This document shows positions 1 to 31,681 of a stretch of DNA of 31,681 nt, piece by piece. The notes under the pieces are model-generated. The model saw only the letters and a program-made list of their open reading frames with translations. It ran no database searches and was not told the DNA's origin. The DNA is from Methanobacteriota archaeon (lineage in GTDB: Archaea > Thermoplasmatota > Poseidoniia > Poseidoniales > Poseidoniaceae), in contig JABIGM010000051.1 in the NCBI GenBank assembly GCA_018650165.1, positions 1-31,681 on the forward strand, written 5' to 3'. How positions within the stretch are numbered: the first letter of the stretch is position 1; every line of letters begins with the position of its first letter. Both the position numbers and the translations under genes were made by a program.

Positions 1-1128
1 ATCTTCGTCAATTGCTCGTTTAATTTCCATTGCTATACGTCTTCCAACTCCAAAAGTTGTCCCATATTGATATTTTGTATATGGGCTAGTTGTTGCGACA
101 ATCGGATTTCCTGGAACTCGAAGTGATACATCGTATACAATCATTTCCAAATCCTTTGTTATGACACTCTGAAGAGAAAATGGACCAATAATTCCAGGGG
201 CATATTCTTTTTTCACTGCTCTGACAAATTTGTCCCCCATCTGGAATACTTTCTCTAACAATGATTCTCTAATAGTTGCTGTGTTATGACCTACTACAGT
301 CATTTCAGGGATTTGTTGATGTGCCGGCATAGTCATTTGTTGAGGCGCAGGCAAGCGTACATGCCCGTCTAGAGACGATTCAAAGCGCCAGTCTACTCCC
401 AGAAGTTCTAGCTTAGGCATATCCTCTTCGAGTGGAGAGTAGAAGAAATTCAAGTTGAATACAGGTCCAATCACATAACGCTCGATTCGTGCGCCATCTA
501 GGCTTTCCTGGTCAATTGTTCCTTCCTTCAGAAGAGTTGCACTTTTCTCACAGTATTCCTTATACGATGCACAGGTGAAAAATCCACGTTCCAATTTCTT
601 CTGTGCGTGATGCAACTTCACAATTACTAGACAATCAATATCTTGAGGGTCTGCAATCGCTTCAGGATAAGGCAATCCTGCCTTGTCTAGAATCCAATAG
701 TAATCTTGCTCTTCGGTTCTTTCTTCCATCCTAAGCATATTTCTAGAACCAAACATTGGTACTTTGAAATTATTCTCAACATCTTCGATACTGGAGTAAG
801 ATGTAAAAGAACGATTAGGAACGAAAACCACATTTCTCTTCCGCATTTCATCTTGCATTACAGGTTCCATCACATCATTGAATGAGTCCATAACAATGGC
901 CTTATCGACCATTCCTCTGCGAACTCGTCCTGATGAGGTTCGCTGAGTCTTGAAATATTCCGAATATGTTTTTTCACGACCTTTTTGGCAGTAAGCGACA
1001 GTTGGAAATCCCTCTTCAATAGCCCCATCACATATGTCGAGAGCAGAGTGGCTTGCAGTCATTCCGATGCGCAACTTTAGGCGTTCATATTCTTCGATAA
1101 TTCCGGATATTTCGTCCTTGCTAATCAT
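1..1128 (-). CDS. purP: 5-formaminoimidazole-4-carboxamide ribonucleotide synthetase, PurP family (ATP-grasp); 3' end runs off the window
   Basis: Not in the ORF track; translated by hand from ATG at 1126-1128, with GGAGG upstream. It reads MISKDEI..IGMTASHSALDICDGAIEEGFPT..VPNRSF..FGSRNMLRMEER..GIIGPFSLQ..GRRIAMEIKRA, which are PurP-family motifs. The frame is open to base 1. Confidence 0.9.
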   Translation of the reverse strand, partial: MISKDEISGIIEEYERLKLRIGMTASHSALDICDGAIEEGFPTVAYCQKGREKTYSEYFKTQRTSSGRVRRGMVDKAIVMDSFNDVMEPVMQDEMRKRNVVFVPNRSFTSYSSIEDVENNFKVPMFGSRNMLRMEERTEEQDYYWILDKAGLPYPEAIADPQDIDCLVIVKLHHAQKKLERGFFTCASYKEYCEKSATLLKEGTIDQESLDGARIERYVIGPVFNLNFFYSPLEEDMPKLELLGVDWRFESSLDGHVRLPAPQQMTMPAHQQIPEMTVVGHNTATIRESLLEKVFQMGDKFVRAVKKEYAPGIIGPFSLQSVITKDLEMIVYDVSLRVPGNPIVATTSPYTKYQYGTTFGVGRRIAMEIKRAIDED

Positions 1129-1167
1129 GAGTTCATTCCTCCTTGATTACCATGCTAACCTAGATGG

Positions 1168-1176
1168 CATTTGAAG
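1168..1176 (-). promoter_or_regulatory. Putative TATA-like element (CTTCAAATG) upstream of purP
   Basis: Lies 40-48 nt upstream of the purP ATG. An identical 9-mer occurs at 2118-2126, and both are followed 5-7 nt later by AGGTTAG. Confidence 0.4.
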
Positions 1177-2055
1177 TTAGTCAAACCTTTGAAGTTGCAT
1201 TAATTCGTCAGTAGTTAGTGTCTCTCCACTCATCAACTTACTCATCAAGTCCTGAACCTCGACACGTGCGCCGCGTTGATTATCGCCAGTTATTGCTCCG
1301 CGCATTGCTCGCAGCATGTCTTGTATTGAGTGTAGACATCGTAGAGAAACTATGTAGAAGTGGTGTGCTTTGTCAGCCTCTTTCTTTGATTTACGTAGTT
1401 GGCGGTGAGCGGACTCTGCCTGTTCACGCTGCCTATCAACTTCCTTATTCCACTGAAGCATTAGTTCGTGTGCTTCTTGTGCTGCAACCGCTGACTTTTG
1501 CACTTCCTCGTGGGCAGCTTCTTGCTTTGCCATTGCTTCACGAAGTAACTCGCGAGCCTCCTTTAGTTCTCCATTAGAACCTTCAGAAGTTTTCATTTCA
1601 CGGATCTTAGAAGAAATTTCCTTCATTCGCTTCATGACTTTCTTTTCATTTTGCCCGGTGTGTTCACCGCGCTCGAATTCACTTTCGAGTTTTTGTAAAT
1701 CTCTGCGCAGAGAATGAATGGTTACTTTCTTCTCTTTTTTACCACGGTATCCCGATGAATGGTCTTCCTTTTCAGGACGTTCCGAGTCAAGCATAGATTT
1801 TGCTTGCTTCACTTCTTTGTTAGCATCGGAACGAATTGCTTTCTTTTCACGAACCAATTCGTTCATCTGTTCACGGATTTCGCGTTGTTGGCGGACATTC
1901 TGGATAAGTTCACGAACTTCAGCATTAAGTTCGTTTCGAATGACGGTATGCTCTTTGGTACGAGAATTCCAATCATCACGTGTAGTGCGGTACTGAGTAG
2001 CCTTTTGGTCAACCAGTTTGCGCTTTTCATCTAGAATTTCCTTGAGTTCTGCCAT
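1177..2055 (-). CDS. Archaeal coiled-coil protein, COG1340-like (paralog 1)
   Basis: Heptad-rich, with RNELNAEVREL / REQMNELV and AHEEVQ..AQEAHELM repeats and C-terminal GETLTTDELMQLQ, typical of COG1340. Start moved to ATG 2055 because the AGGTG SD overlaps the GTG at 2067. Confidence 0.75.
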   Translation of the reverse strand: MAELKEILDEKRKLVDQKATQYRTTRDDWNSRTKEHTVIRNELNAEVRELIQNVRQQREIREQMNELVREKKAIRSDANKEVKQAKSMLDSERPEKEDHSSGYRGKKEKKVTIHSLRRDLQKLESEFERGEHTGQNEKKVMKRMKEISSKIREMKTSEGSNGELKEARELLREAMAKQEAAHEEVQKSAVAAQEAHELMLQWNKEVDRQREQAESAHRQLRKSKKEADKAHHFYIVSLRCLHSIQDMLRAMRGAITGDNQRGARVEVQDLMSKLMSGETLTTDELMQLQRFD

Positions 2056-2117
2056 TATTCTACGCACCTGTTCGCTGTGTACTCCCGTACTCTAGCGACT
2101 GGGCGACTAACCTGTCC

Positions 2118-2126
2118 CATTTGAAG
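2118..2126 (-). promoter_or_regulatory. Putative TATA-like element (CTTCAAATG) upstream of coiled-coil paralog 1
   Basis: Exact copy of the 1168-1176 element, followed by AGGTTAG. Confidence 0.35.
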
Positions 2127-2141
2127 CCTCCCTACGGGAGG
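2127..2141 (-). terminator. GC hairpin CCTCCC-GTA-GGGAGG, 3 nt after the last stop of the nucleotidyltransferase operon
   Basis: Perfect 6-bp stem with a 3-nt loop. The same architecture occurs after pdxS (14834-14848). There is no U-tract, so the terminator role is uncertain. Confidence 0.35.
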
Positions 2142-2144
2142 ATT

Positions 2145-2489
2145 TCACAAAAATGGTATAATTGCCTTACTGGCCTTTGCAATTTTCAATCTGGCTTTAC
2201 CCAAATTACTACTGCTTGGGCATTGAATTACGATGGTATGTCCCGATTCTAAGCGTGATGCAATTATAGTACAGTCCTCAGCAACTATGGTTACCAGTGG
2301 CGAGTCAGGATTAAGTTCTAGAATCGCAGACATTGAAGTCGGCTTGAATTCATTTGATGTTCTTTCAACAGTGAAGCCTTCTGAATCCAATAGAGATGCC
2401 GAGATAACACACTCTCCATCGACCAGATCTGCAATAATTGCGCTTGCCACAAATTGGTGTGACCAGTGACAGGTGATGACTATTTGCAT
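2145..2489 (-). CDS. Roadblock/LC7 (MglB-like) domain protein
   Basis: 114 aa with a helix - SASLLDSEGFTV - helix - LVTIVAEDCTIIASRL - TIVIQC - SNLGKARLKIAKASKAI pattern, matching the Roadblock/LC7 layout (S/DxxG turn, C-terminal NLG helix). TAATG overlap with the upstream GNAT gene. Confidence 0.6.
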   Translation of the reverse strand: MQIVITCHWSHQFVASAIIADLVDGECVISASLLDSEGFTVERTSNEFKPTSMSAILELNPDSPLVTIVAEDCTIIASRLESGHTIVIQCPSSSNLGKARLKIAKASKAIIPFL

Positions 2490-2974
2490 TAGATATTTCC
2501 ACGCATAACGTAGCCAATACCAGATTTGTAGTAACCACTAAGAGTACCAATCACTTCCAAACCCCTTCTTCTATAGAATTCGATGGCATACTCATTGTCA
2601 CCTCTTACTTCAAGTTGGATCTCTGTGTGTCCGTCCTTTCGTGCAGCTTCCAGAAGTAAATTCCAGGCAGCCGAACCCAATCCCTTGCCTTTGTAGTCAG
2701 AATCAACAGCAAAAGCAACTACTCTAACTCGTGACTTACTGAATTTATTAGCCCATAATAGCCCTCGAAGCATACCATTTTTGTCGCGTAATACTAGATT
2801 ACCGCCCCATTCAGGTATTGGTAGACTTTTTACTGAAGCCTCAGCATATCGTTCACCGGTTTGGTCAAGAAATAATTGTTTGACTATTTCGATGGTCAAA
2901 GGGTCCAATTCTTTTGGACTTGTACCCTCTTCCCAAAGTGCCTCCATTGAACCACCCAGTACGGAACTCTTCAT
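2489..2974 (-). CDS. GNAT N-acetyltransferase, RimI/Ard1-like
   Basis: Acetyl-CoA motif A VVAFAVDSDYKGKGLG and motif B LEVRGDNEYAIEFYRRRG..GYY. ATGA overlap with the upstream gene. Confidence 0.88.
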   Translation of the reverse strand: MKSSVLGGSMEALWEEGTSPKELDPLTIEIVKQLFLDQTGERYAEASVKSLPIPEWGGNLVLRDKNGMLRGLLWANKFSKSRVRVVAFAVDSDYKGKGLGSAAWNLLLEAARKDGHTEIQLEVRGDNEYAIEFYRRRGLEVIGTLSGYYKSGIGYVMRGNI

Positions 2975-5064
2975 CTTTCTTTCTTCTTATACTGGCCGCG
3001 AGTTCCTCGGTTAGACCCAATTGCTCCTAGTTTCCGCATGCCTGCTTTCTTGGAACTTACGCGTTTTTCTTTCTTGGATGTAGGTTCGGATTCAATTGCA
3101 GAAAGTAGACCTGAAATATCACCCAGTGTCATTGGACCAGAGGATTTAGTTTTCGTTTCAGATTTATTATTTCGCGATTTACCTTGATGTCGGCCACGGC
3201 TTTTTTCATGTGAGTGTCCACCACTCTTTTTCCGTAGCCAAGCTTCTAGCCTTCCATTTTCACGGCGCAGTTTGTGCAAATCTCCACGTCGTTGACGTAG
3301 AGCACGCTGAATATTCTGCGTCCTGCGGTCATAGGATTTTGCTTCCCCTGCATTGATGCTCTTATCTTTCAGTAGAGGTTCTGCTTCCAGAAGTTTCGTG
3401 GTTGCCTCATCATGCTTTGTTTCAAAGAGTTTGAGTGCTTTAATTTCCTTTTTCTGTTCGGTTACCAATACAATGAATCGTTGATGCAATTCACTTGCCT
3501 CACGTGCTTTGCCATGCATGGCCTGTAATTCTAGGAACCATGAGAACTGTACCTTTTCACGGGAAAGTGATGGGACTCTATGTATGTCAATTTCTTCAGT
3601 CAGGCGCGTATATACCTTGGCTAATTCATCTTCAATCATATGGATTGGTAGAATTATATCAGAATTGATTTTATCTCTCGATGTTTTGACCTTATCGATT
3701 TCCTTATTTCTTTCTTTAAGATTGATGATGATGGACTTGTGCTCTTTGCGTAAATCCGATGTTTCTTCAATCACGCCCCGCATAGCCTTAGCCATTCTTA
3801 CATTTGATTGACGTTCAGAATCAAGGGCTTGCACGACCTTCTCCACTTCAATCATGTCTGCCTTTGTCTTTTCTAACATCTCTTTGACAAGATCATCCGA
3901 TTTGTCTCTTAAGTCGTGGAAAATATCTGCTGGCTCCATATCTTTTAATCTGTCAGCATCAATAGTTTCACAAATATTTTTCCAAGAAGCGCCCTCACCA
4001 AACAATTTCGTTGCACGAAGCAATTCATCTCTTATTTTCAGTTCACCAACAGCCCTTACCACTCGGCTAAGGTCATGGTCTGGGTTGAAAGGGTCTTCAA
4101 TTGAGAGGTGGTGTTCTCCCATTCTTGGAGGTTTTTCTTTCTGGCTATTTACCACATCAAGTGCTGATGGGGTTTCATTCATCCATCCCTTTTCATCTCT
4201 TGAAAGGGAACTTCCATTCCTGATTGAAATAATTTCAGTCTCCCAATCCATTGTTGCATATGTGTGGAAGAATGAATACAATAGTTCGGCAAGGGTCGTG
4301 TTTAAACGAGTTTCAACCTTTGCATCTTCGTTGATTGTAATATCATATTCCTTATCTCCAATTTTAATAATTGTTCGATCATTGCCGGATTGTAAATTGG
4401 GTATTATCCCTGATTTAATCAGGTGATTGATTACTAATACAGACCAAGCATATGATGACAAAGTACCACCTGGAGCATCAGAAAGATTCCTGTGAAGGGC
4501 CCAGTGTTTGACGCAGACAGCAAGTTGCCGTACTCGTTCATCGAGTTTGGCATATGTCTTCAGCAGTGTAGTATTATGCAGAGCAAGATTGTTATTTATA
4601 GAAATATCAACCTCTTTACCACTTCGTGGGTCAGTGAACTTGACAATAGGCACAGTCGCCCTTGTGAGTGCTTGAACCGCCTCCATGCCTTGTCCGCGAA
4701 GCATTCCGCTAATTCGTTTGACAACCTTCTTCTGATTAGCGCCTGGTAATTGCAGACACAAATCCAAATCTCCAGTCTTTAGTGAAAGTCCACTTTCTGA
4801 AGAACCAAATGGTGTCAACTTAGACCCCTTGAATTTTGAGGAGATGCTCTTTTCCAAATGATTGATTAAACTATCTTTACGCTTGATATCGCCGGTATTG
4901 AATTTATGATTAGAAATAGTGTGCCCTAGTGGCTTATCGTAATTCATTAGTGATTCCTTACTAGGTGTATTAAGTTCCAATTTACCAACAATCTGAGAAT
5001 GAAGGTTAGCAAATAAGTTAACATCTTCGGGAGAGAGGCCTGTAATCTCACAATTGTCACTCAT
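2971..5064 (-). CDS. Cid1/TUT4-7-like terminal nucleotidyltransferase (NTase + PAP-associated domain) fused to a COG1340-like coiled coil and a basic tail
   Basis: Motifs PFGSSESGLSLKTGDLD (D99, D101), VPIVKF, EVDISINNNLALHNT (D153), VKHWA, GTLSSY, LAELLYSFF, ISIRNG, EKGW and SIEDPFNPDHDLSR. Residues ~380-612 are coiled coil and 612-697 are K/R/G-rich. Confidence 0.9.
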   Translation of the reverse strand: MSDNCEITGLSPEDVNLFANLHSQIVGKLELNTPSKESLMNYDKPLGHTISNHKFNTGDIKRKDSLINHLEKSISSKFKGSKLTPFGSSESGLSLKTGDLDLCLQLPGANQKKVVKRISGMLRGQGMEAVQALTRATVPIVKFTDPRSGKEVDISINNNLALHNTTLLKTYAKLDERVRQLAVCVKHWALHRNLSDAPGGTLSSYAWSVLVINHLIKSGIIPNLQSGNDRTIIKIGDKEYDITINEDAKVETRLNTTLAELLYSFFHTYATMDWETEIISIRNGSSLSRDEKGWMNETPSALDVVNSQKEKPPRMGEHHLSIEDPFNPDHDLSRVVRAVGELKIRDELLRATKLFGEGASWKNICETIDADRLKDMEPADIFHDLRDKSDDLVKEMLEKTKADMIEVEKVVQALDSERQSNVRMAKAMRGVIEETSDLRKEHKSIIINLKERNKEIDKVKTSRDKINSDIILPIHMIEDELAKVYTRLTEEIDIHRVPSLSREKVQFSWFLELQAMHGKAREASELHQRFIVLVTEQKKEIKALKLFETKHDEATTKLLEAEPLLKDKSINAGEAKSYDRRTQNIQRALRQRRGDLHKLRRENGRLEAWLRKKSGGHSHEKSRGRHQGKSRNNKSETKTKSSGPMTLGDISGLLSAIESEPTSKKEKRVSSKKAGMRKLGAIGSNRGTRGQYKKKER

Positions 5065-5906
5065 TCCTCTTCACCTCCTGCTTCCTTTTTCGGATTTGTA
5101 GTTCGAGAACTCTTTCTTTCTTTCATGATTGCTTTGGAGGACATTCCGCCATTGCGAACTCTTTCAGCATCAATTACCAAATCATCGAATTCTTCCCTTT
5201 CGACTCGAGTTTTCCAAAACTCCAAAGCATCTTCGCTGGATGATAATGCATCCTCTAGGCGTTTCGTCCTAGAAGTTGACCTACGCCTAACTTCTTCCCA
5301 ACGAACAAAGTCTTCCTGGCTTTCTGCATTAGCACCAACCAGTTCAACCATTGCATCATGTGCTTTTTGTGCCGAATCGAGCAGACTTCTTGCTCTAGTC
5401 CGCGAATCATTCATTTCTTTTACCAATGGTTGGGAAGCAGATCTTTCTGAAACCCACTCCTCATGCTCTCTTATGAGGGATTTCATTTCATTGATGAATT
5501 TCTCTTCTGTTTTGTGGGTGCCGGCACTTGTTTCTAATTGGTTTTCAAGTGACTGCAACTTTTCAGAGAGTTTGTCTTTGGCCCATTTCGGGTCGGGGTT
5601 CTTCATACCCCCTTCTTGAATTAGTTGTTCACGAATTTCATTTGAACGCTCAAACAGGGTGCGCGCTTCTTTTTGAGCCGCATTTCGCTCACCTTTCAGG
5701 TTTGCAACTTTCACATTTATTTCATCACGATTCGCTCTTGCTGATTTTGCTTTTGGTTCAGCTTCAGCCAGCTCGACTTTTCGAGCCTCGAGGTCGTCTG
5801 GAATAATGTCGGCTAAGCGTTCTCTACGGTGCAGAATCGCTTGTGCCAAAAGTTTTGGTGAGACGGCGAGAAGGTCGTTCGCATCCATTGGAATCAATGC
5901 GGCCAC
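5061..5906 (-). CDS. Archaeal coiled-coil protein, COG1340-like (paralog 2); first gene of the operon
   Basis: RDEINVKVANLKGERN, LQSLENQLET..TEEKFINEMKSL and AQKAHDAMVEL. GTG start with GGGAGG upstream (alternative ATG at 5888). ATGA overlap with the downstream gene. Confidence 0.7.
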   Translation of the reverse strand: MAALIPMDANDLLAVSPKLLAQAILHRRERLADIIPDDLEARKVELAEAEPKAKSARANRDEINVKVANLKGERNAAQKEARTLFERSNEIREQLIQEGGMKNPDPKWAKDKLSEKLQSLENQLETSAGTHKTEEKFINEMKSLIREHEEWVSERSASQPLVKEMNDSRTRARSLLDSAQKAHDAMVELVGANAESQEDFVRWEEVRRRSTSRTKRLEDALSSSEDALEFWKTRVEREEFDDLVIDAERVRNGGMSSKAIMKERKSSRTTNPKKEAGGEEE

Positions 5907-5931
5907 CTGCCTCCCTTGGATAAAGGCTACG

Positions 5932-5951
5932 ACCCACCCTTAAGGGTGGGT
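5932..5951. promoter_or_regulatory. Perfect 20-bp palindrome ACCCACCCTTAAGGGTGGGT in the divergent intergenic region; probable bidirectional promoter or operator
   Basis: Self-complementary. The central CTTAAG is TATA-like on both strands, roughly 35 and 45 nt from the two start codons. Confidence 0.55.
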
Positions 5952-5986
5952 GAAGGTGAAGAACCCCCAAGCCCCGAGGGGGTTAC

Positions 5987-8401
5987 ATGCGGAGAGCCGT
6001 TGTAGTGGTCTTTTTACTGGCGTCAATGCTGATTCCAGTGGCTCAGGCGAGTGGCGGAGTTATCGATTCTGTCATTATTAGCGGGGATGGTGAAGTCGGC
6101 GCCGGCCCCATCTCTCTAAACATCTCATTAATCGGTGTAGCTGGTACTAATTCTGCCTCGGTTAATTGGAGTGCAACTTTGAGTGATTCTGAGGGAAATT
6201 TAATTGATTCTGACAGTGGAAATGAACTGGTTGATGATGGAAATACCAACTATGTTGAATCCATGCTTGGTAATGCACCACTTGGATATTCTAATTTGAC
6301 AATTACACTGACTGGCGACATTGGAACTCCTGGTATGAATCAGTGGACTACTTACTATGCAACTATACAGCGGCTACGTCCTCTCGATATCTCAGTTGGT
6401 AATCCTACCTTTACAGGAGTAAACTCAACTGGCGTAGATACTGCGAATTTGACAATTAATGATGGTGATTTTGCAAGGATCGATGTACCGGTCATCAATA
6501 ATGGAGATATTGTTTGGAATGGTTCACTTAATTTGACATTAGAGGATTCAGAAAATCATTCATTGGCAGTTAACATAGCACCAGATTCGACTTTGATATA
6601 TTCTTTCATGACAACTCGGTTAGTCGAAGGTTCACACAGTGTTGAACTGCTACTAAGCGGCCCACTCGATTCAGATCCGAGCGACGATTTTATTTCAGCG
6701 CAAATATTAGTGGGGCCTCCGCCTTTACCTGAATTGGTATTGACAGTTCAACGCTTGAATGAACCACAACCTGGCGCTAGTATCTCTTGGAATGTAACAG
6801 CCACAAATTCAGGCGATGCACAATTTGATGGGTTGGTAATATGTTGGTTTGATGGTGAAGAAATATTCTCTGAGAATGTGCTAATCTCAGTTTCTGCAAG
6901 TTCATATGCCACTGCCACGATGACATCAAAGCCAGGACAATTACTCTGCAGTTCAGCAGAAGCAAGAACTTCCTCCACCAGTAATGCAACTGATTCCGTT
7001 TCGATGGTCTCTGCTATATTTATTGGTGCAGGCCATTCAACCCCAACTCTTCTTGGTGGGCCATGGCACGCTGGTGATGATGTTACACTTTCGATGCTAC
7101 TTCGCAATGAAGGAGATGCAATTGGGAATGCGAGTTTGCGCATAGAAGTTGATGGGGAATTACAAAATGGTACTTCGACAACCCTTGAAGGTGGTAAGGC
7201 AGGGGAAGTGAGCCAAATAATTTCATTTACATCTGCAGGGGAGCATACAGTAAATTGGAGTGTATTCAGTCCCGATGGGGCAGTAGATACCAATCTTTCA
7301 GGTAGTGTAATTATCCCAGTACTTTTCTCTCAAGTCATCGTTATGAATATCGAAACGGTTTCAGTTGTTGATGATGGAATCAAGATTTCTTGGTCAATCG
7401 ATTTGTCAGAGGGACGTGACAGAATTGCCATTCTAAATTTTGGTGTAATTAATGATGGGTTAAAAGGAGAAGAAATAGCAGAGGAAAGAAATTTACTTCC
7501 AGGAATTACATATGGGTCTATGACAATTGGTTTTCAAGATGGACAGGAAACATTTGCTAGCATTTCAGTTAGTGGGTGGACTATCGGTTTCGGTTCCTAT
7601 GTGGAAGATACAGAAATCGTCCCTGATTATACGATTAGCCCACAAGTAACAGTTAGCCCTTCAACTCAACCCAGCACTCCAAGTTCAGGTTCACAGGTAA
7701 ATGTATACTTTACTTTGAGAAATTTGGGGGAGGGGACAATTCCTGCAGGTCAAATTGTAATTACTGATGGGGATGGGACAATACTATCCTCAATAGTTAG
7801 TGCAAAAATGGAAGAATCATCCCGTGATGAGAGCGCTGTTGTAAACTGGCCTAAAGGAGATTCAGTGAAATTGATTGTTACTTGGCATGTTGCTGGAGCT
7901 ACTGTAAGTGATGAAGTTCAGGTCATTTCTGAGGCTTTAGAAAGTAGTAGTGACGAATTTGTAATTCCTTGGGGAGGAATATTGGGAGGATTAGTCGTTG
8001 GCATGGTTGTTATTTTTGCGATCCGAATCAAGAATTCCCCGAAAAAGAAAACGGTATCTCAGAAGAAAGAAACGAAAAAGGTAGAACCCACAGATGAGAA
8101 GGTTGAGGTGGCATGTCCTTCATGCGACCGCAGATTACGAGTCCCAACTACTTACAATGGCGGCGTTAGATGCCCCGAATGTGAAACTAGGTTTGATGTT
8201 GAAGCCGAGGTTCAAGAAACTGAAGAAAGTGACACTGAGCCAATTCCTGAACAATCAGATGACCAGTTGTGGGCAGCATCAGATAACGATATTCTGGGTT
8301 GCCCTAAATGCACTCGGAAATTGAAAGTACCATTCGACCGTAGACCTGCTAAGGCACGCTGCCCTGCTTGTGAAACAATTTTCGAAGCAAGGGTGGAATG
8401 A
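5987..8401 (+). CDS. Large membrane-anchored surface protein: signal peptide, CARDB/Ig-like repeats, TM helix, two cytoplasmic zinc ribbons
   Basis: Signal peptide MRRAVVVVFLLASMLIPVAQA; repeated VxxxNxG beta-sandwich motifs; TM WGGILGGLVVGMVVIFAI; CPSC..CPEC and CPKC..CPAC. Confidence 0.7.
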   Translation: MRRAVVVVFLLASMLIPVAQASGGVIDSVIISGDGEVGAGPISLNISLIGVAGTNSASVNWSATLSDSEGNLIDSDSGNELVDDGNTNYVESMLGNAPLGYSNLTITLTGDIGTPGMNQWTTYYATIQRLRPLDISVGNPTFTGVNSTGVDTANLTINDGDFARIDVPVINNGDIVWNGSLNLTLEDSENHSLAVNIAPDSTLIYSFMTTRLVEGSHSVELLLSGPLDSDPSDDFISAQILVGPPPLPELVLTVQRLNEPQPGASISWNVTATNSGDAQFDGLVICWFDGEEIFSENVLISVSASSYATATMTSKPGQLLCSSAEARTSSTSNATDSVSMVSAIFIGAGHSTPTLLGGPWHAGDDVTLSMLLRNEGDAIGNASLRIEVDGELQNGTSTTLEGGKAGEVSQIISFTSAGEHTVNWSVFSPDGAVDTNLSGSVIIPVLFSQVIVMNIETVSVVDDGIKISWSIDLSEGRDRIAILNFGVINDGLKGEEIAEERNLLPGITYGSMTIGFQDGQETFASISVSGWTIGFGSYVEDTEIVPDYTISPQVTVSPSTQPSTPSSGSQVNVYFTLRNLGEGTIPAGQIVITDGDGTILSSIVSAKMEESSRDESAVVNWPKGDSVKLIVTWHVAGATVSDEVQVISEALESSSDEFVIPWGGILGGLVVGMVVIFAIRIKNSPKKKTVSQKKETKKVEPTDEKVEVACPSCDRRLRVPTTYNGGVRCPECETRFDVEAEVQETEESDTEPIPEQSDDQLWAASDNDILGCPKCTRKLKVPFDRRPAKARCPACETIFEARVE

Positions 8402-8437
8402 CATATATTCAATTGTAATGGCTAGGGTGGAGATTGT

Positions 8438-9094
8438 ATGGGGGCGGGCCATTTTCAGGAATTCGAGGATGAATATCTAGAAACTCTCTACGACTTCCAT
8501 GAAAAATACCCCGGTCAAAGGGTCAGAAATGGCGACCTTGCAAAATATCTAGATGTATCCCCCGCATCTGCTACCGAAATGGTCCAGCGTTTAGCAAAAA
8601 ATGGTTTTGTAGATTATGTTCCCTACAAGGGAGTTAGTCTCACTGCGGATGGATTAGCACATGGAATGATGATGAAAAGGCGCCACCGCCTTGCAGAAGT
8701 TTTACTGACACTTCTGCCGTTTGATGGTGATGTTCACGCGACTGCATGTCGGTTAGAGCATGCATTCGATGATGACCTCGAGGTATGCATTTCACTGCTG
8801 TTGGGTAATCCGAAAACGGATCCCTCTGGAAAAGAGATTCCTCCTGCAAATTCAAGGATTTCTAAAAAGTTAGAAAAAAATACAAATTTATGCATATTCA
8901 AGAACCTACCATTTGATTCATCTGGTGAAATAATCTTGATTATGACTACATCGAATGCGAGAACAATTCTAGCACATACTGGATTAAACGTCGGTTCAGT
9001 TATTGAAAGAAATAATGATGGTTTTTTCTGTGAAGGTGTTGCAATAGATATTTCAACAGAACTATCTGAAAGAATAGTATTGAGGTGTGGCTGA
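8438..9094 (+). CDS. DtxR/MntR-family metal-dependent transcriptional regulator
   Basis: HTH LAKYLDVSPASATEMVQRL; metal-site residues RRHRLAE and HATACRLEH; NPKTDPSGKEIP linker. Confidence 0.9.
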   Translation: MGAGHFQEFEDEYLETLYDFHEKYPGQRVRNGDLAKYLDVSPASATEMVQRLAKNGFVDYVPYKGVSLTADGLAHGMMMKRRHRLAEVLLTLLPFDGDVHATACRLEHAFDDDLEVCISLLLGNPKTDPSGKEIPPANSRISKKLEKNTNLCIFKNLPFDSSGEIILIMTTSNARTILAHTGLNVGSVIERNNDGFFCEGVAIDISTELSERIVLRCG

Positions 9095-10572
9095 TGAGTA
9101 GGTTAGATGAAATCCGTGCGAAGGAAGAAAAATTCCATGGCATTGACAGCCAATTCTTGACAGAAGGCCTTCGACTGGTATTATTATTACCTGCATTTTC
9201 GTTATTGTTTTTCTTTGGAGCATGGGCTTACAAAGGAACTAGCCCAGAATGGTGGCTGAAAAATATAGAGCCATCAGTTGGATTTGATTTTGCAACAAGT
9301 TTGACGCTTATGGCAATCACAATCTTGTTGGGATTTTGCACCGGGCTCAATATCCATCGCCACAGAGTTCGCTTGACGAGGATGGTTTTTCGAGCAGAGG
9401 TTGCCGCAGCCGAAGAAGCTCACCGCCCAGTAACTAGCATGCATGGTTATGCTTCAGTAGCGGGTTTGATTTCTCGTACTATGGCTAGTCACAACACTGC
9501 TTTGTGGTTGGGCGTCTTGGCAACAATCTTAGCATCAATTGTAGCATATTTAGACTCGGATTCAGAAATTGGTCAGCGTGGATTACTGGCTAGCGCTGCA
9601 TTGGTTACTATGGCGATTGGGCAACATTTGTCAACACGTAATCGTAAATTCAACATGGTCACAAATGACGGACTTCTTACCGCTTATTCCCCCCCTCTTC
9701 ACCCTTCAACACTAGAAATGGTGTTCTATGACATGCTTCGTACACAGATGGACCCATTATTGTGCAGTAAATTTGATGATTTCATTCTGGATATCGAAGA
9801 ACACATCCGTACGGGTGTCGAGAGAGAGTTCGCACGAGAAAAATTTCTGATGCTAATGCATCGAAGATACAAAGGTAGTTTAGATCGCAGCACCACTAAC
9901 ATTGAATTAAGCGAAATCCTAACCGATGAAGGTGTGATAGAAATGCTAGGGCATGATGTTTTCACCGAAAGATTATGGGATTCGCTATTTGACCAATCTA
10001 TGAATTCCTACCCTGCATTCTATAGGCTAATTGAGAGGCTTGAACAGGACTTATCAATCGGTAGAAAGCCAGACATGCCAGATCTATTATTCGATGTAGA
10101 TTTGGAAAATATTGTTACAGAGAGGGCGAACTTATTCTGTTATTTCCATAACCTTTCAGATAAGGAAAGACAAGTTGTACTACGAGTTAATTCTCCAGAT
10201 TTCAGACCACATGACCTTTCACTTAGGTACAATCTCAAGCCGGGGCAACGGTCATGGTGGCCTGATGAGGTTGTACCATTGTCATCTGATGGGGATGATG
10301 ACCAATTAGGACGGATGTCAGGCTTACTTCAGGACGGGACACTTGCATGGCAAAATCTCCTTCCCGAAAAGACAGGTGAAGCGACTTTAGGTATCCGTTT
10401 AGAAAATGTAAGTGGTGATTTATTGGTTGGACGACAGATAAATGTCAGAGTTCGGCCAGAATTTGTAAATTGGCTCAGAAATACGAGTTCGCTAACCGCA
10501 TATTTAGTCGGCAGTATTGGACTTGCAGGGGCAATAATTTTACAATTAATTGCGGTTTTATCATCAACATAG
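9094..10572 (+). CDS. Multi-pass membrane protein of unknown function
   Basis: About 4 N-terminal TM segments, a large soluble region and a C-terminal TM. ATG 9094 overlaps the regulator stop (TGATG) and has a GAGGTG SD. Confidence 0.65.
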   Translation: MSRLDEIRAKEEKFHGIDSQFLTEGLRLVLLLPAFSLLFFFGAWAYKGTSPEWWLKNIEPSVGFDFATSLTLMAITILLGFCTGLNIHRHRVRLTRMVFRAEVAAAEEAHRPVTSMHGYASVAGLISRTMASHNTALWLGVLATILASIVAYLDSDSEIGQRGLLASAALVTMAIGQHLSTRNRKFNMVTNDGLLTAYSPPLHPSTLEMVFYDMLRTQMDPLLCSKFDDFILDIEEHIRTGVEREFAREKFLMLMHRRYKGSLDRSTTNIELSEILTDEGVIEMLGHDVFTERLWDSLFDQSMNSYPAFYRLIERLEQDLSIGRKPDMPDLLFDVDLENIVTERANLFCYFHNLSDKERQVVLRVNSPDFRPHDLSLRYNLKPGQRSWWPDEVVPLSSDGDDDQLGRMSGLLQDGTLAWQNLLPEKTGEATLGIRLENVSGDLLVGRQINVRVRPEFVNWLRNTSSLTAYLVGSIGLAGAIILQLIAVLSST

Positions 10573-10624
10573 TACTGAAATTTCTAATCGTAGCATTGAA
10601 GGCCATGATGTCCTCGCAGAAACC

Positions 10625-11632
10625 ATGGCAGAGCATGCGAATGAGGAAACTCGCCCTGACTCCGATTTACGTGACCACCTCCACCAGATGGAATCCAAAG
10701 TCCGTAAATTAAGGGATGGACGTAACAATCACAATGAGCAAGCCAAGCGCTTTGCAGATCAGCGTAATGGGATTCAAACACAGTACTCAGAGCACCGTGA
10801 AAAGGTGGATTTGGCAGTAGCGGAAGTAAAGGTAATTCGTGCTGAACAGAATCTCCACAAAGAGCGCCGTAATGCGATTCAGGCACAAATTAGAGACCTT
10901 ATTGGACAAGCTAAATCCCAGCGAGGCAGCAAGGACGAAAAGAAGTCCGCATCATTCGAATATAACAAACTATCAAGTGAAGTTGCTAATATGGAAAAGG
11001 TCTTTGAAACTCGTGGTGGTATGTCTGCCAAGAAGGAAAAGGAAACGATGAATCTGCTCAAGGTCATGCGTCGACGTATGAAGGAGTTAGAGCCAGAGGT
11101 AAAAGAACTGCAATTAATCAAAGTTGATTTATCAAACCGAGATGAAGCAATTGCAACTCTCAAGGCGAAAGCCGATGAAGCCCACAAACAATTTGTCGAA
11201 TGTCTCGAGAAGATTAAGGGAATGCGTAAAGGCCTAGACGAATTATTCGCTCACAGAGATTTCTTGAAAGGTGAAGGTGACAGATTCCATAAGGAATTTG
11301 TTGCATGCAAAGAAAAGGCTGACGAAGTCCACGCAAAAATAACTGAATTGATGAAAGAAGTGAACGAGGCGAGAGATAAATTGAAAATCGCCCGTGAGGA
11401 ACGTGAATCTTGGATTTCTGACCATAATGAATTAGTTTCCAAAGAAATGAAAACTGGTGCAGAGGATTCAAAGGTTGCTGATTCGATGGTCGAGCACCTT
11501 CTTAGTGCTGGAAATTTATCATTTGGAGGAACTATGTCTGGAGACCGTGCAGGTCTTGGAGTCAAGAAAGGACGTTCTGAAAAGAAGCAGAATATGCGAC
11601 GTGTCAATCTCGTAAAACGTGGAAGGAAGTGA
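10625..11632 (+). CDS. Archaeal coiled-coil protein, COG1340-like (paralog 4)
   Basis: RDGRNNHNEQAK, MEKVFET..KKEKETM, KADEAHKQFV, GDRFHKEFV, KADEVHAKI and a basic tail. Start moved to ATG 10625, with CATTGAAG TATA-like element at 10594-10601. Confidence 0.75.
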   Translation: MAEHANEETRPDSDLRDHLHQMESKVRKLRDGRNNHNEQAKRFADQRNGIQTQYSEHREKVDLAVAEVKVIRAEQNLHKERRNAIQAQIRDLIGQAKSQRGSKDEKKSASFEYNKLSSEVANMEKVFETRGGMSAKKEKETMNLLKVMRRRMKELEPEVKELQLIKVDLSNRDEAIATLKAKADEAHKQFVECLEKIKGMRKGLDELFAHRDFLKGEGDRFHKEFVACKEKADEVHAKITELMKEVNEARDKLKIAREERESWISDHNELVSKEMKTGAEDSKVADSMVEHLLSAGNLSFGGTMSGDRAGLGVKKGRSEKKQNMRRVNLVKRGRK

Positions 11633-12650
11633 TTCGTTGCAAGGCATCATAATGGCCGGGGGCCAGGGCACCCGTCTGATGCCACTTACTGCAAACCGTC
11701 CTAAACCAATGATTCCGGTATTAGGCCGCCCCGTAATCGATTATGTCAAAGATGCAATGGTTGCATCAGGGCTCGAAGAAATTATTGTTACAACTGGATA
11801 TCAAGGTGAACAACTTGTTGAGCATGTATCCACTTGGGAAGTCTCGAGTCGTGTTAACCAGGAAGAAACGCCAATGGGAACAGCCGGAAGTGTACGCCTG
11901 TTGTTTGAAGATTTAGATGGAACGTTTGTCGTTGGTTCTGGAGATTCAGTTGCATCATTTGATATTGCTGATTTACTAAAGGCACATAGAAGGTCTGGTG
12001 CGAAAGTCACAATGGCACTATGGCGCGTCGATGATCCTACTGAATTTGGAATCGTAGGTCTTGCCAATGAAAACCAAGGTGAAGTAGAGTCAAATTTGAG
12101 TGAGGGATATATTTCTCGGTTCAAGGAGAAGCCAACAGCAGATGAAGCATTTTCTAATTTGATTAATGCAGGATTGTACATAATTGAACCAGAGGTGATG
12201 GAATTGGTCCCCCACGGGCAAAAATATGACTTTTCCAAACAATTGTTTCCAGACGTGCTTGCTCGTGGTTGGCCGATGTATGCTAAAACTGTAAATGGAA
12301 TATGGTTTGATGTGGGACACCCCTTTGAGTTACATAATGCGCAAATGGCTTTAATCGAAGGAAGAGATATTCTTCCATTTCCTATGCCAGATGGTGAAGT
12401 TTTACCTGATGGTTCGTTCATTAGCCGAACTGCATCTGTCAGCGGTCATGTTGAAAAATCAATAGTCCTTGAAGGCGCATCTGTAAATGGAGCTGTAGTT
12501 AATTCAGTAGTTATGGCGAACTCCAGAGTAAATGGCATTTCAGAATCATCAATAATTGGTGAAAATTCAGTTATCGACTCGAGAATTCAAAATTGCGTTA
12601 TTGGCGACGGAGTACACCTTGCCATCGATCTTGAAAATGAGCGTCGATGA
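11619..12650 (+). CDS. NDP-sugar pyrophosphorylase (mannose/glucose-1-phosphate nucleotidyltransferase family)
   Basis: IMAGGQGTRLMPLTANRPKPMIP, GTAGS, FKEKP, INAGLY, WFDVG and a C-terminal left-handed beta-helix. Confidence 0.9.
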   Translation: MEGSDSLQGIIMAGGQGTRLMPLTANRPKPMIPVLGRPVIDYVKDAMVASGLEEIIVTTGYQGEQLVEHVSTWEVSSRVNQEETPMGTAGSVRLLFEDLDGTFVVGSGDSVASFDIADLLKAHRRSGAKVTMALWRVDDPTEFGIVGLANENQGEVESNLSEGYISRFKEKPTADEAFSNLINAGLYIIEPEVMELVPHGQKYDFSKQLFPDVLARGWPMYAKTVNGIWFDVGHPFELHNAQMALIEGRDILPFPMPDGEVLPDGSFISRTASVSGHVEKSIVLEGASVNGAVVNSVVMANSRVNGISESSIIGENSVIDSRIQNCVIGDGVHLAIDLENERR

Positions 12651-12708
12651 TAACTTTGCTATGCGGGCCGGGGTGTGATTCTTATACCCCATTTGGCGCC
12701 CATGGCCT

Positions 12709-12954
12709 ATGGGAATCGATGATGGCACAGAACCTGTCCGAAGTTATGACCGCTCGTGGGGTGAAATCGAGGAAATGCTAGAGAAAGCAATCGCTCGTCG
12801 CGAAGAGTGGAAAACATGGTTCGCTCAGTGCCGAAATGATGGAGATAGGGACGGGATGAAAGAAGCCGCTCGAAATCATAAAGCATTGGACGGAGTTATC
12901 AAAACTCTTGAATGGACACTTGGCCAAGAAGGTGTAGACCACCCACTTGATTGA
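12709..12954 (+). CDS. Small helical hypothetical protein (81 aa)
   Basis: Natural composition, amphipathic helices, and it fills the gap between co-oriented genes. Confidence 0.6.
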   Translation: MGIDDGTEPVRSYDRSWGEIEEMLEKAIARREEWKTWFAQCRNDGDRDGMKEAARNHKALDGVIKTLEWTLGQEGVDHPLD

Positions 12955-12989
12955 CAATGCTCATCATCTATCGCTATCCAGCAGTAAAT

Positions 12990-13457
12990 ATGGGAGTCCA
13001 CCACATCTCTTGGCAATCCACTTCGAGTGGGATTGAAGATGAGTACATCCATGCTGCCGCATTGGCATGGCTGATTGGAGATGAAGAGGCAGTTAATATC
13101 GAACGCATGGATTCCTTTCATGGAACTCCAATTCATGTCATTACAGCAGAGATTAAACGTCGCGGACCAGCAACAAAATCACTTGCTCGATTAGGGCAGG
13201 ATACTCTAAACTTGCTGAAGGATGAATTGGACCAGCGAATGGATGAAAACAATGTGATTCACATTAGGCTAGATCTTCTTGATTTGTTATCTGGTAAAAT
13301 CACATTAACAGTTCCCGGTGAACGCCCAACTGTCAAAGGACGTGCGAAATTAGAAGTATATCCTGGCAATACCTCTACAGGAGTTGCAATTGAAACAATA
13401 GATGCAGCACTTCAAGATTCACTTCGCCTCGGCTTACCCGAATCACCTAGGACCTGA
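12990..13457 (+). CDS. Predicted RNA-binding protein, COG1325-like (predicted exosome-associated)
   Basis: S(S)[28 protein letters not shown] and KLEVYPG resemble the family pattern HATEDE / GHxGNPI / RxD..hhhRhD / AYP. Start moved to ATG 12990. Confidence 0.65.
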
Positions 13458-13506
13458 GCAAGCCATTATATCCTCTAACCTGTGGCATTCGTTTGGAGAG
13501 AATCCT

Positions 13507-13782
13507 ATGACTTACGTTGTAACGTCCGCATGTGTCGACCATAAGTACCAAGAATGCGTTGCTGTTTGCCCTGTAGAGGCATTCCGCGAAGCAGAGACCT
13601 ACCTAATTATTGATCCCGATGAATGCATCGATTGTGGTGCATGTGTCCCAGAGTGTCCAGTTGATGCGATCTTCGCAGATACCGAAGTACCTGATGAGGA
13701 AGAAGCATGGATTGACCGAAATGAGGCTGAGTCTGTGGATGCAGAAGTTGCAACAGGTGACACTCCAGTTCTGGCAGACTAA
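13507..13782 (+). CDS. fdxA: 7Fe ([3Fe-4S][4Fe-4S]) ferredoxin, bacterial FdxA/FdI type
   Basis: [46 protein letters not shown] 13507 has a GGAG SD. Confidence 0.88.
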
Positions 13783-13840
13783 TTCTGTGGAGAACTACAT
13801 ACGTTCATGAGGAGAAGGCGATACGCTAGGTTTGATTGCT

Positions 13841-14830
13841 ATGGATACGAATCTCAAATCATTACGACATGCAGATGACCTGCTGAAGCGTGGTTTTGCT
13901 TCCATGCTCCAAGGCGGAGTTATCATGGATGTTGTAACTCCAGACCAAGCCGCTGTTGCAGAGGCCGCTGGGGCGGTTTCTGTTATGGCTCTTGAAAGAG
14001 TGCCTGCAGATATTAGGAAAATGGGCGGAGTTGCACGAACATCTCACCCTGATATGATCAAAGGAATCATCGATTGCACTTCCATTCCAGTAATGGCGAA
14101 ATCTCGAATTGGACATGAGGCTGAATCTCAAGTCTTACAAGCTCTTGGAGTTGATATGGTTGATGAATCAGAGGTTCTAACTCCTGCCGACCCGTACTTC
14201 CACATCAACAAAAACGCTCATGATATTCCATTTGTTTGTGGTGCAACCGGACTAGGGGAAGCGGTTAGAAGAATCTACGAAGGCGCCGCTATGATTCGAA
14301 CAAAAGGAGAAGCGGGAACAGGGAATGTAGTTGCCGCAATGACTCATGCAAGGCTGATTGAGCAAGAAATCCGTCAAGTCCAAAGTTTGGATGATGCGGG
14401 TCTTGATGATGCGGCATACATAATCATGGACAGGTATAGTGTTCTTGCGAATGATAGCAAATTACCAGGAGTTTCGAATGTGACTCCCTTCGGGCCAATT
14501 GATGATGAAATGCATGGAAGCATCCGTGATATTTTAGTCGAAGTAGCAGAATTAGGTCGCTTGCCGGTAGTAACTTTCTGTGCAGGTGGAATTGCAACAC
14601 CGGCTGACGCGTCCTTAATGATGCAAATGGGAGTCGATGGAATCTTCGTGGGTTCAGGTATTTTCAAGTCCGAGGACCCTGAAACAATGGCTGACGCAAT
14701 AGTAATGGCTACGGCACACTATGATGACCCTGACAAGGTTGCTGAAGCCATGGGCATGATGGCAGGCGAAGCAATGCGTGGCGATGAATTGGAAACTTTA
14801 GAAGTCCGTTTGGACCAAAGAGGATGGTAA
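13841..14830 (+). CDS. pdxS: Pyridoxal 5'-phosphate synthase lyase subunit
   Basis: [58 protein letters not shown]. Confidence 0.96.
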
Positions 14831-14833
14831 TGA

Positions 14834-14848
14834 CACCCCGTAGGGGTG
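14834..14848 (+). terminator. Hairpin CACCCC-GTA-GGGGTG followed by GCTTTT, 3 nt after the pdxS stop
   Basis: Perfect 6-bp stem, GTA loop and a short T-tract. Confidence 0.45.
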
Positions 14849-14937
14849 GCTTTTGGTTCATCTGTTGCCTTCATATATGGCATGTTTGTGCGAGGCTTGC
14901 AAGTGGGGTAGCCCCCGCAATCTGAGAGTTGATTCAA

Positions 14938-15921
14938 ATGGCAGCAAAGAAGTTGAGTGCAAAGGCACGTGTAGCAGCACGTAAGCAGCGTGATAAGTGG
15001 AAGAATAAGCGATGGTTCACAATTCGTGCACCACGTCACCCATGGAACTTCAAGCGAATAGGAGAAACTCTCGGAGAGACTGATGAACATATCATGGGCC
15101 GCATTTACGAAATGACGCAACAAGAGTTCAGTGGCGATTTCACAAAGATGCACGTACTACTTCGTTTCCGTGTTACAGAAGTTGTAGGGCAAGATGCCTT
15201 AACCACATTCGTTGGACATGCTCACCAATCAGACCACACACGCCGTCAAATCCGTCGTTACCGTGGTAAGATTGATGACGTAGTCGATGTAGTAACTACC
15301 GATGGTTACCTAGTTCGCCTAAAGCCACTAATGATTACTGAGCGCCGATGCCAAACTTCGGTTAAGCAAGCAATGCGCTCGAAATCTGCGGAAATTATTC
15401 GTGGAATTGCGGCTAAAGCAAACTATTCACAATTACAAGAATCAATGCTTGGTGGAGACATGGAGACTGAAATTCGAAATGCAATCAAGGCGATATATCC
15501 TTGCCGCAATGTCGTAGTTCGTAAGAGCCAGCTCTTGCAATCTGGTGTTGTAACAGAGAAGGGGCCAACACTGGATGAAATTCATGCTGAAGAAGAGCGA
15601 AAAGAAGCTGAATTACAGGCCAAGAAAGCAGCAGCACTAGCAGAAGCCGGATCTGAAGATGCGGAAGAAGATGCTCCAGTTGAAGGCGATTTACTTGCAG
15701 CAGCAGAGGCAATGGAATCAATTTCTGAGAAGGAAGCGCCTGCAGCAGAAGAACCTGCAGCAGAAGAACCTGCAGCAGAAGAACCTGCGGCAAAGGAATC
15801 TACAGAATCAGAATCAGATTTGATGAAGTTGAAGAAGGACGCACTAGTCGAGAAAGCAAAGGCAGCAGGAGTCGCAACTTCTGGTACCAAAGCAGACATT
15901 GTCGCTCGTCTTCTAGAGTGA
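14938..15921 (+). CDS. rps3ae: 30S ribosomal protein S3Ae (eS1) with an acidic extension and a C-terminal SAP-like domain
   Basis: RDKWKNKRWFTIRAP, IMGRIYE, DHTRRQIRRYRGKIDDV, TDGYLVR and IYPCRNVVVRKS. Start is ATG 14938. Confidence 0.93.
   Translation: MAAKKLSAKARVAARKQRDKWKNKRWFTIRAPRHPWNFKRIGETLGETDEHIMGRIYEMTQQEFSGDFTKMHVLLRFRVTEVVGQDALTTFVGHAHQSDHTRRQIRRYRGKIDDVVDVVTTDGYLVRLKPLMITERRCQTSVKQAMRSKSAEIIRGIAAKANYSQLQESMLGGDMETEIRNAIKAIYPCRNVVVRKSQLLQSGVVTEKGPTLDEIHAEEERKEAELQAKKAAALAEAGSEDAEEDAPVEGDLLAAAEAMESISEKEAPAAEEPAAEEPAAEEPAAKESTESESDLMKLKKDALVEKAKAAGVATSGTKADIVARLLE
15739..15798 (+). repeat. 15-bp coding tandem repeat (CCTGCAGCAGAAGAA)x3 plus one degenerate copy, encoding PAAEE
   Basis: Visible directly in the sequence, within the eS1 linker. 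Confidence 0.95.
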
Positions 15922-15929
15922 GTTGAGCC

Positions 15930-16670
15930 ATGATGCGCCTCGGTCTCATTGGCGGTACGGCGATGACTAGCCTTGCCGCTGATGTGATTGAAACTACTCG
16001 TGTTGATCAAATCGTAGCGCAAACACGCTATGGCGAAGTGCCTTTGACGTGTATTCAAAGTGGTACTGATGAATATATTTTTTTGGAACGTCACCATGGT
16101 TCTGGAATAACCCCTCCTCATAACATAAATCATCGAGCTAATATTGAGGCTTTGGCTGGTGCTGGTGTTGATGGAATATTGGCAGTTTGTTCAGTAGGTA
16201 CAATCCCAACTGATTTTCCTCCGGGCTCAGTTGGCTATGCAACTCAATACATCGATTTCACAGGAGTTGCAATGTCATTTCATGATGATGATGCACAATT
16301 CACTTCGGTGACTAACCCCTTTGATGAAGAGATGAACCAAACTCTGAAATCAGTATTACAACCAATGCAACCAAACCTAATTCTCACCCGCACATATTGG
16401 CTGGCTCAAGGACCACAATTCGAAACTACTGCTGAAATCGATGCAATCGAAAGATTGGGTGGTGAAGTTGTGGGAATGACAATGCCACGTGAGTGTAAAC
16501 TCGCTGCTGAAATTGGTATTCCATATGCTGCAATTCTTGTTGCAAGTAATTGGGCTGCGGGAAGGGAGCCAGGAAATAGTAAGAAAGATTTGGACCATCA
16601 AGAGGTGTCTTCCACTGCAGGAACTCGGCTTGAACCAGTAATTGCATGCATCAAGGCTTTCGCGCAATAA
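15930..16670 (+). CDS. MTAP/MTIP-family purine nucleoside phosphorylase (likely 6-oxopurine or methylthioinosine type)
   Basis: LIGG, FLERH..PPHNINHRAN, QGPQFETTAE, VVGMT..E. It has SNWAAG where adenine-specific MTAPs have DxD. Confidence 0.85.
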   Translation: MMRLGLIGGTAMTSLAADVIETTRVDQIVAQTRYGEVPLTCIQSGTDEYIFLERHHGSGITPPHNINHRANIEALAGAGVDGILAVCSVGTIPTDFPPGSVGYATQYIDFTGVAMSFHDDDAQFTSVTNPFDEEMNQTLKSVLQPMQPNLILTRTYWLAQGPQFETTAEIDAIERLGGEVVGMTMPRECKLAAEIGIPYAAILVASNWAAGREPGNSKKDLDHQEVSSTAGTRLEPVIACIKAFAQ

Positions 16671-16692
16671 CTAACCCTTGTATGCCAAACCC

Positions 16693-17064
16693 ATGGCCAT
16701 GGGGCGCAGTGTTGACGACTGGATGACCAGTGCGGAAGAAGATGAATGGAGTCTGATGATGAAGAAGGTTGCCTCCTTCCACCACAAGCATGACTTTGCA
16801 GGAAATAATGGACATGACATGGGTTATCGTATCGCTTTGACTGTTGAAGAGTTAGGGGAATTAGCTGCTGCGGTTACCAAAGGAAAACCTATAGAAGAAT
16901 GCGCTGAAGAAATGGCTGATATCATGATTTTATTGATGGGCCATTCTTTGGCGATGGAAATTGATCTAAAAGCCGCTTTTGAGGCCAAATACGAGAGGAT
17001 TATGAAACGCCCCGCAATCCGAGGGCGCCTTGGAATTAGGGTCACAGAGTATACTGGTGAGTGA
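16693..17064 (+). CDS. MazG-like nucleotide pyrophosphohydrolase
   Basis: LTVEELGELAAAV..AEEMADIMILL..IDLKAAFEAK. The start is uncertain (16678, 16693 or 16699). Confidence 0.85.
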   Translation: MAMGRSVDDWMTSAEEDEWSLMMKKVASFHHKHDFAGNNGHDMGYRIALTVEELGELAAAVTKGKPIEECAEEMADIMILLMGHSLAMEIDLKAAFEAKYERIMKRPAIRGRLGIRVTEYTGE

Positions 17065-17067
17065 AAC

Positions 17068-17820
17068 ATGAATGCGAAGCAGTTGTACATTGCCTCGCTA
17101 CTATCATTCATTGCTATCGCAATTGCATATGGACCAATTCCACAGCCCCAAGAATATCACGACTTTGCAGATGACAGAGAATTCTGGAGCATTCCTAATA
17201 CCTTTGATGTGATGTCAAATCTTGTAATAATTTTCCCCGGAATAGTTGGTTTGGCATTTGTTCATGAGAGGCGTGGTAGTTCCGATATCCCTGTGGATGA
17301 AACGAGCATTCACATTACATTATTTGCAGGAATGATTCTAACTTTTGCAGGTTCGGTATGGTTCCATTTAGACCCAAATGATTCAACTATGTTTTGGGAT
17401 AGACTAGGTATGTCGGTTGTTATCGGCTCGTGTATTTCTTTGATAATTAATGATATGCTAGATCGAAATCTTGCAGCAAAGATACATATTCCAATCCTCC
17501 TTGCCAGTATTATTTCAGTCATCTGGTGGCCTGTTTTTGATGACCTTAGAATATATTTTATCGTCAAGCACCAACCATTCATAATCTTCCCAATTCTTCT
17601 ATTATTTGGGACACGTCTCTACAACAAAATTTCGGGTTATTATTGGGGCCTGTCAATGTTTGCTCTTGCAACACTTTTTGAATTTACAGACCAACTAATC
17701 TTCAACTTAACTGGATTCATCAGTGGGCATACTTTGAAACATATCTCTGCGGGAATAGGGCTGTGGTTTCTCATGGTAATGGTCAGAGACCGACAAAAAA
17801 TTCCTTTTGAGGAAGAATAA
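17068..17820 (+). CDS. Alkaline ceramidase-like (CREST superfamily) membrane hydrolase
   Basis: PIPQPQEYHDFAD..PNTFDVMSN, GSVWFH..WDRL and GHTLKH (SxxxH and HxxxH metal motifs); about 7 TM segments. Confidence 0.78.
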   Translation: MNAKQLYIASLLSFIAIAIAYGPIPQPQEYHDFADDREFWSIPNTFDVMSNLVIIFPGIVGLAFVHERRGSSDIPVDETSIHITLFAGMILTFAGSVWFHLDPNDSTMFWDRLGMSVVIGSCISLIINDMLDRNLAAKIHIPILLASIISVIWWPVFDDLRIYFIVKHQPFIIFPILLLFGTRLYNKISGYYWGLSMFALATLFEFTDQLIFNLTGFISGHTLKHISAGIGLWFLMVMVRDRQKIPFEEE

Positions 17821-17872
17821 TCGAAATCTGTTTATTGGAAAGCCTTGATTGGTAACCCCTCATCCGAGTAAT

Positions 17873-18895
17873 ATGGCGCGTTGCGTATCTATTACCAAAG
17901 CAGGTTCACCTTCCGTATTGAAGGTAGTAAATATCGATGAGCCAACACCAAAATCTGGTGAAGTCTGTATTGAAGTTCACTATGCTGGAATCAATTTTGC
18001 AGATACTTTGATGCGCCTTGGCCTTTACCAGCCTCGACCTGCTTATCCATTCACTCCTGGCTATGAATTGAGTGGAGTAATACGCTCACTTGGCGATGAT
18101 GTTCAGGGATTAGAAATTGGGCAAAGAGTTGTTGCTGCGATGCCAACAGGGGCGCAAGCCAGTCATGTCACAGTCAAAATGAATCGAGTAATTCCTGTAC
18201 CAGATGAAATGGGATTAGATGCTGCCGCAGCAATGCCAGTAACCTACCTTACAGCACATCATATGCTACACTATTTGGGTCATATGAAGCAAGATGACAC
18301 AGTCTTGATTCATGGTGGTGCAGGTGGTGTTGGAACAGCTGCTTTACAGATTTGTCAGTGGTCTGGTATTGAGAATGTCTGGGCCACTGCATCCGGTTCT
18401 AAGTCCGCAATAATCGAATCGTTTGGAGGCATTCCCATCGATAGGCACAATCAAGATTTTACCGAGATCATAAAACAGGCAACTAATGGACGCGGTGTCG
18501 ACCATATTCTAGATCCGATTGGAGGTGACAATCTTCGTCGTAGTCTGTCAGTTTTGGCAGAAGGTGGGAAACTGTATACCTATGGAATGTCGGCAGCGGC
18601 TCCCACTTCGAAGCGTTCTCTAATCCGTGCTTTTTTGGCATGGAGAAAAACTCCTAAATTCGACCCGCTGAAATTGATGACTCGAAATCGTGGTGTATTT
18701 GGAGTTCACATGGGCACCTGGAAAGATGAGGATGCAATGTCAGAGCAATTACATCGCATTATGGAAGGAATAAAATTAGGAAAACTAACCCCTGTGATCG
18801 ATTCGATATTTGATGCTGAGGAAGTTGCAAAAGCTCACCAACATCTGCATGATGCAAAGAATACCGGTAAGGTTTTACTTCGTTTCAAAAGATAG
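17873..18895 (+). CDS. MDR-family NADPH:quinone oxidoreductase-like protein (VAT-1/QOR type)
   Basis: GINFAD, PFTPGYE, PVTYLTA, LIHGGAGGVG, GRGVDHILDPIG and NTGKVLL. Start is ATG 17873. Confidence 0.9.
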   Translation: MARCVSITKAGSPSVLKVVNIDEPTPKSGEVCIEVHYAGINFADTLMRLGLYQPRPAYPFTPGYELSGVIRSLGDDVQGLEIGQRVVAAMPTGAQASHVTVKMNRVIPVPDEMGLDAAAAMPVTYLTAHHMLHYLGHMKQDDTVLIHGGAGGVGTAALQICQWSGIENVWATASGSKSAIIESFGGIPIDRHNQDFTEIIKQATNGRGVDHILDPIGGDNLRRSLSVLAEGGKLYTYGMSAAAPTSKRSLIRAFLAWRKTPKFDPLKLMTRNRGVFGVHMGTWKDEDAMSEQLHRIMEGIKLGKLTPVIDSIFDAEEVAKAHQHLHDAKNTGKVLLRFKR

Positions 18896-18975
18896 TGGGC
18901 CATTCTAGATGCTACCCACTCAAAAACCATTAATGGGTGCGAATATTTCATCAAGTAGATTAAATTGCAAAGAGT

Positions 18976-20106
18976 GTGACCGAAAAAGCACTCCAAACCT
19001 TCGAGGAAATTGGACGCATTCCGGGCCGTATTCTCAAGTTTCTGCTTTCAGATCATAGTTTAGATTTCATAGATGATAACACTTCATCCGAAGAAAGATT
19101 ACGATTGATTAAGCGAGAAGAAAAATTAATCTGTATTAGAGCTGCAATGATTGGAATAATAAGCGGCTTAGGGATTGTTTGGGCAACTTTCCTTGCCACC
19201 CCACTCGAGCCAGATAGTAACAGTAACGGACTACAAATCGCGAAATATTATTGTGTCATTATTGGCGTGGGTGTTGTTTTAACAATGGTTGAATTAGTAT
19301 TGATTTACATAGATACTATTCGTACAGCTAGAAATATTGCCACTATCTCTGGAATTAGGCCAGTTATGGTCGATGATAGTGAAGCAGCAGATGAATTGAT
19401 TTTATCATTGATGTATGCTGGATTAAAAGCACCAAATTCATACCAACCAAAGTATGGAATTAATCCGAGAGCGTATATCAGCAAATTTTTCTTAATGTTT
19501 AGTCTAGCAGCCCACAAATCAAAAGTTGCAATTTCAAGAGTAATTGTAAAATCTCTTTATCGGCGAATTTGGTTAAGACTGTGGGGAAGAACTGCTTCAA
19601 GAGGTATAATTGAAACAGCATCTGTGCCAGTTTTTGCATTGTGGAATTTTATCGTTGTCAGAAGAGTCATGCAAGAAATAAGAATAAGGACTACAGTGCC
19701 CTTGTTAATGGATGAGATACTAGAGAGATTATATCCGGATGGATTCAATAACCTGACTAAACAACAGCGCCTTGCTTGTTGTTTAGCAATAAGGTCACAG
19801 GTAACCGGTGTTGCAGATTTTCATCCCAACATCAAATTGTTCATCGAAAAAGTGGGACTTACTACTATCCAAAATGAAGGCGATGAAATGTATCGTTTTG
19901 GAATAGTCGTTAAATCAATGCAAGTATCCGATAGGGAGGTTGCACTACGTACATTCAATGCAGTTTGTGGGATGGATGGTCGAATAAAAAAGCGAATAAA
20001 AAACGAGGGGAGAAAACTGCAACTTCTTTGCCCCGAGTATGAATATAAGTCCTTATTTTCGTGGAAAAAATATTTTTTGAATGGTAAGGCCGATGAGATA
20101 AACTAA
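18976..20106 (+). CDS. Hypothetical membrane protein, AT-rich gene
   Basis: 376-aa ORF with two clear N-terminal TM helices. KYGINP and VPVFALWN recall bacterial (Leptospira LBF_2804-like) proteins, from memory only. Confidence 0.6.
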   Translation: MTEKALQTFEEIGRIPGRILKFLLSDHSLDFIDDNTSSEERLRLIKREEKLICIRAAMIGIISGLGIVWATFLATPLEPDSNSNGLQIAKYYCVIIGVGVVLTMVELVLIYIDTIRTARNIATISGIRPVMVDDSEAADELILSLMYAGLKAPNSYQPKYGINPRAYISKFFLMFSLAAHKSKVAISRVIVKSLYRRIWLRLWGRTASRGIIETASVPVFALWNFIVVRRVMQEIRIRTTVPLLMDEILERLYPDGFNNLTKQQRLACCLAIRSQVTGVADFHPNIKLFIEKVGLTTIQNEGDEMYRFGIVVKSMQVSDREVALRTFNAVCGMDGRIKKRIKNEGRKLQLLCPEYEYKSLFSWKKYFLNGKADEIN

Positions 20107-20141
20107 AACCAACGTTCTAGCCGTTCGAACTGCTAATTCAC

Positions 20142-21371
20142 TCAAATACGAGTGAAAATCGCTGCTTCACCTTGTCCTACACCAACACACAATGTAGCCA
20201 GTCCATTCATCTGGCCATCATGGTCCTTGGAGCGTTTCACCATCTCATGCAATAATGTCACAACTATACGGGCACCTGAACATCCTAGTGGGTGTCCAAG
20301 TGCAACAGCTCCTCCATTGACATTGACAATTTCCTCGTCGAGACCAAGCTCATTGATACAAGTCAGGGCCTGTACAGCAAATGCTTCATTCAACTCGACA
20401 AGATGCAGGTCAGAGACATCCATACCTGCTCGAACAAGTGCTTTGCGTGTTGCAGGGACTGGACCCCAGCCCATTGTTCTAGGGTCGACTCCAGCCGCAC
20501 CACTCGCCACCCAGGTCGCCATCGGCTTTAGGCCAAGTTCGGCTGCCTTTTCTGCACTCATCATTACAAGAGCAGCAGCACCATCATTGATTCCGCTAGA
20601 GTTTGCAGCAGTTACGCTACCACCTTCTTTGAACGCAGGTCGTAACTTTGCTAATTTTTCGATTGTACTTCCTCTTCGTGGACGTTCATCGACATCAAAA
20701 ATAACTGAGTCGGCACGCCTTTGTGGGATCTCAACCGGCATTATTTCATCCCTGAATCTACCCGAATCTGTAGCAACAAGTGCTCTTTTGGTACTTTGTA
20801 ATGAGAATCGGTCTTGCTCTTCACGGCTGGTGTTTACATCTGTGACTGCCGCAAGGTCTCGCAAATTTTCAGCAGTCATTCCCATGCTGTCATTTCCATG
20901 CATGGATTTCAATTTTGGATTTGAAAAACGCCAACCGAGTGTAGTATCATGCACAGTTGGGTCGCCCCACGCAAAACCGGTTTCCGCTTTTGCCATGACA
21001 TAGGGTGCACGCGACATCGATTCGACTCCACCAACAACGTATACGTCGCCTTCGCCACATCTAATAGCCCGTGCTGCAGAGTTCAATGCGCTCAATCCCG
21101 AGGCACATAATCGATTGAAAGTAACAGCGCCAACAGAGGTTGGTAAGCCCGCTAACAAAGTGGCCATTCGAGCAACATTGCGATTGTCCTCTCCTGCCTG
21201 ATTGGTACAGCCAAAGAAAACTTCCTCTACTTCACTGCCATCAATACCGGCTCTCAAAACCGCTTCTTTGATTGCTAAAGCCGCAAGATCATCCGGTCGA
21301 ATCGTGGATAGTGCTCCACCATGATTACCTATTGCAGTGCGAACTGCCGAGACAACTACTACTTCACGCAT
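20142..21371 (-). CDS. Acetyl-CoA C-acyltransferase (thiolase), PcaF/PaaJ-like
   Basis: [47 protein letters not shown] and LCVGVG. Confidence 0.95.
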
Positions 21372-21469
21372 GTAGACTCACCCATGTCATCCCAGCAACC
21401 TCTCCCCCTTGAGGTGTGCGGAACTAAATCGGGTTACTCGCGCATTTACAAATGAATTTAGCGACTCGG

Positions 21470-21937
21470 TTAATTGCGAGTCCAGTGTTGGAAAATCATG
21501 TCAAACTCATCCCGTTCTCCTGCGCTAACATGACTTTCTTCTTTGAGTGTAAAACCCATGCCAGTAATATCCGGAAAATGAGTATCAGCCTCGGCAACAC
21601 GTGCATCGATTATTGTGCGGTGAAGTTCACTAACATGTGGTAAAAACAATTTGTATATTTCTCCACCACCAATTACCCATCCATCCATCTCAAGGGCTTT
21701 GTCCACACTGATTACGTCAACACCCTCAACATCACCTCTAGATAGGACATAGTGGTCTCTGCCGGGAAGCAGACCTGGTAGCGAATCCCAAGTTTTTCTT
21801 CCCATGATTAGATTTGAGCCCATTGTCACCTTTTTGAAGTGCTGTAAATCTGTTGATTGGCGCCAAGGTAAGTCGCCATCTTTTCCGATAGCACCATTGC
21901 GGTCACAAGCTACAATCATCCCTAGCATTGCAATCAC
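21470..21937 (-). CDS. folA: Dihydrofolate reductase
   Basis: [50 protein letters not shown] and DTHFP. GTGA overlap with thyA. Confidence 0.95.
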
Positions 21938-22731
21938 ACCGCAATCGGGGCCTTGATGTGAGGATGGTGCTCATATCCCACAACTTCGATATCTTCGTAA
22001 GTGAAATCATCAATATTTTTGATATCAGGATTAAGTTTCAGTGTGGGAAGTGGCTCTATTGGAGTACGTGATAACTGAAGTTTTGTTTGCTCAAGATGGT
22101 TTGTGTAGAGGTGTGCGTCCCCAATGGTATGAACAAAAGTTCCCGCTTCAAGATTACAAACTTGAGCAATCATGTGGGTTAATATTGCATATGATGCGAT
22201 ATTGAATGGAACTCCCAGAAACACATCTGCACTTCTCTGGTAAAGTTGGCAGTTCAGTTTTCCATTTGCGACATGAAACTGGAAGAATGCATGGCATGGC
22301 ATTAATGCCATCTCATCTAGTTCCCCTACATTCCAGGCACTGACAATAATTCTTCTGGAGTTTGGATTGTTATTGATCATTTCAATAGCCTGTGCCACTT
22401 GGTCAATAACTCGTCCATCCTTCGACTCCCATTTACGCCATTGCTTGCCATATACTGGGCCCAAATCTCCATTGTCATCTGCCCATGCATCCCAGATACG
22501 GACTCCATTTTCCTTGAGGTATGCAATATTCGTGTCACCTGCTAGGAACCAAAGCAATTCATGAACAATTGATTTTAGGTGCAATTTTTTAGTTGTAACC
22601 ATGGGGAAACCTTTGGATAAATCGAATCGCATTTGGTGTCCAAATACTGAGATAGTACCCGTTCCCGTACGGTCACCTTTCTCCTCACCCTCCTCAAGGA
22701 TGCGTTGCATTAGTTCTAGGTACTGCTGCAT
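21934..22731 (-). CDS. thyA: Thymidylate synthase, bacterial type
   Basis: [42 protein letters not shown] and DAHLY. Start moved to ATG 22731 (MQQYLEL). Confidence 0.97.
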
Positions 22732-22768
22732 CTGATTAATCCTTGAGTGCGAAGGCCTTTGAGGATTG

Positions 22769-23533
22769 TCACGGGGCACCTTGTCCACGGATTCTTTCCA
22801 TGAATTCATCAGTGAACTCTCGGTAAAGTGCTGCAAGTGCTGCCATGACCTCGTGGTCCTCTTTGTTAGCAAGTGCTTGCAACTCAGAAACATTACCTCG
22901 CTTCTCCAACCACTCCCACCAGGTAATGGGCTTGCCATATGAGATGCCAACCCTTCGCCACAGCCGCGGTAACTTATGCTTTGATGGTGACATAAAGTTA
23001 CGAGTTCCAGTTAACCCAATCGGTACGACTGGTACATCGGGATATGAGGCTGCCAACCGGGCAAACCCTGTTTTTCCCGGCAAAAGATAAGGAGGTTCTG
23101 AACGCTTTGAGCGTGTACCTTCGGGAAATATTCCCAATGCGCGTTTGGCATGTAACACTACAGCAGCGCTAGAAAGAGCCTCACCGCCACCTGTGTTCCG
23201 ATTAGTTTCAATTTGGCCAGTTGCACGCATAAATGAGGCCAGAGCAAAATTTCTGAAGTGTCCATCCTTAGCCAGATAGTGAGTCTTTCTTCGTGACGCA
23301 AGTATCACTACCAAGGGATCTACATGCGATAAATGGTTAGCAGCTAGGATTGTTGGGCCACTAGTTGGAACATTTTTTACCCCCCTAATCCTAACACGCA
23401 GGACCATTCGGAAAAATGAAGCAAGAGTCCACCGCATCACTGCATACGATTTATCACCAGTGATTCTGCTTTCACTGGGAGTGATTTTCCAATGCTTCTC
23501 AAGAGCCATCCATGCATCCTTGAGTTCACCCAT
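22769..23533 (-). CDS. plsC: Lysophospholipid (1-acyl-sn-glycerol-3-phosphate) acyltransferase, PlsC family
   Basis: ANHLSHVDP (HX4D), [20 protein letters not shown] and VPVVPI. Start moved to ATG 23533. Confidence 0.85.
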
Positions 23534-23622
23534 CAGAAACTTGCACTTGCATCTAACCTTTGATGATTGCTTAGGCAAATGGTGTGGCAATGCTGAAATG
23601 TCGGCTATGCAGGCATCTGCAC

Positions 23623-24819
23623 ATGCGTCTTGTGGTATTGGCTCTGTTGCTCTCTGCCACATTCGCTCCCATGGTACTTGCAGATGCAAAGTGGGAAGAA
23701 GATGGCTGGCTCGGCACAATCGGGTTAGAGCATCTAAATGAAGGCGATGAATTTGGGTGTTACGGGATGCCAAATTTGTCATGGCAAGCCGACCCGGGCG
23801 CTGTAGCGCTAGAGTGTCGCGAATATATTGAGGCTAGAATCGATGCATCCAAGTGGGGTGAAAATCCAATATCTACTTTCACTCCTAGTGATTTAACAGC
23901 AGCACAGCACACCTACATCCGCAACCAAGGATTCGTGATACATGGGGATAACACTGGTCAAAGCGCTACTGCATGGCATACGGCGGAAAACATACCCGAA
24001 TACGAATATGATTGGCTTGACCTAGGTCGGAGAGGAGGCTCTTTGGAAAAGGGGATAGCTAATGTCGAAAAACTGAGTCAAGAACTAGATTCCGGTGGTC
24101 TAGTTAACATGTATTGGACTGGCCGTATTGGTGATGCAACTGTGCGTCATGAAGGTGAAGTGATTGATATGTTGTCACAGCGAAATGATGTCTGGTACAC
24201 CACTTGGGGGGAAGCATATTCTTACTGGACAGTTGAGCGTTGTCATGAATTTAATCATACATTGGTAAACGGAATATTCAGTTTTGAACATATTGATACC
24301 GATGCTTGTTCTGCAGCATCACCTAACGCTTGGAATGTTCCAGTGACCTGGATTGCTGAGATCGGTGATTCCATCGTACTAGAATCTAATTTACCAGAAA
24401 TGAGAATGGATGACTCGACTACAATGGAGGGTTGGAGGCAAGAAGGTTCAATTCTATATATCAGCGTTCTAAAAGGACATTATGCATCTTTCGATTTGTC
24501 CGAAGATACTGATTATGATATCTTAGGACGAACCCAATTTTTCAATAATAAAAGTTCAGCATTGACTATTGCAGGCCACTCAACAACCGATTTATTCCTG
24601 TGGTCAAAACGATTTGATAATTCTGAAGATTTGAGATTCACTTGGCTAATCTCTCCCCGCAGTATAGATGCCGACTTAGCATGGCTACCATATGTGGGGA
24701 TTGGAGTCTTACTTGCGAGCGTCTCGGGAATTTGGTTATTGCTCAAGAAGGACGCTCTTACACATTCTAAGGCCGAAGGCTTGATGCCTGCAAGCATTGG
24801 CGGTGAGGATGATGAATGA
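23623..24819 (+). CDS. Secreted, C-terminally membrane-anchored hypothetical protein
   Basis: Signal peptide MRLVVLALLLSATFAPMVLA and C-terminal TM WLPYVGIGVLLASVSGIWLLL. DVWYTTWGEA resembles the end of NodB/deacetylase barrels. Confidence 0.65.
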   Translation: MRLVVLALLLSATFAPMVLADAKWEEDGWLGTIGLEHLNEGDEFGCYGMPNLSWQADPGAVALECREYIEARIDASKWGENPISTFTPSDLTAAQHTYIRNQGFVIHGDNTGQSATAWHTAENIPEYEYDWLDLGRRGGSLEKGIANVEKLSQELDSGGLVNMYWTGRIGDATVRHEGEVIDMLSQRNDVWYTTWGEAYSYWTVERCHEFNHTLVNGIFSFEHIDTDACSAASPNAWNVPVTWIAEIGDSIVLESNLPEMRMDDSTTMEGWRQEGSILYISVLKGHYASFDLSEDTDYDILGRTQFFNNKSSALTIAGHSTTDLFLWSKRFDNSEDLRFTWLISPRSIDADLAWLPYVGIGVLLASVSGIWLLLKKDALTHSKAEGLMPASIGGEDDE

Positions 24820-26179
24820 CGAGGTAACCATCGACCCGTGGGGTTCCTCACAATCTACAGATTACTCTAGAATCATCGAACAATTTGGGTTATCTTCAAT
24901 GGACAGTGTATCGATTACGGACCCATCTCGCCTACATCGTAGGGGGATTGTTTTCGCACATAGGGAACTAGATATGATTCTCGAAGCAAAGCGACTTTCC
25001 AATCCATTTGGAGTATTAACCGGATTAATGCCATCCGGTTCTATGCATATGGGCCATTCTATGGTAATTGACCAAGTGAATTGGTTCCAACAACAGGGCG
25101 GAGATGTGACTATTGCTGTAGCCGATTTAGAATCTACAGCAACACGTGGAATTTCATTGGCTGAAGGTCGCAGAATTGCTACGGAAGAATATGTTTCATA
25201 TTACGCAGCACTTGGCTTAGATCCTGAGAAGACCAATGTGTACTTCCAATCCGAGCGTAATATTGTTCAGCGTTTAGGTTTCCAACTAGGAAAGCGAACA
25301 AATCTTTCGGAATTTGAAGCGATATACGGATTTGATGGAGCTACCAATCTAGCGCATGTCCAAGCACCACTAGTGCAAGCTGGCGATATCTTACATCCTC
25401 AATTGGAAGAATACGGTGGTCTACGGCCCATTGTTGTACCAGTGGGTGTAGACCAAGACCCGCATCTGCGGCTGACTAGAGGGCTAGCGGCCAAGACCAA
25501 TTGGTTTAATGTCAGTAATGCGAAAATGGGGTTACAAATTGGAGTTTCAGTCCAAGAAGAAAATTCAGTAATAATGGGTGTTGAATCAAATGGGCGAGTA
25601 AACAAGGAACGCCAAAAAGAAGTTTTTGCTAAGATTGTTAATGCTATTTCGAATCTTGGATTTTCAGATATAATTTCGAATCCAAAGCATGGTACTGTCC
25701 ATATTCCAAGCGCAACACCACGTGACAAGGGGTCACTCAGAATGGCACTTTTGTCGTTAGAAAGGAGTATGGGTGGGATGGGATTACTTGCCCCATCCAG
25801 TACATATCACCGATTTGCAGTAGGAATGACTGGCGATAAAATGTCTTCCTCAAAACCAAAGACGACACTCTTCCTTTCCGATGATGCCGCAACAGCAGAA
25901 AAGAAAATCAAAAAATCATTTTCAGGTGGCCAGGCTACCGTGGAAGAACATCGCAGGCTTGGTGGAAACCCCGACAAGGATGTTGCTTACCAATACATGA
26001 TGTATTTCTTTGAAGAGGACGATGCCTTCTTAGCAGAAATTAATGAGGGCTACCGTTCAGGTAAAATTCTAGCAGGAGAAATGAAACAGATGTGCATTGA
26101 AAGAGCTACTGAGTGGCTAACAAATCTCTCGGAAAAGAAAGATGAAACCTCCCACTTGGTCGCAAACTTCTTTGAATAA
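24812..26179 (+). CDS. trpS: Tryptophanyl-tRNA synthetase (archaeal type) with an internal insertion
   Basis: IDPW, TGLMPSGSMHMGH (HIGH), PVGVDQDPH, KMSSS, FSGGQ..EEHRRLGGNP and GEMK. Confidence 0.95.
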   Translation: MNDEVTIDPWGSSQSTDYSRIIEQFGLSSMDSVSITDPSRLHRRGIVFAHRELDMILEAKRLSNPFGVLTGLMPSGSMHMGHSMVIDQVNWFQQQGGDVTIAVADLESTATRGISLAEGRRIATEEYVSYYAALGLDPEKTNVYFQSERNIVQRLGFQLGKRTNLSEFEAIYGFDGATNLAHVQAPLVQAGDILHPQLEEYGGLRPIVVPVGVDQDPHLRLTRGLAAKTNWFNVSNAKMGLQIGVSVQEENSVIMGVESNGRVNKERQKEVFAKIVNAISNLGFSDIISNPKHGTVHIPSATPRDKGSLRMALLSLERSMGGMGLLAPSSTYHRFAVGMTGDKMSSSKPKTTLFLSDDAATAEKKIKKSFSGGQATVEEHRRLGGNPDKDVAYQYMMYFFEEDDAFLAEINEGYRSGKILAGEMKQMCIERATEWLTNLSEKKDETSHLVANFFE

Positions 26180-28084
26180 TCACGACAAGCGAATAGTCTC
26201 GAGATTCTGTGGAGCATAGGTTCGAACCTTGAATTTCTCACGCAATGTTCTTCCTAATTCATTGCACTTGAAATAATCACCATGGTGGCAGATGACATTC
26301 TTTGGTCGGGGACTCATGTGTTCAATGAATTCCAGTAGTTGTCGTCTGTCGGAGTGGCCACTAAATCCATCAATTGTTGCCATCTCACAACCGATTTTTA
26401 CGATTTCAGTTTTCCCATTGATGACCATTGGGACTTCACTGAACCCTTTCTGCAAGCGTCTTCCAAGTGTTCCTTCTGCCTGATATCCTACAAAACATAG
26501 TGAATTTCGCTCTTCGTGTGCCCAGTGCTGGAAGTAATTCATCACAGGTCCACCATTCATCATTCCACTAGTTGCTAGCACGATACAGGGGCTGCCATCC
26601 ATAATGATGGATTCACGCATTTCGCGTCCACGAACCGGGCGGAACCATTCGCTAGTAAATGGGTTGTTACCATCATCTGTAAGCAGGCTTTTTCTAAGAG
26701 CCTGAGTTAGATAATTAGGGTGAGACGAATGAATTGCAGTTGCCTCTTGAATCATTCCATCAAGATAAACAGGAACCGGTTTTACGGAACCTGATCTAAA
26801 TAATTCATCAATTGCAATCATCACTTCTTGTGAGCGACCAACAGCGAAAACTGGACAAATCATTTTCCCACCACGCTGGATAGTTCGACTTACAATATCC
26901 TGTAATTCTTGATTGGCTTCTTCTCTACTTGGCTGAAAATCACCAGATGCGCCATAGGTTGACTCAATTACGAGTGTTTCACAGCGTGGGAATCGAGTAT
27001 TAGCTGCATCGAAGAGCCATGATTTCTCATATTTTTGGTCTCCCGAGAATACAATGTTGTGCTTTCCATCTCCAACATGTAAGTGAACAGAGGATGAACC
27101 TAGAATATGTCCGGCATTGTGGAAAGTCAATTTTACATCAGGGGTAATATCGACAGTTTGTCCCCAGTCCACATCAACTACATGGCGCATACAAGTGCGG
27201 ATATCTTCCATGTCATAGGGTGCCCTTTTTCCTTCAGAACCACCCACTTTCAGATAATCAGATTGCAGTAATAGCATCATATCTCTGGTTGGCGGAGTAC
27301 AATACACCGGGCCGCGATATCCATAGCGGAATAGTACTGGTAACATACCCGCATGGTCTAGGTGGGCATGGGTTAGAACGACCGCATCTAATTTTTCCAT
27401 AGGTAGGGCCTCAGGTGCAGTAAAGTAAGGCATTGGGTCAGTATCAGATGCAATATTGACACCAACATCGATCATTACACGGCTTTCATTGGTTGTCACG
27501 AGGTGGCAAGCTCGACCTACTTCGCGGTATGAACCAAGTGCAGTGGTCCTTACCCAAAATGAGCCAGGGCGTTGTGGTCTGTAAATATTCAAACCAAAGT
27601 CCTTGAGCAATTTTTTACGTTCTGCCGCATGTGTAGCACGGTATCCTCGGATATCATGCACAGTCTTTGAGTGAATTGGGGGTGTACGCTCAAATGATAC
27701 TAGCCATCCACATTCATCCCTAATCGCCTTGGCGTTAACTCCGCGACGACCAACAGCTTCCCCAGGGTTATTACAAATTACAGTAACTTCACAATAGCAT
27801 GCGTCAAAATAAATCGAATCTATACCTGCACTTTCGTCAAGAAGTTCTCGGATGAACAATTCTGTATCTTTTTCATCTTTCATAATAGAAGCATGAGGTC
27901 TCAGAACAATACGTCTTTTGATTTTCTTAGCAATTTTACCAACTAGGCCATCTCCTCCACCAAAAACATCTGGTGTAGGTGTGATTATTGCAATATCTCC
28001 GGCCTCTAGGTCGACATCATAGGTGACACCTTTAGGGACGATTTTTGCTATTTGGTCTTTCATTTCTTTGAAACTAAGTCTCAT
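26180..28084 (-). CDS. fttA: aCPSF1/FttA KH-domain beta-CASP ribonuclease (archaeal transcription termination factor)
   Basis: N-terminal KH domains, REVGRAC, THAHLDH, NAGHILGS, ESTYG, ATSGM and FSGHSD. ATG 28084 has a GGAGGTG SD. Confidence 0.95.
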   Translation of the reverse strand: MRLSFKEMKDQIAKIVPKGVTYDVDLEAGDIAIITPTPDVFGGGDGLVGKIAKKIKRRIVLRPHASIMKDEKDTELFIRELLDESAGIDSIYFDACYCEVTVICNNPGEAVGRRGVNAKAIRDECGWLVSFERTPPIHSKTVHDIRGYRATHAAERKKLLKDFGLNIYRPQRPGSFWVRTTALGSYREVGRACHLVTTNESRVMIDVGVNIASDTDPMPYFTAPEALPMEKLDAVVLTHAHLDHAGMLPVLFRYGYRGPVYCTPPTRDMMLLLQSDYLKVGGSEGKRAPYDMEDIRTCMRHVVDVDWGQTVDITPDVKLTFHNAGHILGSSSVHLHVGDGKHNIVFSGDQKYEKSWLFDAANTRFPRCETLVIESTYGASGDFQPSREEANQELQDIVSRTIQRGGKMICPVFAVGRSQEVMIAIDELFRSGSVKPVPVYLDGMIQEATAIHSSHPNYLTQALRKSLLTDDGNNPFTSEWFRPVRGREMRESIIMDGSPCIVLATSGMMNGGPVMNYFQHWAHEERNSLCFVGYQAEGTLGRRLQKGFSEVPMVINGKTEIVKIGCEMATIDGFSGHSDRRQLLEFIEHMSPRPKNVICHHGDYFKCNELGRTLREKFKVRTYAPQNLETIRLS

Positions 28085-28170
28085 AATATACACCTCCGTC
28101 CCACAGATTGACATGGTGAACCTCCGTTAGGAGATCCACGGGACTAACCCGCGGGTGGAGTTGGAAACAC

Positions 28171-28797
28171 TCACTTCTTGAGTGCGGCTGCGATTTCGCT
28201 CTGGTCGACTGGCACATATCCCTCTTCCGCATCAATTACTGCAAGGTCCATGCCATTTCCAGATGCAGCATCACGCTGTGCGGAAGCAGAAAGTGCCCTT
28301 GCAGCAAGTGCAACAGCCTCTTTTCTAGTCATATTTTCAGAGAAGCCATCTTCGAGTACACCATACATGTATGGTGAGCCTGAACCGGTTGCACAATAAG
28401 AATCAGGAATTGAGCCACCTGCTGAATCGATTGAGTAGACTGAACCGCCTTCACTGTCGACTCCAACTATCAATAATTGAACCCAATGAGGGCGTCCCGA
28501 AAGAATGTTAGCAGTAAGTGTTGCAGCTCCACGAACGGTCATGGGGTCTCCTCTTCGTAACTCAAAGAGTGATACTTCTGCAGCTAGGGTGCGTGCAAGA
28601 GATTGAGCATGACCAACTAAACCTGCAGTTGTTAATGCAAGGTTTCCACCTATTTTGAATAACTTCTGGACACTCTTATTGGCAACAAAGTGACCCATTG
28701 TTGCTCTGTGGTCTGCACCAACAACAACACCACCTTTGAAGGTAATGCCAATGGTACTCGTTCCTGTTTTAACTACGCCGGGACCGTCTTCGCTCAT
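28171..28797 (-). CDS. psmB: Proteasome subunit beta
   Basis: Propeptide ..KTG|TSTIG with catalytic Thr1, ADHRATMG, K33, ATGSGS and RDAASG. It lies next to aCPSF1, as in many archaea. Confidence 0.96.
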   Translation of the reverse strand: MSEDGPGVVKTGTSTIGITFKGGVVVGADHRATMGHFVANKSVQKLFKIGGNLALTTAGLVGHAQSLARTLAAEVSLFELRRGDPMTVRGAATLTANILSGRPHWVQLLIVGVDSEGGSVYSIDSAGGSIPDSYCATGSGSPYMYGVLEDGFSENMTRKEAVALAARALSASAQRDAASGNGMDLAVIDAEEGYVPVDQSEIAAALKK

Positions 28798-28885
28798 ATT
28801 GACACCTCACTGAAGCCCGCAGATTGGCGGGATATTACCTCCGTCTCGCGGGACCCTTATCAACCAACCGTCACACCATGCAATC

Positions 28886-29350
28886 ATGAGCGAGGAGTCC
28901 GACAAGCAGACATCGCTCGATGCCTTTAGCGGACCGGGTCCGCGGAAGTTGAATTTACCCTCTCAAAGTAACACGATTACATCGACTAGTTCATCACCAC
29001 CCACTAGGTACCACGATATGGGTAAATTATATCCAAACGCACCAGTCCCTAAGGTATCCGATGGACTGGTAATACATCGTGCAACTTTACATGACGTAAC
29101 AGGAACTGCGCAACTATTAGATTGGTTAGCCGATGGTGAAGCGGTGATTGTCAGAATGGAACGTTTGATGGGTAGAGATCTTGAATTACAAACCGCTATC
29201 GAGAGGCTAAATCAGTTTATAGAAGGTGATCTTGGAGGTCAAATAATCAAATTAACCGACTCTAGATTAATGCTCTTACCTCCTGGTTGCCGTGGAGTTA
29301 GAGGCTTAGATGCTGAAGCATTCGCCGTAGATTCTTCTGATTTGAGGTGA
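28886..29350 (+). CDS. sepF: Cell division protein SepF
   Basis: Disordered N-terminus, then GEAVIV..AIERL..GGQII..LMLLPPG core. It lies next to ZPR1, the conserved archaeal pairing. Confidence 0.8.
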   Translation: MSEESDKQTSLDAFSGPGPRKLNLPSQSNTITSTSSSPPTRYHDMGKLYPNAPVPKVSDGLVIHRATLHDVTGTAQLLDWLADGEAVIVRMERLMGRDLELQTAIERLNQFIEGDLGGQIIKLTDSRLMLLPPGCRGVRGLDAEAFAVDSSDLR

Positions 29351-29354
29351 TTCA

Positions 29355-29963
29355 ATGGAAGAAGTAGTTGTAGAGATTCCTTGTCCCATTTGTTTTGAAG
29401 AAGGTCAAGTCCGAATGGCGACCCATATTGATGAAATACCGTACTTTGGAGAGCACACACAAGTTACGGTGATTTGCCATGCATGCGGTTGGCGTCAATC
29501 GGATTTCATTCCAGCAGATGGTGCAAAGCCTGGTTGCAGTAAAATTGTAATCAGTAAACCAGAGCACATTTCTGCTCGCGTAGTCCGTTCTTCATCTTGC
29601 ACAGTTCGAATCATTGAACTTGACCTAGAGGTCAAGCCAGGAACCGCATCGACAGGTTATGTTTCCAATGTAGAAGGAGTGATAAATCGATTTATGGAAA
29701 TCATAGTCATGGTTACACGTCAGGCATATGTGGATGATGCTGACGGTTCTGACCTCAAGACACTACAAGAAATGCATACAACATTATTGGAGTTGAAAGA
29801 AGACCCAATTCCAAGACCCATTACGCTTGAATTGCTCGACCCGAGAGGGCATTCGCAGATCCTCCATGAAGATGCAGAGTTTAGAGATTTAAGTCCAGGA
29901 GAAGTTGAGGATTTGCCACTTGGTCCAGAGGCTGCAGTAATCAGCAAAGACGACCTTTCATAA
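29355..29963 (+). CDS. ZPR1 zinc-finger domain protein
   Basis: CPIC..IPYFGE..CHACGWR, RVVRSS, PG..GYVSNVEGV and LLDPRGHS. Confidence 0.92.
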   Translation: MEEVVVEIPCPICFEEGQVRMATHIDEIPYFGEHTQVTVICHACGWRQSDFIPADGAKPGCSKIVISKPEHISARVVRSSSCTVRIIELDLEVKPGTASTGYVSNVEGVINRFMEIIVMVTRQAYVDDADGSDLKTLQEMHTTLLELKEDPIPRPITLELLDPRGHSQILHEDAEFRDLSPGEVEDLPLGPEAAVISKDDLS

Positions 29964-30269
29964 TTACATAATTGGTAACTCAAAACCTGAAGTATTTGGG
30001 TCAGGTAGGTCTTCAGGCGACTGTTCTATAAAACCATCATTGCTATTAGTTTTGATAGAGAGGGGCGTACTTCCACTCTCCTTTTCTTTACTAACAGTTA
30101 GCATTGAGAAGGATAGAATTCCAAGTATGACTGAGAGCAATATGGCCATGGGAATTATCCACCCAGTTCCCTGAGTTGCGGATACTCCAGCGGCAGCAGC
30201 AATCATGGCTGCTGCTCCAAGCAATAGTATACCCCGCGAATTGCTTGCCACACCTGTGTCTGCGACCAC
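29964..30269 (-). CDS. Small membrane protein, two TM helices
   Basis: Two hydrophobic segments. Its stop abuts the ZPR1 stop and it fills the gap without overlap. Confidence 0.6.
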   Translation of the reverse strand: MVADTGVASNSRGILLLGAAAMIAAAAGVSATQGTGWIIPMAILLSVILGILSFSMLTVSKEKESGSTPLSIKTNSNDGFIEQSPEDLPDPNTSGFELPIM

Positions 30270-30304
30270 GGTCTTGATGAACCTAGCCCACTCTGGACCA
30301 AATT

Positions 30305-30985
30305 ATGTTCAGTTCTGGCGGTACACCGGCTGCTCCGGCAGCAGCATGTCCTGGTTGGCTAATGACAGCAGTTGCTCCATGGGGAGAAAATGCCGAAGAT
30401 GCTTATGATCAGGGATTAGTAGAAATGGGTCTTGGAGACTCACGATTGATTGAGGTTCAAGGGGCGTTCCTTCCTATGGGTTTTGAGGCAACACCACCTA
30501 AGGCTCTCCCTATGGGTTCACTTGTAGAATGCCACTTAGCAACCGCGTTTTCTTACAATGGTTCGAGTGCCTGTGCAGGGGTAGCATGGGCTGCTTGTAC
30601 AACACCAGAGGGCGAAGTATGTGCGATAGTAGCAAAAATTTCTACCGAACTAGACTATGAAGAAACCGAGGCATTACTCAAGCGTAACTTGCAAAGAAGA
30701 TTGGCCAGTAGAGACCTTGAAGTTCAATCTTTTGATGTCGCTGTCGATGAAGTAACCGCTGCCCAAGATCACTATGGGGTAGCGATGGCAGCACTAATTC
30801 TTCCGGAATCCTTGCGAATGTCAGGTGGCGGTAATGTTGGACGTGTTCGCTCTGGTCTAACCCGCCAAGCAACTGAGGCCATGGCTGATGCATCTCGAAG
30901 AGTCGACACCAAAGCTCCAGCGGCTCCGGCAATGCGTCCAGGAAGTAGAAGGCCGACTGATGGAAATACTGATTTCTCATTGTGA
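30305..30985 (+). CDS. Pyruvoyl-dependent arginine decarboxylase (PdaD)-like protein lacking the self-cleavage serine
   Basis: AYDQGLVEMGLGDSRLIEVQGAFLP and LPMGSLVECHLA..AGVAWA..RD follow the PdaD pattern (FDxAL..AGIGNxNLxxxSSIxP..LxxGSxx..A). The SS is replaced by QG. Confidence 0.62.
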   Translation: MFSSGGTPAAPAAACPGWLMTAVAPWGENAEDAYDQGLVEMGLGDSRLIEVQGAFLPMGFEATPPKALPMGSLVECHLATAFSYNGSSACAGVAWAACTTPEGEVCAIVAKISTELDYEETEALLKRNLQRRLASRDLEVQSFDVAVDEVTAAQDHYGVAMAALILPESLRMSGGGNVGRVRSGLTRQATEAMADASRRVDTKAPAAPAMRPGSRRPTDGNTDFSL

Positions 30986-30994
30986 GGCGAGTTC

Positions 30995-31411
30995 GTGTAT
31001 ACAGTTGTGCGCTGTCCGAGTTGTGAGCGTTGCTGGGGTATTCAGGGTAAGGCCAGTAAATGCCCGCACTGTGGTGTAAAATCTACAGATAAAATACAGA
31101 TAGTTTCAGTTGCGGATAATGCGAGTGATTTACAAAGAGAAGTAGCAATCTCCAATATGCCAGAGAAACTTCGCGATGAGATGCGTGAAAAATTACCGAA
31201 ATCGGTTGCAATCATTGAAAACCCCAGTGCTAAACTTCTCTTTGCCTGCATCAAAATCGCAGCTTTGAATGATATTGTTGACCTTGGCAGGCTCGCAGGG
31301 GCACTGCGAGGAAAAGGGATAGTAATTGATGCAGAAGACGTAGCTGAAGAGGCGGTGAGCCAAGGTTTACTCCTGCACCAGACCGATGGAACATACCTCT
31401 TTCTTCAGTGA
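30995..31411 (+). CDS. Zinc-ribbon protein with a C-terminal helical domain (DUF5817/DUF1922-like)
   Basis: YTVVRCPSC..CPHCG. GTG start with a GTGAGG SD. Confidence 0.6.
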   Translation: MYTVVRCPSCERCWGIQGKASKCPHCGVKSTDKIQIVSVADNASDLQREVAISNMPEKLRDEMREKLPKSVAIIENPSAKLLFACIKIAALNDIVDLGRLAGALRGKGIVIDAEDVAEEAVSQGLLLHQTDGTYLFLQ

Positions 31412-31447
31412 CATTCAAGAAGGGAGACATTGGCGCACGGTTTGGAA

Positions 31448-31522
31448 GGGTCTGTGGGTTAGCTTGGCCTATACTCGGGCGTTTGGGACGCTTGGACTCC
31501 AGTTCAAATCTGGACAGACCCA
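31448..31522 (+). tRNA. tRNA-Pro(UGG), intronless, CCA not encoded
   Basis: Acceptor stem GGGTCTG/CAGACCC, anticodon loop TT-TGG-GA, T-arm TCCAG-TTCAAAT-CTGGA, discriminator A. Confidence 0.95.
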
Positions 31523-31551
31523 CCTTCCACTACTAATCTGGCTGTAGGCAT

Positions 31552-31681
31552 TTATTCATCACGTGTATGAACCCAGATTAAGTGGAAACCGAATCGGGAT
31601 TTAATAAAACAATCACATTGTCCGATTTCTTGAGCCCAAACTTGCTTGGAAAACTCTTCAGCCATCTGCTTTTCGTGGAAC
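31552..31681 (-). CDS. Parvulin-type peptidyl-prolyl isomerase, C-terminal fragment; the gene enters from the right edge
   Basis: Hand translation FHEKQMAEEFSKQVWAQEIGQCDCFIKSRFGFHLIWVHTRDE* matches the parvulin QM..EF..FGxHLI motif. Confidence 0.75.
   Translation of the reverse strand, partial: FHEKQMAEEFSKQVWAQEIGQCDCFIKSRFGFHLIWVHTRDE

What the first reader, a model, noticed from the sequence alone, without database searches (positions are those of the whole stretch)
2145..5906. Four-gene translationally coupled operon: coiled coil - TUTase/coiled coil - GNAT - Roadblock/LC7
Each junction is a start/stop overlap (ATGA at 5061-5064, ATGA at 2971-2974, TAATG at 2487-2491), which suggests stoichiometric co-expression. 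A third coiled-coil gene follows about 90 nt later. An RNA-tailing enzyme, a protein acetyltransferase, a Roadblock adaptor and long coiled-coil scaffolds form a combination I cannot assign to any named system. Inference: a scaffolded RNA-processing or RNA-localisation complex regulated by acetylation. A stress or anti-viral RNA-tailing module is an alternative.
Basis: partly seen in the sequence, partly recalled or inferred. Interest (0 to 1): 0.82.

Follow-up and report, generated by a model that had tools for sequence, protein, structure and literature searches.

The report
Coiled-coil operon with archaeal RNA uridylyltransferase
A Marine Group II (Poseidoniales) archaeon has an operon in which a eukaryote-type RNA U-tailing enzyme is fused to one of four diverged copies of a nearly universal, uncharacterised archaeal coiled-coil protein, which gives a first, indirect lead to what that protein family does.

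Summary

Only the CC1/CC2 overlap is conserved. It is [AG]TGA in 30 of 30 loci across the order, with a Shine-Dalgarno-like GGAGGTGA inside CC1's last codons. The TAATG overlap is doubtful, because relatives start the Roadblock gene 37-38 nt downstream.

The cluster is core and vertically inherited in Poseidoniales. Its constant part is CC1-CC2...CC3, with CC4 about 5 kb away and a divergent membrane protein. All four coiled coils look like DUF7121/COG1340 paralogues.

The transferase domain is a late addition. PAP_assoc was found in 23 of 30 Poseidoniaceae genomes and in none of 220 other Thermoplasmatota. Its catalytic triad and UTP-selecting His are conserved.

GNAT and Roadblock are accessory and are missing from streamlined lineages. 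No defence signature was found.

A complex model supports CC1-CC2 binding (score 0.66, best control 0.00).

Best reading: a scaffold-tethered RNA 3' uridylyltransferase. Regulation by acetylation and an antiviral role are unsupported.

This scan has already noted the same cluster in at least eight other Poseidoniales genomes.

The parts
5920..5926 (-). TATA-like box CCTTTAT, 32 nt upstream of the conserved ATG of CC1. It marks the probable operon promoter and implies a near-leaderless mRNA.
   Evidence: The motif is kept at the same distance from the start in most of the 17 loci compared. Function is inferred.
5061..5906 (-). CC1, a coiled-coil protein. The longest ORF starts at GTG 5906 (281 aa). 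The conserved start is probably ATG 5888 (275 aa). It is a diverged DUF7121-like paralogue specific to Poseidoniales. Its C-terminus ends in GGEEE.
   Evidence: M7 nearly invariant. hhalign gives 97.7% to CC3 and 97.0% to CC4. It is present in 30 of 30 loci.
5071..5078 (-). Shine-Dalgarno-like GGAGGTGA inside the last codons of CC1, 6 nt before the ATG of gene 2. The ATGA overlap lies at 5064-5061.
   Evidence: The [AG]TGA junction is present in 30 of 30 loci. The C-terminal GGEEE is at least 90% conserved.
3997..4917 (-). Cid1/URT1-type nucleotidyltransferase domain of gene 2 (aa 50-356). Key residues are G87-S88, D99, D101, D153 and the nucleotide-recognition loop EDPFNPDHDLSR with H330.
   Evidence: Pfam. 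Arabidopsis URT1 1.1e-43, Cid1 and TUT4/7. The catalytic residues are conserved in 102-111 of 111 fusions.
2974..3939 (-). CC2 arm of gene 2 (aa 376-697). It comprises a coiled coil, a conserved SGGxLSLxDLxxLL motif and a K/R/G-rich tail. In Thalassarchaeaceae and some Poseidoniaceae it is a stand-alone gene of about 320-350 aa.
   Evidence: The tail's net charge is +18 here, with a median of +15 in 25 orthologues. hhalign gives 96.9% to CC4.
2489..2974 (-). GNAT acetyltransferase of the Ard1/Naa50-like N-terminal acetyltransferase type. Its start overlaps the stop of gene 2 (ATGA at 2974-2971).
   Evidence: PDB 4pv6 Ard1 matches at 1.5e-16 over aa 20-152. It is the only RimI-like hit in the genome.
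2145..2489 (-). Roadblock/LC7-fold protein. The probable true start is GTG 2450 (101 aa).
   Evidence: AF2 pLDDT 92.8. Foldseek matches Roadblock, MglB and LAMTOR at TM 0.83-0.85. 12 of 22 orthologues hit PF03259. Start inferred.
2127..2141 (-). Hairpin CCTCCC-GTA-GGGAGG, 3 nt after the Roadblock stop. It may mark the end of the four-gene transcript.
   Evidence: It is kept in two same-genus loci, one of them with a changed loop. Function is inferred.
1177..2055 (-). CC3, the canonical DUF7121/COG1340 coiled-coil hairpin. It starts at ATG 2055, preceded by a conserved leader with AGGTG. It is probably a separate transcription unit.
   Evidence: PF23435 at 5.8e-15. It is orthologous to the main DUF7121 copy of other Thermoplasmatota. 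AF2 gives a hairpin of two helices of about 90 aa. Leader.
5987..8401 (+). Divergently transcribed membrane protein. It has a signal peptide, a large Ig-like/CARDB-like ectodomain, one transmembrane helix and a cytoplasmic tail with two zinc ribbons.
   Evidence: It lies divergent to CC1 in 30 of 30 loci.
10550..11632 (+). CC4, the fourth DUF7121-like paralogue, with a basic tail. It is syntenic across the order.
   Evidence: 28 of the 30 loci. hhalign gives 99.0% to CC3. Tail net charge.

Best explanation
This is the Poseidoniaceae version of an order-wide, vertically inherited gene cluster. The cluster is built on diverged copies of the archaeal coiled-coil hairpin protein DUF7121/COG1340.

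CC1 and CC2 are a translationally coupled pair. Their products most likely form a heteromeric rod through their most conserved segments.

In part of the Poseidoniaceae, a eukaryote-type Cid1/URT1-family nucleotidyltransferase domain was added to the N-terminus of CC2. The enzyme therefore sits on the CC1-CC2 scaffold. I propose that CC2's conserved basic tail supplies RNA binding, and that the enzyme adds U residues to RNA 3' ends.

The Ard1-like acetyltransferase and the Roadblock protein are co-transcribed accessory genes that predate the fusion. Their functional tie to the enzyme is not established.

Shown: gene content, conservation, folds and intact catalytic residues. Inferred: the complex, the RNA substrate, U specificity and the cellular role.
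For: Cluster conservation.
- The order P7memb <-> CC1-CC2(+/-NTase)-[GNAT]-[Roadblock]-CC3-purP holds in 30 of 30 loci from 21 genera.
- The CC1 stop/CC2 start [AG]TGA is present in 30 of 30 loci, with an internal GGAGGTGA.

CC1-CC2 binding.
- The complex model supports binding: ipSAE 0.66, best of 3 controls 0.00. That mark was reached by 58 of 80 solved complexes and 2 of 110 mismatched pairs.
- The three runs share at least 91% of contacts, and the partner's pLDDT is at least 70. My own alignments were used, so the calibration holds only roughly.
- The modelled interface falls on the conserved CC1 segments 7-38 and 213-262 and on P0002 residues 466-519.

The transferase.
- Pfam palm plus PAP_assoc; URT1 at 1.1e-43 over aa 59-356.
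- D99, D101, D153 and G87-S88 are kept in 110-111 of 111 fusions. H330 is kept in 102, D331 in 111 and R334 in 108.
- PAP_assoc was found in 23 of 30 Poseidoniaceae genomes and 0 of 220 other Thermoplasmatota.
- The archaeal domains form one clan apart from eukaryotes (SH-aLRT 100, quick tree).
- The fusion keeps the ancestral CC1/CC2 junction.

Basic tail. It is conserved with or without the enzyme: median net charge +15 over the last 90 aa.

Transcription signals. There is a TATA-like box upstream of CC1, a hairpin after the Roadblock gene, and a separate conserved leader before CC3.
Against: - There are no expression or biochemical data.
- Most of the order keeps the cluster without the transferase. 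RNA tailing is therefore an add-on, and the scaffold's own role stays unknown.
- No recognised RNA-binding domain is present. The basic tail could bind membranes, DNA or acidic proteins instead.
- Profile similarity between coiled coils can be inflated by heptad composition.
- The complex model is a prediction only.
- GNAT and Roadblock are loosely joined in relatives and absent from several lineages.
- The GNAT may simply be the housekeeping N-terminal acetyltransferase.
Confidence: 0.55

Rival explanations
1. Only CC1 and NTase-CC2 form a functional unit. The Ard1-like GNAT is the cell's general N-terminal acetyltransferase, and the Roadblock protein has an unrelated role. Both are co-transcribed only because the genome is compact.
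For: - Junctions around the GNAT and Roadblock genes are not conserved.
- Both genes are absent from the cluster in six Thalassarchaeaceae genera, while CC1-CC2-CC3 remains.
- The Roadblock orthologue was not found anywhere in five such genomes.
- The GNAT is the only RimI/Ard1-like hit in this genome.
- About 20% of same-strand gene pairs in this genome can overlap.
Against: - GNAT and Roadblock hold the same slot between CC2 and CC3 in all three families of the order where they are present.
- No promoter-like gap separates them from gene 2 here.
- In the genomes checked, they are missing from the cluster together.
Confidence: 0.3
2. The cluster is chiefly a cytoskeletal or envelope-linked scaffold. 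The coiled-coil rods dock on the zinc-ribbon tail of the divergently encoded membrane protein. The transferase domain is a lineage-specific passenger with a minor or unrelated role.
For: - The membrane protein is divergent to CC1 in 30 of 30 loci.
- The coiled coils are kept without the enzyme in most of the order.
- CC3 models as a long antiparallel hairpin resembling SMC arms and the dynein stalk.
- Roadblock proteins are typical adaptors on scaffolds.
Against: - Synteny across this order is high in general, so adjacency is weak evidence.
- The enzyme's catalytic residues are under strong constraint.
- DUF7121 outside the order has no conserved membrane neighbour.
Confidence: 0.2
3. The nucleotidyltransferase does not tail RNA. 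Instead it nucleotidylylates a protein or small molecule, or it adds A rather than U.
For: - The Pol-beta superfamily includes protein- and small-molecule-modifying enzymes (established knowledge).
- The substrate was not tested.
- 9 of 111 family members lack the His at position 330.
Against: - The match runs along the whole Cid1/URT1 catalytic module, including PAP_assoc and the nucleotide-recognition loop.
- His330, Asp331 and Arg334 are conserved.
Confidence: 0.08
4. The operon is an antiviral or stress RNA-tailing defence module.
For: Nucleotidyltransferases occur in several defence systems (established knowledge).
Against: - It sits at a fixed chromosomal location, and the full-length fusion is present in most Poseidoniaceae genera sampled.
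- There are no PADLOC hits.
- No mobile-element or tRNA context was seen, and there is no local G+C deviation.
- The enzyme forms a single, vertically inherited clan.
Confidence: 0.03

Closest known systems
Cid1-family terminal uridylyltransferases: Arabidopsis URT1 (PDB 7XS4, 6L3F), S. pombe Cid1, and the human TUT4/TUT7 catalytic modules
   Same: - Palm plus PAP_assoc architecture.
- G-S and DxD...D catalytic residues.
- A nucleotide-recognition loop with the UTP-selecting His.
- Matches at E 1e-43 to 1e-36 over about 300 residues.
   Different: - Encoded in an archaeal chromosome.
- Has no zinc knuckles and no disordered N-terminal region.
- Fused at its C-terminus to a DUF7121-like coiled coil with a basic tail, and translationally coupled to a coiled-coil partner.
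- Only about 30-38% identical to the nearest eukaryotic sequences found.
- Activity is untested.
DUF7121 (PF23435) / COG1340, an uncharacterised archaeal coiled-coil protein. I infer, but did not test, that it equals arCOG01159 (TK2157), which Makarova et al. 2019 (PMC6393860) list as present in 492 of 524 archaeal genomes and as a top-priority unknown.
   Same: - CC3 passes the Pfam cut-off and is the orthologue of the main copy in other Thermoplasmatota.
- CC1, CC2 and CC4 align to it by profile over 140-270 columns.
- The Atlas neighbours of CC3 are DUF7121 clusters named 'phosphoserine phosphatase' or 'archaeal coiled-coil protein'.
   Different: - There are four clustered copies here, against one to three usually unlinked copies elsewhere.
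- CC1 and the CC2 arm do not reach the Pfam threshold.
- CC2 is confined to the order, apart from weak matches in one other family.
- One copy carries an enzyme domain.
Roadblock/LC7 proteins: bacterial MglB, Asgard and Streptomyces Roadblock, and LAMTOR2/p14
   Same: An alpha-beta-beta-alpha-beta-beta-beta-alpha fold, matching at TM 0.83-0.85.
   Different: - No Ras-like GTPase partner reached the Pfam cut-off in this 80%-complete genome.
- The window's protein has no Pfam match itself.
- In other lineages it lies tail-to-tail with a KaiC-like ATPase.
Archaeal Ard1 N-terminal acetyltransferase (PDB 4PV6) and eukaryotic Naa50
   Same: - Full-length GNAT match at 1.5e-16 to Ard1 and 8e-9 to Naa50.
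- The sequence shows a YKGKGLG acetyl-CoA loop.
   Different: - It scores below the RimI equivalog cut-off (53 against 86 bits).
- Its substrates are unknown.
- It is embedded in the coiled-coil operon.

Membership tests
Cid1/TUTase family (non-canonical poly(A)/poly(U) polymerases) | Pol-beta-type palm with hG[GS] and the DxD plus third Asp catalytic triad | tested here: met
   PF22600 at 3.5e-29. G87-S88, D99, D101 and D153 are present, and each is conserved in 110-111 of 111 family members.
Cid1/TUTase family (non-canonical poly(A)/poly(U) polymerases) | PAP-associated (central) domain following the palm | tested here: met
   PF03828 at 4.7e-14, 52.8 bits against a cut-off of 22.6.
Cid1/TUTase family (non-canonical poly(A)/poly(U) polymerases) | His in the nucleotide-recognition loop that selects UTP (Cid1 H336) | tested here: met
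   The loop EDPFNPDHDLSR aligns to URT1 EDPFETSHDLGR. H330 is kept in 102 of 111 members. That this His selects uracil is established knowledge, not tested here.
Cid1/TUTase family (non-canonical poly(A)/poly(U) polymerases) | Template-independent addition of UMP or AMP to RNA 3' ends | not testable with these tools
   Needs an enzyme assay.
Roadblock/LC7 (PF03259) | Alpha-beta-beta-alpha-beta-beta-beta Roadblock fold | tested here: met
   AF2 pLDDT 92.8. The top 50 PDB matches are Roadblock, MglB and LAMTOR structures.
Roadblock/LC7 (PF03259) | Sequence match to the family profile | tested here: inconclusive
   The window's protein has no hit. 12 of 22 orthologues match, with a best E-value of 3.3e-6.
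Roadblock/LC7 (PF03259) | Cognate small Ras-like GTPase (MglA-type), as in MglB systems | tested here: not met
   PF00071 found no match over the cut-off in this 80%-complete genome, and none lies in the window.
GNAT, Ard1/RimI-type N-terminal acetyltransferase | GNAT fold with an acetyl-CoA loop | tested here: met
   PF00583 at 1.4e-14. 4pv6 Ard1 matches at 1.5e-16 over aa 20-152.
GNAT, Ard1/RimI-type N-terminal acetyltransferase | Score above the RimI equivalog cut-off | tested here: not met
   TIGR01575 scores 53.1 bits against a cut-off of 86.4.
DUF7121 / COG1340 coiled-coil family | Match to PF23435 above the gathering score | tested here: met
   Met by CC3 only (55.9 bits against 29). 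CC1, the CC2 arm and CC4 have no Pfam hit. They align to CC3 or CC4 by hhalign at 82-99% probability.
Translationally coupled operon | Start/stop overlaps conserved in relatives | tested here: inconclusive
   CC1/CC2: 30 of 30 loci. CC2/GNAT: 5 of 19. GNAT/Roadblock: 1 of 19 with a clean 4-nt overlap (one more has an over-extended start call); the three same-genus loci have 37-38 nt gaps.
Anti-phage defence system | Match to known defence protein models, and patchy or mobile distribution | tested here: not met
   PADLOC gave no hits. The location is fixed across the order.

The most novel reading that the evidence does not exclude
The fusion works as a Rosetta stone. On this reading, DUF7121/COG1340 coiled coils, possibly the most widespread uncharacterised archaeal protein family, are RNA-associated scaffolds. 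They could, for example, form a platform on mRNA or the ribosome, which would also explain a co-encoded N-terminal acetyltransferase. Poseidoniaceae would then carry out eukaryote-like 3' uridylation of RNA using an enzyme acquired from a eukaryote.
Probability: 0.3. Interest if true: 0.85.

Novelty: new variant of a known kind. Interest (0 to 1): 0.68.

Why it matters
- Cid1-type uridylyltransferases are regarded as eukaryotic RNA-decay and small-RNA regulators. I found no report of one in archaea in the searchable library.
- Poseidoniales are among the most abundant archaea in the surface ocean, so RNA U-tailing there would be a new layer of archaeal RNA metabolism.
- The coiled-coil partner family appears to be the one listed as the top-priority unknown of archaeal genomes (PMC6393860). 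A natural enzyme fusion plus a predicted heteromer gives a concrete, testable handle on its function.

Tried and rejected
- Fold search with the CC3 model: it returned only generic antiparallel coiled coils such as the SMC arm, SH3BP5 and the dynein stalk, all with E above 0.003. There was no functional lead.
- Sequence search of CC3 against the PDB: nothing found.
- Neighbourhood analysis of DUF7121 in 20 other Thermoplasmatota genomes: no neighbour family was shared by more than 4 loci.
- PADLOC and Rfam: no hits.
- Literature searches for COG1340/DUF7121, for archaeal TUTases, and for Marine Group II nucleotidyltransferases: only the 2005 coiled-coil census and the 2019 'dark matter' list were relevant.
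- TK2157: it appears in a chromatin-fraction mass-spectrometry list (PMC7325993), and a transposon mutant is viable (PMC6393311). Neither paper assigns a function.
- Direct BLASTP among CC1, the CC2 arm and CC3: weak or insignificant. Paralogy rests on profile comparisons.
- Donor lineage of the transferase: it could not be resolved, because the tree was a quick search with limited eukaryotic sampling.

Full report
**Observation**

- Gene 1 (P0001, 281 aa) is helical and has no Pfam family.
- Gene 2 (P0002, 697 aa) has an MTPAP-like palm (PF22600, 3.5e-29) and a PAP_assoc domain (PF03828, 4.7e-14) within aa 50-330. About 320 further residues are helical and end in a K/R/G-rich tail.
- Gene 3 (161 aa) is a GNAT.
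- Gene 4 (114 aa as the longest ORF) has no Pfam match.

For gene 4, an AlphaFold2 model built on 22 orthologues has pLDDT 92.8 and an alpha-beta-beta-alpha-beta-beta-beta-alpha topology. Its best PDB matches are all Roadblock/LC7, MglB or LAMTOR chains at TM 0.83-0.85. Twelve of the 22 orthologues hit PF03259.

A fifth gene (P0005) starts at ATG 2055, 89 nt after gene 4, and passes the DUF7121 threshold.

**Junctions**

The three overlap motifs are present in the sequence, but they differ in weight.
- CC1/CC2: the stop of CC1 and the start of CC2 form [AG]TGA in all 30 loci examined across the order. In the window the ATGA is preceded by GGAGGTGA, a Shine-Dalgarno-like motif encoded by CC1's nearly invariant C-terminal GGEEE.
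- CC2/GNAT: the ATGA recurs in only 5 of 19 loci.
- GNAT/Roadblock: the TAATG is unlikely to be the real start. The three same-genus loci begin the Roadblock gene 37-38 nt after the GNAT stop, which corresponds to GTG 2450 here.

About 20% of same-strand neighbour pairs in this genome (143 of 727) permit a 4-nt or 1-nt overlap, so overlap alone says little.

A CCTTTAT TATA-like box lies 32 nt upstream of the conserved ATG of CC1 (5888) and recurs at that distance in most relatives. A hairpin follows the Roadblock stop. CC3 has its own conserved leader with an AGGTG motif. This fits a four-gene transcript followed by a separate CC3 unit, but no RNA data could be obtained.

**Distribution**

Homologues of P0002 come from Poseidoniales (Marine Group II) genomes and metagenomes, and full-length matches extend down to 36% identity.

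Among 151 genomes of the order, the full-length protein occurs only in part of one family: f1 (Poseidoniaceae, from the names), in genera g1, g2, g4, g5, g7, g8 and a few g3. In the other large family (f3), in f2, in g6 and in most g3, only residues of about 376-697 match, as a stand-alone ORF of about 320-350 aa.

PAP_assoc was found in 23 of 30 f1 genomes, in 0 of 220 other Thermoplasmatota, and in none of 14 control prokaryotes.

In 30 loci from 21 genera the order is constant: divergent membrane protein, then CC1, CC2 (with or without the transferase), optionally GNAT and Roadblock, then CC3 and usually purP. Six small-genome f3 genera have CC1-CC2-CC3 with neither GNAT nor Roadblock. In five such genomes no Roadblock orthologue was found anywhere. 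A fourth coiled coil, CC4 (window 10550-11632), is syntenic about 5 kb away.

**The coiled coils**

Direct BLASTP between the coiled coils is weak. Profile comparison links them over 140-270 columns: CC1-CC3 97.7%, CC1-CC4 97.0%, CC2-CC4 96.9%, CC3-CC4 99.0%. Heptad composition can inflate such scores.

DUF7121 occurs in 117 of 121 Thermoplasmatota genomes, usually in one to three copies. Outside the order, the main copy is the orthologue of CC3 and a second copy resembles CC4, with no conserved neighbours. The CC2 profile matches only Poseidoniales, plus weak hits in one other family. CC3 and CC4 are therefore the ancient pair. CC1 and CC2 are order-specific, diverged paralogues.

CC3 models as an antiparallel hairpin of two helices of about 90 residues, and it finds only generic coiled-coil matches. 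CC2 and CC4 keep strongly basic tails whether or not the enzyme is present.

COG1340 was described in 2005 as a highly conserved archaeal group of unknown function (PMC1322226). arCOG01159 (TK2157) heads the 2019 list of uncharacterised archaeal proteins, present in 492 of 524 genomes (PMC6393860). That this arCOG equals DUF7121 is an inference.

**The enzyme**

The closest solved structure is Arabidopsis URT1, at 1.1e-43 over aa 59-356. Cid1, TUT4, TUT7, CutA and GLD-2 follow.

Conservation across 111 full-length family members is high.

| Residue | Kept in |
|---|---|
| G87-S88, D99, D101, D153 | 110-111 of 111 |
| H330 | 102 of 111 |
| D331 | 111 of 111 |
| R334 | 108 of 111 |

The recognition loop EDPFNPDHDLSR aligns with URT1 EDPFETSHDLGR. 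The nearest named non-archaeal sequences are plant URT1 and oomycete CCHC-type enzymes, at about 28-35% identity. In a quick tree the archaeal domains form one clan (SH-aLRT 100) apart from the eukaryotic ones. The restricted distribution together with this single clan points to one acquisition from a eukaryote. The donor is unresolved.

**Complex**

A complex model of CC1 with the CC2 arm supports binding.
- Score 0.66, best of three controls 0.00.
- That mark was reached by 58 of 80 solved complexes and 2 of 110 mismatched pairs.
- The runs share at least 91% of contacts, and the partner's pLDDT is at least 70.
- My own alignments were used, so the calibration counts hold only roughly.

The contacts fall on the conserved N-terminal motif and the C-terminal segment of CC1, and on the most conserved block of CC2 (P0002 466-519). 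This is a prediction, not a demonstration.

**GNAT and Roadblock**

The GNAT is closest to the Ard1 N-terminal acetyltransferase of PDB entry 4pv6 (1.5e-16) and to Naa50. It scores below the RimI equivalog cut-off. It is the only RimI-like match in this 80%-complete genome, so it may be the general N-terminal acetyltransferase.

No Ras-family GTPase reached the cut-off in the genome, so the Roadblock protein has no evident MglA-type partner. In several other lineages a KaiC-like ATPase lies tail-to-tail with the Roadblock gene. Here only a 32%-identical homologue exists, elsewhere in the genome.

**Interpretation**

The best-supported reading is a scaffold-tethered RNA 3' uridylyltransferase. 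CC1 and CC2 would form a rod, the acquired enzyme would ride on CC2, and the basic tail would be a plausible RNA-binding element.

Regulation by acetylation is not supported. The defence reading is contradicted by the core, fixed-location, vertically inherited distribution and by the absence of PADLOC hits.

Because the cluster predates the enzyme, its ancestral function remains unknown. The fusion is a lead, not an answer.

**Prior notes**

This scan had already described the same cluster in at least eight other Poseidoniales genomes. My results agree with most of those notes. They contradict one claim, that the transferase is conserved in every Marine Group II lineage.

Noticed in passing
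window 5932-5951: A perfect 20-nt palindrome (ACCCACCCTT/AAGGGTGGGT) lies just upstream of CC1's TATA-like box, in the divergent promoter region. Other genera have a different palindrome at the same place, for example GGTCACATAGTGACC and CCCCACTTTAGTGGGG. It could be an operator for a co-evolving regulator, possibly the DtxR-like protein encoded at 8438-9094.
   Followed up: partly
window 2056-2126; L036-L038 and L042 upstream of CC3: A conserved leader precedes CC3. It has an A/T-rich TTCAAAT or TTAAAT element, a conserved GTCGCC block, and GAACAGGTG 9 nt before the ATG. Two genera add an internal hairpin. No Rfam family matches.
   Followed up: partly
window 5987-8401 (+): This encodes an 804-aa membrane protein with a signal peptide, an Ig-like/CARDB-like ectodomain, one transmembrane helix and two cytoplasmic zinc ribbons. 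It is divergent to CC1 in all 30 loci compared.
   Followed up: partly
window 9085-10572 (+): A 495-aa ORF has no Pfam match. It overlaps the DtxR-like gene upstream and CC4 downstream, so the plus-strand arm (membrane protein, DtxR, this ORF, CC4, sugar nucleotidyltransferase) is as tightly packed as the minus-strand arm.
   Followed up: no
L039:5428-6156, L046:8820-9512, L060:5444-6136 and others: In several Poseidoniales lineages a KaiC-like ATPase (PF06745, 1.1e-30) of about 230-250 aa lies between Roadblock and CC3, tail-to-tail with the Roadblock gene. It is missing from this slot in the window's genus. A 32%-identical homologue lies elsewhere in the genome (G000:C47).
   Followed up: partly
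window 5061-5078: There is dual coding here. CC1's nearly invariant C-terminal GGEEE is encoded by GGAGGTGAAGAGGAATGA, which also supplies the Shine-Dalgarno-like motif and the overlapping start for gene 2. The protein-level conservation may partly reflect this RNA-level constraint.
   Followed up: partly
alignments A3 and A4; window 2974-3200: CC2 (SGGxLSLxDLxxLLxSGG), CC3 (DLMxKLxSGETLSTEELMxLQR) and CC4 share a short C-terminal helix-SG-helix motif after the long hairpin. It may be a common docking element of the family.
   Followed up: no

Follow-up and report, generated by a model that had tools for sequence, protein, structure and literature searches.

In a 31,681-nt stretch of a Poseidoniaceae genome (GenBank assembly GCA_018650165.1, contig JABIGM010000051.1; hereafter the window), we identified a 697-aa ORF, P0001, at positions 2971-5064 on the minus strand, as are all features located below. 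The encoded protein is likely a chimera, in which a eukaryote-derived TUTase module is fused to a native coiled coil and which would add U tails to RNA 3′ ends. Its N-terminal leader (residues 1-39; 4948-5064) is archaeal-specific and predicted to be helical (AF2 pLDDT 78-91), with a conserved Cys and a W-P-x-L-H motif, and has no counterpart in the aligned eukaryotic domains. The leader is followed by a Cid1/URT1-type terminal nucleotidyltransferase (NTase) module (residues 40-370; 3955-4947), namely a Pol-beta palm inserted in a PAP/OAS1-type substrate-binding domain, as found by Pfam, PDB phmmer and Foldseek searches. The native archaeal coiled-coil domain (residues 371-615; 3220-3954) opens with DLFxDLR and has long helices at residues 390-469, 500-561 and 572-614 in the AF2 model. 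The protein ends with a disordered, K/R/G/S-rich basic tail (residues 616-697; 2974-3219; K+R fraction 0.29, pLDDT <50), in which two islands, an L-G-D-L-x-x-L-L motif and a terminal R-G, are conserved (L654, R686 and G687). Orthologous ORFs in Poseidoniaceae encode 664-763 aa. A first-pass annotation of this DNA had placed a Cid1/TUT-family enzyme at 3970-4917, which corresponds to residues ~50-365 of the ORF, and all of the peptide motifs it listed were found in the translation of 2971-5064.

Pfam models matched by P0001 were MTPAP-like_central (PF22600; 3.5e-29, 102 bits vs a cut-off of 27), PAP_assoc (PF03828; 4.7e-14, 52.8 bits vs a cut-off of 22.6, residues 257-330) and NTP_transf_2 (PF01909; 1.7e-6, 28.8 bits, above cut-off), whereas no NCBIfam family was matched. 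A six-frame search showed that PF03828 occurs once in the window's genome. By phmmer against PDB, the best match was URT1 (8e-43, residues 59-356), followed by TUT4 (6e-38) and, nearly equal, Cid1 (1e-37), and then by TUT7 (5e-35), CutA (2e-34) and GLD-2 (4e-29), with TUT1, MTPAP and Trf4 far behind; these matches to the Cid1/URT1/TUT family far exceed chance. The AF2 model of P0001 had a pLDDT of 80 overall and of 80-95 over the NTase domain. When it was used in Foldseek, URT1 again ranked first (7xs4; TMt 0.89, E 7e-21), followed by CutA, Cid1 and TUT7, and the two-lobed fold was shared with Cid1 (TMt 0.82-0.85) and TUT7 (up to 0.86), all at E <= 1e-18. The features that mark membership of the Cid1/TUT group (non-canonical PAP/TENT) are present, that is, a palm with a G[GS] turn and DxD...D, a PAP-associated domain and a superposable fold, and G87, S88, D99, D101 and D153 are invariant or nearly so in the alignments. 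The first-pass assignment to the Cid1/TUT family, and not to CCA enzymes, CD-NTases or MNTs, was therefore upheld by profile (HMM), PDB sequence and fold searches alike; no member of these three groups was among the Pfam, NCBIfam, PDB or top 50 fold matches, and the same searches revealed no resemblance to CCA enzymes or RNase PH. Residues ~40-370 form a true terminal ribonucleotidyltransferase module of the Cid1/URT1/TUT4-7 type. One review (PMC6240794) regards Cid1-family tailing enzymes as eukaryotic, archaea and prokaryotes go unmentioned in PMC13702519, and the literature on Poseidoniales/MGII nucleotidyltransferases, archaeal TUTases and COG1340/DUF7121 yielded no paper on an archaeal form of the enzyme.

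Arabidopsis URT1 (PDB 6L3F, 7XS4), the best match in both sequence and fold, shares with P0001 the DxD...D triad, the GTLSSY helix and the IEDPF-x3-H-D-L-x-R recognition loop. However, URT1 is a eukaryotic protein with a long disordered N-terminal region, whereas the archaeal protein has a short structured leader, an insertion of ~15 residues before the recognition loop and, C-terminally, the native coiled coil and basic tail; its gene lies in a prokaryotic operon. The poly(U) polymerase Cid1 of S. pombe has the catalytic residues D101/D103/D160 at the positions of D99/D101/D153, but it is a stand-alone protein of 405 aa without an RNA-binding appendage, whereas the archaeal enzyme is predicted to be tethered to a coiled-coil partner system. 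The catalytic modules of human TUT4 and TUT7 are strongly similar in sequence and fold and have, as far as the sequence suggests, the same His-based uracil recognition. On the other hand, TUT4/7 substrates are recruited via zinc knuckles, a second inactive NTase module and Lin28, and the accessory part of the archaeal protein is a coiled coil plus a K/R/G tail. The archaeal exosome (an RNase PH ring) and class I CCA-adding enzyme would also act on RNA 3′ ends, although their fold and mechanism are unlike those of P0001; the exosome makes tails by phosphorolysis in reverse and not by NTP-dependent transfer.

The metal-binding DxD (D99 and D101) is encoded at 4762-4770, and the third catalytic Asp (D153) at 4606-4608. 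As the first-pass annotation had stated, the three residues are intact: they were invariant in 26 archaeal and eukaryotic domains (alignment A2) and kept in 19 of 21 Poseidoniaceae loci, with one X due to ambiguous bases. Together with N164 and T165, the equivalents of Cid1 N171 and T172, they are retained across 7 genera. The nucleotide-recognition motif (residues 321-334; 4063-4104) contains H330 (codon at 4075-4077) and R334, which correspond to Cid1 H336 and R340 in a gapless alignment to Cid1 4e7x_A (318-356 to 324-362). Roles of the equivalents of the catalytic Asp residues, N171/T172, H336 and R340 are those given in the Cid1 literature, where H336 contacts uracil O4 (PMC13702519). The features of the uridylyl subgroup, i.e., H330, N164 and T165, are thus present in P0001. 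Given these residues, the enzyme is apparently active, and its activity would be U-tailing, U being the most likely nucleotide because of H330.

Rather unlikely, but worth weighing, is an active enzyme that is not a uridylyltransferase and makes A, mixed or C/U tails, as GLD-2 or CutA do, both of which likewise match P0001 strongly in sequence and fold. The position of Cid1 E333, a residue important for poly(U) activity, is occupied by Asn327 in P0001, and H330 is Arg or Ile in a minority of orthologs; in Cid1, H336R broadens NTP use and H336N/A shifts the preference toward ATP (PMC13702519). Because of the two replacements, nucleotide choice may differ from that of Cid1 or vary among lineages. 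Nevertheless, the His at the Cid1 H336 site is retained, in addition to N164/T165, in P0001 and most orthologs, and URT1, Cid1 and TUT4/7, all U-specific, match best, which favors uridylylation.

The C-terminal half of P0001 has a different history. Genomes without the enzyme carry a stand-alone coiled-coil gene of ~270-440 aa at the same operon position, and its product is orthologous to residues ~372-697; this native ortholog is a new observation. Such genes lie between those for the coiled-coil protein CC281 and a GNAT acetyltransferase in MGIIb, f2, g17, g20, g21 and part of g14, and residues 371-615 align end to end with those of MGIIb, g17, g20, g21 and part of g14. The motifs DLFxDLR, FFELQ, RRExGRLEAW and a terminal RG are common to the fused half and the stand-alone orthologs. 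Residues ~372-697 are therefore a basic-tailed coiled-coil protein native to Poseidoniales, in line with the archaeal-type fusion partner described previously, and the position of the stand-alone ortholog indicates that the eukaryotic module was fused once onto a native gene. An atlas search with the C-terminal half gave sub-threshold leads only, among which a DUF7121/COG1340-like one scored 0.78. By hhalign, in which coiled-coil composition can inflate profile scores, the native half reached 61% to DUF7121 orthologs and 95% to the orf360 paralog, and orf360 and CC281 reached 98% and 96.5%, respectively, to DUF7121. The native half and the neighbouring genes for CC281, the DUF7121 protein and orf360 appear related by profile (61-98%) as DUF7121/COG1340-like coiled coils, although the P0001 half itself, in contrast to that family, reaches no Pfam model.

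CC281, a 281-aa coiled coil and DUF7121-like paralog (5061-5906), is encoded immediately upstream of the NTase gene and is syntenic in all loci. Its stop overlaps the NTase start in a 4-nt ATGA, and a Shine-Dalgarno-like GGAGGTGA (5071-5078) lies 6 nt before the NTase ATG, within the codons of a GGEEE C-terminus that is also present in CC281 orthologs. Downstream, the start of the syntenic GNAT acetyltransferase gene (161 aa; 2489-2974; Pfam Acetyltransf_1 1.4e-14) overlaps the NTase stop in a second 4-nt ATGA, which agrees with the translational coupling on both sides that had been proposed. The next gene, orf114 (2145-2489), encodes a small operon protein that is possibly Roadblock/LC7-like; the window copy has no Pfam match, and 3 of 5 orthologs match Robl_LC7 below cut-off (E 3.5e-4 to 1.4e-3). 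A DUF7121 coiled-coil protein (1177-2067; Pfam 5.8e-15), syntenic across the order, is the last member of the conserved gene row. The window contains a single tRNA, at its end, and an Rfam search gave nothing in it.

In complex prediction, the native half paired with CC281 at 0.65, vs 0.00 for the best control, with at least 91% of contacts shared between runs and a partner pLDDT of at least 78. Of 80 solved complexes, 58 attained the mark used, as did 2 of 110 mismatched pairs, a calibration that holds only roughly here because our own alignments were used. The predicted interface (chain 1 residues 95-148, i.e., P0001 residues 466-519; 3508-3669) coincides with the best-conserved residues of the two proteins and, within the coiled coil, with its most conserved stretch, where E503 and F510 are invariant. 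The native half is accordingly predicted to bind CC281. Note that paralogous coiled coils could also pass this prediction.

The enzyme gene was found in the same operon in >100 Poseidoniaceae genomes, complete chromosomes included. PF03828 was detected in 98 of 149 Poseidoniaceae genomes, in 0/149 MGIIb and 0/2 f2 genomes, and in 0/343 genomes from ~50 other Thermoplasmatota families; within the Poseidoniaceae, the enzyme was not found in the basal g20 and g22. The first-pass annotation had named MGII and MGIII genomes as the place to seek syntenic orthologs; these occur, in the same synteny, in MGIIa (Poseidoniaceae), but not in MGII as a whole. In a scan of 185,579 species genomes, all of the 73 confirmed matches were in Poseidoniales-type marine archaea, although very divergent prokaryotic homologs could be missed because the scan alignment rested on a single motif.

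With ~40% identity between the domain and eukaryotic proteins, and with the source genome being a 66-contig MAG, one might suspect a chimeric assembly or contamination by eukaryotic DNA. We give this explanation practically no chance, as it is refuted by several observations. The same fused ORF and operon, in the gene order PurP-DUF7121-orf114-GNAT-NTase-CC281 | big804-IdeR, were identical in 20/20 sampled loci of 7 genera (synteny is conserved in 7-8 genera in all), and both single-cell genomes and chromosomes of 1.5-2.1 Mb that are closed or nearly so, CM001443.1 included, contain the gene. Moreover, it has 4-nt overlaps with archaeal neighbours, the archaeal sequences form a deep clade of their own, and contamination of the MAG is 0.05%, so that the earlier argument against contamination is reinforced. 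The GC content of the NTase gene resembles that of its neighbours, and window genes such as those for PurP, ribosomal S3Ae, FttA/aCPSF1 and DUF7121 are archaeal.

The nearest relatives outside archaea are eukaryotes of many supergroups (Amoebozoa, Streptophyta, Fungi, Holozoa, Discoba, Haptophyta and Ancyromonadida), with ~40% identity to the domain. In the domain tree, which is unrooted, covers only the closest 83 representatives and does not resolve the donor lineage, the archaeal sequences group together in a single clade (SH-aLRT 99) with a long stem, and no eukaryotic sister has strong support. From the distribution and trees, we infer that an early Poseidoniaceae (MGIIa) ancestor received the module from a eukaryote in one horizontal transfer, and that the module has since the fusion been inherited vertically under strong purifying selection. 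The unrooted tree, the long archaeal stem and the want of a supported sister would also suit an ancient archaeal heritage (a relic of the eukaryotic TENT ancestor) or an archaea-to-eukaryote transfer. This is very improbable, however, given that the module was not found in g20, g22, MGIIb, ~50 other Thermoplasmatota families or other prokaryotes of the 185,579-genome scan, that the outgroup state is the unfused native gene, that the eukaryotic relatives are spread over many supergroups, and that the module is closest to one derived eukaryotic subfamily (URT1/Cid1/TUT4-7) and not equidistant to all TENTs.

The first-pass annotation had suggested acquisition from a eukaryote or a giant virus. 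The eukaryotic part of this proposal agrees with the nearest relatives, whereas the viral part found no support. Many eukaryote-like RNA enzymes are encoded by giant viruses, which live in the same habitat, and the domain tree leaves room for a viral donor, whether a protist-infecting giant virus or a virus of archaea. Nevertheless, no relative was confirmed when IMG/VR was scanned with the domain alignment, and no viral structure in BFVD matched at E <= 0.001, both searches being of limited sensitivity, and we give a viral donor only a slim chance compared with a cellular eukaryote.

The first-pass view of an intact enzyme holds for most loci, but some lineages carry dead or deleted versions. 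In genus g23 (8 of 9 genomes) and the unplaced P0153 lineage, the protein is full-length with a destroyed active site, and the flanking-gene tree (7 flanking genes, FastTree) requires one gain and two losses. Distribution and trees thus point to loss of the module at least twice and to catalytic inactivation in g23 and P0153. Catalysis is dispensable in these genomes because their active sites are dead or the module is deleted, and the NTase domain may also serve a non-catalytic role. It could even be that the module is mainly a non-catalytic RNA-binding or scaffold domain of the coiled-coil complex, tailing not being the selected function: dead full-length proteins persist, the native gene was kept when the module was deleted, and Cid1 D160A still binds RNA (PMC13702519). 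We consider this improbable, since every catalytic and NTP-binding residue is kept in the window and 7 genera, at identities down to 31%, which is unexpected for a mere scaffold. The dN/dS of 0.036 for the NTase part, with 0.06 for the coiled coil, argues likewise, although these values come from a single unsaturated pair and rest on one close group because most ortholog pairs were saturated at synonymous sites.

For the favored chimeric TUTase, we propose that the eukaryotic module joined the native gene at its 5′ end and in frame, and that the enzyme would extend RNA 3′ ends with non-templated nucleotides, U being the most likely. Its native half would tether the enzyme to a coiled-coil assembly with CC281, and the native partner complex would therefore choose the substrates, while the K/R-rich tail may help hold RNA. 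The tails could mark RNAs for decay or processing, e.g., by the exosome or by an RNase R-like nuclease of many Poseidoniaceae. Whether Poseidoniaceae run a eukaryote-style RNA 3′-uridylation, in which the captured TUTase, tethered by the native coiled-coil complex, tags specific RNAs for decay or control, seems to us evenly balanced. The complex in such a pathway would be CC281 plus the C-terminal half of the enzyme, perhaps with the GNAT and Roadblock-like proteins.

As the module was captured once and fused to a native coiled-coil protein, MGIIa archaea may tag RNAs in a eukaryote-like manner. If true, prokaryotes would have their first NTP-dependent RNA U-tailing system, and the gene would be a rare example of a eukaryotic gene domesticated by an archaeon. 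The known range of RNA uridylation would then widen to prokaryotes, through an intact copy under strong constraint in an archaeal family of global abundance; Poseidoniaceae rank among the most abundant archaea of the plankton. It would also offer a clean, datable case of a gene that passed from a eukaryote to an archaeon and was then joined to one of the host's own. The active, dead, deleted and never-acquired versions share one operon position and are therefore natural experiments on function. The native coiled-coil operon probably acts on RNA, and the fusion provides a first functional handle on this conserved operon because the native partner complex is uncharacterised.

A search of 5 genomes gave no LSM/Sm genes. 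The RNase R-like (RNB) nuclease, a candidate reader of the tails, was rejected as an obligate Dis3L2-like partner, its genus pattern (g1 3/16, g18 0/3 vs g14 38/43) being unlike that of the enzyme. This nuclease is Poseidoniaceae-specific and closer to solved RNase R chains than to eukaryotic DIS3/DIS3L2, and exosome RNase PH genes occur in the same genomes as the enzyme.

The span 3970-4917, which the first-pass annotation had read as a Cid1/TUT-family terminal nucleotidyltransferase (NTase) gene, was contained in a single minus-strand ORF (2971-5064, 697 aa; hereafter P0001), and all the peptide motifs quoted in that annotation were present in its translation. In Pfam searches, MTPAP-like_central matched residues 50-172 (3.5e-29; 102 bits vs a cut-off of 27) and PAP_assoc residues 257-330 (4.7e-14; 52.8 bits vs a cut-off of 22.6), and NTP_transf_2 likewise exceeded its cut-off. 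When P0001 was compared with all PDB sequences, Arabidopsis URT1 was the top match (8e-43, residues 59-356), followed by TUT4 (6e-38), Cid1 (1e-37), TUT7 (5e-35), CutA (2e-34) and GLD-2 (4e-29); TUT1, MTPAP and Trf4 gave far weaker matches than this group. An AlphaFold2 model of P0001, built from 28 orthologs, had a mean pLDDT of 80, with values of mostly 84-95 over the enzyme part. Its top structural match was again URT1 (target-normalised TM 0.89, E 7e-21), after which came CutA, Cid1 (0.82-0.85) and TUT7. No CCA-adding enzyme, CD-NTase or MNT was found among the Pfam, PDB-sequence or structure matches. Grouping with these three families had been set beforehand as the outcome that speaks against a Cid1/TUT identity; instead, Pfam, the PDB sequence search and the AlphaFold2 fold all favoured the Cid1/TUT clade. 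P0001 is a real and surprising feature: the enzyme family is known, and its architecture and phylogenetic position here are new.

The active site of P0001 is intact. As shown by alignment A2, the G-S turn and the three catalytic Asp residues recognized earlier (D99, D101 and D153) were invariant across 11 archaeal and 15 eukaryotic domains. Furthermore, these Asp residues and N164 were retained at every unambiguous position in 21 loci of seven genera; T165 was Ser in 2 of the 21. According to a 2026 review, the catalytic triad of Cid1 is D101, D103 and D160 (PMC13702519). Since P0001 residues 318-356 align without gaps with residues 324-362 of full-length Cid1 (4e7x_A, 405 aa), H330 corresponds to Cid1 H336 and R334 to R340. 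In Cid1, the imidazole of H336 bonds uracil O4, H336N/A results in a shift toward ATP, and H336R in broader NTP use (PMC13702519). Residue 330 was His in 19 of the 21 loci, Ile in one (genus g18) and Arg in one (genus g19), and Arg or Ile at this position was also seen in a few database representatives. U specificity is a reasonable prediction for the window's protein, drawn from aligned residues, and one that does not extend to all orthologs.

The window is the entire contig of a 1.75-Mb MAG with 0.05% contamination, and its other genes include PurP (DUF1246/DUF1297), ribosomal protein S3Ae, termination factor FttA/aCPSF1 and thymidylate synthase. Relatives bearing names were from Candidatus Poseidoniales or Poseidoniaceae. 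The start of the NTase gene overlaps, as ATGA, the stop of the upstream gene encoding a 281-aa coiled-coil protein (CC281; 5061-5906, minus strand), and an equivalent overlap joins its stop to the start of the GNAT gene downstream, in line with the translational coupling proposed for both sides. The same gene order (PurP, DUF7121, orf114, GNAT, NTase and CC281, then divergently big804, IdeR, orf495, orf360 and NTP-transferase) was found in 20 loci of seven genera. The NTase gene was also found in single-cell genomes and in 1.5-2.1 Mb chromosomes, including the MG-II chromosome record CM001443.1, and its GC content is that of its surroundings. Eukaryotic contamination or a chimeric assembly was therefore excluded by synteny, single-cell genomes, chromosomes, ATGA overlaps and GC content, and the earlier argument against contamination holds.

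We examined the distribution of PAP_assoc in 300 genomes of the order, where it was detected in 98 of 149 Poseidoniaceae (MGIIa) genomes, 0/149 MGIIb genomes and 0/2 genomes of the third family. In a phylum survey of 400 genomes it was found only in Poseidoniaceae (43/58), with 0/343 in about 50 other families, and it gave no signal in 14 control genomes. A prokaryote-wide scan (185,579 species, one genome each, searched by one motif and then by tblastn) yielded 73 tblastn-confirmed loci, all from Poseidoniales-type marine archaea. Counts per Poseidoniaceae genus, made with a divergent query, showed the enzyme to be present in g1, the window's genus (25/27), g13 (26/27), g15 (27/27), g16 (12/13), g18 (4/4), g19 (2/2) and g23 (8/9), and rare or not found in g14 (4/27), g17 (0/3), g20 (0/8), g21 (0/2) and g22 (0/1). 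The enzyme module is limited to part of MGIIa; what extends across the order is the native coiled-coil gene alone. An enzyme of 61% identity comes from a record with the NCBI label Thalassarchaeaceae; this is at odds with the 0/149 in MGIIb and is probably a labelling difference. In addition, the G016 ortholog (L025, G016:C2, 8572-10167) is a 536-aa ORF shortened in the coiled-coil half.

In the enzyme-lacking loci examined (four MGIIb genomes, the third family, Poseidoniaceae g17, g20 and g21, and part of g14), a ~270-440-aa gene lies between CC281 and GNAT and matches P0001 residues ~380-690 only. In alignment A4, the products of these genes match the C-terminal halves of the fused proteins from end to end. 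The motifs in common are DLFxDLR, which marks the junction, FFELQ, RRExGRLEAW, an island rich in leucine and an RG at the terminus; several of the stand-alone genes still overlap the CC281 stop. Because a stand-alone C-terminal counterpart occupies the same operon position, the enzyme module is read as an in-frame addition to the 5' end of a gene that the operon already had; the archaeal-type domain noticed at first pass is this native half. When seven flanking genes were combined in a tree (FastTree, 2,607 columns, MGIIb and the third family as root), g20 and g22 were basal, fused g23 shared one clade with unfused g17 and g21, and the remaining, fused genera were in another clade, within which one g14 subclade was unfused. 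The history with the fewest events comprises one gain and two deletions. The full-length g23 proteins (L132:1552-3546, L133:1651-3651 and L135:811-2826) have the DxD, third Asp, NN pair, IEDPF loop and His all replaced, and P0153, a fused protein of an unplaced lineage, showed the same decay (DxD to G-x-E, third Asp to Arg, recognition His gone). With their native C-terminal motifs intact, these proteins look like natural pseudo-enzyme versions. In the single ortholog pair unsaturated at synonymous sites, dN/dS was 0.036 over the enzyme part and 0.06 over the coiled coil, a strong constraint.

An exhaustive HMMER search of 1.84 billion representatives returned 7,280 matches, in which the archaeal group scored 514 to 222 bits and the next sequences below the score gap about 186 bits, with about 40% identity. 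All named sequences among the nearest outside relatives were eukaryotic, from Amoebozoa (Phalansterium, Filamoeba), Streptophyta (Coleochaete, Psilotum), Fungi (Basidiobolus, Gongronella, Dentiscutata, Lineolata), Holozoa (Pigoraptor, a bivalve TUT4/7-like protein), Discoba (Pharyngomonas), Haptophyta (a pavlovophyte) and Ancyromonadida (Fabomonas). In an unrooted ML tree built from 84 domains, a single clade (SH-aLRT 99) held the archaeal sequences, and the stem leading to it measured 0.79 substitutions per site; Pharyngomonas was a weak candidate for its eukaryotic sister (support 90). A eukaryote or a giant virus had been suggested as the source; the nearest relatives favour the former, and the latter found no backing, as no viral relatives were confirmed in IMG/VR and BFVD viral structures gave no match at E <= 0.001. 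The evolutionary history of P0001 is well supported: given that the family is pan-eukaryotic, that the archaeal range is narrow and that one eukaryotic subfamily stands closest to P0001, by far the simplest reading is a single eukaryote-to-archaeon transfer.

In the P0001 model, the native half forms three long helices (390-469, 500-561 and 572-614) and ends in a disordered tail whose K+R fraction is 0.29. In profile comparisons, whose percentages are possibly inflated by coiled-coil composition, this half matched orf360 (95%), DUF7121 (61%) and CC281 (5%), and DUF7121 matched orf360 (98%) and CC281 (96.5%). When the native half and CC281 were predicted as a complex, the score was 0.65 (best control, 0.00), a value attained by 58/80 solved complexes and 2/110 mismatched pairs, these counts being approximate owing to the use of own alignments. 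Three runs showed at least 91% contact agreement with a partner pLDDT of at least 78, and the predicted contacts join P0001 residues 466-519 to conserved segments at both termini of CC281. These predictions support a putative binding of CC281 by the native half, and a paralog might score likewise.

We infer that P0001 would add U to RNA 3' ends in an NTP-dependent manner, that its substrates may be selected via the coiled-coil assembly and the basic tail, and that such tailing may serve RNA decay or control. MGIIa and MGIIb alike carry RNase PH genes of the exosome. A 692-aa RNB exoribonuclease of RNase R-like type (G000:C60:10984-12048, L125:1592-3670, -) was found in 115/149 Poseidoniaceae vs 2/149 MGIIb genomes; its best PDB match was RNase R (3e-54 vs 1e-30 for DIS3), and it is nearer solved RNase R chains than eukaryotic DIS3/DIS3L2. 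Because its genus pattern is unlike that of the enzyme, this nuclease is at most a facultative tail reader. The gene is rare in the window's genus (3/16). LSM/Sm-like PF01423 was found in none of five Poseidoniales genomes (G000, G061, G090, G051 and G049) by six-frame search, an absence that is weak evidence given the short model and this type of search, and was detected in three control archaea.

Reviews describe Cid1-family tailing enzymes as conserved in eukaryotes (PMC6240794), and archaea and prokaryotes are unmentioned in a Cid1 review (PMC13702519). No paper on a P0001-type archaeal protein was found in the literature searched, and public records name such proteins hypothetical, 'nucleotidyltransferase domain-containing' or 'DNA polymerase sigma'. 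What appears new here is an enzyme fused onto a native operon gene, as read from the syntenic sites of enzyme-lacking genomes.

Several minor features of the operon and the window were also observed. Every CC281 ortholog across the order (L019-L047) ends in G-G-E-E-E or a near variant (window 5066-5078, minus strand). Since the GGEEE codons in the window, GGAGGTGAAGAGGAA, contain a Shine-Dalgarno-like site, GGAGGTGA, 6 nt before the next ATG, the downstream gene's ribosome-binding site may have shaped this conserved end. Between CC281 and big804, the 80-nt divergent promoter region has a perfect 9+9 inverted repeat (CCCACCCTT/AAGGGTGGG, 5933-5950) and, closer to the big804 start, a second palindrome-like G/C-rich stretch. 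For orf114 (114 aa; 2145-2489, minus strand), Robl_LC7 matched three of five orthologs at E 3.5e-4 to 1.4e-3, just short of the cut-off, whereas no Pfam model matched the copy in the window; a Roadblock/LC7 fold is tentatively possible. A single in-frame TGA lies within the otherwise full-length DUF7121 ortholog of three g14 genomes (G065:C2:307713-308594, G062:C23:77508-78389 and G069:C30:20235-20552). Finally, S3Ae/eS1 (14929-15921, plus strand) has a C-terminal SAP domain (Pfam 2.2e-6, residues 297-330), which is unusual for that ribosomal protein.

What the first reader, a model, noticed from the sequence alone, without database searches (positions are those of the whole stretch)
4060..4110. 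Nucleotide-recognition loop predicts UTP specificity (TUTase rather than poly(A) polymerase)
The loop reads EDPFNPDHDLSR, with His330 encoded by CAT at 4075-4077. It aligns gap-free to Cid1 EDPFEISHNVGR, placing His330 at the uracil-selecting His336 and Arg334 at Arg340. TUT4/7 also have this His, whereas the adenylating GLD-2 and Trf4 types lack it (established knowledge, recalled). The prediction is RNA uridylation, which I do not know to have been described in archaea.
Basis: partly seen in the sequence, partly recalled or inferred. Interest (0 to 1): 0.78.

Follow-up and report, generated by a model that had tools for sequence, protein, structure and literature searches.

The report
Archaeal Cid1/URT1-type RNA uridylyltransferase, His loop
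A marine Group II archaeon carries an intact enzyme of the eukaryotic type that adds U residues to RNA 3' ends, with the uracil-selecting histidine conserved, so RNA U-tailing probably occurs in these ocean archaea, although no activity has been measured.

Summary
The ORF 2971-5064 (minus strand, 697 aa) reads EDPFNPDHDLSR at residues 323-334, and His330 is CAT at 4075-4077. The loop aligns without gaps to Cid1 IEDPFEISHNVGR and URT1 IEDPFETSHDLGR.

- **Family:** residues 40-360 are a Cid1/URT1/TUT4-7-type nucleotidyltransferase. The best solved relative is Arabidopsis URT1 (E 8e-43), and the model (pLDDT 95.9) matches URT1, Cid1 and TUT7 at TM 0.82-0.85.
- **Conservation:** the catalytic Asp triad and the equivalents of Cid1 N171, S211/Y212, D330 and R340 are near-invariant in 135 archaeal homologues. 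His is kept in 124 of 131; the others have Val, Arg or Ile.
- **Distribution:** within a Thermoplasmatota sample the domain occurs in only one family, apparently Poseidoniaceae.
- **Origin:** it groups with URT1-like proteins of algae. It sits on the N-terminus of a helical protein that stands alone in the same operon slot in genomes lacking the domain.

UTP preference is a well-supported prediction, not a result, because exceptions to the His rule are published. I found no paper describing this in archaea. This scan has already reported the same family on two other Group II genomes.

The parts
2971..5064 (-). Whole gene: 697-aa fusion of a Cid1/URT1-type nucleotidyltransferase with a helical domain and a basic tail
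   Evidence: ORF and translation. About 690-aa orthologues are found in many Poseidoniales genomes.
3985..4947 (-). Catalytic (palm) plus central (PAP-associated) domains, residues 40-360
   Evidence: PF22600 at 3.5e-29 and PF03828 at 4.7e-14. URT1 8e-43 and Cid1 1e-37. AF2 model pLDDT 95.9, with Foldseek TM 0.85 to URT1, 0.85 to TUT7 and 0.82 to Cid1.
4801..4806 (-). G87-S88 of the hG[GS] motif (Cid1 G89-S90)
   Evidence: Conserved in 128-129 of 135 sequences; the rest are gaps except one divergent member.
4762..4770 (-). D99-L-D101, the first two catalytic aspartates (Cid1 D101, D103)
   Evidence: Alignment to Cid1 and URT1. Invariant except in the degenerate member P0204.
4606..4608 (-). 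D153, the third catalytic aspartate (Cid1 D160)
   Evidence: Conserved in 133 of 135 sequences.
4570..4575 (-). N164-T165, equivalents of Cid1 N171-T172 and URT1 N558, which contact uracil O2 and the ribose
   Evidence: Asn in 133 of 135 sequences. Role taken from PMC9561377.
4450..4455 (-). S204-Y205, equivalents of Cid1 S211-Y212; the Tyr stacks on the incoming base
   Evidence: Conserved in 133 of 135 sequences. The role assignment comes from established Cid1 structures, recalled.
4063..4098 (-). Nucleotide recognition motif loop EDPFNPDHDLSR, residues 323-334
   Evidence: Within the family E, D, P, the His-adjacent D and L, and R334 are near-invariant.
4075..4077 (-). His330 (CAT), at the position of Cid1 His336, URT1 H714 and CutA Arg557
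   Evidence: Codon confirmed. His in 124 of 131 family members. Selectivity role from PMC7498324 and PMC9561377.
3220..3984 (-). Helical (antiparallel coiled-coil) domain, residues 361 to about 615, with conserved blocks near 462-520 and 597-611
   Evidence: AF2 on alignment A2 gives long helices with pLDDT about 90. There is no Pfam or NCBIfam family and no specific fold match. It is homologous to stand-alone 274-436-aa genes in the same operon slot of genomes that lack the transferase domain.
2974..3219 (-). Low-complexity K/R/G/S-rich tail, residues about 616-697, with one short conserved helix (TLGDISGLL)
   Evidence: Translation, conservation profile and pLDDT below 50. RNA binding is an inference only.
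5061..5906 (-). Upstream 281-aa coiled-coil gene whose stop overlaps the transferase start (ATGA at 5061-5064)
   Evidence: Syntenic in all 12 Poseidoniales loci examined.
2489..2974 (-). Downstream GNAT acetyltransferase (RimI-like, below the family cut-off), whose start overlaps the transferase stop (ATGA at 2971-2974)
   Evidence: PF00583 at 1.4e-14. TIGR01575 scores 53 bits against a cut-off of 86. Syntenic.
2145..2489 (-). 114-aa gene that follows in the operon, with no recognised family
   Evidence: No Pfam or NCBIfam hit. Weakly conserved and syntenic.

Best explanation
The gene encodes an active, template-independent RNA 3'-terminal ribonucleotidyl transferase of the Cid1/URT1/TUT4-7 type, and it most likely prefers UTP.

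**Shown here**
- The Pol-beta palm carries G87-S88 and the Asp triad D99/D101/D153, as needed for two-metal catalysis.
- A PAP-associated central domain is present.
- The base pocket matches those of solved TUTases position for position. N164 corresponds to Cid1 N171 / URT1 N558. Y205 is the stacking Tyr212. D324 and N327 correspond to D330 and E333. His330 is at the uracil-selecting His336 / URT1 H714. R334 corresponds to R340.

**Inferred**
- UTP is selected through hydrogen bonds from His330 and N164 to the uracil, and short U tails are added to RNA 3' ends.
- The C-terminal helical domain ties the enzyme to the co-transcribed coiled-coil, GNAT and small proteins, and the basic tail helps hold RNA.

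**Evolution**
- The catalytic module is of eukaryotic type and is closest to URT1-like proteins of marine algae.
- An ancestor of one Poseidoniales family, apparently Poseidoniaceae (MGIIa), appears to have acquired it once.
- It was fused onto the N-terminus of a pre-existing helical-protein gene of a conserved operon.

Targets and physiological outcome are unknown.
For: - **Family and fold:** PF22600 scores 102 bits and PF03828 52.8 bits, both above cut-off. The PDB sequence ranking is URT1 150 bits, then TUT4 134, Cid1 133, TUT7 124, CutA 123, GLD2 105, TUT1 67, mtPAP 60 and Trf4 34. The AF2 model has pLDDT 95.9. Foldseek gives URT1 E 1.2e-24 with TM 0.85 and TUT7 TM 0.85 with rmsd 2.0. UTP-bound URT1 (6l8k, TM 0.77), Cid1 (TM 0.82) and GLD2 (E 6.5e-19) also match.
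- **Loop:** gap-free alignment to Cid1 and URT1.
- **Conservation in 135 archaeal homologues:** D99 in 129 and D101 in 130, the rest being gaps except in P0204. D153, N164, K186, S204 and Y205 are each present in 133. D324 is present in 132, His330 in 124 of 131 and R334 in 126.
- **Nearest non-archaeal homologues:** nearly all carry EDPFxxxH[DN]LG[R/S/A]. They are eukaryotic and include a Porphyridium protein that its source record names 'UTP:RNA uridylyltransferase 1' and a tick 'TUT7-like' protein.
- **Literature on the His:**
- **Genuinely archaeal:** the same operon position in 7 genera, including a closed 2.06-Mb chromosome. GC and GC3 are like the neighbouring genes.
- **Fusion:** genomes without the domain carry only the helical gene in that slot.
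- **Single clade:** SH-aLRT 100, and it groups with 8 algal-type rows at 98.
Against: - No activity has been measured, and no U-tailed archaeal RNA is known.
- The His is not an absolute determinant. TUT1/Star-PAP, NPOL-1 and MUT-2 have it yet add A, any nucleotide or UG, and Cid1 itself adds A in vitro.
- The CutA R557H mutant did not become a pure U-adder.
- The Cid1 K197 position, which I recall as a triphosphate contact, is Leu190 here and varies in the family. R192, two residues later, is invariant.
- Cid1 E333 is Asn here, and D, N or E across the family.
- No eukaryote-type reader of U tails was found. The genome's RNB protein is bacterial RNase R-like and does not co-occur with the transferase at genus level. 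No LSM-domain gene was found in this 80%-complete genome.
- About 5% of orthologues have Val, Arg or Ile in place of the His.
Confidence: 0.65

Rival explanations
1. It is an active RNA tailing enzyme, but in the cell it adds mainly A or mixed tails. On this view it acts as a non-canonical poly(A) polymerase despite the His.
For: There are published exceptions to the His rule. TUT1/Star-PAP has the His and adds A, and NPOL-1 and MUT-2 accept purines. Cid1 adds both U and A in vitro. Known archaeal tails are A-rich and made by the exosome (established knowledge, recalled), and RNase PH-domain genes of the kind found in exosome subunits are present here.
Against: All of the closest characterised relatives (URT1, Cid1, TUT4/7) are U-adders. 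The adenylating GLD-2, mtPAP and Trf4 are clearly more distant. The complete uracil pocket, not only the His, is conserved.
Confidence: 0.2
2. It is a C/U-adding enzyme of the CutA kind that makes short pyrimidine tags.
For: CutA is nearly as close as Cid1 (123 bits, TM 0.81-0.84), and the two active sites are reported as nearly identical. Some archaeal lineages carry Arg at the selectivity position, as CutA does. These are EDPFDLTRDLSS in G146 and proteins P0120, P0123 and P0124.
Against: This protein and 95% of the family have His, not Arg. Cid1, which has His, has no activity with CTP.
Confidence: 0.08
3. The transferase domain is catalytically idle and serves only as an RNA- or protein-binding module of the helical-protein complex, or it acts on a substrate other than an RNA 3' end.
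For: One divergent family member (P0204) has lost the G-S motif and the catalytic aspartates but keeps the architecture. TUT4/7 also carry an inactive N-terminal copy of the module, with loops of the EDPFSxKRN type.
Against: In this protein and about 99% of the family every catalytic and NTP-binding residue is retained across genera that are 40-50% identical. That pattern fits selection for catalysis.
Confidence: 0.05
4. The gene is eukaryotic contamination or a binning artefact, not an archaeal gene.
For: Its nearest relatives outside the family are all eukaryotic. One hit lies in a MAG labelled as the bacterium Salipiger.
Against: The gene overlaps its archaeal neighbours by 4 bases at both ends. 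Its composition matches theirs. It sits in the same operon in 7 genera and at least 80 species genomes, including a closed chromosome. It is also fused to a domain whose stand-alone form is archaeal.
Confidence: 0.01

Closest known systems
Arabidopsis URT1 (UTP:RNA uridylyltransferase 1; PDB 6L3F, 6L8K, 7XS4)
   Same: It is the best sequence match (E 8e-43, 150 bits over residues 59-356) and the best fold match (E 1.2e-24, TM 0.85). It has the same two-domain catalytic module. The NRM reads IEDPFETSHDLGR against IEDPFNPDHDLSR here. The uracil-contacting Asn and His (URT1 N558, H714) are both present.
   Different: In URT1 the module is C-terminal, behind a long disordered region, and the enzyme acts on poly(A)-tailed mRNAs and miRNAs. 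Here the module is N-terminal and fused to an archaeal helical domain and a basic tail, and the host has neither eukaryote-type poly(A) tails nor miRNAs. Identity is only about 32%.
S. pombe Cid1 poly(U) polymerase (PDB 4FH3, 4EP7 and others)
   Same: E 1e-37 and TM 0.82. The loop aligns without gaps, placing His330 on His336 and R334 on R340. The catalytic D101/D103/D160, N171, K193, S211/Y212 and D330 all have identical counterparts.
   Different: Cid1 K197 is Leu190 here, and E333 is Asn327. Cid1 is a stand-alone catalytic module without a coiled-coil extension.
Human TUT4/TUT7 catalytic module (PDB 5W0N, 8OPT)
   Same: 134 and 124 bits, with TM 0.85 and rmsd 2.0 to TUT7 bound to UMPNPP and U2 RNA. 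The NRM contains a His.
   Different: TUT4/7 are 1,500-aa multidomain proteins with zinc knuckles, an inactive second module and Lin28-dependent recruitment. None of that is present here.
Aspergillus/Thielavia CutA, a C/U-tagging enzyme (PDB 6YWN-6YWP)
   Same: Same fold, with TM 0.81-0.84 and 123 bits. The active site is reported as nearly identical to that of Cid1.
   Different: CutA has Arg557 where this protein has His330. Only minor archaeal lineages carry Arg there.
GLD-2/TENT2 and Trf4/PAPD5-type non-canonical poly(A) polymerases
   Same: Same superfamily and the same two-domain module (GLD2 105 bits, TM 0.79; Trf4 34 bits).
   Different: They are more distant. Their sequence alignments stop before the NRM at query residues 286-297 (the TUT4 and TUT7 alignments stop there too), and they lack the selectivity His (PMC6240794).

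Membership tests
Cid1/URT1/TUT4-7-type non-canonical ribonucleotidyl transferases (TENTs; Pfam PF22600 + PF03828) | Pol-beta-type palm with the hG[GS] motif and the DxD...D catalytic triad | tested here: met
   PF22600 at 3.5e-29. G87-S88, D99, D101 and D153 align to Cid1 G89-S90, D101, D103 and D160 and are invariant in the family.
Cid1/URT1/TUT4-7-type non-canonical ribonucleotidyl transferases (TENTs; Pfam PF22600 + PF03828) | PAP-associated (central/fingers) domain following the palm | tested here: met
   PF03828 scores 52.8 bits against a cut-off of 22.6, over residues 257-330. It is the only such match in the genome.
Cid1/URT1/TUT4-7-type non-canonical ribonucleotidyl transferases (TENTs; Pfam PF22600 + PF03828) | Two-domain fold superposable on solved members | tested here: met
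   The model has pLDDT 95.9 and pTM 0.93. TM is 0.82-0.85 to URT1, Cid1 and TUT7.
TUTase subgroup (UTP-selective) | Histidine in the nucleotide recognition motif at the Cid1 His336 position | tested here: met
   His330, with a gap-free alignment. Present in 124 of 131 family members.
TUTase subgroup (UTP-selective) | Other uracil/ribose pocket residues (Cid1 N171, Y212, D330, R340) | tested here: met
   N164, Y205, D324 and R334 are present and at least 96% conserved. Placement is by sequence alignment and whole-domain superposition, not by inspecting model coordinates.
TUTase subgroup (UTP-selective) | Cid1 K197 position (recalled as a triphosphate contact) | tested here: not met
   Leu190 here, and variable in the family (L, S, F, M, R and others). 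An invariant Arg (R192) lies two residues downstream and may substitute, which is an inference.
TUTase subgroup (UTP-selective) | Preferential UMP incorporation onto RNA 3' ends | not testable with these tools
   This needs an enzyme assay or 3'-end sequencing.
CutA-type C/U-adding enzymes | Arg at the selectivity position (CutA Arg557) | tested here: not met
   His330 here. Arg occurs only in minor lineages: P0120, P0123, P0124 and G146.
GLD-2/Trf4-type non-canonical poly(A) polymerases | NRM without the inserted His | tested here: not met
   The His is present. These enzymes are also more distant in both sequence and fold rankings.
COG1340/DUF7121-type archaeal coiled-coil proteins (for the C-terminal half) | Significant sequence match to the family or to the neighbouring DUF7121 gene | tested here: not met
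   The C-terminal half has no Pfam or NCBIfam hit. BLASTP against the two neighbouring coiled-coil proteins gives E 0.38 and 1.2. No profile-profile comparison was run.

The most novel reading that the evidence does not exclude
One major family of planktonic ocean archaea (apparently Poseidoniaceae/MGIIa) marks RNA 3' ends with non-templated U. It would do so with a eukaryote-derived TUTase module, probably taken from a marine alga, that has been wired into an archaeal helical-protein/acetyltransferase operon. This would be the first uridylation-based RNA-marking system outside eukaryotes. The family also carries natural variants at the selectivity residue (His to Arg, Ile or Val) that may write different tails.
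Probability: 0.5. Interest if true: 0.8.

Novelty: new variant of a known kind. Interest (0 to 1): 0.66.

Why it matters
RNA 3' uridylation by Cid1-type enzymes is treated as a eukaryotic way of marking RNAs for decay or processing. The archaeal tailing I know of (recalled) is A-rich and made by the exosome. An intact enzyme with a full uracil pocket, kept for a long time in an abundant group of marine archaea, makes 'do prokaryotes U-tail RNA?' a directly testable question.

The material for the test is well suited:
- a compact catalytic module that models with high confidence;
- an obvious point mutant (H330N/A/R);
- natural Arg, Ile and Val variants;
- sister lineages that have the same operon without the enzyme, which serve as built-in negative controls for metatranscriptome 3'-end analysis.

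It is also a clean example of a eukaryote-to-archaeon transfer followed by fusion to a host protein.

Tried and rejected
- **U-tail reader (Dis3L2 type):** the genome's RNB protein is bacterial RNase R-like (best PDB hit E. coli RNase R at 3e-54, with Dis3L2 far lower). Its genus-level distribution does not follow the transferase: g1 has 3/10 against 10/10, g3 has 29/31 against 5/31, and g7 has 0/2 against 2/2. I dropped it as a partner.
- **LSM/Sm reader:** PF01423 was not found in this 80%-complete genome. No conclusion can be drawn.
- **C-terminal half as a COG1340/DUF7121 paralogue:** there is no Pfam or NCBIfam match, and BLASTP against the neighbours is not significant. Foldseek gives only generic antiparallel coiled coils such as SMC arms and SH3BP5, with E no better than 7e-3.
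- **The 114-aa gene as Roadblock/LC7:** there is no Pfam or NCBIfam support.
- **Compositional trace of transfer:** none was found. The transferase part has GC 0.406 and GC3 0.347, like its neighbours.
- **Prokaryote-wide survey:** the single genome-contig scan used a pattern that contains the His and lists only the best 80 of 123 relatives. All 80 are Poseidoniales-type, so it says nothing about other phyla or about members without the His.
- **Rooting the tree:** GLD-2 and Trf4-type outgroup sequences were not among the sequences retrieved. 'Nested within eukaryotes' therefore rests on distribution, not on a rooted tree.
- **Not done:** I did not run complex prediction, because UTP is not an offered ligand and I make no binding claim. 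I did not inspect model coordinates, for which there is no tool.
Full report
**1. Observation**

The window's minus strand carries a 697-aa ORF at 2971-5064. Residues 323-334 read EDPFNPDHDLSR. His330 is CAT at 4075-4077 and Arg334 is CGA at 4063-4065.

In phmmer alignments against PDB sequences this stretch aligns without gaps to Cid1 IEDPFEISHNVGR and to Arabidopsis URT1 IEDPFETSHDLGR. These lie inside domain-wide alignments of E 1e-37 and 8e-43. The same holds when only residues 300-362 are used as the query.

**2. What the protein is**

Pfam places residues 50-172 in PF22600 (MTPAP-like palm, 102 bits). Residues 257-330 fall in PF03828 (PAP-associated, 52.8 bits against a cut-off of 22.6).

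The ranking of solved relatives by sequence score is as follows:

| Solved relative | Score (bits) |
|---|---|
| URT1 | 150 |
| TUT4 | 134 |
| Cid1 | 133 |
| TUT7 | 124 |
| CutA | 123 |
| GLD-2 | 105 |
| TUT1/Star-PAP | 67 |
| mtPAP | 60 |
| Trf4 | 34 |

An AlphaFold2 model of residues 40-360, built on a 52-sequence alignment, has mean pLDDT 95.9 and pTM 0.93. Foldseek places URT1 first (E 1.2e-24, TM 0.85). UTP-bound URT1, Cid1 (TM 0.82), TUT7 with UMPNPP and RNA (TM 0.85, rmsd 2.0) and CutA follow. TUT1 and GLD-2 come later.

I aligned 135 archaeal homologues. Cid1 numbering below comes from counting along the alignment.

| Position here | Cid1 equivalent | Conservation in the family |
|---|---|---|
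| G87-S88 | G89-S90 | 128-129 of 135; the rest are gaps apart from P0204 |
| D99, D101, D153 | D101, D103, D160 | 129, 130 and 133; the rest are gaps or P0204 |
| N164-T165 | N171-T172 | N in 133, T in 131 |
| K186 | K193 | 133 |
| S204-Y205 | S211-Y212 | 133 |
| D324 | D330 | 132 |
| R334 | R340 | 126 |
| N327 | E333 | D, N or E |
| L190 | K197 | Variable; R192 two residues on is invariant |

The one divergent member, P0204, has lost the G-S motif and the aspartates.

**3. The histidine**

His330 is present in 124 of the 131 homologues that cover the loop. Four have Val, three Arg and two Ile, and all of these keep the catalytic triad. The substitutions follow lineages. The genus represented by G146 has EDPFDLTRDLSS, and the genus represented by G102 has EDPLDIDIDLGR.

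The nearest non-archaeal homologues almost all read EDPFxxxH[DN]LG[R/S/A].

- H336A/N converts Cid1 from a poly(U) to a poly(A) polymerase (PMC7498324).
- CutA, the C-preferring relative, has Arg557 at this position, and R557H raises U incorporation (PMC7498324).
- URT1 N558 and H714 make direct hydrogen bonds to the uracil (PMC9561377).
- Non-canonical PAPs with the His insertion use UTP (PMC6240794).

The rule has published exceptions (bioRxiv 10.1101/422972):
- Cid16, PUP-3 and F43E2.1 add U without the His.
- TUT1/Star-PAP, NPOL-1 and MUT-2 have the His and accept purines.

UTP preference is therefore a strong prediction, not a certainty.

**4. Whose gene is it, and where did it come from**

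*The host is archaeal.* The window encodes PurP (DUF1246/DUF1297), a DUF7121 coiled-coil protein, a DtxR-type repressor and other typical archaeal genes. Close homologues come from Poseidoniales / 'Candidatus Poseidoniaceae' MAGs, many of them tagged MGIIa.

*Distribution.* In an even sample of 201 genomes of the order, PF03828 is found in 67 of 99 genomes of family f1 besides this one. It is found in 0 of 99 of family f3 and 0 of 2 of f2. In a 401-genome sample of the phylum, the protein is found in 43 of 58 f1 genomes and in none of the roughly 340 genomes from the other families sampled. Within f1, genus g3 mostly lacks it (5 of 31), and so does g6 (0 of 2).

*Which family is f1.* G003 is the closed 2,064,136-bp MG-II chromosome CM001443.1. 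Together with the record titles, this suggests that f1 is Poseidoniaceae (MGIIa) and that f3 is probably Thalassarchaeaceae. This is an inference, because the group codes cannot be matched to names directly.

*A gap in similarity, then eukaryotes.* An exhaustive HMMER search of 1.84 billion representatives shows a clear gap. The full-length archaeal members (about 670-730 aa) score E 1e-59 or better. The next full-length hits, from E about 1e-47, have the module in a different architecture. Those that carry names are eukaryotic:
- Coleochaete
- Phalansterium
- Basidiobolus
- a tick protein named 'TUT7-like'
- a Pavlovales haptophyte
- a Porphyridium protein that its source record names 'UTP:RNA uridylyltransferase 1'
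- Galdieria
- Hildenbrandia

Of two unnamed relatives I checked, one lies on a contig that also carries PsaO. The other lies on a contig with sparse, short called genes, which I read as eukaryotic.

*Trees.* The archaeal sequences form one group in a FastTree of 142 rows (support 100). They do the same in an IQ-TREE (LG+C20 PMSF, quick search) of 60 rows (SH-aLRT 100). In the IQ-TREE they group with eight algal-type rows at 98, with the Pavlovales protein and P0145 nearest at 88. The trees are unrooted. The direction of transfer, eukaryote to archaeon, rests on the distribution: one archaeal family against a broad range of eukaryotes.

*Composition.* GC and GC3 of the transferase part match the neighbouring genes, so the transfer is old.

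**5. Fusion into a conserved operon**

The gene's start overlaps the stop of an upstream 281-aa coiled-coil gene (ATGA at 5061-5064). Its stop overlaps the start of a downstream GNAT gene (ATGA at 2971-2974).

The gene order is coiled-coil, transferase, GNAT, a small protein, DUF7121 coiled-coil, PurP. On the other side lie an 804-aa protein, DtxR and further genes. This order is identical in seven genera; in two of the loci the small protein was not detected.

Five genomes lack the transferase domain: two of g3, one of g6 and two of family f3. In these the same slot holds a 274-436-aa gene that matches only the C-terminal half of this protein (E 3e-4 to 1e-43). The rest of the operon is intact.

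So the operon and the helical protein are shared across the order, whereas the catalytic module is an N-terminal addition seen in only one family. The absences in g3 and g6 may be losses, but I did not resolve this.

The C-terminal half has conserved blocks. It models as long antiparallel helices (pLDDT about 90) followed by a disordered K/R/G/S-rich tail. It has no Pfam or NCBIfam family and no specific fold match. It shows no significant BLASTP similarity to the neighbouring coiled-coil proteins.

**6. Mechanism proposed**

*Shown.* The protein has an intact two-metal Pol-beta active site and a uracil pocket that matches URT1 and Cid1 position for position.

*Inferred.* UTP binds with the uracil stacked on Y205 and read by N164 and His330. 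UMP is transferred to an RNA 3'-OH held in the cleft between the two domains. The helical domain anchors the enzyme to operon partners, and the basic tail adds RNA affinity.

*Unknown.* The targets, tail length and consequences are all unknown. I looked for a reader of U tails and found none. The RNB protein is RNase R-like and is not co-distributed with the transferase. LSM was not found in this incomplete genome. Three RNase PH-domain genes, of the kind found in exosome subunits, are present.

**7. Rivals**

| Explanation | Confidence |
|---|---|
| UTP-preferring RNA 3' transferase (best explanation) | 0.65 |
| A-adding or mixed tailing despite the His | 0.2 |
| CutA-like C/U tagging, more plausible for the natural Arg variants | 0.08 |
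| Non-catalytic role or a different substrate | 0.05 |
| Contamination, excluded by synteny and the fusion | 0.01 |

**8. Novelty**

Full-text searches found nothing on Cid1-type enzymes or uridylation in archaea, or on such a transferase in Poseidoniales. Reviews describe the family as eukaryotic. Public records name the orthologues only 'hypothetical', 'DNA polymerase sigma' or 'nucleotidyltransferase domain-containing protein'.

Within this scan the same family has already been reported from two other Group II genomes, e1-1165165 and e1-3531587, with the same closest known relative. The discovery is therefore not new to the scan.

This report adds five things:
- residue-level conservation of the selectivity loop;
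- the natural His-to-Arg, Ile and Val lineages;
- restriction of the catalytic domain to one family, not the whole order;
- the unfused helical gene in the same slot of genomes without the domain;
- the grouping with URT1-like proteins of marine algae.

I class it as a new variant of a known kind: a known enzyme type in a new domain of life, with a new architecture.

Noticed in passing
L024:8923-9780, L025:8738-9562, L026:4918-6228, L027:7662-8726, L028:7457-8491: In Poseidoniales genomes without the transferase domain, the slot between the coiled-coil gene and the GNAT gene holds a 274-436-aa gene. It is homologous only to the C-terminal helical half of the window's protein. The g6 version (436 aa) is about 100 aa longer than that half; I did not examine it for remnants of the lost domain.
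   Followed up: partly
G000:C60:10984-12048 (L007:1108-3186, minus): A 692-aa RNB-domain protein resembles bacterial RNase R (E. coli RNase R, 3e-54). In the order sample the RNB domain is found in 84 of 99 genomes of the window's family and in 0 of 99 of the sister family. At genus level it does not track the transferase.
   Followed up: yes
P0204 (693 aa, JGI metagenome): This divergent family member keeps the architecture and the loop His, but it has lost the G-S motif and all three catalytic aspartates. It is a likely pseudo-enzyme.
   Followed up: partly
L021 (G146) and L022 (G102) transferase ORFs; P0059-P0062, P0120, P0122-P0124, P0084: The selectivity His is replaced in particular lineages by Arg (as in CutA), Ile or Val, with the catalytic residues intact. 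These lineages may write different tails.
   Followed up: partly
window 2145-2489 (-): The 114-aa gene that another first-stage note calls Roadblock/LC7 has no Pfam or NCBIfam match at E <= 0.1. It is only weakly conserved between genera (E 1e-4 to 1e-8).
   Followed up: partly
L105 (CAXQWT010000045.1); L049 and L054: One contig carrying the archaeal transferase is filed under a MAG named Salipiger bermudensis, a bacterium. Two more are filed under 'Thalassarchaeaceae'. These are probably binning or labelling errors, because none of 99 sampled genomes of the sister family had the domain.
   Followed up: no
G000:C37:21748-22910 and G000:C4:8022-8411: The genome has three RNase PH-domain genes: an adjacent pair, as expected for exosome Rrp41/Rrp42, and a third copy elsewhere.
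   Followed up: no
window 31448-31524 (+): tRNA-Pro (TGG) lies at the end of the window. No Rfam family reached its gathering score anywhere in the window.
   Followed up: no
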